DNA of 64,000 bases from Naegleria gruberi (GCA_000004985.1 GG738875.1), one strand, 5' to 3'; positions 1 through 64,000 are shown, counted from the stretch's first letter. The notes: a model not told the origin generated them from the sequence alone. Numbers and translations are program-made.

Positions 1-432
1 TCTTCATTTTGAGTTGTGGTGGTTTTTTATTTTGTTTGGTTATTGGAATGTGGACCTCGAAATAATTTGATTCAGATTTAAACAATTGAATGCTGGTGTT
101 TATTTCGAGGTCAATACAATGAGATATTTATAATTTATCACGGTTATTATAATTTACCAATTAATTACCTTCTGCTTTTAGAAAGTAACTTGTTTTTAAT
201 GTCAACTGATCCCAAGTTTACAATAAATATTCTCCTCATTATTTCCGGATTCTTTAACAATTTGAAAAATCGCTTGTTTAATGACTGTACAATATAGAGA
301 AGAGAGAGAGCTATTATACAAACGTGCATTATATAAATAATACAATAGTTGAAGATTTTTCATTATTAACCACCAAAAAAAACATGTGCATTTCCTTCTT
401 GATGAAATATTCCAACAACAACAGTAGCAGAA

Positions 433-1368
433 ATGACTTGTTCATCAGCAGAAACCAACGAAAATATCACAGATAATGAAACCAATGAAAAACACATTCA
501 TTATCATTCAAATTATTACATTAGGAAAGTTAGTCACTCAGCCATAGGTTCGAATCCAACTGTCTTGGTTGACAAGAAGAACCATCAACAAGAGAATAAA
601 GATAACGAACACATATTTATCGACTCGAGAATAAACGAAAAGGTTACAGAAATTAATGTGCAAACTATGAACCAAATAAGAAATTGTCCATCAAGTCACA
701 AAGATACAATCACAGAATTATCAACAAGATATCAAACCCTCATCGAGACTTTGAATGTAAAAGGAACAGATTTGCAAACACTTGACGCAAAAAGGCAGTT
801 AATAGTATTGAAATCGTATTTGGCCGTAGGCAAAACATTGAATGAAAGTCAACTGTCCTCCTGCTTGAAAGCTATCAAAAATTGTCAAGCAAATGTGAGA
901 CCTCCCTTGCTTCTGAAGTATTACATGGTCTATTGCTGTGTAAAGAAGGTGTCAGGTATGGAGCAAGATTGCTTAATGATATCTGACATGTTAAAGGAAA
1001 TTCCTAAAAGTGCAGCAGATGAAAAAGAACTCGAGTTTTACTTTGCATTAATGGAATGGGAGTCTGACATGCATTCGATTTCCTCAGAGAGAATGTGTGA
1101 TATTTATCGTGTTTTTGACAGAACTCTTGATGAATTTATGAAGGAAGGTAGGATTGACTCAGTTCAAAGAATATCTTTCAAGTTGATCGATGTGGCTAAG
1201 AGGATCGAAAGTACCATTAAAAGAAACACTTTAAACAAAGTGAACTGTCTGAGAAGGAAACAAGTTGTGCAGGAAAATTACTATAATGCAGCTCCTGCAA
1301 ACATGCATGTTGATATTCGAGAGAGTTTGAGAGAGGTATTACAATATAATTACTTTCAAGAGGAATAA
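433..1368 (+). CDS. hypothetical protein, no recognisable domain
   Basis: Uninterrupted 311-codon ORF starting at ATG, with an upstream TATA-like tataaataa motif. No motif I can name. Confidence 0.4.
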   Translation: MTCSSAETNENITDNETNEKHIHYHSNYYIRKVSHSAIGSNPTVLVDKKNHQQENKDNEHIFIDSRINEKVTEINVQTMNQIRNCPSSHKDTITELSTRYQTLIETLNVKGTDLQTLDAKRQLIVLKSYLAVGKTLNESQLSSCLKAIKNCQANVRPPLLLKYYMVYCCVKKVSGMEQDCLMISDMLKEIPKSAADEKELEFYFALMEWESDMHSISSERMCDIYRVFDRTLDEFMKEGRIDSVQRISFKLIDVAKRIESTIKRNTLNKVNCLRRKQVVQENYYNAAPANMHVDIRESLREVLQYNYFQEE

Positions 1369-1688
1369 ATCTGTATATACAGAGAGCCAAAGTTTCATTT
1401 CAAAACAGACAGTAAATCATACAAGGAATGAATTTGTTCACATAGGCAATAAATCACATCCAAAACAAGGTACTTTCTTATAATTTGAATTCATCTTTAA
1501 AAACTGTAACGTTCAAGTAGCCGACATGGCCTTAATTTCGCCTCCATTTCACTCCAAAATTATGCCTTAATAACTCAACGGTGGAATTTTCCTCTCACAC
1601 CAGAAAAAAATACCCATCGAACAGACCATATATCATCAACCACACCAATAATACCACAACCTGGGTGCGTTTTAAACACATTGTTATT

Positions 1689-4600
1689 TTATTGTTGCTC
1701 CAAATAGTTATCAGTGGATGGTTTCTTAATACGTAGAGTGTCTAACGAAGTGGAAGAATCATCAGGGACGAGACCGACAATAGAAGCTCCCACAGACATG
1801 AGTAATCGATTTTCAAAATCATTGAATTTTTGTTTTAACAGATAGGTCATCATTAAACCCTTTCCTTTCACTTCGACTTCTCTTGGTTCGTAATCATAGA
1901 GGTCGTGCACTCTTTCATAGGTTGAACGTGAAATTTGTATTCTTCCTGGTAAACTTGTTGATTCCATTCTTGAAGCAGTCTGTGAAATATGATTAATGAA
2001 AACTAACAACATTACACAACTTACATTTACAGCATCTCCCCACAAATCAAAAGCAAACTTTTTGGTTCCAATAACACCTGCAACAACACTGCCTGTGTGA
2101 ATACCCACACGGATATTGAGTTGATTGGAATATAAATTTCCAGTACTTTCATTGTAATCTTTCAATACCTTAAACATGTCAATGGCAAAATTAAGAGTTC
2201 TTTCAGGGTGGTCACTTTCTTTAGCGTCCAAATATAATCCTCCAGCAACAAAGTATGCATCTCCAATGGTCTTGATTTTTTCCAATTTGTAAATATCACA
2301 CAATGCGTCAAATCCATTTACAATGTAATTTAACATTTGAACAAGCTCAGTTGGAGAGCAATATGAAGATCGTGAGGTGAACCCAACCATATCACTGAAT
2401 AGACATGTAACATCATCAAATTTTTCTGAAATTGTTGTCTCTCCAGCTTTCAATCTATTAGCAACAGCCACTATTAAGGTTGTTCGAATTGACTATAAAA
2501 TTCAAACGACTTACCTGGCAAGATATTTAACAATAAATTCTCAGATTTCTTCTTTTCAATATTCAACAGCTCAACCGATTTCTTCTCTGATGTAATATCT
2601 CTAAAGATGGCTGTGAAAATCTTCTTTTGTTTCTTCTCCATCATTACCTCATTCTGCTGGACTTCAATTTGGGCAACTGAAATACTCATCACTATTGGGA
2701 AGGATTTACTTGCATCGAGAGTATTTGTCGAGATGGCATGTCCTCTCTTGGCATTCAACTCGACAACTTCTCCAGATGATTCAGATTGTTGAAGGTAGCT
2801 CAACTTTTCTTCCAACTTTTCCCTTTCATTTGTTGAAAAGAGAGAAGTTACAGGCGTACCGATTACTTCACTCGATGATTTGATACCCATCATTCTCAGT
2901 GCAGAAGTATTGATCATTTCAACAGTTCCTTGTGCATCAAATTGAATAACTCCTTCAATGGCAGTTGACAAGATTGCAGTCAAATTGTCAACTCTTTCTC
3001 TAGAATCAACTAAAAACTTCTTTTGTTTGGATCTTCTAAACATGTTTAAAGTGGAATACAACTGGTCATTCAGGATATATCGACTCACTTTCTGATTATT
3101 ATCCAAAACTTCCCAAGAGACATGATTAAACATTTGTCTCAATTGATAAATTTCTTGTTCATATCTAATAATTGAAGAGTATCCAATATAAGCGCATATT
3201 AAAAAAATGACAAAGAATATGACTGAAATTGAAATGGTTAACGAAAGATTCGACAGCTTGGAAAATGTTGTAATGAAAATTTCCAATGAAGTCTTGACTT
3301 TGTAATTGAATGAAGCGGCCATTTCCCAAGAAACCGAATGAAACTGTGGTAATAAAACCTGAGGAATGTATGTCTTTCTATAAGCCAATTGATTATATAA
3401 GTCAATATACACAATAAACAATTGTAATAATTGAGTAACCGACAAACATTCGAAATATTGTCGATTATTGGTAATTGTGTTATTTTCCAAAAACGATGAA
3501 AGGTCGGTAATGTTTCCACTATTTTGAAATCGAGAACAATTAGCTGGTAATATCAACTTGTCTATGTCATCACTCACCCCCAGAAGTGAAAAGTATCCTT
3601 TTGAACTATCCCCGTACAAGTAAGATTTCATATAGGTTTCAACTTCTCTCGAATGGGTCGTAATGTCCTTGTGAATTCTATCAATTTCACAGGAAAGTCC
3701 TCCCCACAATGGTTTCCAATCATTCATGAGAAGTAATTCTCCCAACTTGAACATGATTCTATTGAAAATTACCTTAATCTTTGAAGCTTGATACAATTTG
3801 TTTAGAGCCATATCTTGATTCTTCAGATTATTGTTTGTATCTACCAAGTATAAAATGATGGCCAATAAAGCAGTTAAGAAAATGATAATCACAAGCGAGA
3901 TGAGTGTTCTGGTTGGAGTGAAATAAGTGCCAATAGCAAGCGAGGTTCTATCAGAGTCAATGTTATGGGAAACTTTGGAGGTGGATGCCTTTTCAAGTGT
4001 GTGATAAATCTTTCCTGATTCTTCCTTTGCTAATCCAAAGAATAAGTGAGCTATACGTTGTTGTTTTTTGAAATAGTCAATTAGGACAACTAGAGTAATC
4101 AAACCAAGTATAAAGAAAACTCCAATCGATGCACCCATGACATACAAGAATAAATTCAGAATATTGCTCACCTTGTTGGATTTAGCTGTCAAGACATCAG
4201 AACAGACATTTTCTAAAGCATAGGCATTGTACTTTCTATTTTGCCAGAAAAAGAGAAACGACGGATTGTCCAATGTTTGTTTCACTTGAGTTTCTGTAAA
4301 ATCCTTTACTCTGTCAACATGAACATCCATCAATTCGACAATTTCCTTGATAGTTACATTTCTCTTTTCATAATTCATTGTTGAATTTTCATTAAAAGTT
4401 GTGGAGATTACTGGCATGAAAATTTCAGTTTCCTGACCTTCCCACAAATCCAAATAACCAGTCTTGTCAGTTTCTGACATTTGTTCCAAGAATGATTTGA
4501 GGTAACCCTTGTAAGTTTTCAATTTTTCTTGTTGAGTTTTTTTATAAGTTCTGGAAAAAGTCGAATTGTCCTTATCGAAATAGTAATGCCTTTGTAAAAG

Positions 4601-7159
4601 ACGAATTTCACATAGAATCAAGAAAGGATAAGGAGAGGTAGCACATAAATTCTGATAAGCAGAAAGTTCTGGATTGCTTCCAGAGCTGAGACTTCCTGTA
4701 AAAGAGTTTGAAATCATGACAGCAGCAATTAATCCACCAATCACAACCAACAAGCTCACCCATGGAAAGAACGAGGTAAAAATAATTGTAGTAGTCAAGT
4801 GACTCCTTCTTTGAATACTCTTAGTATAAGTATCTTGTTGTTTCTTGCTGAATTGCTCTTCATCATGTTGATTTTCAAATTCACAAATGTCATCAAATTT
4901 GATCTTTTTCTCTTCCTCCAATTGACTCATGCTTTCAGATACAATGATAGCTGGCACTACCCTAGAACGTCTCTTCTTTAAAGATCTCTCAGAGAAAGTT
5001 TCCAATATAGTTGGTTGTTTTGATTTGAGTTTTTGACTTTCTTCCTCTTCAATCACTGCTACAAGTTGAAGTATTTCCTTGCTCTTTTCCTTATCAAAGA
5101 TGAATTCTTCAACGAACATGGCATAGGGACGAAGTGCTGATTTGTTGTAGGAATGGAGAGCAACCAAACTTTCAAATTTGGATTTACAATGAGAGGTCAA
5201 TTTGGTAATTTTTCTATTAATGATGATGAGCTCATTCAAACTATTTTCATTATTAGTAATAACTACTTTCCAGAAGCTTTTGTGAAATTCTCTCAATTTG
5301 GATTGTTTCTTTGACAAATGTTGTAAAGTTTTTGAAATTGACTTTTCAGAATCAGCTGAAATATTCAAACTTGCCATAAGTTGAGTTTCAATTTCAGATC
5401 TTCTCACAGAGCCAACATATTTTTCAAATATTGATGGCTTGCACATGTACATTCTCTTGAGTAAATACAGTGCAATATTCAAATTTGTCTTGGCATGATG
5501 TTGTGTTTGATCCAATTTATGATATCTGACATAATTGACAATTGCTAAACAAATAGATGCAGAGCTGTATTCACTTTTGTGACGAATTGATCCTCTAATG
5601 ATGGCACTTATAATTCTACATTTGGTCGAAGGTGGATTATCGTTGTTCTCATCAACAATAGTTCTCTGTCGTGAATTGTATTCTGATGAACAGAATCGAA
5701 TGGCCATTTCCAAGTTTGCTTCACCAATTTCTTCTAATAAATCAGGTGTGAGAGCAATTTCACTTGTATTACCAGAATCTAATAGAGGTGAGCATATTTT
5801 CTTCACTACTTTTGTGGCTCTTCTTGTATAAATGTCCATAATTGTAACACCAACTGTTAAGAATATTAAGAAACCACCAATGGCAGCTCCCCAATAAATT
5901 ACACCATTCGTGGACAGGACATCTACTGTGTTAGTGTCAATATTTACAATTGAACATGTCAAGCTCACAATATTCTGTCCAACTATTCCAAACATGATGC
6001 CGGCCATGTAAGAATTCTCAGATCTAACATTGAATGGAACAATAATGAAAATCAAAACAGCCAATATAAGGAATAGAAAGAGTGAAAATGATGGAAACAG
6101 GTATGGAAATGATGAATAATTTGGAATCATTTGAGAGTACCAATAGAACAGCATCATGACCAAATTGACCACCGAAATGAACACTGGACTTTTCGATGAG
6201 AAGAATGAAGCTCTCCTCTTCAGCAAACCATGCCCACTCCCTGATGTTGAGTACAGTAATGAATCTGTCTCTATAACTCCGAATAGGAACAATAAGACAA
6301 TCAACACTTGTGGCCAAATGTGAATAACAGAGAGGGCAGCAAACACAGCATTCATTGGTCCCCAACATTCAACTTGTGAATAATCCCTCAAGTAGAATGT
6401 ACCTCCATCACTTCCAGAGGAATTTATCTTCTCCGTATAATCACAACTCCAAAAAGAACTGAACAAGTGAGTGATTGGCAAGTTAAGGATGAAAAGGGCA
6501 ATTACCAGGAATCGGCTTAATTGTTTAGACCTACGCTTAAATTTCACAAATCCAACCAGATATCCCTTGTATTCAATATAGGTGTGAAGTATCAGAAACC
6601 AGTGGATAACAAACACTATCACCGACAAGACAACCACAGCCACATGAGGAATAAAGTGGAATCCAAACGTGATGAGTGTTTTGAAAAAGTAGAGATTAAT
6701 GTCGTGTGCAATTTGACCCCACTGCACAAATGGAATGAATCCTAGTGCAATTAACTGCAACGGAAGTAAAATTCCATGTGTGAAGAGTGGTAACAAGTGT
6801 GGAATGATTGATTTACCCAATTGATGATGTAAAGTACTAGAATTTGAAAATTTAAAAGTTTGAATGAGGGAGGTGATTCTCTCCTCGACTCTTGGCTTGG
6901 AAGATATCAGCAAATCTGAAGAAAAGGACATTGAAGTATCGGCAAGTGATATAGTATCATCCTGTTGATAACTAGCAGTTCCAGTATTATTATTAATCAT
7001 ATTAGCATTTGATGAAGAACTATTGAAGGGAGTAAAATCATTATTTGAATCCACAAGTAATTGATTTGAAGATGAGGAGGAAACTAGTGCAGCAGTAGCA
7101 GCAGTTGCATTAGTGGTTGAGAATGAACTACTTGAACGATGCATCGCTTTAAACTCCAA
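1689..7159 (-). CDS. Multi-pass membrane class III adenylate/guanylate cyclase with a PAS domain; three exons, approximately complement(2515..7159), complement(2026..2470), complement(1689..1980)
   Basis: The large ORF has an S-rich N-terminus, many hydrophobic helices, then a PAS-like segment (LTAILSTAIEGVIQFDAQGTVEMINTSALRMMGI) and a coiled linker. It ends at ...LLNILPG followed immediately by gtaagt. A 44-nt intron (about 2471-2514) joins it in phase to VAVANRLKAGETTISEKFDDVTCLFSDMVGFT, which matches the guanylyl-cyclase-type linker plus the cyclase-domain start. Cyclase motifs are present: KIKTIGDAYFVAGG and DLWGDAVNV//ASRMESTS. The ASRMES motif is interrupted by a 45-nt in-frame GTAAGT...CAG intron at about 1981-2025. 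There is no histidine-kinase H-box or HATPase motif. Confidence 0.75.
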
Positions 7160-7430
7160 TTAAGAATAGAGAGAGAAGACAACAGTAGTGTGTGACTGGG
7201 TTGTTTCTTCTCAATTTATTAAGGTTGTGTAATGTTTTTTAAAAGTGAACAAGTTTGTGTGTTTATTACGTTGATGATTCGCGTTCTGAAACTTCTTTAA
7301 GACCATTAGCACCAAAAAAGGAACAAAATGGTAAACAATAAGGAATACAAGCTTGTCGGTAAAACCCATGAAAGCGCCGACAACAACGAACGCGTTTTGA
7401 AGCATGCTTTGAAGAACAAAGAGGCGCAGA

Positions 7431-7916
7431 ATGGAGAGGGAAAAGCTATTAAGGGAATCTGAGATGTTGAAAAATCTAGCTTTCAAAATTTCTGCTGATT
7501 ACTACGAACGGGAATACTATGGATTCAATTTCATTGTAAATTCTCAAATTTTTCCAATAAAGTTTAATCTCCATGATCAGACTCTATTTGGACCTGTACG
7601 AACTTCAGTTTATTTCAGTTTATTTCATATTATATTGGATATTGTTTCATGTTTCCTCTTAGATTCATTCTTCAACAGTTGTGGTAAATACAATCCAATC
7701 GATCTCCACTTGGAAGCACACAAGTTCATCTCTATTTGGAAGAGAGCAGGATTACAACCTGTCCGTCACTTGTCTGACACAGAAACCAAATCTCAAAAAA
7801 ATGTCTTTTGGTTGGAAGTTCTACCACTTTTGTTGTGCCGTCATGTCTTTCATCATATGCTTCATCCTTCCGTTCTTTATTGTGGTTTGGGAACAGTTTG
7901 TTTGTGCATTCTATAA
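7431..7916 (+). CDS. hypothetical small protein; the overlapping 7681..8085 ORF is an alternative
   Basis: Two overlapping ORFs with hydrophobic stretches lie between the cyclase gene and tRNA-Ala. There is no recognisable motif, and a cagtttattt x2 mini-repeat sits inside. The gene model is uncertain. Confidence 0.15.
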   Translation: MEREKLLRESEMLKNLAFKISADYYEREYYGFNFIVNSQIFPIKFNLHDQTLFGPVRTSVYFSLFHIILDIVSCFLLDSFFNSCGKYNPIDLHLEAHKFISIWKRAGLQPVRHLSDTETKSQKNVFWLEVLPLLLCRHVFHHMLHPSVLYCGLGTVCLCIL

Positions 7917-8119
7917 CAACAAGGCAAATGCAAAAAATACAACCACATGTTCAATATGGTCATCTGTTTCAACAAAGTGGACAATTGCAATATTTATTCT
8001 AACTCTATGTGGTTATTTACCTGGAGTGATTGCAGCTTTTATTTATGCGTTTGTGGCTGGAAGAGTATCATGGATTCCACAATAAAAAGTTCATATGTAA
8101 AATTGTTTGGGGACAAAAA

Positions 8120-8155
8120 TGGAGTCATAGGGAATCGAACCCTAGACCTTCTGCA

Positions 8156-8186
<31 letters not shown>

Positions 8187-8192
8187 AACCCC
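8120..8192 (-). tRNA. tRNA-Ala (anticodon UGC)
   Basis: The reverse complement reads GGGGTTATAGCTCAGTTGGTAGAGCGTCTGCTTTGCATGCAGAAGGTCTAGGGTTCGATTCCCTATGACTCCA. It has a 7-bp acceptor stem with a G3:U70 wobble, which is the alanine identity element. Anticodon loop is TTTGCAT and the T-loop is GGTTCGATTCC. A T5 run follows on the minus strand, consistent with a Pol III terminator. No CCA is encoded. Confidence 0.9.
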
Positions 8193-9249
8193 CTCATGTT
8201 CGAGTTACAAAAGCAATAAGTAAACCCATGGAGTGTTGTTGGATTCGGAAAACTTTGCTCATTGCCCCTGAATTGGTATGAATGCAATAGCTTATTTGTT
8301 TAGGGAAATAGTAGTTGTATGGACTTAGTATAAAGAAATATTTTGTAAATTACGCGAAAAAGAACCTCAAAATTGAGGTTTGACCAGAGCCATTTGAAGT
8401 TGGGTGGGTTATATTAATAAACGAACCAGAAATTCATTAAAAACCTATTACGAAGATGGTGCTCAATTAATAATTAATCATTGAGCCACATTCATATGTT
8501 TTTTCTCAATTTTCAAAATTAGAAAAAATTTGATTCGGATTACTTGTGAAACGAGTTATCAATAATTTGTGTGGATTGAATCATCAGTAACATTACTATA
8601 ATTTGTAATATTATTATTATTTATTAAATATAATTGAATCAAAATAATGAGGAAATTTTCGCAAGCCTCCTCCTCTCTTTTAAAGTGGAGTTGCAAGAGC
8701 TCTAAATCCCGATTCATTCCATCATCATTCTCTCATTTAAAAACATCCAATAATAATATTAATATTATTAATAATCATGAAAGTAAGAGAAATCTCTCCA
8801 ACAATACCAACAACTCGCCTCCATCACTCTGTAAGTTTTCATCAATTAATTTTAGAAATTTGGAGAATTAAACACTTTTCCACTCAATTCCAAAAACCTA
8901 CCCACACCTCTTCAATCCAAATAATATCAAATGATGAATTTAAATTCTTCAAGACCAACCTTGCACCATCAACAATACCTCAAACAACACCCAAAATTCT
9001 ATTATTATTATTGAAAGCCTCCTTCAACAACAATTTCAGCCAACTAATTTAAAGCGCGAGACCTCTTTCGGTACTGATGCACCAACAACACTTCGAAAAA
9101 ATATTTCCAAACAACTCTTGAAGGAATACTCTCTCGCCGCTGCTAATCATCGTTCAGTGCAAGAATTATCCACTATTACTTCTAGAGGTCAAATACGTAG
9201 TTACAGTTCATCTTCATCATCATCAAAATATACAATTTGGATACCTCCA

Positions 9250-12200
9250 ATGTCTAATACAAATTATATTAATCCAGCCACAAATCAAGTGTGGACATCA
9301 AAGGAAATTCGTAAGCAATTTGTCGAATTCTTTGAAAAGAAGTATGAACATACATTCGTTCCAAGTAGTTCTGTCGTTCCACATGAAGATCCAACCTTGT
9401 TGTTCACCAATGCTGGGTAAGTTTTAAAGCTAGCACACCTATATTTATATTTCTTTACCATCTATTTACTATTGGATTACACATATTCACAATCTTGAAT
9501 TCCGGAATTGAACAAATTATTGAACAATAATATTATACAATAACTCTTCACAGTATGAATCAATTCAAGGCTATTTTCCTTGGTCAAGCTAGTCCAGACT
9601 CTAGTTTGGCTAAATTGAAGCGTGCTGCTAACTCTCAAAAGTGTATCCGTGCTGGTGGTAAACATAACGATCTCGATGATGTCGGTAAGGACACTTATCA
9701 CCACACCTTCTTTGAAATGTTAGGTAACTGGTCATTTGGTGACTATTTCAAGAGAGAAGCTATTACATGGGCTTGGGAATTGCTCACTGAGGTTTATGGA
9801 TTGGAAAAGGATAGACTCTATGTCACATATTTTGGTGGTAATGAAAAGCTCAACTTGCCAGCTGACGAAGAAGCTAAACAAATTTGGGGACAATTTGTTC
9901 CAGATGATCATATTTTGCCAGGTTCTATGAAGGATAACTTCTGGGAAATGGGTGATACTGGTCCATGTGGTCCTTGCAGTGAAATTCACTACGATCGTAT
10001 TGGTGGACGTAATGCTGCTCATCTCGTAAATATGGATGATCCAAACGTTTTGGAAATTTGGAACAATGTTTTTATGGAATTCAACAGAAAGGAAGATCAA
10101 ACATTGGAATATTTGCCAGCCAAGCACGTCGATACTGGTATGGGTCTCGAAAGATTAGTTTCCATCTTGCAAAACAAGATGAGTAACTATGATACCGATG
10201 TTTTCATGCCAATCTTTGAAGCTATTCAAAAGGAAACTGGTTCTCGTCCATACACTGGTAAATTGGGTGCTGAAGATGTTGACCACATTGATACTGCTTA
10301 TCGTGTCATTGCTGATCACATTCGTACCCTCGTTATTGCTCTCTCCGATGGTGGTTATCCAGACAATACTGGTAGAGGATATGTTCTTCGTCGTATTGTT
10401 CGTCGTGCTGTCAGATTTGGTGAATTTATGAATGCCAAGAAGGGTTTCCTTACTCGTTTGGCTTCTTGTGTCGTTGAACTTATGGGTGATTTCTTCCCAG
10501 AATTGAAGAAGAATTCTGAAAAGGTTGAAGAACTCATTCAAAGTGAAGAAGTTTTGTTCGCCAAGACTCTCCGTGTTGGTTTGAAATTCTTTAACAGAAT
10601 TGCTGAAAAGATGAAGAGCAATGGTGAAAGTGTTGTTTCTGGTCCTGATGCTTTCAAGTTATATGCTACCTATGGTTTCCCAGTTGACTTGACTTTAATT
10701 ATGGCTCAAGAACAAGGTATGACTGTCGATATGGTTGAATACAAGAAGGAAATGGAAAAGCACGCTACTGCTTCTCAAGGTACTAAGCAAGAAGCTACTG
10801 ACATGAAGCTTGGTGTTATTGAAACTGACAAGTTACAAAATGAACTTAAGATTGAACCAACTCAAGATGATATCAAATATGTTTGGGAAAATATTCAAGC
10901 TAAGGTTGTTGCTATCTTTAGTGAATCTAGCGGATTTGTTGAAGAATTGAACACTGAATGTGAAGAAGTCAATATTGGTATTATTTTGGATCAAACCAAC
11001 TTTTATGCTGAAGGAGGTGGTCAAGCTCCAGATAATGGTGTTTTGAGAATTGGTGAAACTGAATTGAAGGTTGTCAATGTTCAAAAGTTTGCTGGTTATA
11101 TTTTACATATTGTTAACGTTTCTGAATCCAAGCTTGCTGGTAACGTTACTGTTGGTACTACTGTTTCTTCAGAAGTTAACTATGAAAGAAGAGAACCAAT
11201 CGCTGCTAACCACACCTCTACTCACATGCTCAACTTTGCTTTGAGAAAGGTTTTGGGTACTGACTGTGACCAACAAGGTTCCATTGTTAAGGAAGAAGAA
11301 TTGTGCTTTGACTTCTCTGCTGCTAAGGCTCCATCTGTTGAACAAGTTGCTGAAGTTGAAAAGATTGTTAATGATCTCATTGTTGCTGATCATCCAGTCT
11401 TCTCTAAGGTTCAAGAACGTGATGCTGCTTATGAAATTAATGGTCTCAGAGCCATGTTCAGTGCTAACTATGGCGAACAAGTTCGTGTTGTTTCCATCGG
11501 TCAAGACAGTGATAGCATCATGACTGATAGATCAAATGAAAAGTGGCGTTTGATTTCAGTTGAATTCTGTGGTGGTACTCACTTGAAGCAAACCAGTCAA
11601 GCTCAAACCTTTGTCATTCTCTCTGAAAAGAGTATTTCAACTGGTAAGAGACGTATTGTTGCTTTGACTAGAAAGGCTGCTAAGGAAGCTGTTGAAAGAG
11701 CTCAAAAGTTCTCTGTCAAGATTGACGAATTAGAAAAACTCTCAGACGAATTGTTCTGTCCTCGTTACTATGAACTCACTTCTGAACTTACTTTGCTCAC
11801 TGATATTCCATTGCTTTCCAAGAAGGCTTTCGAAAAGAGATTGGAAGCATGCCAAACTAAGGTTCGTAAGATCCAACAATCTCAAAAGAAGGATGATGCT
11901 GAAAAGGCCAATCAACTCATTTCTCAACTCAAGGAGTCTATTGAACAAAAGTCATTGAAGTCCCTTGTCTACCAATTGGAAGATGGTTCTGATCAAAAGT
12001 TCGTCAAGAAGGTTATTGATGCTTTGACCACCATTCCAGTTTGTCTCATTTCTAAGGCTGATGATAAGACTATCATTGTCCTTGCCAGCGTTCCACAAGA
12101 ACAAACTGCTACTTTGTCTGCTAATACTTGGGTTACTGAAGTTTGTAAGGTTGTTTCTGGTAAGGGTGGTGGTAAGCCAATCTTTGCTCAAGGACGTGGT

Positions 12201-12260
12201 TCTGATGTCTCAAAGGTTGCTGAAGCTGTCAAGTTGGCTGAAGAAATGGCTAAATTCTAA
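9250..12260 (+). CDS. alanine--tRNA ligase (alanyl-tRNA synthetase); two exons, approximately 9250..9416 and 9554..12260
   Basis: Exon 1 ends ...[12 protein letters not shown] before gtaagt at 9417. Exon 2 begins after cacag with [10 protein letters not shown], restoring the conserved class II AlaRS N-terminus ([14 protein letters not shown]). The editing-domain HxxxH motif and the C-terminal region are present. The ORF-track M at 9118 is a TTG; the first in-frame ATG is at 9250 ([24 protein letters not shown]...). Confidence 0.9.
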
Positions 12261-12312
12261 ATTGTATTAATTTTGTAAAAATTTGATAAATTATTTTATT
12301 CTAGAAACTTAA

Positions 12313-13347
12313 TCATTTTTTAAGACTATCCAAGTAGGCATAGTAATCTGAAAATTCCCAGTAAAAGTAATCTCCACCATCTAGGAATGACGTATCAGAG
12401 TTTATGCTCAACTTCCAACTATCCTCTTCTAAATCAACCTTACTCAATCCACAAATTCCAGCCTTTACATTATGTCTATCTGCTTCTGGAAGAATTACTT
12501 CAATTTCTTTAATGACACTTGCTGCATGTGAAACTAGTAACACAAGAGTATTTTCATCACTCTCATCTTTTACAAAATTCCAAACATTATCCATAGCAAC
12601 CTTTGCTCGTTGTTCCAAATCCTCAACTGTTTCAATTGGTTTTTCATCTAGAAAATATTTAAAAGGATTACCATCTTTTGAAATGTAGGTGGTTTCGAAT
12701 TGTTTTCCTGTTATATATTCTCCTTGTTGAGAAATATTATTAGCTCTCGAAAATAATTCTTTAAATTGAGTTGAACTGGTTATTTCTTCCAAAGGTTGAG
12801 GTATATTCTCAATAGTAAATGACTTTTTCTCTCCAAACCATTCAGAAATTCCATATTCAACATATAGTTCATATTCTGCCTCCTTTTGAAAATCTCCATG
12901 ATTAGTATGTATTTCATTAACTCCTTTCAAAATGTATTGTGTAGTTTCCAAACATCTTCTATAAGGTGATGTAAATACTATTAATCTCTTCACTCCTCCA
13001 TTCAATTGATTATCCTTTCCAATATTAGCATTATCACAACAAGTCGATAATGATTCATTGTTTTTAATCAAAAAATTACAAGCCAAATGCTTTCCGAGTC
13101 TGAAAGCCAAATCAAATCCTCTACTTGATAATGATGGATTATGTAATGTATTTCCCTCAATTGTTATCCATTGATTAAATTCATCAGATCCTCTAATAAA
13201 ATCTATTTAAATTCATGATCAACACCATAACAACAACCATTCAATACATATTACAATAATTCCGATGATCATTAATACTATTATTATAAAATACAATCAA
13301 TACAAACCAATTCTTTCGCCATGTCTTGTAATGAAGAGTTGTTTCAT
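12313..13347 (-). CDS. histidine phosphatase, phosphoglycerate-mutase superfamily; two exons, approximately complement(13308..13347) and complement(12313..13190)
   Basis: A 40-nt first exon encodes MKQLFITRHGERIG and carries the catalytic RHGE motif, followed by a gtttgt donor. A 117-nt intron ends at tttattagag. Exon 2 continues SDEFNQW...NPSLSSRGFDLAFRLGKHL and includes LLVSHAASV, the second catalytic His region. The ORF-track entry 12313..13110 lacks the RHG exon. Confidence 0.65.
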
Positions 13348-13527
13348 TTTTTTCAATCAATATTATGGCTACACTGCATTGAAATGAAATACATTATGAA
13401 ATTGAACTGTTTTAATGCATTGGATAATGATGAGAATAAATTATGAACAACAATAGTAGAAAAGGGATCATTGTGAAACAAATAGTAGCAATATATAGTA
13501 GAAAAAACAAAATGGTTCAACATTTCT

Positions 13528-14727
13528 TTAATCAGCAGTAAAGACACAAATTTTACCATCCTCACCTGCAGTCATTAATGTAGTTGGATTTAAAACCTTA
13601 ACAGTTCTAATCAAGGAATCTTGAGAGTGACCACCTTTCATGACAGCAATCAATTCTTGACTCTTCAAAGAATCAGTCATCTTGAAAACATAGACAGCAC
13701 CCAATGAGCTAGCATGTAGCATGACACTATCATCACCAACAGAACCAGTTACTTCAATGAATGATAAATTATCTTGAGCATTCATATCCAAAAGTTCAGT
13801 ATAAGTTTGACTATATTGTCTAAAGTTGTGCCATTCCTCTTCACGTTTCATTACTCTATAATCAGCATATTCATCTTCTGTAGCATCATAAAGCCAAAAG
13901 TGAAGGTGATTAGTACTAGAGAGAGCATATAAACAATTGGTTGTTCCCAAAAATCCAAATCTTTCAACAGAATCCTCAATATTCAAGACACCATCAAGTG
14001 AATCTTCCAATTCTTCATAAACTTGTTTTTGATTAGACTCGGAAATATCATAAATATGTATCAGACCATCATCAGCACAAGAGTACAACATGTTATTGGA
14101 ACCAAATGAAACTTGATTAATGCAATCACTGTGAATTTCTTCCATCATTAAATAGGAAGACAATGGTGGATTCTTACGTAAATCACCAACAGCAATTGAA
14201 CCAGCTTGTGTGGTAGAACCACTTCCGACAGCATACAAGTGTCCATTACCAAAGGAAAGATCAATGGAATTTAATTGTGGAGCAAGTGGAGTAAATTGGA
14301 AAGATTGTGTACTCACACAACAAGATTGATCAGGCAATCTCAAATCCCACAAACGAACAGAGGAATCATGAGAGCAGGAAATTAACATATTTTCATTGGT
14401 TTTAGAGAAGGAAAGTCCACTGATTTGATTGCTGTGTCCCTTCAGGGTTCTGGTGTGAAGAATTTGTGGTGCTTGAATTTCATGAATTAAAATATCCGAA
14501 TTGGAGTGAGTAAAACTAAATGTTTTAAATCCTGTAAGAGGTGAAAATTGAATGTTGTAAATGTAGGTTGGTGTTTGGAATGGAGAGAGGTTGATTCTCA
14601 AATTGAGAGCAGGTGGAGAGGCATCTGTTGGTTGTTGTGTTGAGAGCATTTTTTTAAAACTGGGCAACTTTTTGTAAGCTTCAACAATATTAGAGAAGAT
14701 TGGTTCCGATTTTCTATCTGTCTCCAA
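13528..14727 (-). CDS. WD40-repeat protein
   Basis: 399-aa ORF with several WD-like units (SCSHDSSVRLWDL, LYSCADDGLIHIYDI, TAGEDGKICVFTAD). Confidence 0.55.
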   Translation of the reverse strand: METDRKSEPIFSNIVEAYKKLPSFKKMLSTQQPTDASPPALNLRINLSPFQTPTYIYNIQFSPLTGFKTFSFTHSNSDILIHEIQAPQILHTRTLKGHSNQISGLSFSKTNENMLISCSHDSSVRLWDLRLPDQSCCVSTQSFQFTPLAPQLNSIDLSFGNGHLYAVGSGSTTQAGSIAVGDLRKNPPLSSYLMMEEIHSDCINQVSFGSNNMLYSCADDGLIHIYDISESNQKQVYEELEDSLDGVLNIEDSVERFGFLGTTNCLYALSSTNHLHFWLYDATEDEYADYRVMKREEEWHNFRQYSQTYTELLDMNAQDNLSFIEVTGSVGDDSVMLHASSLGAVYVFKMTDSLKSQELIAVMKGGHSQDSLIRTVKVLNPTTLMTAGEDGKICVFTAD

Positions 14728-14878
14728 TGCAATTGATATTAGCTTGCAGAATTTCTATTACCTATGTATCCATTAACAACTAAAATCTTGACATAATCTT
14801 GTAAGTGTGGTATTTGAAGAAAAAGAATAAATATTATTTTTTAGAATTTTATATTTTAATGTAAAAATGGAGGGCAAT

Positions 14879-15211
14879 TTACTTCTTTTCAGCTTGCTTG
14901 GTTTGTTCAGCAATTCTTTCTTGTTGTCTCTTTCTGATTCTTCTCTTGAGATCTTCAATAGCTCTGATCTTTTTCTTGGCACGAGTAAGATCACCGAGTC
15001 TTCTCTTGGCGAATCTCAAAGCTCTCTTTTCAGAAACTTCAACGAGATCGACGAGTCTAGCTTCGTATGGGGCAACACCGATGGCTTCTTCGACGATATC
15101 CTTGACAACTCTGTGCTTGGATGGCTTTTGGGTCTTGGTGACCTTAGCTCTCTTGGTGGTTGGGAAACCCTTTCTACCAATTCTACCAACGGAAATTCCT
15201 GTAGCGACCAT
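14879..15211 (-). CDS. 60S ribosomal protein L36 (eL36)
   Basis: 110-aa basic protein (MVATGISVGRIGRKGFPTTKRAKVTKTQKPSKHRVVKDIVEEAIGVAPYEARLVDLVEVSEKRALRFAKRRLGDLTRAKKKIRAIEDL...) that matches the eL36 family along its full length. Confidence 0.85.
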   Translation of the reverse strand: MVATGISVGRIGRKGFPTTKRAKVTKTQKPSKHRVVKDIVEEAIGVAPYEARLVDLVEVSEKRALRFAKRRLGDLTRAKKKIRAIEDLKRRIRKRQQERIAEQTKQAEKK

Positions 15212-15855
15212 TATATGATGTATTTTTTTTCAACAAAACTTTTTAAATTTTTGCGGTTAACCACCAAGTCTAGAGTTTACAACCAATATTTTTACATGCT
15301 AAATTTTGCTCTCACAACAAGAAAAGAATGGTGTGAGCGGATATCATCTGGTGGCTTCGTTCGCTTGCTGAAAAAGCTCATCAATTATTGGCACTCTTCG
15401 CCTTGTCTTTAATAATACGGAAAGAATTCATCTCCTGATAGTGAATTAACTCGAAAATTACTACTAACTCAATTCAAGAAGATCGATCAATGAGAGTCAA
15501 ATGTACAATAATAATTCATGCTAAGAAGCTTCTTCAATGAGCAAGAAGTTATATTATCGTGATGTTATCATGTACATCATTTATTATAATAACGTACAAC
15601 AATATTACACAATTCTCACTTTCATCAACATCAACACCATCAATGGTTTCTTCTCATCATCACCACACAATAACAACGAATACTTTCCGCATCATCATTA
15701 ATAATCCTCCTCCGACATGCTTAATTCCTTCCTCGTGTGTCGATACACAAACGGTCTTTAGAATAATAATAACCATCACATCTATTATTGTGTAGGCGCA
15801 TAATTTAGAAAAAAACAAATTAATTCTTTCCCTTCAGCATTATCAAAACATCACA

Positions 15856-16968
15856 ATGACATTGGTTGAAGCTGTTCATCTTGACAATCATGGAGAAAAT
15901 AATAGTATTATGAATACGATTAGTTATCATACTATTGATGCAATATTTGGACTGTATGGTTCTAATAATTCTTTCAGATATACTGTTCATCCTCATAATA
16001 CCTCTTCTCCACCTCATAACTTTCCTCTCATTATGGGAAGTGAGGAGCCAGCACCATTTAGAAGAGTTAATTGGTCTATTCATGATACTATTACCATGTT
16101 AACAATGGCCATTGTTATATTCATGACAAGGAAAATATTATATGAGAAAGTCCTCAATCCAATGATGAGAAATAACAGATTTAATGTTATTGCACCACTT
16201 ACTAGAGCCAGATTCAAGGAGAATGTTTGGTTCTTTTCCTACTACTTGTTTGCAACAATTCTAGGTTATTCAATTTTGAGTGAAACCTCATGGTTTAATA
16301 ATGCATCATTTTGTGTGTTGGAGTATCCACATGGTCATACTGGATACGAAACACCTTACTTTAGATATTACATGTTGATGGGATGTGCTTTTTATGTGCA
16401 AGCTCTCTTTACTTTACTGTTTGTGGATGAAAAATTGTCAGACTTTTTGGAAATGGTAGTACATCACATTGCAACAATCATGTTAATTTCCTTCTGTTTA
16501 ACTTCTAGTCATCATCGTGTTGGAAGTATAGTATTGATTTTACATGATTTTGTAGATATTTTCCTCTATGGAGCTAAAGCTTTCCATCACTTGAAAAACG
16601 AAACCATGTCAACAGTTCTCTTTATTGCCTTTACACTTGCCTTCTTTTGCATGAGATTGGTTCTCTTACCTTACATTATTTATTTGGCAGCTGCCAATTT
16701 TCATGGATGGGACGATCCTTCAAGATATTACATTTTCCGATATGTTTCAGACTCTATCTTTCCAGCTGAAGTTAGTGATTATGGATGTTGTATTCTGAAA
16801 TATTGTGCAAGCACTTACTGGTTATTAATTGTATTGTTATGTTTATTGGTTTTGTTGCATGTATTTTGGTTTTATTTGGTTTTGAGAATATTGGTAAGGA
16901 CTATTAGAGGTACTACATTGGCTGACATTCGTGAGGATGATGGAGAGGGACATGAACATCAGGATTAA
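15856..16968 (+). CDS. TLC-domain protein, LAG1/ceramide-synthase-like
   Basis: Multi-pass membrane protein carrying the Lag1p motif region VVHHIATIMLISFCLTSSHHRVGSIVLILHDFVDIFLYGAKAF. Confidence 0.65.
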   Translation: MTLVEAVHLDNHGENNSIMNTISYHTIDAIFGLYGSNNSFRYTVHPHNTSSPPHNFPLIMGSEEPAPFRRVNWSIHDTITMLTMAIVIFMTRKILYEKVLNPMMRNNRFNVIAPLTRARFKENVWFFSYYLFATILGYSILSETSWFNNASFCVLEYPHGHTGYETPYFRYYMLMGCAFYVQALFTLLFVDEKLSDFLEMVVHHIATIMLISFCLTSSHHRVGSIVLILHDFVDIFLYGAKAFHHLKNETMSTVLFIAFTLAFFCMRLVLLPYIIYLAAANFHGWDDPSRYYIFRYVSDSIFPAEVSDYGCCILKYCASTYWLLIVLLCLLVLLHVFWFYLVLRILVRTIRGTTLADIREDDGEGHEHQD

Positions 16969-17080
16969 ATGGATTTTGTTCATTAAAATTCATTGTTTAT
17001 TAATCCCAACTCCTCTTCGCACATTTAACAAAATGGCAGAAACCCTGTTGACTTTACCTTCTTTAGATTAGAGAATGTAA

Positions 17081-17161
17081 GTTGAGGTGGCCGAGTGGTT
17101 AAGGCGCCAGCCTGCTAAGTTGGTGGAGTAATCCGCGTGGGTTCGAATCCCATCCTCAACG
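17081..17161 (+). tRNA. tRNA-Ser (anticodon GCU)
   Basis: GTTGAGGTGGCCGAGTGGTTAAGGCGCCAGCCTGCTAAGTTGG...GGTTCGAATCCCATCCTCAACG. Anticodon loop is CTGCTAA, there is a long variable arm typical of type II tRNAs, and a GTGGNNTAAGGC D-loop. A T-rich stretch lies downstream. Confidence 0.9.
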
Positions 17162-17467
17162 TTTTCTTCTAGTAACTTTTTTTGAAAATTCACAATATAA
17201 AGGACATTCATCATTCTGTCTGTAAATTTAATTATTAAAAAATATACATTCAAACTGATCAACTAGTTCATCTTACTTGATATGTTTATCATGATAAACA
17301 CATGTTGCATGGTGGAGAGAAGGTCTTTAAGGGTGTGAAGTATATTATGAGATCAGATATAATGTATTCGAAACGTGAAGAATTAAAATACTAATTTCTT
17401 CTCTTGAATAATGATAAACTTGACAAACTATTCGAATCATAGTATTGAATATTCCAATAAAACTAAT

Positions 17468-18025
17468 TTACTTTCTATTCTTTTTACAATAAACTGGAAT
17501 ATCAAACAAATTCTTATTTTGATTTCCTGCCTTAAAAGTTCCAGAAATGAAATTCCACACAAAAAAGTCACTTTCATTAACCTTAACAGGAGTTCCATCA
17601 GTTTCATCTTCCCAATAAGTAGAAGTCAATCTCTTCCACACTCTACAATTAACTCCATTTACAACTTGATTTCCAGCAAATGTTGCATTTTGTAACCAAT
17701 TATATGGAAGTGGATTGAAACCCAACTCAACAACATTGCACGTATTATTATGTGGATAGAATGAATATTGAGTGAAACCTGCATGGATTTGGATGAGTAA
17801 TGGTTCGTTGAAGAATTGGATTTCAATTCTTTCGGCTTTTAATTGATAGGAATTGAAGATACGATAGGTGGCAAGTTTGGAAGGATTGGTATCGACAAAA
17901 CCACCTGAATTTTGATAGGCAAGGGTTGACCATTCGTATGGCCAAATTGGTCCTGTTTGGAAAGATGATGAAATAAACAAGACGAAAGTTAAACTAAAGA
18001 GAAGGAATGTGACGAGTTTGATCAT
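17468..18025 (-). CDS. secreted hypothetical protein with an N-terminal signal peptide
   Basis: MIKLVTFLLFSLTFVLFISSSFQ is a signal peptide, followed by a Cys-containing domain. An upstream in-frame ATG at 18091 would add 22 residues, so the start is uncertain. Confidence 0.45.
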   Translation of the reverse strand: MIKLVTFLLFSLTFVLFISSSFQTGPIWPYEWSTLAYQNSGGFVDTNPSKLATYRIFNSYQLKAERIEIQFFNEPLLIQIHAGFTQYSFYPHNNTCNVVELGFNPLPYNWLQNATFAGNQVVNGVNCRVWKRLTSTYWEDETDGTPVKVNESDFFVWNFISGTFKAGNQNKNLFDIPVYCKKNRK

Positions 18026-18564
18026 GGTGTTTGCTATTTTTTTTTTGAATCTTGTTTTGTTTGATTCGCGTGTTAATTGATAACGAATCATGGTTGATAC
18101 GGAGATAATACGGGCGGTCTTTGGAGTTGATTGATGCTCAACTTCGGAGATGATAATGAAAATTCCAAAGACAAATTCACTGTTTCTGCAATGTAGCTCA
18201 ACAACATTTATTACAACAGAAAAGATGACAATATGATATTATGCCACGTTTTGAGAATCAATAGTTAGATTGATTACACTAGATTACACAATTTCATTTT
18301 TTTATTTTTATATGACACTTCAAATTGATGTAATGTTTTTGATGCAATATTTTTGAAATACACGCACTGAAAACCTTCAATTCATTGTTGCATTTTCAAT
18401 ATACATGTGAAACAAATAGTTCAATGTGTAAATACCCAACTTGTTTTTTTTGGAAATTCACTTTATTCATTTTGTTTCTTTTGTGAAATGCTGTATTTTC
18501 GGTTTGTCCGTTCCAATATAAAAGGATCAAAGTTTTTGACTCAATCTAAACAACACTAAAGAAA

Positions 18565-19044
18565 ATGATGCAAGGTATTAAAAATTTGATATCATCTTCA
18601 AGCAGTAGTTCAAGCTCCTCACCTCCTCCAGCAGGAATGCACCAAGCAGAGCAAAACATTAGCGACCTTCATTCCACTTACAATGCCAATGTTCAATCTG
18701 TACAAAGTGGATCACGACCTGGTCATAGTAGTAGTGGCAGCAGTGCACCTTTTGATCACCATGCTGTTGAAGTTACCGCTAACGGCAGAACCTTCCAAGT
18801 AGAGAAAGGCCCTGGTTATGGAACAGAAGGTGGTGATACCATTGTAAAATCGTCCAATATGCAAAATCCAAACTCTGGATGGAAAATGGAGGGTGAAAAG
18901 CAATCAGTTCAGGGAGCAAATGTTGGAGATTTTGTTAAGGCAGGAGGAACTGACTATAAACTTCCAGGAGATACCTGTATTCAAGCTAAGGATAGAATGA
19001 TGAATGTTGGTAAAGAAGATACAACTAGTAGTGACGCCAAGTAA
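18565..19044 (+). CDS. hypothetical S/G-rich protein
   Basis: 159-aa ORF starting at ATG, with a poly-Ser tract. No known motif. Confidence 0.3.
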   Translation: MMQGIKNLISSSSSSSSSSPPPAGMHQAEQNISDLHSTYNANVQSVQSGSRPGHSSSGSSAPFDHHAVEVTANGRTFQVEKGPGYGTEGGDTIVKSSNMQNPNSGWKMEGEKQSVQGANVGDFVKAGGTDYKLPGDTCIQAKDRMMNVGKEDTTSSDAK

Positions 19045-19387
19045 TCTCAATATATATCCTCAATAAATCTATATATATGTAAAACAATCAATATTATTTG
19101 ATTTGTAATAAACACAAATCTATAACATGATTACTGGTGTAATATCATGATCATGATTCTGTCTTTTGTGGTGGAAGTGTTTGCAGTTTCCCTCATTGAC
19201 ACAATTATTCAAAAAAGTGGATGAAAAAAGACCAGATTATTTCACCTTGAAGAATTCCAAGTTTGAATTGTCCAAATTAAGACAAATTTACAGCAAAATT
19301 CCTTTGCCTTAAACAATTTTAACAACAAGGAAATTAAAATTCCTCATCTTTATCAACTCGGGTTAAAAAAACAACAGAAAACAACAT

Positions 19388-20824
19388 ATGGTCAAGACAT
19401 TGCTCTCTGCTGCTGCTTGTGTTTTGTTCTTCATCACTACGACTGCTTGCATGGTTAGTGCCATTGCACTTCCTTCTATCCCAGTCAGCACACGAATTTA
19501 TATTGGTAAGTATATAGAGAAAAGGATATATAATATATTACTAACTAATTTATTCAATGTCATCATCATGATCATCATTAAATTTGTGTCATGATTGTTT
19601 GCACCAGGTGGTTCTTTCACTACCTTGAACGATACAAGATATAATAATGTTGCCTACTATGATTTGAAGGAAAAATCCTTTAAGGCCATGGAAAATGGTA
19701 CTAATGATGAAGTTAAGGTTCTTACTACTGATTCATATGGTAATGTTTATATTGGTGGTGCTTTCACTCAATTGGGAACCAAAAAGAGTGGTCCACTTGC
19801 TGTCTGGAATGTTTATCACTCTAAATGGGTTGATACTGGTCTTTCTTCATCAGATTTCACTCCTGGATCTGTGGTTACTGCCATCAGTACTGAATGTACA
19901 AACTCATATGATTTTGATTCGACACAAGGTCTTTTTCCTTGTGATATTTATATTGCTGGTAATTTCAAAGCTTCTGTCTCTGGTAGTAATGCAACAAACA
20001 TCTTGTACTATCACCACAAGAATAAGAAATGGGAAACACAAGCAACCTTGAATGCAACCTATATAACAGTTATTTCCAAGGTTGTCAATAACAATATGGT
20101 ATTTTATGGTGGTAAATTCCATGATGCCAATGGTAAAGAGTATGGTCTTGCCATGTATGACACTTCAAGTAGTTCGTGGATTATGATTGATGGTGTCAGT
20201 GGTGTTACTGATATCTATTATAATTCACATATTTACAGCTCAGATAACATGTTTATTTCTGCTTCTATTTTCGCTTATTCTCAATGTAAGGGTATATGTA
20301 ACTTCAATCTAAGGGATGGATCTTGGACAACACGTTCTGGTATTATTTCCACAGGTTCAGTTAACAAGATTAGATACATTAATGGTTTGTCTGCCTCAAA
20401 TGTTGGTTCAATATTTGTTGGTGGAAGTTTCATGAGTGAATCCTCTGTTGGGAGACGTGATGGAACTGGCGAGTACAGTGCCATTAGTACTAACTATCCT
20501 AAAGAAACTGTTCTAGGTATGGATATTTGTGGTTTGAAAGCTTATGACGTTACTGGTTGCAAAGGTGGATCAGTAGCTGTTGTTGGACAAAACTTCTTCA
20601 AGTTCTATGATGCTAATGATAACATGTGGAAGTCTCTCCTTTCTGAAAATGGGTTCGTATTGAACAGTATTAGTATTACCAATATTCCAGAAATGCCAAT
20701 ACCTTCACCAATACCCTCACCATTTCCAAGCAGTGTACAAGCTAAAATAAGCTCAAGTGAATGCAATAGTTTTAAGGTTCTTTTATTCATTACATTCCTT
20801 TTCATTTTTCATTTAATAAATTAA
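19388..20824 (+). CDS. secreted, probably GPI-anchored, beta-propeller (kelch/galactose-oxidase-like) protein; exons approximately 19388..19505 and 19608..20824
   Basis: Exon 1 encodes a signal peptide (MVKTLLSAAACVLFFITTTACMVSA) and ends ATT G|gtaagt. An intron of about 102 nt ends at tttgcaccag. Exon 2 has repeated Y.GG.F...W units (NVYIGGAFTQLG, MVFYGGKFHD, SIFVGGSFMSE). It has a Pro/Ser-rich stalk and a hydrophobic C-terminal tail consistent with a GPI signal. The ORF-track M at 19595 is a TTG. Confidence 0.5.
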
Positions 20825-21059
20825 ACCTATTCGACAAAGTTGCTGCCTCATGAACAATTCCAAATCAATACAAGATGAATAATGATGAATTGATTCGATT
20901 ATTGTGTACTTATTGTTTAAATTGTGGAATTATAAGGATCCATTCCCAAAAGAATTGGAAATGATTACAATGTAGTAATTGAAAAATCCTATTTCAATGA
21001 AGAGTGGTTGCACTTTCTCATATAATATATCAAATGATTACAATTTATCAAAAATTGGA

Positions 21060-22697
21060 TTAACATTTATTTAAAAAGTTGGCCAAAGTACCACGAAGAG
21101 CATTATTTGTTCGTGAATTTCCGTGCATCTGTCTCCACACACTGAGAGAGGCTGGAGCAGACTTGTCAACTTCAACTCTTTGAGGAATGGCCAATTGTTG
21201 CTTCCATTCGGCTACTTCAACACTCTTTGGGATGGCTTTGGAAAGAGATTCAACCTGCTTCTTGAGCATTGCATTTTCTTGCATAATTCTTTGATTTTCC
21301 AATTCCTTTTGGTGGAGTAAATTTAAAAGTTCTTCTTCGCGAGATGTAGACTTTTTCAACAAGTCTTGTTCCTCAATCTTCTTTGTTTCCAAAAGTTGTT
21401 GAATAGTTTTGAATGTCTCCTTTAAACTTGTAACTTCTTCAGTTCTTGCTTGGACAATCTTTTCCAAATCTGAACGCAATGAGAGTTCAGTTTGAAGAGC
21501 TGTTTGTTGTTCCTTTTGCACCAATTCTAATTTTGTTGCAAAATCCAATTCCTTTTCATTCAAAATACGTTTCCATGAAATTTCATCATGGTCATGTTGC
21601 TCCTTCAATTGGGTCTTCATTGATTCAATAATTGCCTCAAATTCAGCACTCTTCTTTTCCAATGATTGACGAAGTGGAGTAATTACACTAACTTCAATTT
21701 GATCCAATTCTTCTCTTGTCTTCTTCATTTTGGCCTTGAAGTGTTGAGTTCTATCAATCAAAATATCAATCTTCTTGGTGGAAGAAGTCTTGGATTCTTC
21801 CAATTGCTTTTCAAAATTGGTCTTTAATGAGACCAATTCTTCTTGAAGCTTGGAAAGCTGTTCCAATGCTGCATTGTGTTCTTCAGTCAAGGTTTGAACA
21901 CGTTTTTTCAACTTTTGATTGGACTTTTTCAATTTGACATTCGAAGTCTTGGCTTGATATTCCTCTTCTTCATCCAAAGAAGCAAGTTTAGCTTTTTGTG
22001 CACTCTGATAAGCTTCACTGCTACAATCATCAGAGGATGTAGATGAAGCCAAAGAGAGTGAGCTTCTTGGTGAGGTTAATGTTGTACTGTATTTTGAACG
22101 TGCAGAGAGGAGAATTACAGTAGCTCTATCTTCCAACTCCTCACAATCACTGAATACTTCTTGATCGGAGTTGTGTTTTCCTTTAAGGTCCTTAGGAGTG
22201 GAAGGAGATTTTTCAAGGGCAATTTGAGGAACAGCTGTTTCCTTAGTTTGTTTCTTCTTCTTTGGTGTATTCTTAGTCTTTGTTGAGGTAGTAGTTTGTG
22301 GAGATTTAACTGTTGTTGATGCATTATTACTAGTTGTGGTGGATGAAGACATTTGCAACTTTTCCTCCAGTGAAATAAGGTGAAGACCTGTTGGCTTTTT
22401 AGCAGCAAATGATGAAGTGGATGTATTGTTGTTATTATTGGTAGTTGTAGTAGTATATTGATTATGGCTCGATGTAGTGTTATTATTAGTCTTGTTATTA
22501 GTAGATGTGGAAGTAGATTTGTTCATTGGTAAAGTCTTCTTATTATTGACTTGATTCTTCTTCTCTTGAACAAATGCTGACTTGGCAAGGGAGGAAAGAG
22601 ATGTTTCGGCAAGGAAAGAGGCAGGAATTGTAAAAACTGGCTTATTTACATTGGTAGTAGTAGTAGAATTGGATGTTGTAGAATTTGTCTTTATCAT
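21060..22697 (-). CDS. coiled-coil protein with an S/T/N-rich N-terminus
   Basis: 545-aa ORF. The C-terminal 300 aa are heptad-rich (LEEL.SL..), and the N-terminus is low-complexity. Confidence 0.45.
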   Translation of the reverse strand: MIKTNSTTSNSTTTTNVNKPVFTIPASFLAETSLSSLAKSAFVQEKKNQVNNKKTLPMNKSTSTSTNNKTNNNTTSSHNQYTTTTTNNNNNTSTSSFAAKKPTGLHLISLEEKLQMSSSTTTSNNASTTVKSPQTTTSTKTKNTPKKKKQTKETAVPQIALEKSPSTPKDLKGKHNSDQEVFSDCEELEDRATVILLSARSKYSTTLTSPRSSLSLASSTSSDDCSSEAYQSAQKAKLASLDEEEEYQAKTSNVKLKKSNQKLKKRVQTLTEEHNAALEQLSKLQEELVSLKTNFEKQLEESKTSSTKKIDILIDRTQHFKAKMKKTREELDQIEVSVITPLRQSLEKKSAEFEAIIESMKTQLKEQHDHDEISWKRILNEKELDFATKLELVQKEQQTALQTELSLRSDLEKIVQARTEEVTSLKETFKTIQQLLETKKIEEQDLLKKSTSREEELLNLLHQKELENQRIMQENAMLKKQVESLSKAIPKSVEVAEWKQQLAIPQRVEVDKSAPASLSVWRQMHGNSRTNNALRGTLANFLNKC

Positions 22698-23136
22698 TTT
22701 CTCTATTGTTATGTGTTCTAATAAATTATATATGATACAATTATATGATTATATTCGCTCGGGATACTAAGTGTTATTGGTTTGTGTACAATTAAATTCT
22801 CTAAACAAGTTTTGCTATTCGTTTGTCTTGCTGTTTTGTGTTGTTGGTCAGAGAATCCTCAGAGTTTAGGAAGGATAATGATTTGGATTGTTTTTTTAAT
22901 GAAAAATGTTGTTCAGGATTCTCATCACAAACGTTTCACTATCAATTTGATAATAAAATTATTTTTATATTTTTAAAATGTGCAACGGCTGCGATTTGTC
23001 AGCTTTCGCACATAATGATCAATTGGCGCCAAAAAAAATTCTACAGTAAAATACAAAATTTGCTTCACCCTTGTTCCTTAATAATGCTTTGATTTTTTCA
23101 TTATCATCATCACTCGAATATGTATTAATATATTAA

Positions 23137-24283
23137 TTATTTATGATGAATATGAATTTCTGTTCGGGTTGAATTGAAATATTGCTGAGCAGATGAAAAA
23201 CCCTTATCAATCATATCACTAATTTCCTTAGCATTAAATCCGATGAAGTAACCTGGAAGCCAATGTTTAGGTAGGAAGGCTCTTATTTGCACATTTGGAT
23301 CGTCCTTGTAAATTAATCGAGCATTTTCCAAATCTCTCAACAAGATATCCATTGCAGAGTTATAAATTGTTTCTAATAGAATGAAAGGTGTGGTATTGAA
23401 TTCGAATAATTTCGGATAAGGAACTGAATTGATAGCTAGAATCACATCAATTGTAATCCTACCCTGAACCTTTTCATGGGGAGACAATCTGTCTCCATTG
23501 GATTTTAATGAAGTGTAATTATTGTAAACTTTCCTAGTGAGATTCTTACACTTTTCAATGGCATCACTTATTGGAGTCATGTATTTCATTCCACCATCAA
23601 CGTACAACTCTCCATCAATATCAACAGCTGGGAATATTCCAGGAATAGCTGAGGATGCAACAATTGCTCGAATCAAATCCTTTTTCGTTTTGACATTGTC
23701 ATTAGTAAAGACACGATATGAGAATTTTCTAAGATTTGAGGCACCAATTCGCCAATATCTATTCGAAGTTGGAATTGGGGATGTGTGGAGAAGTGTGGAA
23801 TCATTAATGTTTTGATATAGATATTGGTAGAGAGGAGCAGTGTTGAATAGTCCTGATTCGTATAGGAAACCTTGTGCTAATCCGAATGGTTTCCACTCTG
23901 TGTATACATCTGAGGATTTGATGGAATGCCACTTGTCCAGAATGAATTGAATGGCATCTTTCTCTTTTCCTATTGGAAATTGAGCGAAAGAAAGAGCATT
24001 AATTGAACCACATGAATTTCCAGTTACTACATTATACTGAGTTTCTTCTTTCGGCCTATTTTCTACCAAATATTTCAAAACACCAACTGTTTGCATTTTC
24101 CATGCATCAGAATAGATTCGAATAAGTTTAAATTGTAAAATTTAGACAATGCTTACTCTCAAACGATCCTCTATCACCTCCTGATCCCAATGCAATTGCT
24201 CTACAATGATCCAAAACTTGAGAATGGGACACATTTATCAATAGAACCAAAAACACAACAAGTAATGGAATTAATCTTTGCAT
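23137..24283 (-). CDS. patatin-like phospholipase with a signal peptide; exons approximately complement(24157..24283) and complement(23137..24086)
   Basis: The upstream exon encodes MQRLIPLLVVFLVLLINVSHS-QVLDHCRAIALGSGGDRGSFE, a signal peptide plus the patatin Gly-rich oxyanion loop, and ends GAG A|gtaagc. A 70-nt intron follows. Exon 2 reads IGVLKYLVE...VTGNSCGSINAL (GxSxG nucleophile elbow) ...VDGGM (catalytic Asp). Confidence 0.7.
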
Positions 24284-24593
24284 TTTTTTGATTTTTTCAT
24301 CAAGAGAGCAACTTTCTTAATTTGAACAATTTCCAATAATGAAACTTGTGATATTAAGAATTTGAGAAATGTGAAGATCAGAAACAATGGATCTATTTTA
24401 CAACAATAATTGCTCTTTGTTATTCGGTTCCTGTTGACAATCCTAGATTTCTATAGAAATGAAAATTTCTCGACATGCATTTCGGATATTTATTTTTTAT
24501 TATTTTGAAAACAATCAAAATAGTTAATAGTTAATTCATTGTAAACTCAACAATTAAAAATTCACCAAATTTAGTCAATTGAAAATTTCCTAA

Positions 24594-25470
24594 TTGACCA
24601 AAAAGTTCTTTGAAAACAACACCAAAAAAATGTCATCACCAGAACCTATCCTCCACATCAAACCAAACCTTCTCCAAGAGAGCGAAGCCTTTTCCTCCAA
24701 ATTATATTCGCATCCAAACGAACGTGAATTATTTTCCTATTTTTCAATCATGAGGAAATGTGCACAGAAATCTCATCACCTGAATATTAAACAATTTGAT
24801 AGGGATTTAGTTAAAGAAGGACAATCAAAGTATCCACACGCTATGGAGGAGATTTTTGAGAGTGTTTGTGTTGGTAAGTTTCTGCATTGAAATAGTTTGG
24901 AATAGTTTGGAAGTGAATGAATTATTGGAAAGTGTTCCTTGTATTGGAAAGAAGTATCCGAGTGTTTTGGATGAAAGTGTGGACGAGAGAAGAGCTGAAT
25001 TTCTTCAGGATTTGAAATCTTGTGCAGAGTTTAAAACAGCTGCCGATAACAAGTTTAAATTAGTTTCGAATGATGAAGTTTTAACAAGAAATAATCATCT
25101 CGTGCAGAAATATGATCAAATGCTGGAACAAAACGGATCCATTACAAGATTTCCAACACTATACAGTCATTTACAACATTCTTCCACTACTGTAGATCAC
25201 TCAACAACAGTTGATCAACTTGTGAAAAAGCTCAACATTGAAGAACCAGTGAAGGAAGTTGCTAAGGATTTGCATTCATCAAGTCCTAACATGGTTTCTC
25301 TCATCTACAATTTATCAACTGCATTCTGTAGAGAACAAATCTTGGATTGTATCAAGAGAAGTTCTGCAAAATCATTGGATCAGGCATCATTTGTCAATTT
25401 GAGTACTTGCTTGGGAGGATCCTGCACTGCAAAAGTATTGGAATATTTGAGTGAAAAATCTCGTGAGTAA
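24594..25470 (+). CDS. hypothetical protein; two exons, approximately 24594..24873 and 24914..25470
   Basis: The first ORF ends at GTT G|gtaagt. A roughly 40-nt intron contains the aatagtttgg repeat. The second ORF continues in phase. No known domain. Confidence 0.35.
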
Positions 25471-25534
25471 ATCTCTAATTGAGCATTTAATTGGATTCAT
25501 GTCGAATTTATTGAACTGTCGGAAATGTTTCGAA

Positions 25535-25999
25535 TTATTTTACTACATCCGCTACTTCATAACTTGATATGTAACTCTCTTGAACTTTCCTTCTTGCCAT
25601 TTTGCAATAATCATTTGCTTGTTCCAATTTATAATAATTTTCACAATATTTACTTCCACTTTCATTTCTTTGTAATTTGTAATTTTCTAATTGAGTTGGA
25701 AATTGTTCAAAATCAATCTTGACAACAGACATGGCTTTTCCCATGATAGAAGATAGTTTTAATTGGAATATCTTATAGTAATTGACAAATAATTGATTAT
25801 TACTTTTCATTTCCTGATAGAGAGGTTTTGAAATTAGAAATAATTTTGGTATTTCATAAAGTGGAAGAAATGACATGGTGTGAACTTGTATTTCTATTGG
25901 AATTTGTTTTGGAAAGTTTGCTAGTGTTGGTGGCAGTTTGTCACTGATAATTGTTTGCTCTGGTGAGCGAGTTGGTTCCTTCTTATTTGTATTTCCCAT
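25535..25999 (-). CDS. small F-box-like protein with an N-terminal Met-Gly (possible N-myristoylation); paralog of 36592..37062
   Basis: It starts MGNTNKK. IPIEIQVHTMSFLPLYEIPKLFLISKPLYQ fits the F-box consensus LPxEI...I..L...EL..L..VSK.W. It shows clear similarity to the 36592..37062 product. Confidence 0.5.
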   Translation of the reverse strand: MGNTNKKEPTRSPEQTIISDKLPPTLANFPKQIPIEIQVHTMSFLPLYEIPKLFLISKPLYQEMKSNNQLFVNYYKIFQLKLSSIMGKAMSVVKIDFEQFPTQLENYKLQRNESGSKYCENYYKLEQANDYCKMARRKVQESYISSYEVADVVK

Positions 26000-26371
26000 T
26001 TTTTTTAGTTATTTTTATTCGAAATGTCATATCGGTTCGGCAGGCCTGAGAACTTGAGATGAAATAGGTAACTTTGCTAATATTTACACAGCCATTAACT
26101 CTCTTTCCTTTGGGAGTTCTTTCTAGCAACAGATAACTGAAACAATGCCAACCACAATAACCGGAGTCTCAGTATATGTGGTGAGTGGTTGTCTTCTCAA
26201 TTAAAACCAACGATGAAACTGAACTGGAATAGTTCCCAATTATGCTTGAATTTGAATAAACAATGGACCAATTTCAGATTTCTTTCTTCGAGTAATTATT
26301 TTGGAGTGTTTTTCCACTCTTTACTTGAAAATAAATAGTTACCATTCCATCGCATTGTAACATTAAAAAAA

Positions 26372-27502
26372 ATGTCTCAACAACCAGAAATGAATCACAC
26401 AACTTGGTTTGATCAAGATTTGCTGTTGGCCAATGTGTTTCTCTATTTACATCCGTATGAATTATTTAATAATTCTATTAAATCATCTACATGTAGAAAT
26501 GTTTGCCGATCATGGAACGGTTTAATTTGTGGTGAAGAATTTTGTAAATTTTATTTTGAAAACTCGTTTTGTTGTTATTCGTCCGAACCTTTTATTAATA
26601 AGTTAAATTGTAATCAATTGTTTGATACTTTAGATGGTGCACAATTTAATTGTTTTATGGATGAGGATGATGATGATGAAGAGAGAGAATTAGTTGACCT
26701 TGGGGATGATGATGAGGATGAGGATGATATTCAAGAGGAGTTTAAGCCTATTAATAATTTAACAGTTCAAGAATCTATTAAACAATTTGAACATGAGGCA
26801 ATTACTAAAATTGGATATGAATTCAATAATTTAAATTGGAAAAATAATTTCTACAAACGATTTCTAACACTAATTGCATATTTAAAAGATATTGATTCTG
26901 CAATTTGGGGTGTAACTGAATCGTTATTAAAACCATTAGATGATTCAAAAGTATTTAAATTAAATAATTTATTGAAAAAGTGGAAATTATCAAAATTATT
27001 ATCCAGTAATATATTTGAAATCAATGAAAAGACAATATTATTTTTTAATGATGATGGAATACCATATGTATTAAGATCCATTCGTAAAAGATTAATTCTT
27101 GACAATACTGAGATTATGAAAAATATTAAATTTGGATTTGACAAGGAAAGGATCACTAAAGTCCTTCCACAACTTGACAATCAACAAGACCAACAAGTGT
27201 TGTGTGATGTAATGTGTGGATTATTTCCAAGCTTAGTAGAACAAAAGAAGAAACTGCTAATTAAAAGGCCACCATCAGCATATATTATATTTGTAAAGAG
27301 AGCAAGAGAAAAAATTACACAAGAAAATCCTACAATGACTGTTATGGAAATTTCTAAAAAAATGGCATACATTTGGAAAGATATGAATGGTGATGACAAG
27401 CAATTTTATGTAGAACAAGCAATTCAAGAAAAATTGAAATATCAAAAACAAAAAGAAGAATTCGTATATTGTATTAGTGGATTAGATGAAAATGTTAATT
27501 AA
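26372..27502 (+). CDS. F-box / HMG-box fusion protein
   Basis: The N-terminus has an F-box-like WFDQDLLLANVFLYLHPYELFNNSIKSSTCRNVCRSW, followed by an acidic D/E tract. The C-terminus has an HMG box: KRPPSAYIIFVKRAREKITQENPTMTVMEISKKMAYIWKDMNGDDKQFYVEQAIQEKLKYQKQKEEF. Confidence 0.6.
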   Translation: MSQQPEMNHTTWFDQDLLLANVFLYLHPYELFNNSIKSSTCRNVCRSWNGLICGEEFCKFYFENSFCCYSSEPFINKLNCNQLFDTLDGAQFNCFMDEDDDDEERELVDLGDDDEDEDDIQEEFKPINNLTVQESIKQFEHEAITKIGYEFNNLNWKNNFYKRFLTLIAYLKDIDSAIWGVTESLLKPLDDSKVFKLNNLLKKWKLSKLLSSNIFEINEKTILFFNDDGIPYVLRSIRKRLILDNTEIMKNIKFGFDKERITKVLPQLDNQQDQQVLCDVMCGLFPSLVEQKKKLLIKRPPSAYIIFVKRAREKITQENPTMTVMEISKKMAYIWKDMNGDDKQFYVEQAIQEKLKYQKQKEEFVYCISGLDENVN

Positions 27503-27862
27503 CAAGAGGATGGCAAGAATTAACATTGAGGGATCAATAATTAATAAATGGATTTCATTCATCAACAGATTCTTTTGGAGTGGTTTTTAGAACTATTTAC
27601 GACTATTGTGATTGATTAGATTGTTCAATCAATTCTCAAACATTGATAAGGATTTTGTAATATTTCTAAATTGAAATTGCATATTTATGGTTGGGATGAT
27701 TATCTGTTAGAAGGATGGCTCTCTGATACAGTGGAATAGTTTTGAGTATTTGATTTTTTTTTTCTTGTTTTACATTGTACAATTTTGGCAAATGATTAAG
27801 GCTATTCCTATTCGTCTCACTACTTTTTCGTTATTTTTTATTCTTTCAATATTAGCTAAAGT

Positions 27863-28102
27863 TCAAATATTTTGATCTCCAAAACGAGAGGGTAATACCT
27901 TAACTCCAATTTTTGCAATCTTCTTACTCACATAATTTTCTCCTTCCTCAACAAGTAATCGTTCTCCATTGTAAATAACTTCATTGTAAGGAAGATAGGT
28001 AGCCCTACTCAAATAAAGTGAAATACTGTGTGCACTGTGAATGAAATGAGATCCCTTTTCAAAGACAATATAGAGTTGGACAAATAATTCGAATAGTTCC
28101 AT
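27863..28102 (-). CDS. small hypothetical protein (79 aa)
   Basis: ORF only. No recognisable motif. Confidence 0.2.
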   Translation of the reverse strand: MELFELFVQLYIVFEKGSHFIHSAHSISLYLSRATYLPYNEVIYNGERLLVEEGENYVSKKIAKIGVKVLPSRFGDQNI

Positions 28103-28199
28103 GACGAATGTTTGTGTTGGTGTTTCATCATGATCATGATCATTTCTATAAATTTAATTGGTAGATTGTTATATTCATGTACAATAAATATTGGAAACT

Positions 28200-28852
28200 T
28201 TACCTTTGATAGGCCTTAACTAAGAATACAAAGTGAACCAACACAATAATTACTGAATATAATACATAGGTAAAGTAAATTCCACCCTCAACCCAATTTA
28301 GCTTTGTATTGAGAGGTTTCTTCATTTTCAGAGAAACCAACTCTTTAATATATCGAGCTGTGAACAAGATGAGAAGAATGGCCATATAAGAATAGGAAAA
28401 TACTTTGAGAACAACTTGAAAATCAATCTCACTCTGAGGCATTCCCTCATAGGAGTGAACTGTTCTATTCGCTTGCATGTACGTAATTGTCACAACCTTA
28501 ATCAACAAGAATGGTCCATCATGGTCGGAGAATTTTCAAAGAGAATTAGAGTTAAATGGCAGATCACACTTACCTTCATCATTGTGTAGAGATACATATT
28601 TAATCGACGATTACCGAGTGAGTATTTGAAAATCTTGCCCAGAATATCCTTCACCTGTTGAAATCTATTTGTGTGATCATGTTGATCCGAAATGGGCAAA
28701 TCATGATATTCCAATGTATCTGTTGAACCACTTCTTTCCCTTTGCTGCCTTATTGAATGGTTCTCACCCTCTTCCAGAGGTACTTCCCCTCTCATGGAGG
28801 AGGCATTGAATGGTACATTCATTTGACTATGATAATATTCATGGGTCGTCAT
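28200..28852 (-). CDS. hypothetical membrane protein; two exons, approximately complement(28574..28852) and complement(28200..28496)
   Basis: Exon 1 ends ...LYTMMK|gtaagt. A 77-nt intron ends at gattaag. Exon 2 reads VVTITYMQANRT... with two hydrophobic helices. The ORF track shows the exons as two separate ORFs. Confidence 0.45.
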
Positions 28853-29016
28853 ATTTTTTAATATTTTGTTTATAAATTAGGTAGAATGTTAAAATTATGT
28901 TAATTTTCAATAGAAAGTGTTGGAGGATGAGTGTTTAATCCACATATTTTACCTTAATTCCCATTACTATAACATAATAATTAACATAATTGTGATCCGA
29001 GAGCTCGAGTGAAAAT

Positions 29017-30867
29017 TTAGAAACCACCTTGATTTCCAAAGACTTGTTGAATTTGAGTATTGTAGGAATTGATTGGTCCAATCCATTGTGGCTTGTTGAT
29101 GGTGAGCCAATCCCATATAATACCAGCTTCAATCTTATCAGCAAAATTAATACTAGTGTGGAAACCATCGAAAGCTTCAATCAACAAGTATGGTGGAATG
29201 TTATTCTTTGCACAATAGTCAAGCATCTTATCGAGTGGGAAATCCATGTAACCCAATTCAATATTTTGCAATTTGACAGTTTCAGAAACCTTTTTAGCAA
29301 CCATGGATAAATCTTGAGCTCTTTGTGAGGCAGCATTTCTACGAGTGGCATTGGATGTGAGCCATGTTGGACATGGATTAGCACCAGAGCAAGAAAGGAA
29401 GTTATAGAGACCTTCATAAGTACAACCCAATGGGTGAGTTCTGTTGTGCATTTGATTGAACAAGATTCTACCATCAACCAATCCCATCAATAATAATTTG
29501 CTGTTTGGTGGAGATCTCTTATCGAGAACATTCAAACCACTAATAAGTCTTTCATAATATTGATCTGTAGTGGTCATTTCACTCAATTCATCCTTACAGA
29601 CATCATTACCAATATAAGCCAAAAATCCAAGATATGGCAATGAATTTGGAGTCATGGAAAGTCCAGGAATTTGATCACTCAAAAAGTTTTCAATCTTACC
29701 ACCATTGTGGCCAACATTTTGATATTGTCTATGCATACACAAGTTACGTTGTCTCATTCTCAAATAGACAGAACCATCATCACCAATCAAGGAAGAATTC
29801 CAACCAGTTGACCAACACTTTTGTGGCCAATCAAATTCATCTTCCAAAACAAATCCTAAATCAGACATGTTATCAACATCCAACCATTCAGGTGGAACGT
29901 GGAAACCACTTGAAGCACTATCACCAAACATGATAACTTGTCTAGTAGTAACATTACAGTACAAACTTTCATAGGACTCGCCAGTCTTTGGTTCAGTTCC
30001 ATAAACTCCATTACAGTTCATATCTCTGTTATTTTGATTGTTATCATAGATACCTGGCTTGATTCCAGGATTCTTGTCATCACAATCCATACCTCTCCAA
30101 TCAGCATTTCTAAGCAACATGTGACTGCCAGGGAACAAGTCGTGATCATCATCACCAGCTGTTGGAACAACAGGTTGACCTCTCACATTCAAACCACCAG
30201 CTTTAGCAGGTGCCATCTTTTTCTTTAACAAGACCAAAGAAACAATCCAAGCTCTCAAAAGGGCAACAACTTGTGCCTTCTTTTCCTTTTGTAATTGAGC
30301 AGCATCCTTGTTATTTTCCTTTTGAGCTAACTTTTCAAATTTGGCAGTGACCATATCCTTGACAAGTTGATTCATCATTTCCTTGTTCTTTGTAAGTGCT
30401 GGAAGTTGGAGAGCATTCAATTGTGCCAAAACTTCACCCAATTCTCTCTTTGCATTTTCAGCATATTCAACACTGTATTTTCCAGTGAGTGTGCTATTAT
30501 CCAATCTACATCCATTACAACTGGCAAATTTCATAGCGACACAAATTTCAGTTGCAGGATAATCCTTCAACAACATATTTACAATCACATCAAGAGCTCC
30601 CTTGACCAACAAGTCACAAACCAACTTGTATTTCGAATAGTGTTCAGGAATGGCATCACAAATCTTTTCAGCAAACAAGTCGAGTCTTGGATTTTCCTTA
30701 TGGATTTCATTTTCAACCATTGTCAACAAGACATTGCAAATGGTACAATCAAAATTGTTTGCCCTCAGTTTATCAGCAGCTTCCGAACTGATTTTAACAT
30801 TTCCAAAACCTGCAACTTGATGATATGAAATGACAAGAATCATCATGATCATTGCCAAAATACACAT
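29017..30867 (-). CDS. acyloxyacyl-hydrolase-like protein (saposin-B domain plus GDSL/SGNH lipase)
   Basis: A signal peptide is followed by a saposin-like Cys pattern (NFDCTICNVLLTMVEN...ICDAIP...KLVCDLLV...CVAMKFASCNGC). The C-terminal domain has the GDS(L) nucleophile block IMFGDSASSGFHVPPEW and later SGNH-type blocks. This architecture matches AOAH and does not match a metallophosphatase sphingomyelinase. Confidence 0.65.
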   Translation of the reverse strand: MCILAMIMMILVISYHQVAGFGNVKISSEAADKLRANNFDCTICNVLLTMVENEIHKENPRLDLFAEKICDAIPEHYSKYKLVCDLLVKGALDVIVNMLLKDYPATEICVAMKFASCNGCRLDNSTLTGKYSVEYAENAKRELGEVLAQLNALQLPALTKNKEMMNQLVKDMVTAKFEKLAQKENNKDAAQLQKEKKAQVVALLRAWIVSLVLLKKKMAPAKAGGLNVRGQPVVPTAGDDDHDLFPGSHMLLRNADWRGMDCDDKNPGIKPGIYDNNQNNRDMNCNGVYGTEPKTGESYESLYCNVTTRQVIMFGDSASSGFHVPPEWLDVDNMSDLGFVLEDEFDWPQKCWSTGWNSSLIGDDGSVYLRMRQRNLCMHRQYQNVGHNGGKIENFLSDQIPGLSMTPNSLPYLGFLAYIGNDVCKDELSEMTTTDQYYERLISGLNVLDKRSPPNSKLLLMGLVDGRILFNQMHNRTHPLGCTYEGLYNFLSCSGANPCPTWLTSNATRRNAASQRAQDLSMVAKKVSETVKLQNIELGYMDFPLDKMLDYCAKNNIPPYLLIEAFDGFHTSINFADKIEAGIIWDWLTINKPQWIGPINSYNTQIQQVFGNQGGF

Positions 30868-31200
30868 TCTTCCCCATCCTATAGTAGTAATGCATTTTCC
30901 ACAGTAACAATAATAATATCATCATGTTTAAATATTTCATCAAATGAAATTTCATAAAGATAACAAGAAATATAAAATCATTTTGTGTGGTTGGAAGAAT
31001 ATGAACCAAGCTGTTGAAAACACAATTACTTACTCGATGATGATGTTCGCTGTTGTTGTAGAGACATTTTTTTCAGCTTGGTGAAAGGCTTATCCACAAC
31101 AAGAATCGCCCTTTGTGATTCTTCAACAATCTATGAAGAGTTACAGTTTACTAGATTTTGAGATATATTGGAATAGATATTTATATTTTGCATCCATATT

Positions 31201-34200
31201 TTACATGACAAGGCAGTTCAATAATCCTTGCCTTTGAGGTGGCTGTGGTTGCGGATTGTTTGGTTGTGGTTGCTGTAGTTGTTGTGGTTGTGGAGGAATA
31301 ATGAGAGGCCTTATTCTGGCTGGCACTGGTTGAGGGTTTGGTTGCGGAATTAATTGAAGAGGTATTTGATTATTCACAGGAGGATTTACTTGTCTTGGAC
31401 GAATAATTTCAGGAGGAACATCAAAAGTAAGGCAAGAACCAGCTCTAAAATGTGCATAAGTTGCTTGTCCTGTTGCAAATCCTTTCAAACATAACCAACA
31501 AAAATGTTGTCCGCAATAACAACAAGCTAAAATAAGTGAACAAGTGAGCTCACTAATAAATAGATTCAAAAACTTACTCATATGATTGCATCCTTCACTC
31601 TTTTCAATTCGTTGGGAACAACTTGGGCATGGCTTTGTTTTGGTATTCATCCACTCTCTTGTTTTGTCCTCGTCTCCACATTTTTGTCCCTTGTGTGATT
31701 TCTTTTCACATTCCTTACAAAAACTCAAGTTACAGGTTTGGCAAATAATGTCTGAACCATCAATTCGACAAACAGATCCACAATTTTTTGGGCAATACTT
31801 GTATGATTCTGGATTTTCTAGCAAAAAGTCCTCTAATGCTTTTGTATATGTCTTCTCTTGTTTGGTTTCGAGGTACATCAATATTTCAGAAATGGATAAA
31901 TCCATTTCACAACATGAACAAACAAAGCTATTTGGATTTTGAATTTGAAAACGAAAACAATCTTTGCAAATCTCGTGGTTACATCCTATTGTTCTGAAAG
32001 GATTTGTCATTCTCTCAAAACAAATTGGGCAATCGTCATCAGTGTGTTCAACGTTATGGTTTTGTTCATAATTTTCCATCAATTCAGTCACATATTGTTG
32101 AATAGCATGTTGGTCCTTTTCGTTACCATCCACTATTAATTCCTTGGTTTTGACATTTAAAGAAATATCACAATTAGCAAACTGTGTTTTAAGCTCTTGG
32201 AATGGTTTTCCTGCATTTCCTGTTATGGATTTTAAATATTTGAGATGAATCGTTAAAGTTTTAGAGTGACCTTCCACAAGCTGCATGATTTCCTCTTTGG
32301 CGTTGTGTTTGTCATCAATCAATCCAAAAATTTCTATTGTTCTGGTCTTGGAGTTTATAGAAATAAATACTTGATTCCTGTTTTCAATTTGGTCAAGTTG
32401 CTTTCTTTTTCTAGAAGCGTATTGGATTGTTTGATGAGTGAGGTGTAATGATAATGGCTTCACAAGGGCAACAACATTCTTTTTGGCTTCATTAAAATCT
32501 TCCAGGTTAGCAGATTGAATCGAAATTTCAGTTTTGTAATTTTCTGCATTTTTGCGCGAAGTATTATATTTGATTTTTGCCTTACAGTTATCAATCAAGC
32601 ATTGTAATTCAAATTTCAAAAGTTCAGTTACTTCTGTTGGTACTGTAACTGAATCTCTGTGAATAGAATTGGCCCATAAAATTGCTCCCATAAATTTTGT
32701 GGAATTTAGAGCTTGTGCAGCGCTTTTAGCATCTTTTTGATCAGTAAAACAAACCAAAGCTTCTCCAAATTGTTTATACGTATCTATATTCAAAATGTCC
32801 AGAAATTCAAGACTCTGGAATGATTGAACTTTAGAAAGTAATACTCCTTGGATTAAATCATTCTCTACTACAACTGGACGTCTTAGAATAGAGACGAAAT
32901 GATAATCAATATGTCTATTATCCAGTAATACTTTAACAAATTTTGCATCGATATGGTCGTAAATATTGCGTATCTCAAGAGTGTCCTTGTTCTTCGTTTT
33001 TTTAATCTGGAATCTGAGTCCAGCTGGTCCTAATTGTGATGAAAATATTCTATCATGCGTAATATTATTAATAGTGGCAGAATTATTCCCATTTTTAAAA
33101 CCAATCAAGCAATATCCGTTATTTGGGCCTATATTCCATTTTAATCGAACCAACGCAGATTCATTACTACTTTTGGTGTTAAATAGAACAGGAGTTAATT
33201 TGTAAGTTTCTTTGAATTTGTGATAAACTGTAGTTGCAACAGAAAAGTTTGTAAATACTACGTAGCCACTAGCAAATGAATCATTAGGTAAAGAGGAATA
33301 AACACGTGCATCAAGTGTATGGTATGGTAGAAACAAGTTTCTTAAAGTATCGTCATCACAACCTAATGGTAGATTATCGACCTGAAGTTTAGTAAACTCG
33401 TTTGGGAATATTAATCCTTTCACTTTACAACCACTTGATACCATGATTCGTAATCCACTCGAATCATCATCCAATCCATTTTCAATTTCCAATTCTAAAA
33501 TTTGAGATAAAGCCCTCTTTTTTGCTATTTCTATTACTTCCTTAATTTGAGAAATAATGTTAAATCTTTCGCCTTGATCACAGTAGACCTTAATTGAAGA
33601 ATCTGTTGAATCAATTTCTATTACATGCCCTAACTGTCTTTCAACTTCTTCAATGAATTCTGTGTTTCTAAATTTTAAATCTTCACTAACTATTGAAGGT
33701 AATTTCACTCTGAGTTCTTCTTTAACTTTACTGACAATCATATTGGTTTCTAGTTGTGGATAAAAATGAAGTATTTCCTTCAAATCAATTGGTGTAATAT
33801 TCCTCATATAGAGCTTGTCAGTTCTAACTAGATCTGAAAATAGTATGAAAGGTTTAGGATCTCCCAAAAATTGATGAGATGAGTTATGTATAAATGCTCG
33901 TTGCTTTAGAGAGGGAATGTAATACACTTTTGTCATATTTGGCAAATATCCGTCAAAATAGGCAAGGTTTTGATATTGGCTTTCAATTATACTTTCTTTC
34001 AAAAGTTGTTCTTTTGAAATACATTCCTTTCTAATTATTCTTTTCTTTTTAAAGAAATTGATTTTGTTCTTAAAATCCTTCAAGTTCATTTCAGCATTCT
34101 TTAGGTATTGAACATTAATATTATTTTTTAAGGACCATTCCTCTTTGTTGGACTGTTGTGAATACTCTTGAAATATTTGTAACAGAGAAAACAAATCTCC

Positions 34201-36411
34201 ACCATCATTATGAAATAAACTCTTGCTCAACAATTTTGCTTGTGATTTTTTAAACAAAATATCAGATATACTCATCATTGAAACAATAATAACCATTAAA
34301 TCAGCTACACCCTTCAAATTTGCTTGAATAATCATTCTAGACAGTGTTGGTTCTGTCTGTAACTCACAAGCCATAGTGCCAAACTCAGTGATGACACCTT
34401 CATGAACAAAGCCAAGCTTTTCCAGAGATCCAACCTCTTTAGTGATTCTTTCTATGGATGGCATTTCTAATAGTTCAAAAGCGTTTATATCGGTAACACC
34501 ACATGATAATATTTGCAAAATAGATATACCAAGATGACTTCTCATAATTTCAGCTTCTGAAGCTAATTTCATTCTCTGATATTCTACTTGTGGATATAAT
34601 CTATAACATATTCCAGAACTATTTCTTCCTACTCTTCCTTTCCTTTGCAGAGCACAGGATTGAGAGATGGAAACAGTTTTAAGTATTGACATATTCCTGT
34701 CATTATCATAGAATTTTTGTCTCATTAATCCAGAGTCTATAACTATTCTTAATGAAGGAATAGTAATGGATGTTTCTGCAACATTTGTCGAAAATATAAT
34801 CTTTCTCATAGACTTTGATTGATCGAAAATCTTTTTCAATTCAAAACTATCAATTTTTCCATGTAGAGCAATTATTTGGCAAGACGTTCCAAGGCTCTTT
34901 TTAGCCATTTTGCAACATTTGGTAACATCTTCTCTAGATGCAAGAAAAACCAGAATATCTCCTTCATGTAGATTATTCTTGACAATGTCAGTAACCTTTC
35001 TAGTTGCCTGTTCACAAGTATTTGCTTCTCTTGAATGAGAGAAATACTCCACAACAGGGTAACTTTGATGTTCTAGTTTCTTGATTGGGCAGTTATCAAA
35101 AAACATTGAAAACAAATCTTCATTGATTGTTGCAGAGGATATCAAGACTTTTAAGGGATTGTTCAAAGCTCTTCTTCTCTTTACACAATCCTTTAATAAT
35201 GAAAGTAGAATATCGGTATAAATTGATCTTTCATGCGCTTCATCAACAATAATAATAGAATAACTTAATAGGAGTTGATCATTCTGATACTCATTCAATA
35301 AACAACGATCTGTGACAAAATTAATAGATACTCTGTTGTTCCTTTTCCTTTTCTCGCCAAGCTTGCATGAAACAATAGATTTATCTCTCAATTCTTCAGA
35401 AACTCTATTAGCAAGAGTGATACAGGTCAATTTTCTGGGTTGTGTGCATGCTATTGATTTATAGCCATGTTCTAAAAGATACTGAGGAATTTGGGTACTC
35501 TTTCCAGCACCAGTAGAACAACTACAAATAACAACATCATTCTGGTCCAATAATTCCAAAATTTCGTTCCTTATCGAATAAATTGGGAGTCTGTTGGTGG
35601 TAATCCTTCCACATTCAATCTCTGTGGCCTTTAGCTTTTGCACCATACTGGTGGTTGATTGGAGAATTAGCTTCATTCTTGCGGAGAATGTTTTGCATTG
35701 ATTCTCTATCATTTTCAAATCATTAATTAATATTTGTACCTTTTCCAAGTACTTTTGATAGTCAAACGTTTTAACAAGATGATGTTTGCTTTTGTTAATT
35801 TCCTCTTCCTTTTCCTTTAGCACATTCAAAGCCTGTACTATCTTGGTATCAATCAAATTCTTTAATTTTTCATTACTATCTTGTTTGACGACACGTGTAG
35901 TTTTTTGCTGTTGTGGTTGTATAGTACTACTATTTTGTGCTGCATTTTCCTGTTGTTTTAATTTTGGTTGTTGAACAAGCTTTGCTTTCTTATTTTTCTT
36001 TTTTTTTAAATTATTTTCTAAAAGTTGTTTTGGTGGGTTTTCTTGTGAAACATATTGTTGTTTGTTTTCAACTTGGTTAATGATGGTTGGTGAAGACAAT
36101 TTGCTTGTGAATGCTCCATTTTGTTGGTGATTTGAAGTTGCAAACTTTTTTCTTCTCTCCTCCTTTTTGATTTGATTGGAAGGAACTAGAGTTGATGTGT
36201 TTTTGCTGAGTTTGCTATTATTTGGATTATTCGATGATGTTATTTTGGAGGATGATGGAGTAGTGTCCTCATTATCATTGGTACTTTGTTTGATTGGTTC
36301 TGTAACTACTTTGTCTATTACCTTGACAAACAACTTTCGTTGTTGCGGTTTCTTCTTCTTCTTGATTGCTGGATCATGCTCCACATTCACAGGGCTTGGT
36401 TTTGTATCCAT
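31201..36411 (-). CDS. DEAH-box helicase fused to a C-terminal RING-between-RING (RBR) E3 ligase module
   Basis: The 1736-aa protein has a low-complexity K/N/Q-rich N-terminus. Helicase motifs are CSCSTGAGKST (Walker A) and IIVDEAHERS (DEAH), plus the HA2/OB region. The C-terminus carries CPICFERM...CNHEICKDCF (RING1), an IBR Cys/His cluster and CPSCSQRIEKSEGCNHMSK (RING2-like). Confidence 0.8.
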   Translation of the reverse strand: MDTKPSPVNVEHDPAIKKKKKPQQRKLFVKVIDKVVTEPIKQSTNDNEDTTPSSSKITSSNNPNNSKLSKNTSTLVPSNQIKKEERRKKFATSNHQQNGAFTSKLSSPTIINQVENKQQYVSQENPPKQLLENNLKKKKNKKAKLVQQPKLKQQENAAQNSSTIQPQQQKTTRVVKQDSNEKLKNLIDTKIVQALNVLKEKEEEINKSKHHLVKTFDYQKYLEKVQILINDLKMIENQCKTFSARMKLILQSTTSMVQKLKATEIECGRITTNRLPIYSIRNEILELLDQNDVVICSCSTGAGKSTQIPQYLLEHGYKSIACTQPRKLTCITLANRVSEELRDKSIVSCKLGEKRKRNNRVSINFVTDRCLLNEYQNDQLLLSYSIIIVDEAHERSIYTDILLSLLKDCVKRRRALNNPLKVLISSATINEDLFSMFFDNCPIKKLEHQSYPVVEYFSHSREANTCEQATRKVTDIVKNNLHEGDILVFLASREDVTKCCKMAKKSLGTSCQIIALHGKIDSFELKKIFDQSKSMRKIIFSTNVAETSITIPSLRIVIDSGLMRQKFYDNDRNMSILKTVSISQSCALQRKGRVGRNSSGICYRLYPQVEYQRMKLASEAEIMRSHLGISILQILSCGVTDINAFELLEMPSIERITKEVGSLEKLGFVHEGVITEFGTMACELQTEPTLSRMIIQANLKGVADLMVIIVSMMSISDILFKKSQAKLLSKSLFHNDGGDLFSLLQIFQEYSQQSNKEEWSLKNNINVQYLKNAEMNLKDFKNKINFFKKKRIIRKECISKEQLLKESIIESQYQNLAYFDGYLPNMTKVYYIPSLKQRAFIHNSSHQFLGDPKPFILFSDLVRTDKLYMRNITPIDLKEILHFYPQLETNMIVSKVKEELRVKLPSIVSEDLKFRNTEFIEEVERQLGHVIEIDSTDSSIKVYCDQGERFNIISQIKEVIEIAKKRALSQILELEIENGLDDDSSGLRIMVSSGCKVKGLIFPNEFTKLQVDNLPLGCDDDTLRNLFLPYHTLDARVYSSLPNDSFASGYVVFTNFSVATTVYHKFKETYKLTPVLFNTKSSNESALVRLKWNIGPNNGYCLIGFKNGNNSATINNITHDRIFSSQLGPAGLRFQIKKTKNKDTLEIRNIYDHIDAKFVKVLLDNRHIDYHFVSILRRPVVVENDLIQGVLLSKVQSFQSLEFLDILNIDTYKQFGEALVCFTDQKDAKSAAQALNSTKFMGAILWANSIHRDSVTVPTEVTELLKFELQCLIDNCKAKIKYNTSRKNAENYKTEISIQSANLEDFNEAKKNVVALVKPLSLHLTHQTIQYASRKRKQLDQIENRNQVFISINSKTRTIEIFGLIDDKHNAKEEIMQLVEGHSKTLTIHLKYLKSITGNAGKPFQELKTQFANCDISLNVKTKELIVDGNEKDQHAIQQYVTELMENYEQNHNVEHTDDDCPICFERMTNPFRTIGCNHEICKDCFRFQIQNPNSFVCSCCEMDLSISEILMYLETKQEKTYTKALEDFLLENPESYKYCPKNCGSVCRIDGSDIICQTCNLSFCKECEKKSHKGQKCGDEDKTREWMNTKTKPCPSCSQRIEKSEGCNHMSKFLNLFISELTCSLILACCYCGQHFCWLCLKGFATGQATYAHFRAGSCLTFDVPPEIIRPRQVNPPVNNQIPLQLIPQPNPQPVPARIRPLIIPPQPQQLQQPQPNNPQPQPPQRQGLLNCLVM

Positions 36412-36591
36412 TTTCTTTATTCTTGTGAGTATTGATTGGTTTTTACGTTTTTTTAAATGACAGGACTGATGGGAATTCCCAACTATAAAGCCTCAAGCTA
36501 AAGAACTTGGAAATTCGAAATTAAATTTTTAAAAATAAAAAAATCAAAACTATTATACCTCATTCAGAGATTATTAATTGGAATAACAATA

Positions 36592-37062
36592 ATGGGGAAC
36601 GTACAAGAACCAGCTAAACCTGCCGTTGCAAAACAACAAATAATTACTGGTTGTTTATCGGAATTCATGAAAACCGTTCCTATCGAGATTAAACTTTATA
36701 CATTTTCATATGTTCCGATGGAGGATTTTCCCAAATTACTGCTCATTACCAAACCACTAAAGAATTCAATACTAAGGAATGATGAAATATTTGTATTTTA
36801 TTATAAAGATTTTAGAGAAAGGGCACTAATTGAAATATCAAAGCTAAATGGAACAATTAACATGGGGCCAAGATTGGATATAGAAGTTAGCGATGAAATG
36901 TTTAATCCATCTCTTCCTCTTAGTATTGATCAAGTTCAAACCAAATCGAATAGTCAGAAGATATCGAAAAATTACAAAAAATTACAACAAGTTGTACAGA
37001 ATCACATTGCATTGAGAAATAGTATTGAGAGATTGACTGTTAGTGTAAAGGCTCCAAAGTAA
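36592..37062 (+). CDS. small F-box-like protein, paralog of 25535..25999, with an N-terminal Met-Gly
   Basis: MGNVQEP...KTVPIEIKLYTFSYVPMEDFPKLLLITKPLKNSIL aligns with the 25535..25999 product across the F-box-like region. Confidence 0.5.
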   Translation: MGNVQEPAKPAVAKQQIITGCLSEFMKTVPIEIKLYTFSYVPMEDFPKLLLITKPLKNSILRNDEIFVFYYKDFRERALIEISKLNGTINMGPRLDIEVSDEMFNPSLPLSIDQVQTKSNSQKISKNYKKLQQVVQNHIALRNSIERLTVSVKAPK

Positions 37063-37422
37063 CTGGGCTATCTACATGTCAAATTGCAAACTTAAATAAT
37101 CTAGATCAACAAGATTTCAAAAATCAACAGGAAAATATTAATTAAGTCAGTAGTCATAAGTAGTCAACAATTAAATAATATTCAATAATCCTTGTTTTTA
37201 GGGTTTTCGAAGAATTTCATTGAAAAGTGAAACTTCTAAAGGGATGATGTGTATTTCAATCAACATTCTGTGCGAATATTATTTTTTCCTTCAAGGTTCA
37301 CCACCATTCAATCAGTTGCATATCTTCTTTTTAAGTATTTATAGAAATTCCACTACTAATACTGTCAATTAAAGCAACAAAAAATAACACAACATCAATA
37401 AGAAGAAAGTATTCATTCCGAA

Positions 37423-39129
37423 ATGATATCAACAAAAAGTGAATCATCACACTTACAAGACATAACAATTGAACAACCATTGAAAAACAAGACAAACCTT
37501 CCTTGTTACATTATCAAGAATTTTCTCACACCGAAAGAATGTTCGGAATTTATTGAAAAAGCTGTGAAAATTGGATTTGATTTGGCCTCTCATGATTACC
37601 CACCTTCCTACAGAAATAATGAGAGAATTATAATGGATGACGAAGAGTTGGCAGAGAAAATGACCAAGAAATTGAAACCAATGCTTGATAGTTTGAATTT
37701 AGTGGAATTTGAAAAGGATGGATTGGAATGTGAATTGAAAAGTGTCAATTCTAGATTTAGATTGTGTAGATATCAAGAAGGACAAGAATTTAGAATTCAT
37801 CAAGATGGTGTTCATTACAAATCAAAGTTTGTCAAGTCAATTTTGACATTTATGATTTATTTGAATGAAGAATTTGATAATGGACATACAATTTTCTTCA
37901 AGTCTGGACCTTCCTCAAACCCTCCAGAAGAAATGGGAAAATACAAACCTCAATGTGGTGATTTGATAGTATTTGATCATGAATTGTGGCATTCTGGAGA
38001 AATTGTCAATAATGGTATCAAATATGTCATGAGGAGTGATATCATTTATGATACTATCCCTATTAGTTTTGGAAATAATTCAATCGGAACAATGGAATCA
38101 TTGGAAAATTCGAACAATTGGAATAATTCTCACAATGGATATGTTTGGAAATTAATCAAGGTTGGAAAAGATGATTCCTTAATTGCTAGCGGAGGAAGAG
38201 ACACCACTATAAATATTTTCAACGAATCACTGCAAATCCAATTCAAACTTGAGGGTCACCAAAAATCAGTGCTTGGCTTATCGAAAATGGCAAATAATCA
38301 AATGGTTTCCATTTCCAGAGACCGATCAATTAAGATTTGGGACCTGGAAACGAGAGAATGTATTTTCACCAAAGAGCAAGCTCACAATCATACAGGATTA
38401 TGTGTAGAAGCGGATCCTTTTGATTCTTCAATAATTGCTTCTGGCTCTGCTGATTGTATCATCAAACTTTGGAAATTTGTTGATGGAAAATTAGAATTGT
38501 CCAAACAATTTAACGGCCACAATGGATGGATTTGGTCTTTGAAATGGATTACAATTGAAGGAGAGAGGATGCTCTTGTCTGCATCTGAGGATGGATCCAT
38601 ACGAGTCTGGAATAGTGAAACTGGCTCGTGTCACATTATTGATCAATTACAAAATCCTCTTAGGTGCCTTACTACTTTTAATTATCCAAATTCACAAATG
38701 GACACCATTATTTGTCTTGGAGACAATGAAGGCAATCTCTATCTCTATTATGTAAAAGGGGGTTTTAGTAATTTTAGTACGAAACGAACAGAATTCAAGA
38801 ACTTGCACAGGGCCTCAATAAGAACTGTTAAATTTATTAGTTCTCACATGATTGTAACAGGCTCTGAAGACTATTCTGTAATGTTATGGAAACTGAAGCA
38901 TGAGCTTTCCTCAATACCTCAACTACATCATGTCTATACCTTCAATCACAATAATTTTGTCACAGACTGTCTCTCACAATTTCACAATGAACAACAAGCA
39001 CAAGAGGAGGATAATCAATTCGCCTCCTTCTTCACTTCCTCCTATGATGGCGCCATTAAGAAACACCAAGTATCACTCTCATCGACAAGTCTTTCTTTAA
39101 CTTTGCTTGGCATGATTGGTACCAATTAA
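37423..39129 (+). CDS. 2-oxoglutarate/Fe(II) prolyl-4-hydroxylase-like domain fused to WD40 repeats
   Basis: The N-terminal domain has the P4H-type facial triad RIHQDG (HxD)...ELWHSGE (distal His)...KYVMRSDIIY (2OG-binding basic residue) and no signal peptide. The C-terminal half has six or more WD-like repeats (SGGRDTTINIF, SISRDRSIKIWDL, SGSADCIIKLW, SASEDGSIRVW, TGSEDYSVMLW). Confidence 0.7.
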   Translation: MISTKSESSHLQDITIEQPLKNKTNLPCYIIKNFLTPKECSEFIEKAVKIGFDLASHDYPPSYRNNERIIMDDEELAEKMTKKLKPMLDSLNLVEFEKDGLECELKSVNSRFRLCRYQEGQEFRIHQDGVHYKSKFVKSILTFMIYLNEEFDNGHTIFFKSGPSSNPPEEMGKYKPQCGDLIVFDHELWHSGEIVNNGIKYVMRSDIIYDTIPISFGNNSIGTMESLENSNNWNNSHNGYVWKLIKVGKDDSLIASGGRDTTINIFNESLQIQFKLEGHQKSVLGLSKMANNQMVSISRDRSIKIWDLETRECIFTKEQAHNHTGLCVEADPFDSSIIASGSADCIIKLWKFVDGKLELSKQFNGHNGWIWSLKWITIEGERMLLSASEDGSIRVWNSETGSCHIIDQLQNPLRCLTTFNYPNSQMDTIICLGDNEGNLYLYYVKGGFSNFSTKRTEFKNLHRASIRTVKFISSHMIVTGSEDYSVMLWKLKHELSSIPQLHHVYTFNHNNFVTDCLSQFHNEQQAQEEDNQFASFFTSSYDGAIKKHQVSLSSTSLSLTLLGMIGTN

Positions 39130-39292
39130 GGATGCACAAAAAGAGCCTTTACACCGGTCAAGCTCCTCATCTTATCAGAAGCAAACATGGTCGAGTTTAA
39201 CAATTAAGAAAAATCGAAACAAAAAAAAACCGCCCTTCTACGGAGGAAAGAGATCCACACACGGAGACGTCATTTTCATCAGCGAGTGAGAT

Positions 39293-41867
39293 ATGCCTTG
39301 CGGAAAGGAAGTAAATCATGTTCGGATAGAGCCCTCTAATATTATTGTTTGTAATCATCAGATGATGAAGGAGAATGGACCATTACCATCAACATCAACA
39401 TCATCATGTAAATTAAGGCACCATAAGGATGTACTACTGCTGCATCCAAAGAGGAACAAAACAAGAAAAGTTTCCAAGTGTAAAGTAGAAACAACACGTA
39501 GTGTTGATTGTGATGATTCTTCGTCTTCAGCATCACACTCGGTACCATCAATATTAAATGTGGTACTAAGGTTCAAAAGCCTATTCTTCCTCATATGCTT
39601 CTTCTTCTTCTTCTCACATGATACATGCCTTGTTGGAAAGGTAGAGGCGATAACATGCCCAAACGGAGTGGATAATCTTCACATACAAACAAATTGGGTG
39701 ATGCAAGCACAATATGGTGCCTTTCAAGCAGCAGTGGAGATGGGATTTTATGATAATGAATGTTTGAATGTTGTTATCAAATTGGGTATGTTGTACAAGA
39801 AATGTTGAACATTGTTGACATGATCTTACATCTATAACAATGTTAAATATTTTATGATAATGTTATCATTGTATTATGTACAACGATGATGTGGATCAAC
39901 ATGCCTCAAATTATATGATAAAAAAGGTGGACCTAATGCTGATCCAATAGCAGTAATTAAAAGTGGTGAAGCTCAATTGGGAGTTTTCTTATATTCGAGA
40001 GTTTTGGTCAATAGAGAGCTTGGCTTGGACTTTGTAAATATTTTCCAACATTATTCGAGAGGTGGATTGACAATGGTTTCGAGGACAGAATCTGAGATAT
40101 CAACCTTCCCACAATTCAAAGGGAAGAATATTGGATATTGGGTTGGTAATGATTACTCCCTGCTTGCCACAATGAAGAAATATAATATAGATACCAAAAC
40201 GGAAATGAGCTTGAGATTGCAATCTTTCTCAATTTTACCATTGTTGGAACAACCTGAAAGGTAGGTTAATATTTTCTTGACTTTTTACCTTTAATTTTTT
40301 TCTAAACATTTTACTATTAAGATATGATGTTATTATGGCAATGGGATATGATCAATTGGGAAATCTTTTGATGACTGCAAAGAAAGATTCAAGTGGAAAA
40401 CCGACTGATGAATTGTATTCGATTGGAAGAGATTTAAATATCTTGGATTTCAATGCAGAACAAACTGCCATGTTGGAAGATTGTATTGTTATGAACAAGG
40501 CTTGGTATGACACCAATCCAATCAAAAATAAGGACATTCTAGTTCGTTTCTTGAAAGCAACTATTAAGGGATTGATTACCTGTAGAGATTATGAAACCAA
40601 ATGTTTCAATTTAATGCCAGATAAGAGTGCACATCAAGTTTGGTCAGTGAGAGAAGTCAACAAATTAATTTGGCCTGCTAATTTAAATGGAGTAGGATGG
40701 ATGAATACTACCTTATTGAACAGAACTATAGACGTTGCTTACAAATTTGGAGTAATTAATTCATTAGCTTCAGCTAATGGATCTTATGATTCTCAATTTG
40801 TTGAAGAAGCCATGCGACAATTTAGAAAAGGACTAGCGGATGGAAGTATTTCAGATAAGTATTCTGATTTAGTAGCACCAAACTATGGTCCAACCTCACA
40901 CGAATTCTGCTATGACGTTACAACTGATACTGTTTTCATTTGTAATGGAAAACTTGATACCCTTCGTGTAACTGTACTTGTTGTAGGAATAGTATTGGGA
41001 AGTGTGATGGTAATGTCTGCCGTTTTGGGACTGTTGGCCATTGCGTTTGGCTTTACTCTCTTGAAGAAACGAAGAGAATTGCTAATGTTTGCCCCTACAG
41101 AAAAGGATGAATCATTCCCAATTGTTTTCACTGATATTCAACAATCAACAAAATTATGGAATGCCTTCCCAGAGGAAATGAAAATTGCTCTGGAACTTCA
41201 CAATCAATTGCTGCGGAGATTATTAGATGAATATGAAGGATATGAATGTAAATCACAAGGAGATGGATTGATGGTCGCTTTCAGAGATCCAATCAATGCA
41301 TTGAAATGGATGTTGAGAAGTCAAGTGGAATTAATGAAATTGGATTGGCCAGAACATTTAATGGATCAAGAACATGCAAAATTTGAGGTTGATAATGTTG
41401 GTAAAATGATATTCAGAGGATTGAGAGTGAGAATGGGAGGTGGAATGTGTAAACCAGATGTAAAAAGGGACAAAATTGGACGGATTGATTATCTAGGTAA
41501 TGATGTGAATCAAGCTGCAAGAGTTGGAAGCATTGCAGTGGGTGGCCAAATTGTCATTCATCAAAATTTGTATGAGGAAGTTTCACACAAACTTACGGAC
41601 CTCATCATTAGAGGAGAAACAAAAGCTCCACCGTTCAATTTTCTAGGTTTCTACATGCTTAAAGGAATTGACGGAGTTCATGCTCTGTATGACATATTGC
41701 CAGCAAGTATTCACTTTAGAAAATCTCTCTTTCCACCAATTTTCGATGAAGCAAAAGGACTTCTAATTAAGGAACTTGAAGAAACAGCAATCATTGCCAC
41801 AACCACAGATATAATGGACGAACCAGAAGCTCAAGGTTCAGGAGAGAAATCTAGCAATGAAATTTAA
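39293..41867 (+). CDS. receptor-type class III nucleotidyl (adenylate-like) cyclase A: cytosolic leader, TM1, NMT1/SsuA/THI5-like solute-binding ectodomain, TM2, cyclase domain; exons approximately 39293..39785, 39927..40260, 40322..41867
   Basis: Exon 1 ends ...NECLNVVIKLG|gtatgt. Exon 2 runs GPNADPIAVIKSGEAQLGVF...LLEQPER and ends AG|gtaggt. Exon 3 begins after ttaag with YDVIMAMGYDQLGN. The ectodomain has periplasmic binding protein (PBP) type-2 NMT1-like blocks (WVMQAQYGAFQAA, FPQFKGKNIGYWVG). A hydrophobic TM follows (LRVTVLVVGIVLGSVMVMSAVLGLLAIAFGF), then the cyclase domain: FTDIQQSTKLWN...CKSQGDGLMVAFRDP...GNDVNQAARVGSIAVGGQIVI. A Lys at the base-recognition position suggests ATP. There is no in-frame ATG immediately before the first hydrophobic segment, so the start at 39293 gives a roughly 100-aa cytosolic leader. 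Confidence 0.7.
39640..40700 (+). repeat. paralogous segment shared with 42410..43400; exons near-identical, introns diverged
   Basis: The last ~150 nt of exon 1, all of exon 2 and the first ~330 nt of exon 3 are about 90% or more identical at DNA level between cyclase genes A and B, with short divergent patches. Introns 1 and 2 differ in length and sequence (141 vs 75 nt; 61 vs 52 nt). Confidence 0.7.
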
Positions 41868-42241
41868 GGAATTCAAGCCCCTCCTGTGATGGACAGTAGA
41901 CTAAACAATGAGATCCTCAATCTCCAAAATCGTTAAAGTCCAACCTTTTAAGAACCTCAACATTATTTCTTAAGGACACTTTGGCGCTTAATATTCGCAA
42001 CCCTTTATGGCAGTTTGGTCTGATGTGTACTGCAAAAACGACCAAATAAAGATCTGTAAAGCCTAATTTCGTGCCCTTAGTAATCATCCCGTTTGACCTC
42101 ACAAGAAATCATCTCTTTGCTATACTGATTCAACCCTCCTCCGCTAATTAATAACTTCTATTCAAGAAGAAAAAACCATCACATCAACAACTTTATTGTA
42201 GTTTTTAGAGAGAGATTAAGGATTGATTGGTATAGACTAAA

Positions 42242-44540
42242 ATGATGATGGCAATATTCAATTCAAAAAGAAAGAATACATATCTGCTGCATCAAATAGG
42301 GCTTGTTGATGATATAAAGAAAATGAAATTATATTCTTTTCATCAAGGAAAGACCTTATTTACAACCTTCTTATTTATTGTACTACTTTTAATTGTGATG
42401 ATGATCAATTGGGTAGAGGCCATTACTTGTCCTAATGGTGTTGATAATATAAATATACAAACAAATTGGGTGATGCAGGCACAGTATGGTGCCTTTCAAG
42501 CAGCTGTTGAGATGGGATTTTATGATAATGAATGTTTGAATGTTGTTATCAAATTGGGTATGTTGTCATGTGTATTGTACTATTAACCTTGTTGTTACTG
42601 ATCTGGTGTTGGTATCTTCTCTTATAAAATAGGTGGACCTAATGCTGATCCAATAGCAGTAATTAAAAGTGGTGAAGCTCAATTGGGAGTTTTCCTATAT
42701 TCGAGAGTTTTGGTCAATAGAGAGCTGGGCTTAGATTTTGTAAATATTTTCCAACATTATTCGAGAGGTGGATTGACAATGGTTTCGAGGACAGAATCAG
42801 GGATTTCCTCTTTTCCACAGTTTAAGGGGAAGAATATTGGTTATTGGGTTGGTAATGATTACTCCTTATTAGCAACCATTAAGAAACATGGAATGGATCC
42901 AAAAACAGAAATGAGCTTGAGATTGCAATCTTTCTCAATTTTACCATTGTTGGAACAACCTGAAAGGTAGGTGTCTTTTAACTTGGATTTGTTGTTTTAT
43001 TAATGCTAAACTATTAAGATATGATGTTATTATGGCAATGGGATATGATCAATTGGGAAATCTTTTGATGACTGCAAAGAAAGATTCAAATGGAAAATCA
43101 ACTGAAGAATTGTATTCGATTGGAAGAGATTTAAATATCTTGGATTTCAATGCAGAACAGACTGCCATGTTGGAAGATTGTATTGTGATGAACAAGGCAT
43201 GGTATGACACTAATCCAATCAAAAATAAGGACATTCTAGTTCGTTTCTTGAAAGCCACTATTAAGGGATTGATTACATGTAGAGATTATGAAACAAAATG
43301 TTTCAATTTAATGCCAGATAAGAGTGCACATCAAGTTTGGTCAGTGAGAGAAGTCAACAAATTAATTTGGCCTGCCAATTTAAATGGAATTGGTTCATTG
43401 AATGTTTCTCGTATCAATCAAACAATTGATATTGCTTACAAATTTGGAGTTATTAAATCGTTAGCTCCAGCCAATGGATCCTACGATTCTCAATTTGTGG
43501 ACGAAGCTCTTAAGCACTTCAAAACAGGACTAGCCGATGGAACAGTCTTGAATACCTATTCTGATTTAGTAGCACCAAATTATGGTCCAACCTCACACGA
43601 ATTTTGCTATGATCTAACAACTGAAACAGTTTTTATTTGTAATGGAAAAGTTAACTATTCAAATGTTATCATCGCTGTCATTGTTTCAGTTTTAGGATGT
43701 GCCCTACTGGTTGCTGCAATTATTGGTGCCTGTGCATTCATTGTTTGGAGAAGGCACGTGGCAAGAAGGAACAGAATTCTCGTCTATGCACCAACAGAAA
43801 AGGATGAATCATTCCCAATTGTTTTCACTGATATTCAACAATCAACAAAATTATGGAATGCAGCTCCTGATGATATGAAAATTGCTCTCGAGCTTCACAA
43901 TCAACTACTAAGAAAATTGCTTGCAGAGTACGAGGGATATGAATGTAAATCACAAGGAGATGGATTGATGGTCGCATTCAGAGATCCAATCAATGCTTTG
44001 AAATGGATGTTGAGAAGTCAGGTGGAATTGATGAAATTAGATTGGCCAGAACATTTAATGGATCAAGAACATGCAAAATTCGAAGTTGACAATGTTGGTA
44101 AAATGATATTCAGAGGATTGAGAGTGAGAATGGGAGGTGGAATGTGTAAACCAGATGTCAAAAAAGATTCCATGGATAAAGTTGACTATTTCGGCAATGA
44201 TGTGAATCAAGCTGCAAGAGTTGGAAGTATTGCAGTGGGTGGCCAAATTGTCATTCACGAGAATTTATATCACGAAATCATGACAAGACTTTCTGAGCTA
44301 ATATTCAGAGGTGAAACCAAGTCACCTGTCGTTAACTTCCTTGGGCCATACTGTCTTAAAGGAATTGAAGGTGTGCATGTCTTGTATGATATTCTACCAG
44401 CTAGCATTCAAAACAGAAAGACATTATTCCCAACTGAATGTGATGAAGCTAAGGGAACATTGTGGAAACCAAGTGACTCGGATGGAAATACTCCACAACA
44501 ATTAGTCGATCAATTAGAAAGCAAACGATTTGAAAAATAA
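42242..44540 (+). CDS. receptor-type class III nucleotidyl cyclase B, tandem paralog of A; exons approximately 42242..42557, 42633..42966, 43019..44540
   Basis: Same three-exon structure as A: donor gtatgt after KLG, exon 2 GPNADP...QPER, donor gtaggt, exon 3 YDVIMAMGYDQLGN.... The N-terminal signal/anchor is MKLYSFHQGKTLFTTFLFIVLLLIVMMINWVEA. The TM is IIAVIVSVLGCALLVAAIIGACAFIVW. The cyclase domain is near-identical to A, and the C-terminal tail differs. Confidence 0.7.
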
Positions 44541-44675
44541 ACATTTTCCAAAATGCACCCAATTTTCATCATTATTTTCAAAGATCTTTTCTACTGCTTA
44601 ATCAAAATTGAATTTCACTCAAATTCTTAAAATAACATTGGAAAATCCAAATTGCTTTCAAAAAAACAAAAAAAA

Positions 44676-45761
44676 ATGTCCCAATTATCGATTAGAACTA
44701 CATCCTATCATTTGCCAAATCTAAATGATGATGAGCAATCATTTAAATTACAATTATTTTCAAGTGCAGAACAATTCTGGGATTACACCTCTTCCTATCT
44801 GATGGAATTTCCAGCAGAGAATAATCTCGTGTTGGGAATTATAAAATCTTGCATTGAAACTCCGAATCGATTTTCTTCCGATAAGAGGTTCTTGATGAGT
44901 ATTGAAGATTTGGAGGGAAATATTCAGATGGTAATTGTGTGGACTATTCCATTCTTGATTCTGACAAGTTATTCGAAAGAGATGGAGAAGAGAAGGGTAA
45001 TATTGAAGAGTTTGATTGGATTCTTTTTGAGAAATGATTACGAAACTTTGAGAATTGAAGGAGAATTTAAAGCAGTAGAAGAAATGATTTCGACTTATGG
45101 AAGGAAATGTAATGGAATTTTATCAGATGATGAAGAATCTGAATGGTTTATTCAAGAATATTGTAAAGAAAGAGAACTGCTTTATCCTAATCAAAAATTG
45201 AATGTTATTCGAAATATTGGAATGACAACCTATCGATTGAGTTTGCAAGATTTAACACCTCTTAAAAGAGATTATCAAGATTTAGAATTTCACATTCTAG
45301 ATTTACACGAAACTAATCGTGTAGAGGAATATCTTGATAGATTACAGGAATTTTACAAAACTGTCTTTCCAGAAAAGGAACAAAACAGTAGAGAATATAT
45401 CATGGAGTTTATTCTTAGTAGAACTGCTTCCCGCCAAAATGCTTACTATTGCATTCGAAAGGAAAATCCATCCAAAATGATTGCCATCAGTATGGCCAAT
45501 CCACTTCCTCAATCAGCCAGAGTTTCATGTGTAATGAGTATTCCAGACGAAAGAGGAAAGGGAATTGGAAGTTACATTGTGCATCAAATGGCCAAAGATT
45601 TACTTGTTGAAAAACCCAAATTGACTGGAGAGCCATGTCAATGTTTGTTCTTGTTTGCTGACTTGTCCAATCCATCGGCAATTCATTTGTATGAAGGAGC
45701 AGGATTTAAGGGTGTTAGAAATGTGTGCGAATTGGAAATTAAATATCAGGATGAGGAATAA
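44676..45761 (+). CDS. GNAT-family N-acetyltransferase-like protein
   Basis: The C-terminal region has the acetyl-CoA binding motif ...VMSIPDERGKGIGSYIVHQMAKDL... (Q/R-x-x-G-x-G/A) and ...LYEGAGFKGV. The ORF-track start 44652 is a TTG; the first ATG is at 44676 (MSQLSIRTT). Confidence 0.5.
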   Translation: MSQLSIRTTSYHLPNLNDDEQSFKLQLFSSAEQFWDYTSSYLMEFPAENNLVLGIIKSCIETPNRFSSDKRFLMSIEDLEGNIQMVIVWTIPFLILTSYSKEMEKRRVILKSLIGFFLRNDYETLRIEGEFKAVEEMISTYGRKCNGILSDDEESEWFIQEYCKERELLYPNQKLNVIRNIGMTTYRLSLQDLTPLKRDYQDLEFHILDLHETNRVEEYLDRLQEFYKTVFPEKEQNSREYIMEFILSRTASRQNAYYCIRKENPSKMIAISMANPLPQSARVSCVMSIPDERGKGIGSYIVHQMAKDLLVEKPKLTGEPCQCLFLFADLSNPSAIHLYEGAGFKGVRNVCELEIKYQDEE

Positions 45762-45762
45762 T

Positions 45763-46590
45763 TTATTCCTTATCTGTTATTCCTAAAATTAAATAAATTG
45801 GTTTTGAAACTGTTTGATTATTGGTTATTGTAAATTCACACAAGATTAATTTATCCCACATGGTCCTATTGAAGAAATGTTTCAAATCCTTGTTTGGTTG
45901 ATTTCTATTGATCCAACGAGTCCAATTTCCTTCTAGTTCTGTTTCCAAATCACTTTCCAATAAGGAATCCATCATGTACAAGTCAATCATGTGAGCTTGT
46001 TCTAATTTGACAAGAGAATCCTTATTTCCAACACGATTGACAATAAATTTCTTCATTGAGTCAATGCTCTCACGTGCCCAATCGAGAGCAAGTGAATTCT
46101 CAGCCCTTTCCACATATGCTCCACCAAATATTGACCATTCAGTTAGTACCTCTACAAATGCCTCTTCACTCATTGCTTTTCTATAGATTATTTGCTCGAT
46201 TTCTTCCTCCTCTTGTGGCTTCTTCAACAGACTCCTCTCTAAATGTTTCTCAATCATTGGATGTTTGTTAAATAAAAGAGATAACAATCCGAGTGGCAAT
46301 TCAACTCTTTCCTGTTCATTATCATATAGACAAATAAAGGCCTCTCCATTCGACTGCTCAATAGCATGATTAAAAAACCCTAGACAAGGTTTAATCAAAG
46401 ATGTTTCCAAATCAAATCCATCGACCTTTTCCTTGAATGTTAAATTAAAATTCCTTCTTTTAGTATTATTTAACAGTGATGATGAATATCGACTCATCAA
46501 GAAGGATGACGCCGATTTTAATTTCCTTCCGTATGATGGGAGAATTTGCTGTGATGATTTCCAACAGTATTGTGTGAACATTTTTTTCAA
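45763..46590 (-). CDS. hypothetical protein
   Basis: 275-aa ORF starting at ATG. No known motif. Confidence 0.35.
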   Translation of the reverse strand: MKKMFTQYCWKSSQQILPSYGRKLKSASSFLMSRYSSSLLNNTKRRNFNLTFKEKVDGFDLETSLIKPCLGFFNHAIEQSNGEAFICLYDNEQERVELPLGLLSLLFNKHPMIEKHLERSLLKKPQEEEEIEQIIYRKAMSEEAFVEVLTEWSIFGGAYVERAENSLALDWARESIDSMKKFIVNRVGNKDSLVKLEQAHMIDLYMMDSLLESDLETELEGNWTRWINRNQPNKDLKHFFNRTMWDKLILCEFTITNNQTVSKPIYLILGITDKE

Positions 46591-46642
46591 TTTTGAAAAT
46601 TAAAAATTGTTAAATATTATTTAAAATAATATTATTAATACA

Positions 46643-49600
46643 TTAATAGTTTACAGCAGGTTTTGTTCTAGGTTCGTAATCTAAGGAGAGCTTGTAAAGT
46701 TTGTCTTCGTCCATATTGTGAATATTCTTGAGTCTTTCTTGTAGCTCTGGAACATTTTGGAGGGAGTATGGAGTTTGTTGATAGGTTTGGATGTCTCTGA
46801 TGAGCATGGCAAGTTTTCTTCTCTTGATGAAATTAATCTTATCATTGAGAACGTTTGGATTACCATCTTCGATAAATGTCAAATCAGTGAGAAAGACTCC
46901 AATGTATGGTATACATGGTGGTTTAACATAGAGAATGGCATGTCTGATAGCTCTAAAGTTATTGTCACCACTAATGATGGCCAGTAATTCTTCATGATCT
47001 CTTCTACTTTCGCTCTTGAGTGCTTCCCATGTCTTTTTAAGTCTGTGAACTGCAGAATTTTGTAAACCACTGACAATTTCAAAAACAGCATTGAAATTAT
47101 TCAATTTTCTACACTCTTCAGCAATTTGAATCATCTTGGTGAGGATTGTCTTTCTTTCTTTAAGACTTGGTTCGCTCAAAATCTTGGTTGCAACCCATCT
47201 ACTGACACGATTGAACCAAGTAATCATTTGGAAGATGTTATAGGCCTTTTCCTCTCTTGACTCCTTATTCCATGATTGATTCAAACATTCCTTTGGTCTA
47301 ATTGATTTAAACATGTTATATTCAATGAGAGTTATTTGTCTAGCAATTTCAGCACTTGGCCATTCTAGAATATCAAACTTGGTCAAATCATCCTTTCCTG
47401 GTCTATATTTTTTAGGAAACTTGACAGCTGTCTCAATCTTTACGAAAACCTCGACATTGTTTGTGGTAAGAGATTGTTGTCTCTTAATAGAATTCAATAA
47501 TTGGGTAGCAAAGTGTTTTCCTTGAGTATTTTCCATAACGGTACTCAATTTTTTAACCTTTTCTAATAATTCGGCATCATTTTCAAAGTCATGATAGTGA
47601 TTTTCAAGCCAGAATTTGATTACTTGGGTAACTCTGAGTCTGACTTGTTGTAAAACTTCTTCTTGCCACTTGGCAAACTCATTCTTTGTAATGGTTTTTG
47701 GATTTGGTGGAGGGAGATTATATCTGGAAAAAAGTCTATCCATCAAGTCATGTGGACTTGTGAAAGATCGGTAAGTGAGCAAGAAGGCATACAAATAGGC
47801 ATTATCATAATTTTTGTAAAAAGTTACACGTTCAATGAGCTTGTCCAAGGTTGCACACTTGATTTCCATGGCTTGATCAGATTCTTCATCTGTAGATTCC
47901 ATCCACATGATATTTTCTGGTGAATCCTCTTCATATTTTTGATTGGTTTGAGTAAAGTCATAGTCGTAGTAGTCTTTTGGATCCTTTTCTTTTTGGCTTT
48001 CTTCCTTTGGAATTTGAGTGACACTCATGCTCATGGCATTTGATGCTGGTTTGGAAAATTGAGCTTGGAATTTAACAAAATTGAAAATAAAGAATTGGAA
48101 ATCCAAATCAAAGTGATGTTTCAAAATTTTTGATTCTTCTTCGGATGTTACAATAAAACGAATATCTAACAATGTAGATGAAAGACGATTCTCAATGCAA
48201 TGTTCAAATGTTGATCTGAAAAAACATCTGGCAGCTGCCACCCATTGACTCTTCAAAAGACCGTATTGTGGAACAATCTTTTGGCCATTATGAGCTAAAA
48301 ATGGTGCAAATGCAATAGATTGACATTCGAGAGTATCAACACATTCCAAAGCATTTCTTACAGCATTACTAAGGGAGTGATAAAATTTGGTTTTGGTCAA
48401 CTCGTTAGAATCCAAATTCACGCCATCCAAATCAGTGGAATTCTTTGATGGAATAACATGTAAAGATGAGCTGCCAGTAAAGAGATGGATCAAATGACAT
48501 TGTCCATTAGTACGATTTGGCATTGAGAAAGTACTGCAAAAGACTTCTCCCTCATTGAGTCCACGGGAGGCCTTTTCTTTTTGAATATATTCCTTACATT
48601 GTTGAATAATATCCTTGGAAAAGGTTTCAGTTGCATATTTGGCAGCACCATTAGCCTCTCCTTCACAACTCAATTTAGAGTCATTACCAACAACAAATCC
48701 TTGAACAAGCTCAGAAAACAAGTCATCCATTTGAATGAGTGATACTCTGGCACCTTTAGTTACTCTCTTTCCATTGGATGATGACTGTTGAGATTTGTTG
48801 AAAATTGGATTGACAGGATATTCAATGATCAGTTTGCCGTTTGTTGTCTTATCCTTTTCTCTGATTGATTGTACTGTTGTTGTTGCTGCTGTTGTGGAAG
48901 ATGAAGAAGAAACACTATCCACAGATAAATTTGATGATTTCTTCTCAATTGTATTTGTGAGGGATGAAGATGAATTGGTCTTGTTGAGAATTAGAGGAGA
49001 TTCCTTTCTGAATACTGATGGAAGTCTCTTCTTTCTTTCTCTTGCATTTACCAATAACTTGTCAACATCCAAATGATCATTAACAGTCGATGAATCATTC
49101 GAGGATAGATCATCATTTGAAGCAGTCAATCCAGGAAGTTTGAAACTTGATCCACTCGAAAGTGTTGTACTCGATTCAGAATCTGTATCTTCTTCAGTAT
49201 CACTGGAAACTAGTGTCTCTTCGTTTTTCTGTTAAGAGAGAATTTTTTAACACATTGTTATTAAAATTGAAATAGGATGTTTTTTTAACTAACCTTTGTT
49301 TTTCCTAATTGAGAAATGTTATGTTCCTGTATTTTCTCATACTTTTTCACAAGTGAATCAATTTTAGAATCGTGATGGGAAAGTTGTGTATTCTTTGGAT
49401 TTGATTTGACAAGTTTTTGAAGTTGTTGATTCTCTTGTTCTAACAACTGATTTTTGTATTCTAATTGTTGCTTCTCCTTTGTCACGATAAATAATTGTGT
49501 TTGTAAAATGTTAATTTTCTCGACCATTTCCTGAACTGACATTTGACTTCCAGATGTTATTGTTTTTAAATTGTTACTTGGTTTTGAAGTCAGAATTGAT

Positions 49601-49824
49601 TCTGCTGATCCTGATGCCGATGTAGCATTATTTGTTGTTGTCTTTGGTCCACTGATTTTAAAACTTTGTGAAGTTGTTGGTGTTTGATTATTACCTCCCG
49701 TTAATGTTTTAAAGAATGTTGATTTGAGTGAAGAAGATATGGAAGGAGAGGTTGATGATGATGTGGTTGGTATGGGAGAGTTGTTGGAGGACGAAGGAGA
49801 AGGCTGTGTTGGCCGAAATGACAT
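46643..49824 (-). CDS. Ras guanine-nucleotide exchange factor (RasGEF N-terminal plus Cdc25 catalytic domains); exons approximately complement(49294..49824) and complement(46643..49229)
   Basis: The ORF-track entry 49285..49824 (an S/T-rich region with a coiled coil) ends ...QLGKTK|gttagt. A 64-nt intron ends at ctcttaacag. Exon 2 continues in phase (KNEETLVSSDTEED...LTASNDD...) into the 46643..49129 ORF, whose tracked M is a TTG. The catalytic Cdc25 region includes PCIPYIGVFLTDLTFIEDGNPN and FNAVFEIVSGLQNSAVHRLKKTWEAL. Confidence 0.75.
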
Positions 49825-50172
49825 TTTTTGATGATTTTTAAAACTTGACAGGTGTTAATTAAATGACATAAAACGAGTGAGGATAGAGGGCTCAATAAAT
49901 CATAAGCTTTTCGACCGAATCATTTCAAGTAACTACAATGCCGCCAACTCTTTGATTGACTGGAACGTAGTTACGGTAAGCAATGATTCGTTAAACAAAA
50001 TCTTTAAAGAGTTTTACAAAGATCAAATGCAAAGGCAGGTTTAAAAAACTGTAATTGTCATCAAGGTTTGCCTCATCACAATTCCGACCAAATATCAACC
50101 CAAGTCAATTGTCATTCTACCATAAAACCTTTTCCGATCGTGATTGATTATTATTATTAAAATACAAAAAAA

Positions 50173-50667
50173 ATGTCTGATCTGTTTTCTTTAACAAAAT
50201 CATCCTCATTAATACAACCATCGTCATCGGGAAGGAAAATGTTCAAAGCCTCTCTGTTAGCCTTCATGATGATTGTTGCTCTTTTTTGTTTGATAATTTT
50301 TACCGCCAATTCTGTAAATTCACAAGAAGAAAAAAGTAGCACAACACCTTCTGCTGCTGGCAATGTAAAAAGTGGTATTGTTGTGGAGGAAATTGGTGAG
50401 AGTCCATTGTTGAAGGAGAAACCAGTCGGAACACCTAATGTTGCTTCTGTTGATGGAAAATCGACAGATATTCCAGTCTTGGGAGAGGATGAAGATGATG
50501 ATTTTGAGGATTATGATCCTGATGATTTTGCAGTTTTGGGTAATGAATGGTTGTTGAAGGAAATTAAGGAAATTGAGGAACAAATTCAAACAGTTTCATC
50601 AGATGATGAAGATGTGGGAGATGTTACTGCTAAATCACCTGAAGCTAATGCTACACAATCTATTTAA
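50173..50667 (+). CDS. small acidic protein with one hydrophobic segment
   Basis: 164 aa starting at ATG. It has a single TM/signal-anchor (ASLLAFMMIVALFCLIIFTA) and a D/E-rich tail. Confidence 0.35.
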   Translation: MSDLFSLTKSSSLIQPSSSGRKMFKASLLAFMMIVALFCLIIFTANSVNSQEEKSSTTPSAAGNVKSGIVVEEIGESPLLKEKPVGTPNVASVDGKSTDIPVLGEDEDDDFEDYDPDDFAVLGNEWLLKEIKEIEEQIQTVSSDDEDVGDVTAKSPEANATQSI

Positions 50668-51334
50668 TTGGAATTAATTGGTTCTATTGATAAATAATTA
50701 TTGTAAAAATGTAATACTAATTATTAAATTAAAATTTAAATTACAAATTTAATCTTTTTATGAGATGCTTCTTTTGATTCACAATACAAAAAGATGATAA
50801 AGATAATAGCATGACATCATCGTTCTCTCTTGTATTCATGAACATGTTGTAATTGAACATAAGAAGCCATTCCACTCTTCAATTTCGAATACAATCCTTC
50901 AACCAAAATATTTTTCACACATTAGCCATCTCTCAGCTACCCTTGCAGCAGGATATTCATTTAAAAATAGATATCTTTACCTGCTCGGAATGCAAGGAAA
51001 AAGTCTATTGTAATAAATTATTGCAAGTCATCACCCAAGCATAAATGAGCAGCTGAAGAAGGTTCTTGTGGTGTGAAAACACAACATTCGCGTTGAAGCG
51101 CCCAAAAATAAGTTGGAGAAAAAATCAACAAACAACGCTAGCGCAATTTCCTTCAAGCCACAAACAAGCAGCAAAGCTCGCATTTGACTCTCGTTTTTTT
51201 ATTGAACAAGTCATCATCATCATTTTGTGGTCATTGGCAAAGAATTTGAAGAAGATTGAAACCTCCTATAATCCATCATCATCTAAATCATCATCATTAA
51301 TTTCTCTCCCCTTTTTTAAAACTAAATAACAACA

Positions 51335-53494
51335 ATGAGCGAAAACTTTTGGGAACAACGTAAACTCGAAATTGAGCAAACTAGGCAAGCTGAACTCGAA
51401 AAGAAGGCTGCTGAACAAAAGGAAAAGAAGAAGAGTCAAGTAGTAGAAAAAACTGAAAAGAAGAAGGAAAAGCAACCAAAGAAGGTTGAACAACAAAAGG
51501 AACAAACCCAACAACAACCAAACGGTGCTGCTGCTGCTTCTGAACAAAAAGAAAAGAAAAAGAAGAACTTTAAAAAGAACAAGGAAGCCTCTCAACCATC
51601 AACTTCCCAACCAGCCACTACTGAAGCTTCTGCTCAAGATGATTTCCAAACTGTAGAAAGAAAGACTGGTGGAAGAAGACAATTCCGTGGTGCTAACAAG
51701 AGAAGTAACAATAAGAAGAAGGAAAATGGCGAAAAGAAGAAGGAAAATAAGGAAAATAAGGAACAACAACCAAAGAAGGAAGAAAAGACAACAACTGAAC
51801 AAGGACAACAACAAGTTGTTGTTCAACCTGTTCAAATTAAGGTCTTTTCTACCACTGAATCAACACCTGTTCAAGGTTCTGACTCTTGGGTTTCTCTCTT
51901 GAGAGGTAATCAACCAGAAAGTACCTCCACTACTCAACAACAACAACCAACTTCTAATGGTGCTGCTACTTCTACCAAGAAGAGTAAGCCAAAATCCGAA
52001 AAGAAGACTGTTGTTGCCAAGCCAGTTACTGCTGAAAAGACAACAACTGAAGCAAAGAACAAGCCACAAAAGAATTATGAATCCGGAAAGAACTTGTTGA
52101 GATCAACTGAAGTTGAAGTTGATCAAGCATTGTTGGACGAAGTTGGTGTTTTTATTCAACCAAGAGGAATGACCAATATTAACAATTCTTGTTATATGAA
52201 TGCTGTTTTGCAAACTTTGGTCTCCCTTCCACAATTCTATCATGTAATGAAGAGACTCGGAAAGATTTCTCTCGACAATGAAGAATATCCACTTACCAAC
52301 AAGTTTGTCCGTTTGGTTAACGAATATCAAACCATGAAGACTCACCGTCCACAAAGTGGAAAGGAAGGTGAAAAGAAAGATAGAAAATACTTTATCAATG
52401 CTTCTACTGAACATTTAGTTCCAAGTTATATTGTTGATTATATTCAACAATCATCAACCAACTTGGAAGATGCCTTCCTCTTGGGTACTCAACATGATGC
52501 TCACGAATTCTTGAATCACATCTTGCAAAGACTTCACGAAGAATTGAAGAAGACTGAAGCTACTTTGGGTAGAAAGTCTCCTTCTGCTTCAAAGAAGAAG
52601 AGCAATAAGAAGCAAGAAGCAACTTCTGAACAAGCAGAACAACCATCCACTGAAACTACCAGTGAAGAATGGAAGGAAGTTGGAAAGAAGAATAAGGCCA
52701 ATCCAATGCGTGAACATGAAATGGGTGATAGCAGTGTTATTGCTCGTACTTTCGCTGGTAAGATGAAGAGCTTTGTTCAAAAGCAAGGTGAAAGCAAGGG
52801 AAGTTCTGTTGTTGAACCATTCTTTAGCTTGCATTTGCCAATCAAGGATGAAAACATCAAGGGTGTTAAATTCGCCTTGAGAGAAATGACCAAGGAAGAA
52901 AATGTTAGTGATAAGAATGCCAAGTCTTCTATTTATCAACTTCCAAAGGTTCTCCTCTTACATTTGAGAAGATTCGACTTTTCTTCAACTGAAGGAGTTC
53001 AAAAGATTTCTAAGCGTATTAGATTTGATTATGAATTGAATATTGACGAAAAGGTTGTTCCAAACGTCAAGGCCATTTCTGGAAGACCAAGTTTGAAATA
53101 TAGACTTGCTAGTGTCATTTGTCATCATGGAAAGGATGCTACTAGTGGACATTATAGTACTTATATTCAACATGGATGCGGAAAGTGGATTCATATTGAT
53201 GATACTAAGGTAACTGTTGTTAGTTTGCAACATGTTCTAGATCAACAAGCTTACATTTTGACCTATGTTCAAGATGATAACCAAGAACACTATAAATTAT
53301 ACTCGGAAGGAAGCTCATCGTCTCCTTTGTTCAGTGAATCAAGTGAACAAAATGGTGAAAAGAAGAAGGACCACAAGAAGAAGGATAAGAAGGACAAGAA
53401 GGAAAAGAAATCTAAACCTGCCACAACTACTACCACTACTACTACTACCCCAACTACTACCGAGACAAAGACAGAAGCTAAGACCGATGTGTAG
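51335..53494 (+). CDS. ubiquitin carboxyl-terminal hydrolase (USP family deubiquitinase)
   Basis: A K/E/Q-rich N-terminal half is followed by the USP Cys box GMTNINNSCYMNAVLQTL and the His box GHYSTYIQHGCGKWIHIDDTKV. The C-terminus has a K-rich tail and a poly-Thr tract. Confidence 0.8.
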   Translation: MSENFWEQRKLEIEQTRQAELEKKAAEQKEKKKSQVVEKTEKKKEKQPKKVEQQKEQTQQQPNGAAAASEQKEKKKKNFKKNKEASQPSTSQPATTEASAQDDFQTVERKTGGRRQFRGANKRSNNKKKENGEKKKENKENKEQQPKKEEKTTTEQGQQQVVVQPVQIKVFSTTESTPVQGSDSWVSLLRGNQPESTSTTQQQQPTSNGAATSTKKSKPKSEKKTVVAKPVTAEKTTTEAKNKPQKNYESGKNLLRSTEVEVDQALLDEVGVFIQPRGMTNINNSCYMNAVLQTLVSLPQFYHVMKRLGKISLDNEEYPLTNKFVRLVNEYQTMKTHRPQSGKEGEKKDRKYFINASTEHLVPSYIVDYIQQSSTNLEDAFLLGTQHDAHEFLNHILQRLHEELKKTEATLGRKSPSASKKKSNKKQEATSEQAEQPSTETTSEEWKEVGKKNKANPMREHEMGDSSVIARTFAGKMKSFVQKQGESKGSSVVEPFFSLHLPIKDENIKGVKFALREMTKEENVSDKNAKSSIYQLPKVLLLHLRRFDFSSTEGVQKISKRIRFDYELNIDEKVVPNVKAISGRPSLKYRLASVICHHGKDATSGHYSTYIQHGCGKWIHIDDTKVTVVSLQHVLDQQAYILTYVQDDNQEHYKLYSEGSSSSPLFSESSEQNGEKKKDHKKKDKKDKKEKKSKPATTTTTTTTTPTTTETKTEAKTDV

Positions 53495-53680
53495 AGTTCT
53501 CATTTTGTACAAATACTACTATTATAATTCCCTACTTTATTTATAAAAACAATTTTGATTCTTTTTAAATGTATCTTATCACTACCAATAATATGATGTT
53601 ATCCAAAAAAAGATATTAGCATGTTGATAAAGGAAAGTTAGGGTCATTGTCCTTGTGTTTCAGATTTTATGATTATGAAT

Positions 53681-53798
53681 GGCTACGGCCATATCACGAT
53701 GAATGCACCTCATCCCGTCCGATTTGAGAAGTTAAGCATCGTCGAGCCACATCAGTACTGAGGTTGGAGACAACTTGGGAACCTGTGGTGCTGTAGTC
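53681..53798 (+). rRNA. 5S ribosomal RNA gene
   Basis: GGCTACGGCCATATCACGATGAATGCACCTCATCCCGTCCGATTTGAGAAGTTAAGCATCGTCGAGCCACATCAGTACTGAGGTTGGAGACAACTTGGGAACCTGTGGTGCTGTAGTC aligns along its length with eukaryotic 5S, including box A AAGTTAAGC and the loop E/box C region. The terminal helix pairs GGCTACGG with CTGTAGTC. Length is about 118 nt. Confidence 0.85.
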
Positions 53799-53810
53799 TT
53801 TTATCTTTTT
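53799..53810 (+). terminator. RNA polymerase III oligo-T terminator of the 5S gene
   Basis: TTTTATCTTTTT lies immediately 3' of the 5S 3' end. Confidence 0.6.
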
Positions 53811-54127
53811 ACCAATATATTCTCTCTAAAGAATAAAAAAAAAGCAGAAGAAGCAGAGAGCAATGTATTGACCATGTTTTCTGTTGTTTTTTTAACCTTT
53901 ATTAACCCGTTATTTGTCTTTATTTGGACAATTCAAAACTTGGAATTCTTCACTGGTGAATTTGTTGAACTTTTTCATCCAATTTTTTACTTAATGCTTA
54001 TAAAGAACTCACTTTGTCAATAAAGAATTAATGATAAGCAATTTTAAATTTTTCTGCAATTTTCCATCACAATTATTGTAAACAAAGTTCATCTCCTGTT
54101 GTAAACTCATTAAAAAAATAGCTCAAC

Positions 54128-55210
54128 ATGGTCTTTTTTCGCATGCCACAATATCTCAAGCAACCGACAAGGGAAGAGCGAACACCCATCAAGGCTAAAA
54201 AAGAAGGACGTTCACCACTCCAATTATCTAGTCCCACTTCATTATTCGAAAGTAATGGAGAGTTGTATATTGTGGATAATTCTCAAGGAAAGGTTTATAA
54301 AACACTCCGAAATGGTCATGTAGTTGTGATTGCTGGAGGAGGAATGGAAACTAAAGATGGGAAGCCAGCACACGAGTCGAAATTGGAGGGACCTTTCGGG
54401 ATTTGTATTTCGAAAGGAAATGAAGTGTTTATTAGTGAAAGAGAAGGAAATCGTATTAGAAAGATTGATAGATTTGGAAATATTTATACTGTGGCAGGAA
54501 CTGGTGAGGCAGGTGATAATGAAGATGGAAATGCATTGGAATGTAAACTAAACGAACCTTGTGGAATAATAATTAATGAACTAGATCAAATAATTTTTGC
54601 TGATAAAGAAAATGGAAAGATTAGAATGATACAATCGGATGGAAATATCAAGACATTACTATCGGAAACATATTACATTACTAATTTATGTCAAGATGAA
54701 AGTGGAATCATTTACTTTGCCACCAGATCAACAATTTCCAAACTATTCCCGAATGGAAATGTCGAAACATGCGAAAGAAAGTTACAGAAACAAACTCCTG
54801 GCAAGATTTATCCATTCACTGATCTGCAATCTCATACACCATTCGATATCAAAATTAGAAATGGAATTGTACATTATTCAGAAAGATTATTCTTGAGAAA
54901 TTTTGATCCCATGAATGGAAATGATAATGTTCTAGCTAAATTGGATGCTGTTCAAAAACCATTAACGAAAAAGATTCACAAGAAGAATTTTGTGGCAATT
55001 TGTCCGTCCAATGATGGAACTGTCTACATGTCAGATGATATGAGAGGAACTATTTGGAGACAAGGTCCACAACCTCATGTACTTAAAGAATTGATGGTAA
55101 AATGTGAAATACCTTTCAATTTTAAAGATTATCCACATATTGGACCTAGAAAGAGGATTGTAGAGAGATGTGAGAAATTTTCTGATGTTGTAATTTCATT
55201 TTCTAATTGA
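54128..55210 (+). CDS. NHL-repeat beta-propeller protein
   Basis: It contains repeated NHL-like units (GPFGICISKGNEVFISEREGNRIRKIDRFGNIYTVAG, LNEPCGIIINELDQIIFADKENGKIRMIQSDGNI). There is no signal peptide. Confidence 0.55.
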   Translation: MVFFRMPQYLKQPTREERTPIKAKKEGRSPLQLSSPTSLFESNGELYIVDNSQGKVYKTLRNGHVVVIAGGGMETKDGKPAHESKLEGPFGICISKGNEVFISEREGNRIRKIDRFGNIYTVAGTGEAGDNEDGNALECKLNEPCGIIINELDQIIFADKENGKIRMIQSDGNIKTLLSETYYITNLCQDESGIIYFATRSTISKLFPNGNVETCERKLQKQTPGKIYPFTDLQSHTPFDIKIRNGIVHYSERLFLRNFDPMNGNDNVLAKLDAVQKPLTKKIHKKNFVAICPSNDGTVYMSDDMRGTIWRQGPQPHVLKELMVKCEIPFNFKDYPHIGPRKRIVERCEKFSDVVISFSN

Positions 55211-55311
55211 ATTAATATTTATTCGAAATGGAATTGAGAAACGATAAGGAAATTATTATCAAAGAATTTCAGTTGGAGATGAATCTGATTAAATAAAAGA
55301 AATATAATATA

Positions 55312-58300
55312 TTAATTAATTTTCTCAATGATCGTGTCAGTGCTGTAACTTGCCAATTCTAAATTACTTTCCTTATCTTTCATAGTTCTCTTCAATTTTC
55401 TAGATTTCATTTTCAATTTCTGATAATAATCAGGCCAAACCATATTCTTAAAACCTGTCAAGGCAATATCAATTCCCAAACAAGTGACAGTACACAACAA
55501 GAGAATTAACCAGAATTTAGGAGATCTCATTGCCTCAAACCAAACACTTGTCATACTTGATTGAATTATTGTGAAAATTACAACGAAAATAACAAATGAC
55601 AAGATTGAAAATATCATTCCAGCATGATGAATAATTGTCAAATGCTCCATTTCAATATAACACTTGAGAGTAATGACAACAAACACGCAGGTATACAATA
55701 AGGCACACATTGCCCAAATTCCATCCGATTGACCATTTGTTAGTAATCCTGGCTCAGCTGCATAGGTACAGAAAAAGAAAATGATTGTTCCATGTAGGAA
55801 TGCTCCAAATACCCATTTTGAAAAGGTATACCAATTGAAAATGTTATCAGTTTTCAATTTTCTATAAAGAATAGGTCCAGTTTCTGAATCTTCCAAATAA
55901 CTTTCATCAATATCCTTTTCGAATAATCCAAAAACAATTGGGTTGACCAAAGTAAATACATAATTTTGAAATGTCAAGACCAATGATTCAATATTCAATT
56001 GTCCAGAGCACAAATTATAAAAGAAATAAATGGTCATCAAGCTAGACACTACATTACTCTTATAGAATGAATATTGAATAAAGACAGCTGATCTCTTATA
56101 TGAATATCTTCCATGAACTGCCAGTAATCGTTTCAACATGTGGAATTTAGGAATGGCATAGTCAGACGATTGTTTTGCAAGAGTTCCTTCTTTTCCTATA
56201 ATACCTACACCTACTTGAGATTTCAAAATCATTGGAACTGAAATAATTGTAATGTTGTTTTGTAAAATTGTTGAAAAATGTGAAAAAACTTACCATCGTT
56301 GGCACCATCACCAATAGCGAGACAATTCTTTTTCAATTTGTGTCTTGCCAATTCGACAATTCTTGATTTTTGCTTTGGAGTTGATCTGAAACAAATGACA
56401 GTTTTGCATTTTTGTAATAATTTGACAAGTAATGAAACAGTGTCAGGTTTTTCACATATATGTAAGAAATGGCCTTCTACTGCGAGTTCTACATTATCCC
56501 TTGATTCAGTTTCTTGTAAAATTTCGGAAAGTTTCGAATGAATATTTTCCTCTTTAACACTGGAAGAATCTAAAAGTATTAAATCAGATTCCTTTTCGAT
56601 GAGTTTTGAACATCTTGCAATGTGTAAAGCAGATTCTTTGGCATCTCCTGTCAACATCCAAATCTTTAAACCAGCTTCTGTGAAAAATTTGACAGTTTCT
56701 GGAACCAATTGTTGTAAACTATTAAAAATATTACAAAAAATTGTAAACGTGCATTACTTACACATCTTCAATACCAGTTACTCCACAAGGTAATAAACCA
56801 ACTTCCATTTCCTTTTCCAATCTTTGAGACAATTCCAATTGTTCATCATGATTCAAACTCTTTGTTTTCAAAGCATGATAATCTTCCATCCACTGTTTCA
56901 ATTGATCATTTCCCACAAATTTAAAAGCAAACACCAAGGATCTTAAACCATCTTTAGAAAATTCCATAACTCTATCTTCCATTAATTGTCTATTTTCCTT
57001 GGCTGATTCTTCCATGAAAGGATAAACGAAAGAATCTGCTCCCTTAGTAAGACACAACACAATGTCACTTTCACCATTCGAATTGTGAATGGTTGAAGTG
57101 GCTGATTGAATGATGGGATAGTCGTTGAGGAAATCTTTTGGAATTTTGAAGAGAACTGACATTCTCTTTCTCTCTGGTGTAAATTCCAATTCTGCCAATC
57201 TTTCGAATGTGTATTCCTTTTCGAATAGGGAGAGAATTGTCTTTTTGTCTGAGAAATACTTGAGAATGAAACCGTAATTGGAAATTCCTTGAACCAGAGC
57301 TACTTCATCTGATGATTCTCCATCATAGGTTTCCCTTTCTTTCGACTTTCGAATAGTTACATTGTGACACAGTGAAATGTTCAACATGAGCATTAATTTA
57401 GTCAGGGAATCTCTCGATTGTTGGCCATTTCTAATCGATTCCTCAATACTTGAATCACAATTAAACGAAGAATGTCCAACAGCCCAAATCTTTTTCAATT
57501 TCATTTCATTTTCAGTCAATGTTCCAGTCTTGTCTGTCAAAATCAATTCAATTCTTGCCAAATCAGAATGCAAATCACTCGAAATTGCAGCAGACGAAAC
57601 AAATTTCTCCTCTCCAGTATGAACATCCATCATTCTATGAACTAGCTCATTATCTGCTGAAATGAACCTCGCTTGAATAATCTTTAAAAATTCCAAAACA
57701 ACAAACAATGAAGCAGGCACGTAAACATTCAAAGCTGCAATATAAACTAAAATCGAGTGAACCACCCATAATCCATCAGAAATTCCCATTGGTTTCAATT
57801 TACCCAAATAGGCAACATTTTTCGAATAAGTAAATTCATAGTATGCATTCAATATTACTAAAATGGAAATAATGACTGTCATGAAAATGAAAAGGACAAC
57901 AGTAAAGAAATTTCCCATCAAATTAACGTGAGAAAATTTGACTTTTGGATTTGGAACATTTCTTGCAACTTTTGTATCTTTTCCTGCATAGATTACAATT
58001 CCATAAATATGTGGAGATTTGAGTTTTGCTCCTTTTAGTAGTAAATTTTGATGATTAATACCAAATTCATTATTTTCACCTTCTAAACAAACACTTCCTT
58101 TGAATTTGTAAAGATTGTGATCTGGCATTTGACATTTAATCCATCCTTTCAAATCTTTTAACATGTCAATATTATTAAATTTAGATAAACTATGAGGAGA
58201 ATATCTACTTTTCAATGCAGATTCACCATCCAAATTAGCTGTTTCAATATTACAACTTCCATCCTCAAAATTAGACGAAACTAACAGCAAATCAGCTGGA

Positions 58301-58911
58301 AATTCTTCATCTTCCTCAATTTTCACCAAATCTCCAACTTTAACATGTTTCGTATAAATTTCTACAAAGTCCAAATATTGAGTAATTGAATTCCCATCCT
58401 GTTTAAGAGATCTACTCTTCAGAACGAGAACTTTCTTGTGATTTACTTTTCGATCTTTGAGATAACGAAAGAAATCTTCACCTCCCTCTCTTACAATATT
58501 TACAACAAGGATGATGATGATTGGGATTTGTGCTAGGATTGGACTTGAAGGCCAAACTCCTGGAATCCAAGCAATGATGGCGATGAAAAGAAAATAAAGG
58601 TTTCCGATTTTTTTCATTTGTTGAAATAAGTTTAGGATTAGAAAATTCCACCAAGTATACTATCGGAAAGGTCAGTTTCAGAATGTTTCATCAGATGAGT
58701 TGAAATTTAAAGATAAACTCCGATTCGCTCGCGAGTAGATGAAACATACCTTTGTAGTACTCAAATAATTCGTAGACGAAAATTGACGAAACGGAAGGAA
58801 ACCCCACTTTTTAATTCTTCTCTTCTTATTGGTTTGCCAATCATTGATCGATACAACATAGGGATAATTATCTTGTTGCTGGTGATCAAAACTAATGGGT
58901 TTCTCTTGCAT
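55312..58911 (-). CDS. P4-type ATPase (phospholipid flippase); four exons, approximately complement(58750..58911), complement(56761..58659), complement(56294..56717), complement(55312..56237)
   Basis: Exon 1 (MQEKPISFDHQQQDNYPYVVSINDWQTNKKRRIKKWGFLPFRQFSSTNYLSTTK|gtatgt) joins YTWWNFLILNLFQQMKKIGNLYFLF, reconstituting the P4 N-terminal consensus N.I.T.KYT...FLP..LF.QF.R.AN.YFL. Exon 2 carries the phosphorylation site DKTGTLTEN and ends GIEDV|gtaagt. A 43-nt intron follows. Exon 3 (LQQLVPETVKFF...GLKIWMLTGD...AIGDGAND) ends G|gtaagt. A 56-nt intron follows. Exon 4 reads VPMILKSQVGVGIIGKEG...SDYAIPKFHMLKRLLAVHGRYSYKRS and the C-terminal TMs. Confidence 0.8.
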
Positions 58912-59636
58912 TTTTTTATCTGAAAGGTTTCACCTGAAGTTGACAGTGTAGAAACTTCCAACTGGTTAAAAGCTGTTCATATAAGAGATGTTTCCTTATA
59001 AATCAAATTATTGTCAAATCGTACGTAATCCGACTTTCGTCTCTGTTATTGGAAAGTAAATGAGTTTTTGTAATTGACATTCGTTTACAGTTATTGGAAA
59101 CTTACTTTACACAAAATAGTTATCCAGTTTAATGCCAGGCATTCATATCTAACTCCCACCATTTACTAACTATCCAATTCAAAGTTTAAATGATTTTAAA
59201 TAAAAAATAAATTAATTAAAAATGTAATTGTACAATTTTTATATTTACAGTTCAATTCTTTGTAAATAGAGATTCATCTTAGTAAGCCATTTAGTTGACC
59301 TATTCTTTCCACTGTTCGTCAAATTTCCGAACCAAATAAGGACTCCTAACCAAATGCATCTCATCAATATTCAAAAAAATTCAAAAAAATTCAAATCTTT
59401 CGCGAATCACACAACAAACATTCTGATTCAGATCGGCTTGCCTCCTCTCTGCGTATCTGTAGTGTTGTTCTTCAAGCTTCTTTTTGTTTTTGGTGTAAAT
59501 TGATTCCGAGAATTTTTGTGTGAGAATACAACACGAGAATATTTTGTTATTGCTCTTGTTTATTGTGTTCCTTTTTATTGTTAAAGTTGTAGTGGTAGTA
59601 GAGTAGTAGAATATATAGAGGGTATTGTTATTGAGA

Positions 59637-60576
59637 ATGTCGGATTGTGATTTTTTGTATAAAGGTAGGAAGAAGTAATTTTAGAAATATTAATATTTAA
59701 TAATTATTTGATGATTGTGATGATGAATGTATAATGATGAAATAATATTTGATGATGATAATTTTAATAATGTGTGGTGGTGAATGATGAATAGTGGTTG
59801 TATTGGGTGATTCGGGTGTTGGAAAATCGAATTTAATTATCAGATTTACAAAGAATATTTTCAATACACAACCAAAACCAACGATAGGTGTAGAATTTGC
59901 ATCAAAATCAATCTCGTATGATGGTGCTACGATCAAGGGACAAATATGGGACACGTATGTTGTTGATAATTTATATGAATTTAGTTGAATTTACAAAATA
60001 TTAATAATTTAATAATGATTGAATATATGTGTTTATTATCATGATTCAAGTGCTGGACAAGAGAGATTTCATGCTGTATCTGTTCAGTATCATCGTGGAG
60101 CTCATGGAGCATTGATGGTTTATGATATTACCAATAAGGAATCATTTGAACATTTGGAAAAGTGGTTTAATGAAATTAGTAAACAAGGAGAGGAAGGATG
60201 TATCTATATTGTAATCGGAAATAAGTGTGACTTGGCAGGTCAGAGACAAGTCACTGAAGAGGAAGGTAAAATTTTTGCAGAAAAGAGAAATCTACTATTT
60301 ATGGAAACATCAGCATTGGACTCGACAAATGTGGAGGAAGCATTCTCAGTGCTGTTGAAGAATATTTATCATACTAGAAAGCAAGCCAAACGAAATATTG
60401 AGGATGATGATATTTCAGAACCTATTCGAGTACCACTCCCATCTCAACCATCCATATCTCAGGATGATTTGGGATCGAGTTATAAAGTCAGTTTGGATGT
60501 GTCACATCAACATCGTGCGCAGATGACAGCTACACATCAAACAACTAGAACCAATAATTCAACATGTTGTAAATAA
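59637..60576 (+). CDS. Rab-family small GTPase; three exons, approximately 59637..59664, 59795..59954, 60050..60576
   Basis: A 28-nt first exon (ATGTCGGATTGTGATTTTTTGTATAAAG = MSDCDFLYK) ends G|gtagga. A roughly 130-nt intron follows. Exon 2 reads (V)[23 protein letters not shown]...[11 protein letters not shown]...IWDT and ends AC|gtatgt. Exon 3 begins after ttcaag with (T)[27 protein letters not shown]...GNKCDL...ETSAL and has a C-terminal CCK prenylation motif. It has Rab11-like RabF/SF motifs. The tracked Ms at 59794 and 60019 are GTG and TTG. Confidence 0.75.
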
Positions 60577-60727
60577 TTTTTTTAATTTATGAAATCAAAA
60601 TAGATATTTAAGGAAAATAAATATCAATTGTACAATCCCAAAAGAATTTGCCATGGTTGAAAATATATATTATTTGAATTAGTTGATTGAACAAATGACC
60701 TAATTTGTACTTTGGAAAAGAGATTTA

Positions 60728-63700
60728 TTAACACCAAATCATTTGAACGAGCAAGATGACAATGCAATAGAATGAAAGATGGGTTGCATTTGCAGATGCT
60801 AACTTGAAACTTCCCTGAGGAGTGGTAATGTTTGAATTTTGAACCTTTACAGATTGACTTGGTTTTGGGCCAGGTTTTGGAGAAGGTTTAGGAGAAGGAC
60901 TTGAAGATTGTTGAGGAATTGGAGAAGGTTTAGGGGAAGGTTGTGGAGAAGGAACAGGTACCATTGAAGAACAGTTGAGTCCTGTGAAACCTGCAAAACA
61001 AGTGCAAGTATCTGGTTTGGAACAATTTCCATGTCCAGAACAAACCAAGCTGTCACTTTCAGTCTTACCGTAACAAACAACTTGTTCACACTCTTTACCT
61101 GTATAACCAACATTACAAGTGCATTGATCATGGCCACTACAGCTTCCTCTTCCACCACATACAGAAATAGAGTTTGAGGGTATACTAAAGCAGGTAGTCA
61201 ATGAACAATCTACACCAAACCAATTTTCAGGGCAAGAAACTGATTTATGCTCACAGTTACTGCCATAATAACCATCTTTACATGTACAATTATTAAATGA
61301 AGAACAAGTTCCATTACCTGAGCATACATTTGAGTTAACTTTTGATATACCATAACAATCATACATTTCACAATTGGATCCATAATATCCAATTTCACAA
61401 GTACAATTGTTTGGAGAAGCACATTTTCCTTTTCCAGAACAAACAGTATTATTCATAAAATGTACTCCATAACAATTAAATTGATTGCAACTGCTTCCAA
61501 AATATTCATCAATGCAAGAACAGTTATTTGGAGATGGACACGATCCATGTGATGAACATACATTAGTGTCTGTTTTTGATACTCCATAACAATTGAAATT
61601 TTCACAATTATTACCAAAATAATCTTGTTGACAGGTGCAATTATTCAAAGAAGAGCAAACACCATTACCTGAACACACATTAGAGTTGGATTTTGCAAAA
61701 CCATTACAATCATACATTTCACAATTGCTGCCATAGTAACCTTGTTGACAGGTGCAGTTATTGGATGAAACACAAGTTCCATGACTTGAACAAACACTTG
61801 AATTCAATTTAGAAATATTATCACAATCATATATTTCACAATTACTGCCATAGTAACCTTGTTGGCAAGTACAATTATTGAATGAAGAACAAACTCCATG
61901 AGCTGAGCATACATTTGAGTTAACTTTTGATATACCATAACAATCATACATTTCACAATTGGATCCATAATATCCAATTTCACATGTACAATTATTTGGA
62001 GAAGCACATTTTCCTTTTCCAGAACACACAGAAGCATTACTAAACTTAACATTGAAACACTTGAAATCTTCACAATTAATTCCAAAATATTCATCAATGC
62101 AAGAACAGTTATTTGGAGATAGACATGATCCATGTGATGAACATACATTAGTGTCTGTTTTTGATACTCCATAACAATTGAAAATTTCACAATTATTACC
62201 ATAATAATCTTGTTGACAGGTGCAATTATCGAATGAAGTGCAAACACCATGACCTGAACATGTATTTGAGTTGTTTTTGGATAAGCCATAACAATTATAC
62301 ATTTCACAATTGGATCCATAATAACCAATTTCACAAGTGCAATTATTTGGAGAAGCACATTTTCCTTTTCCAGAACACACAGAAGCATTACTAAACTTAA
62401 CATTGAAACACTTGAACTCTTCACAATCATTACCAAAATAGCCTTCAAAACAAGAGCAATTATTTGGAGAGTTGCAAGTACCATGAGAAGAACACACCAT
62501 TGTGTTTTTAGAACTAATACCGTTACAGACCACGTCTTGACAATACGAACCAGAGTATCCAGCATTACAAGTGCAGTTATTCATACCAACACAAGCTCCT
62601 ACCGATGAACATACTGTGCTAGAGTTGAAAGGAATAGAGTTACAATAAAAGTATTGACAAGTTTCACCATAATAACCACTTGCACAAGAACAATTATTTG
62701 GAGATGCACAACTTCCATGGGATGAGCAAACGTTTGATTGATTATTCAATAAACCATAGCAATAAAACTCCCCACAATTTGGACCAAAGTAATTGGTAGA
62801 GCACCAAGGAGTTAGGGTTCTAATCAGATTCATATCATTAATATAAATTTCACCAGTTGAACTAATGGCAACTCCAGTAGGATTAATTAATCTAACACTT
62901 GTTGCAAAACCATCACTAATGAAATTAGTGGATCCTATAATTCCATTTCCTGCAATCGTTGAAATAATACCAGTTGTTGTTATTCTACGAATTACATAAT
63001 TGGAAGTATCAGCAATATAAACTTCTCCACTTGAACTAATGGCAATTCCATTTGGATAATTTAATTGAGCACTTGTTGCCAAACCACCATCACCACTATA
63101 TCCAGAAAGTCCAGTTCCTGCAATTGTGGTGATATTTCCATCTGTTGTGATTTTACGAATTCTATTGTTAATTCTATCAGCAATATAAACTTCTCCACTT
63201 GAACTAATGGCAATTCCAGTAGGACTATTTAAATGAGCACTTGTTGCCAAACCACCATCGCCACCATATGCTGCAAGTCCAGTTCCTGCAATTGTTGAAA
63301 TAATACCACCTGTTGAGATTTTACGAATTCTATGATTGTTGGTGTCAGCAATATAAATTTCACCATTTGCAGAAAACTCAAAAGTAGTAGCAGAAATATA
63401 AGCTGCAGTTGCAGCTATTCCGTCGCCTATACCACCAACTACAGTAAAAATGTTTCCTGATGTAATTTTACGAATTCTATGATTGTTACTATCGGCAATA
63501 TAAATATCACTAGTTGAGCTAATGGCAACTCCAGTAGGAAAATATATCTTGGCACTTGTTGCCAAACCACCATCGCCACCATATGTAACAACTCCAGTTC
63601 CTGCAACGGTTGAAATAATACCAGATGTAGTAATTTTACGAATTCTATGATTGGCTCTATCGGCAACATAAATTTCACCAGTTGAACTAATGGCAACTCC

Positions 63701-63982
63701 AGAGGGAGTGTTTAACTTGGCACTTGTTGCCAAGCCACCATCACCACTATATCCATTAGTTCCAGTTCCTGCAATTGTTGAAATAATACCAGCTGTGGAA
63801 ATTTTACGAATTCTATGATTACCATAATCAGCAATATAAATTTCGCCAGTGGAACCAATGGCAATTCCAGTAGGAACGCTTAGTTTTGCACTTGTTGCCA
63901 AGCCACCATCACCACTATATCCATAAGTTCCAGTTCCTGCAATTGTTGAAATAATACCAGATGTTGTTACTTTACGAATCAC
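60728..63982 (-). CDS. large secreted/surface protein with N-terminal NHL repeats plus about 20 tenascin-type EGF-like repeats; the 5' end runs off the window
   Basis: The N-terminal half has many NHL units (GEIYIADYGNHRIRKISTAGIISTIAGTG...). The C-terminal half has C-x-GxGxC-x-C-x-GYYGxNCE EGF repeats, a P/S-rich stalk (PVPSPQPSPKPSPIP...) and a hydrophobic C-terminus (LSFYCIVILLVQMIWC) consistent with a GPI signal or TM. The ORF reaches position 63982 still open, near the window edge, so the N-terminus is probably truncated. Confidence 0.7.
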   Translation of the reverse strand: MIRKVTTSGIISTIAGTGTYGYSGDGGLATSAKLSVPTGIAIGSTGEIYIADYGNHRIRKISTAGIISTIAGTGTNGYSGDGGLATSAKLNTPSGVAISSTGEIYVADRANHRIRKITTSGIISTVAGTGVVTYGGDGGLATSAKIYFPTGVAISSTSDIYIADSNNHRIRKITSGNIFTVVGGIGDGIAATAAYISATTFEFSANGEIYIADTNNHRIRKISTGGIISTIAGTGLAAYGGDGGLATSAHLNSPTGIAISSSGEVYIADRINNRIRKITTDGNITTIAGTGLSGYSGDGGLATSAQLNYPNGIAISSSGEVYIADTSNYVIRRITTTGIISTIAGNGIIGSTNFISDGFATSVRLINPTGVAISSTGEIYINDMNLIRTLTPWCSTNYFGPNCGEFYCYGLLNNQSNVCSSHGSCASPNNCSCASGYYGETCQYFYCNSIPFNSSTVCSSVGACVGMNNCTCNAGYSGSYCQDVVCNGISSKNTMVCSSHGTCNSPNNCSCFEGYFGNDCEEFKCFNVKFSNASVCSGKGKCASPNNCTCEIGYYGSNCEMYNCYGLSKNNSNTCSGHGVCTSFDNCTCQQDYYGNNCEIFNCYGVSKTDTNVCSSHGSCLSPNNCSCIDEYFGINCEDFKCFNVKFSNASVCSGKGKCASPNNCTCEIGYYGSNCEMYDCYGISKVNSNVCSAHGVCSSFNNCTCQQGYYGSNCEIYDCDNISKLNSSVCSSHGTCVSSNNCTCQQGYYGSNCEMYDCNGFAKSNSNVCSGNGVCSSLNNCTCQQDYFGNNCENFNCYGVSKTDTNVCSSHGSCPSPNNCSCIDEYFGSSCNQFNCYGVHFMNNTVCSGKGKCASPNNCTCEIGYYGSNCEMYDCYGISKVNSNVCSGNGTCSSFNNCTCKDGYYGSNCEHKSVSCPENWFGVDCSLTTCFSIPSNSISVCGGRGSCSGHDQCTCNVGYTGKECEQVVCYGKTESDSLVCSGHGNCSKPDTCTCFAGFTGLNCSSMVPVPSPQPSPKPSPIPQQSSSPSPKPSPKPGPKPSQSVKVQNSNITTPQGSFKLASANATHLSFYCIVILLVQMIWC
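61200..62600. repeat. near-identical tandem duplication of EGF-repeat coding units inside the NHL/EGF gene
   Basis: DNA blocks such as 61321-61450 and 61921-62050 are almost identical; gcacattttccttttccagaaca recurs at about 61421, 62021 and 62351. The minus-strand antisense ORFs repeat the same peptide (…LSLVMLLCVLEKENVLLQII.HVKLDIMDPIVKCMIVMVYQKLTQMYAQ) three times. Confidence 0.7.
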
Positions 63983-64000
63983 ATTATTGTTAGTATCAAC

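What the first reader, a model, noticed from the sequence alone, without database searches (positions are those of the whole stretch)
39640..43400. Mosaic near-identity between the two cyclase paralogs is confined to exons
The exon 1 tail, exon 2 and the first third of exon 3 are nearly identical at DNA level between copies A and B, including synonymous positions, and are interrupted by short divergent patches (for example the segment encoding ESEISTFPQFK vs ESGISSFPQFK...MKKYNIDTK vs IKKHGMDPK). Both introns have diverged completely in sequence and length. The N-terminal leaders are unrelated (about 100 aa vs about 30 aa) and the C-terminal tails differ. This pattern suggests gene-conversion tracts between tandem copies, or very recent exon-level homogenisation, rather than simple old or recent duplication. 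It may mark which parts, such as the ligand pocket, are free to diverge.
Basis: seen in the sequence. Interest (0 to 1): 0.55.

Follow-up and report, generated by a model that had tools for sequence, protein, structure and literature searches.

The report
Exon-limited gene conversion between tandem cyclases
Two neighbouring receptor-type cyclase genes of the amoeba Naegleria gruberi are an old duplicate pair whose exons have been repeatedly patched to match each other by short gene-conversion events while their introns, leaders and tails drifted apart: a clear example of a well-known process.

Summary
The window is Naegleria gruberi. It holds two tandem three-exon genes, A (39293-41867) and B (42242-44540). 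Each encodes an NMT1/THI5-type solute-binding domain, one transmembrane segment and a class III cyclase domain.

- **Mosaic:** the coding alignment splits into seven blocks at about 3% mismatch (dS 0.165, dN 0.003) and eight blocks at 29-49% mismatch (dS saturated). Three further near-identical blocks lie in the cyclase domain.
- **Not chance:** silent differences are strongly clustered (0 of 100,000 permutations).
- **Introns and flanks:** intron interiors and both flanks are no more alike than shuffled sequence.
- **Not silent-site constraint:** a more distant metagenomic relative shows dS 0.75-1.8 in the same blocks.
- **Old duplication:** a closely related environmental strain (dS 0.02) has both loci in tandem. 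Each keeps its own leader and the same divergent islands. Its A-type intron 1 and B-type intron 2 are 97-100% identical to the window's. So the duplication is old and the introns evolve slowly.

Best reading: recurrent short-tract interlocus gene conversion confined to blocks that still share homology. This pattern is documented in other organisms. The idea that the divergent patches mark the ligand pocket is not supported. One oddity is unexplained: the two longest perfect-identity runs straddle the two exon junctions.

The parts
39293..41867 (+). Gene A: 790 aa, three exons (39293-39785, 39927-40260, 40322-41867). It has a leader with a hydrophobic anchor, an NMT1/THI5-like solute-binding domain, one TM segment and a class III cyclase domain.
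   Evidence: Clean translation with GT..AG introns. Pfam PF09084 1.1e-17 and PF00211 1.3e-16. Matches N. gruberi protein P0002 across both junctions.
42242..44540 (+). Gene B: 723 aa, three exons (42242-42557, 42633-42966, 43019-44540), with the same architecture as gene A.
   Evidence: 100% match to N. gruberi protein P0001.
39786..39926 (+). Intron 1 of A, 141 nt. It cannot be aligned with intron 1 of B apart from GTATGTTGT at the 5' end and 8 of 9 nt at the 3' end.
   Evidence: interior score reached by 66/500 shuffles. 138 of 140 aligned nt are identical to the orthologous intron in the related strain. Folds into hairpins, z = -2.45.
42558..42632 (+). Intron 1 of B, 75 nt.
   Evidence: Its first 47 nt are conserved in the relative's contig L002 with 2 changes.
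40261..40321 (+). Intron 2 of A, 61 nt. It matches intron 2 of B only at GTAGGT and ACTATTAAG.
   Evidence: interior score reached by 247/500 shuffles.
42967..43018 (+). Intron 2 of B, 52 nt.
   Evidence: 52/52 identical to the B-type intron carried by contig L001. This intron is absent in the outgroup contig L003.
39683..40092 (+). Converted block C1 in A (exon 1 tail plus the 5' half of exon 2, excluding intron 1). Partner in B is 42455-42798. 8 mismatches in 269 nt, all silent.
   Evidence: HMM segmentation. dS A-B is 0.12-0.25 against 0.75-1.8 to the outgroup.
40093..40201 (+). Divergence island D1 in A. Partner in B is 42799-42907. It consists of two sub-islands at 36% mismatch around a 39-nt conserved core.
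   Evidence: dS A-B is 2.1, about the same as to the outgroup. Site counts: O=A 12, O=B 9, neither 5.
40202..40691 (+). Converted block C2 in A (exon 2 end plus the first third of exon 3, excluding intron 2). Partner in B is 42908-43388. 12 mismatches in 429 nt.
   Evidence: Contains the 130-nt perfect run that straddles junction 40260|40322.
40692..41096 (+). Diverged block D2 in A (C-terminal part of the binding domain, juxtamembrane region and TM segment). Partner in B is 43389-43793. 30-48% mismatch, with a small 56-nt converted patch at 40860-40915.
41097..41164 (+). Converted block C3 in A (start of the cyclase domain). Partner in B is 43794-43861. 0 mismatches in 68 nt.
41165..41237 (+). 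Divergence island D3 in A. Partner in B is 43862-43934. 31.5% mismatch; dS is saturated although 20 of 24 residues are identical.
41238..41461 (+). Converted block C4 in A (cyclase core). Partner in B is 43935-44158. 8 mismatches in 224 nt, all silent.
41462..41498 (+). Divergence island D4 in A. Partner in B is 44159-44195. 49% mismatch. The A type is conserved in the related strain.
41499..41560 (+). Converted block C5 in A. Partner in B is 44196-44257. 1 mismatch in 62 nt.
41561..41864 (+). Diverged 3' part of the cyclase domain and the C-terminal tail, D5 in A. Partner in B is 44258-44537. 44% mismatch.
   Evidence: The A type is retained in the related strain.

Best explanation
A and B arose by an old tandem duplication, about as old as the split from the species represented by contig L003. 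Since then, repeated short non-allelic (interlocus) gene-conversion events have copied stretches of tens to a few hundred bases between the two genes. These events occur only where enough sequence identity remains for strand pairing.

Unconstrained sequence drifted and acquired indels until it could no longer pair. This applies to the introns, the leaders, the UTRs, the TM segment and the C-terminal tail. Such sequence now bounds the tracts. Exon stretches under protein-level constraint stay similar enough to keep being converted, so the process reinforces itself.

A few exonic islands (D1, D3, D4) have escaped conversion. Either selection keeps paralogue-specific residues, or clustered substitutions terminated conversion there by chance.

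**Shown:** the mosaic, its statistical significance, the age of the duplication, the slow evolution of the introns, and the absence of silent-site constraint.
**Inferred:** the molecular route (DNA-templated, homology-limited) and the reason the islands persist.
For: **Mosaic and significance.**
- dS runs from 0 to saturated along one alignment. C blocks have dS 0.165 and dN 0.003; D blocks have dS saturated and dN 0.34.
- Silent differences are clustered beyond 100,000 permutations.
- Seven C blocks alternate with eight D blocks.

**Age of the duplication.**
- Introns, leaders and flanks are no more alike than shuffles.
- In D1 the A-B distance is about the same as the distance to the outgroup.
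- The related strain (dS 0.022 in the upstream gene) has both loci in tandem, with paralogue-specific leaders, introns and D4/D5 islands.

**Introns evolve slowly.** The A-type intron 1 and the B-type intron 2 recovered from the related strain are 138/140 and 52/52 identical to the window's.

**No silent-site constraint or cold spot.** The outgroup differs at dS 0.75-1.8 in the same tracts.

**Tracts of several ages.** They range from perfect runs to dS of about 0.4-0.5.

**Evidence of a recent small tract.** At 39706 and 39712 the pattern is A = A' = B' = 'A' while B and the outgroup have 'G'. This is most simply a 7-49 nt A-to-B tract in the relative around or after the strain split.

**Precedent in the literature.**
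- Interparalogue conversion is 'usually reported for exonic regions', and intron divergence may impede it (PMC3966223).
- Tigriopus GOT1Sd/GOT1Sr show exon-restricted tracts with an unalignable intron, plus divergence islands (PMC3728101).
- Capitella Dlx genes show identity on both sides of an intron and for its first 12 nt only (PMC3199776).
Against: - **No GC3 rise in converted blocks.** GC3 is 0.29 in both classes, so there is no GC-biased conversion signature.
- **Exon edges are not depleted of identity.** A plain barrier model, in which the edges of a homology block convert less often, does not predict that all four exon edges next to the heterologous introns are perfectly identical for 49-71 nt. 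Nor does it predict that the two longest perfect runs in spliced coordinates are the two that straddle the junctions (naive post hoc p of about 5e-4).
- **Very short tract T3.** T3 (40202-40260) is only 59 nt between two heterologies, which is short for efficient DNA-level conversion.
- **Limited comparative data.** Only two paralogues and fragmentary data from relatives are available, so donor, recipient and exact tract ends cannot be assigned. No segment-wise phylogeny with full orthologues could be built.
Confidence: 0.85

Rival explanations
1. The tracts were laid down by events that skip the intron. One route is a single heteroduplex spanning exon, intron and exon, in which exon mismatches are repaired to the donor while the intron bubble is restored (a discontinuous tract). 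The other route is repair templated by the spliced transcript or cDNA of the paralogue. This differs from the best explanation only in mechanism.
For: - In spliced coordinates the two longest perfect runs (111 and 130 nt) are centred on the two exon junctions.
- Only 2.35% of coding positions have at least 49 nt of perfect identity on both sides, and both junctions do.
- In spliced coordinates the 59-nt T3 and 103-nt T1 pieces join into homology blocks of 429 and 269 nt.
- Intron 2 is absent from the outgroup contig L003. Intron loss or gain, classically linked to cDNA recombination, therefore happens in this family.
Against: - A tract copied from an intronless template across a junction should delete the intron, yet both introns are retained in both copies and in the relative.
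- The statistic is post hoc and rests on two junctions.
- Identity continues 6-9 nt into each intron. A cDNA template cannot supply that, although splice or branch signals could explain it.
- If contig L001 is real, it shows DNA-level transfer that includes intron 2.
Confidence: 0.08
2. The duplication was recent, and the divergent patches were introduced afterwards, either by accelerated evolution or by conversion from a third, more distant paralogue.
For: The near-identical blocks on their own would fit a young duplicate. N. gruberi has many cyclases (at least 81 in the genus pangenome, PMC9928731).
Against: - Introns, leaders and flanks are at shuffle level, although introns evolve slowly (97-100% identical between strains).
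- Both loci, with the same divergent islands, exist in a related strain.
- D1 is as distant between A and B as it is from the outgroup.
- No third close paralogue turned up in two protein searches. Those searches are word-indexed and not exhaustive.
Confidence: 0.03
3. The identical stretches reflect selection on silent sites (codon bias, RNA structure, splicing enhancers) or local mutational cold spots, not sequence exchange.
For: The tracts coincide with the most conserved protein segments, and perfect identity hugs the exon junctions.
Against: - The outgroup shows dS 0.75-1.8 and many silent changes in exactly these stretches, including next to the junctions.
- Other equally conserved protein stretches have saturated dS (aa 557-586 and 217-246).
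- GC3 is the same in both classes of block.
Confidence: 0.02
4. The pattern is an assembly artefact, such as a collapsed or chimeric assembly of two alleles or copies.
For: None specific. Tandem near-identical segments are a known risk for assemblers.
Against: - Perfect runs are at most 71 nt in genomic DNA, far shorter than Sanger reads.
- The copies differ by interspersed substitutions and have distinct introns.
- An independent metagenome assembly recovers the A 3' end, intergenic region and B exon 1 arrangement and the A-specific 5' context.
Confidence: 0.01

Closest known systems
Mosaic interlocus gene conversion with exon-restricted tracts and unalignable introns, as in Tigriopus californicus GOT1Sd/GOT1Sr (PMC3728101) and Capitella teleta Dlxa/Dlxb (PMC3199776); reviewed for Caenorhabditis in PMC3966223
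   Same: - Linked paralogues with near-identical exon stretches, silent sites included.
- Introns too diverged to align, with identity reaching only a few bases into the intron.
- Islands of divergence inside exons.
- Detection by clustering of differences.
   Different: - The organism (a heterolobosean amoeba) and the gene family are new.
- The introns are very short (52-141 nt), yet fully excluded. In C. elegans, compact introns are often co-converted.
- The perfect-identity runs are centred on the exon junctions.
Divergence islands maintained by selection against conversion (the Teshima-Innan model; RH and opsin examples as cited in PMC3728101)
   Same: Short exonic islands (D1, D3, D4; 37-109 nt) with saturated dS lie between converted tracts. 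Each contains paralogue-specific amino-acid differences.
   Different: There is no evidence here for positive or divergent selection. dN is well below dS in the islands. Differing residues are not concentrated at positions conserved in the family. No functional data exist.
[quoted passage not shown]
   Same: Homogenisation of tandem duplicates coexists with divergence where structural heterogeneity separates the copies.
   Different: The trypanosome arrays are intronless, polycistronic and often multi-copy. Here there is one two-gene pair with spliceosomal introns that act as tract boundaries.
Receptor-type adenylate cyclases of kinetoplastids (ESAG4/GRESAG4 type). This comparison rests on my own knowledge and was not tested here.
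   Same: An extracellular periplasmic-binding-protein-like domain, a single TM helix and an intracellular class III cyclase domain. The lineage (Discoba) is related.
   Different: The sensor domain here is an NMT1/THI5-type binding protein. Its best fold matches are the thiamin-bound SBP 4nmy and the pyrimidine-binding ThiY 3ix1, and it is 35-39% identical to bacterial NitT/TauT-family SBPs. It is not the LivJ/ANF-receptor type.

Membership tests
Interlocus (non-allelic) gene conversion between paralogues | Differences between the paralogues are significantly clustered, giving long shared fragments beyond chance (the Sawyer/GENECONV criterion). | tested here: met
   longest silent-identical run is 59 codons against a permutation mean of 19 and maximum of 41. 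Number of runs is 125 against 186. Sum of squared run lengths is 7872 against 2878. 0 of 100,000 permutations reach any of the three.
Interlocus (non-allelic) gene conversion between paralogues | Silent-site identity in the tracts is not explained by constraint or a low mutation rate, as judged against an outgroup. | tested here: met
   T2: dS A-B 0.12 against 1.3-1.4 to L003. T3/T4: 0.04 against 0.8-0.9. T1: 0.25 against 0.75-1.8. This covers exon 1 to the start of exon 3 only.
Interlocus (non-allelic) gene conversion between paralogues | The duplication predates the apparent age of the identical segments: unconverted segments are old, and both copies are present in relatives. | tested here: met
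   introns and flanks are at shuffle level, and the D1 A-B distance is about the outgroup distance; the related strain carries both loci with paralogue-specific leaders, introns and islands.
Interlocus (non-allelic) gene conversion between paralogues | Segment-wise phylogenetic incongruence using complete orthologues of both copies from several taxa. | tested here: inconclusive
   Only fragments were available (L001 3.8 kb, L002 1.2 kb, L003 0.8 kb). Sites 39706 and 39712 suggest a strain-specific small tract. The hybrid contig L001 may be a real recombinant or an assembly chimera.
Interlocus (non-allelic) gene conversion between paralogues | A GC-biased signature in converted regions. This is frequent but not obligatory. 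| tested here: not met
   GC3 is 0.29 in converted blocks and 0.29 in diverged blocks, in both copies.
Selection-maintained divergence islands (Teshima-Innan) | The islands are centred on functionally divergent residues and show evidence of selection. | tested here: inconclusive
   The islands contain amino-acid differences, but dN is below dS. Differing positions are only marginally less conserved in homologues (0.62 vs 0.71, p = 0.057). There are no functional data.
NMT1/THI5-like solute-binding protein domain | Pfam PF09084 match above the gathering score, and a class II periplasmic-binding fold. | tested here: met
   65 and 73 bits against a cut-off of 20.5. AlphaFold model with pLDDT 81; Foldseek hits 4nmy (E 1.5e-18, TM 0.80) and 3ix1 (E 8e-17).
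Class III adenylate/guanylate cyclase | Pfam PF00211 match, and the catalytic residues (two metal-binding Asp, a substrate Lys/Asp pair, transition-state Asn/Arg). | tested here: met
   61 and 66 bits against a cut-off of 21.9. By eye in the translation, both copies contain FTDI, KSQGDG, DY(L/F)GNDVNQAAR. Assigning these motifs to catalytic roles rests on my knowledge of the family. Enzyme activity was not tested.

The most novel reading that the evidence does not exclude
The homogenising events in this pair systematically span exon junctions while leaving the introns untouched. That would mean either discontinuous heteroduplex repair across an intron bubble, or use of the paralogue's spliced transcript or cDNA as the repair template. 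It would point to a splicing-aware or RNA-templated route of concerted evolution in Naegleria.
Probability: 0.08. Interest if true: 0.7.

Novelty: new member of a known kind. Interest (0 to 1): 0.3.

Why it matters
- **Annotation and phylogeny.** Divergence-based dating of this pair, and probably of other Naegleria paralogues, is unreliable in the converted blocks. Introns and divergence islands carry the true history.
- **Evidence for recombination.** Homologous recombination has acted repeatedly and recently in N. gruberi, an organism in which sex has never been observed directly.
- **Function.** The escaped islands (D1 in lobe 2 of the binding domain, the juxtamembrane/TM segment, D3-D5 in the cyclase domain) are the only places where the two receptors can differ. 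They are the natural targets for swap experiments.
- **Limits.** None of this changes current understanding of gene conversion.

Tried and rejected
**A mistake.** It still returned the environmental relatives (P0007, P0008, P0010, P0013), but no full-length survey was possible.

**Searches that found nothing.**
- The look-up of encoding contigs on the JGI models P0001 and P0002.
- Both JGI metagenome scans: peptide patterns IQTNWVM/VEMGFYD and the 24-mer GCAATGGGATATGATCAATTGGGA.
- The third protein search, which returned only bacterial SBPs besides P0001. No exon-3 DNA from relatives, and no outgroup for the cyclase-domain tracts, could therefore be obtained.
- The single-sequence PDB search; a profile was needed.
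- Rfam on 39000-45000, so there is no known RNA in the introns.
- A literature search for ThiY ligand-contact residues to map the pocket.

**Analyses that could not be done or gave a negative answer.**
- Pocket mapping from the AlphaFold model was not possible because coordinates are not returned. I used family conservation as a proxy.
- The GC-biased conversion test was negative.
- No other paralogue pair suitable for comparison exists in the window (self-BLAST).

**Readings considered and rejected.**
- Fast-evolving introns: contradicted.
- Independent intron gain at identical positions: implausible, since positions and phases are identical and the introns are stable between strains.
- A third-paralogue donor: none was found.

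Full report
**Identity of the locus.** The window is AT-rich eukaryotic DNA (GC about 0.34). The two genes match Naegleria gruberi predicted proteins at 100% (P0001 for B, P0002 for A, on a 396-kb contig).

- Gene A: exons 39293-39785, 39927-40260 and 40322-41867, 790 aa.
- Gene B: exons 42242-42557, 42633-42966 and 43019-44540, 723 aa.

Both translate cleanly, and both intron positions and phases are identical in the two genes. Each protein has an N-terminal leader ending in a hydrophobic stretch, an NMT1/THI5-like solute-binding domain, one TM helix and a class III cyclase domain. An AlphaFold model of the binding domain (pLDDT 81) matches the thiamin-bound SBP 4nmy and the pyrimidine-binding ThiY 3ix1. 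Only these two copies occur in the window.

**Check of the observation.** The DNA alignment and a two-state segmentation of the 1,998 aligned coding bases give seven 'converted-like' blocks at 0-3.6% mismatch. These alternate with eight 'diverged' blocks at 29-49% mismatch.

- It is incomplete. Further near-identical blocks lie in exon 3 at A 40860-40915, 41097-41164, 41238-41461 and 41499-41560.
- Nei-Gojobori windows run from dS = 0 to saturation. Saturation also occurs where the protein is conserved, for example aa 557-586 with dN of about 0.1.
- Pooled values: dS 0.165 and dN 0.003 in converted blocks; dS saturated and dN 0.34 in diverged blocks.
- Among 513 identical-residue degenerate codons, 121 differ. 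Their clustering exceeds all 100,000 permutations on three statistics.
- Intron interiors (123 vs 57 nt and 46 vs 37 nt), the leaders and the 3' flanks align no better than shuffled sequence. Only 6-9 nt at each splice site match.

**Relatives found.** By mistake I spent the only exhaustive protein search on the 48-aa exon-1 tail of B. It nevertheless recovered short ORFs from ENA metagenome assemblies. After a second indexed search, their contigs could be fetched.

- **L001 and L002.** Both come from one sample (ERZ929261) and belong to a very close relative. dS is 0.022 in the upstream 2OG-oxygenase/WD40 gene.
- **L002** spans the A-type 3' end, the intergenic region and B-type exon 1 into B-type intron 1. 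The tandem pair is therefore independently confirmed. Islands D4 and D5, and both leaders, are paralogue-specific in that strain too.
- **Introns in the relative.** The A-type intron 1 is 138/140 identical to the window's, and the B-type intron 2 is 52/52 identical. Introns here evolve slowly, so the lack of similarity between the A and B introns reflects age.
- **L003** comes from a more distant species, 75-88% identical at the nucleotide level. It covers exon 1 to the start of exon 3 and serves as an outgroup.

**Outgroup tests.**

| Segment | dS A-B | dS to L003 |
|---|---|---|
| T1 | 0.25 | 0.75-1.8 |
| T2 | 0.12 | 1.3-1.4 |
| T3/T4 | 0.04 | 0.8-0.9 |
| D1 | 2.1 | saturated |

These values remove silent-site constraint or a mutational cold spot as explanations for this part of the gene. 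In island D1 the A-B distance is as large as either distance to L003. Informative sites there split 12 (O=A), 9 (O=B) and 5 (neither). The duplication is therefore about as old as that species split. Together with the intron and flank results, a recent duplication is excluded.

**Evidence for ongoing exchange.** The tracts have different ages, from perfect runs to dS of about 0.4-0.5. At window sites 39706 and 39712, A, the relative's A-type contig and the relative's B-type contig all carry 'A'. Window B and the outgroup carry 'G'. The simplest reading is a small A-to-B tract of 7-49 nt in the relative, near or after the strain split.

**The hybrid contig L001.** It is A-type from the upstream gene through exon 1, intron 1 and the first half of exon 2. 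It then switches to B-type inside a 62-nt stretch where A and B are identical. The B-type part runs for at least 750 nt and includes B's intron 2. There are two possible readings.

- It is a real recombinant or a long conversion tract. That would prove DNA-level transfer that can include an intron.
- It is a megahit chimera formed at low coverage. L002 ends 29 nt before B exon 2, which suggests a coverage gap exactly there.

I cannot decide between these without the reads.

**Mechanism.** The best-supported account is an old tandem duplication followed by recurrent short-tract interlocus gene conversion, limited to blocks that retain homology. Unconstrained segments (introns, leaders, TM segment, tails) diverged and gained indels, and they now terminate tracts. 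Constrained exon segments remain convertible.

The exonic islands may be kept by selection for paralogue-specific residues or by chance 'terminator' clusters, and the data do not discriminate. A/B-different residues are only marginally less conserved among 27 bacterial homologues (0.62 vs 0.71, p = 0.057). The conserved motif inside D1 is identical at the protein level. There is no GC3 increase in converted blocks.

**An unexplained detail.** In spliced coordinates, the two longest perfect runs straddle the two exon junctions: 111 nt (49+62) and 130 nt (59+71). Only 2.35% of coding positions have at least 49 identical bases on both sides (naive post hoc p of about 5e-4). A simple barrier model predicts, if anything, less conversion at the edges of a homology block.

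Possible readings are chance, discontinuous repair of a heteroduplex spanning the intron, or a spliced RNA/cDNA template. The last is weakened because crossing a junction should delete the intron. Identity also extends a few bases into the introns. The outgroup lacks intron 2, so intron loss or gain does occur in this family. I rate the intron-skipping reading at about 8%.

**Comparison with what is known.** Exon-restricted interparalogue conversion with unalignable introns, identity reaching only a few bases into an intron, and divergence islands within exons are all documented.

- The Caenorhabditis review states that conversion is usually reported for exons and that intron divergence may impede it (PMC3966223).
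- Tigriopus GOT1 paralogues (PMC3728101).
- Capitella Dlx genes (PMC3199776).
- Concerted evolution of tandem arrays in another discobid, T. brucei (PMC1855330).

I found no report of this for Naegleria cyclases.

**Verdict.** This is a new member of a known kind. Interest is modest (0.3).

Noticed in passing
L001:2919-3842 (equivalent to window 40093-40845 / 42799-43547): Metagenome contig L001 from a close N. gruberi relative is A-type upstream. It switches to B-type, including B's intron 2, inside a 62-nt stretch where A and B are identical. It is either a natural A5'/B3' recombinant or an assembly chimera.
   Followed up: partly
L003:300-700: The more distant relative has intron 1 at the same position (a short intron of unrelated sequence) but lacks intron 2 entirely: ...CAACCTGAAAG|ATATGATGCA... 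is continuous. Intron presence therefore varies within this gene family.
   Followed up: partly
window 39786-39926: Intron 1 of copy A contains inverted repeats and folds into two long hairpins (-31.7 kcal/mol, z = -2.45, 2/200 shuffles fold as well). Intron 1 of B does not. The A intron may carry a palindromic insertion that accounts for the length difference. There is no Rfam match.
   Followed up: partly
window 37423-39129: The upstream gene encodes a fusion of a 2OG-Fe(II) oxygenase domain and a WD40 beta-propeller. It is conserved in the related strain (dS 0.022, dN 0.005).
   Followed up: partly
window 39641-41090 (protein level); P0036, P0041-P0065: The extracellular sensor domain is 35-39% identical to bacterial NitT/TauT-family ABC substrate-binding proteins. 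An SBP-TM-cyclase protein with the same layout occurs in the diplonemid Lacrimia lanifica (P0036). The fusion may therefore be old within Discoba, or the SBP domain may be of bacterial origin.
   Followed up: no
window 61251-62505 and 62828-63998: Two runs of diverged internal tandem repeats at 66-85% identity. The first run has offsets in multiples of about 117 nt. These are presumably repeat-domain coding sequence.
   Followed up: no
window 19211-19431 and 53829-53988: A short inverted pair of similar segments (about 83% identity over 70-80 nt pieces), 34 kb apart. They are not tRNA genes; the only tRNAs found are at 8120-8192 and 17081-17161.
   Followed up: no
L004:5864-6405: A still more distant homologue (69% nucleotide identity in exon 2) sits next to an RNB-domain gene, not next to the WD40 gene. 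The locus context is therefore not conserved at that distance.
   Followed up: no
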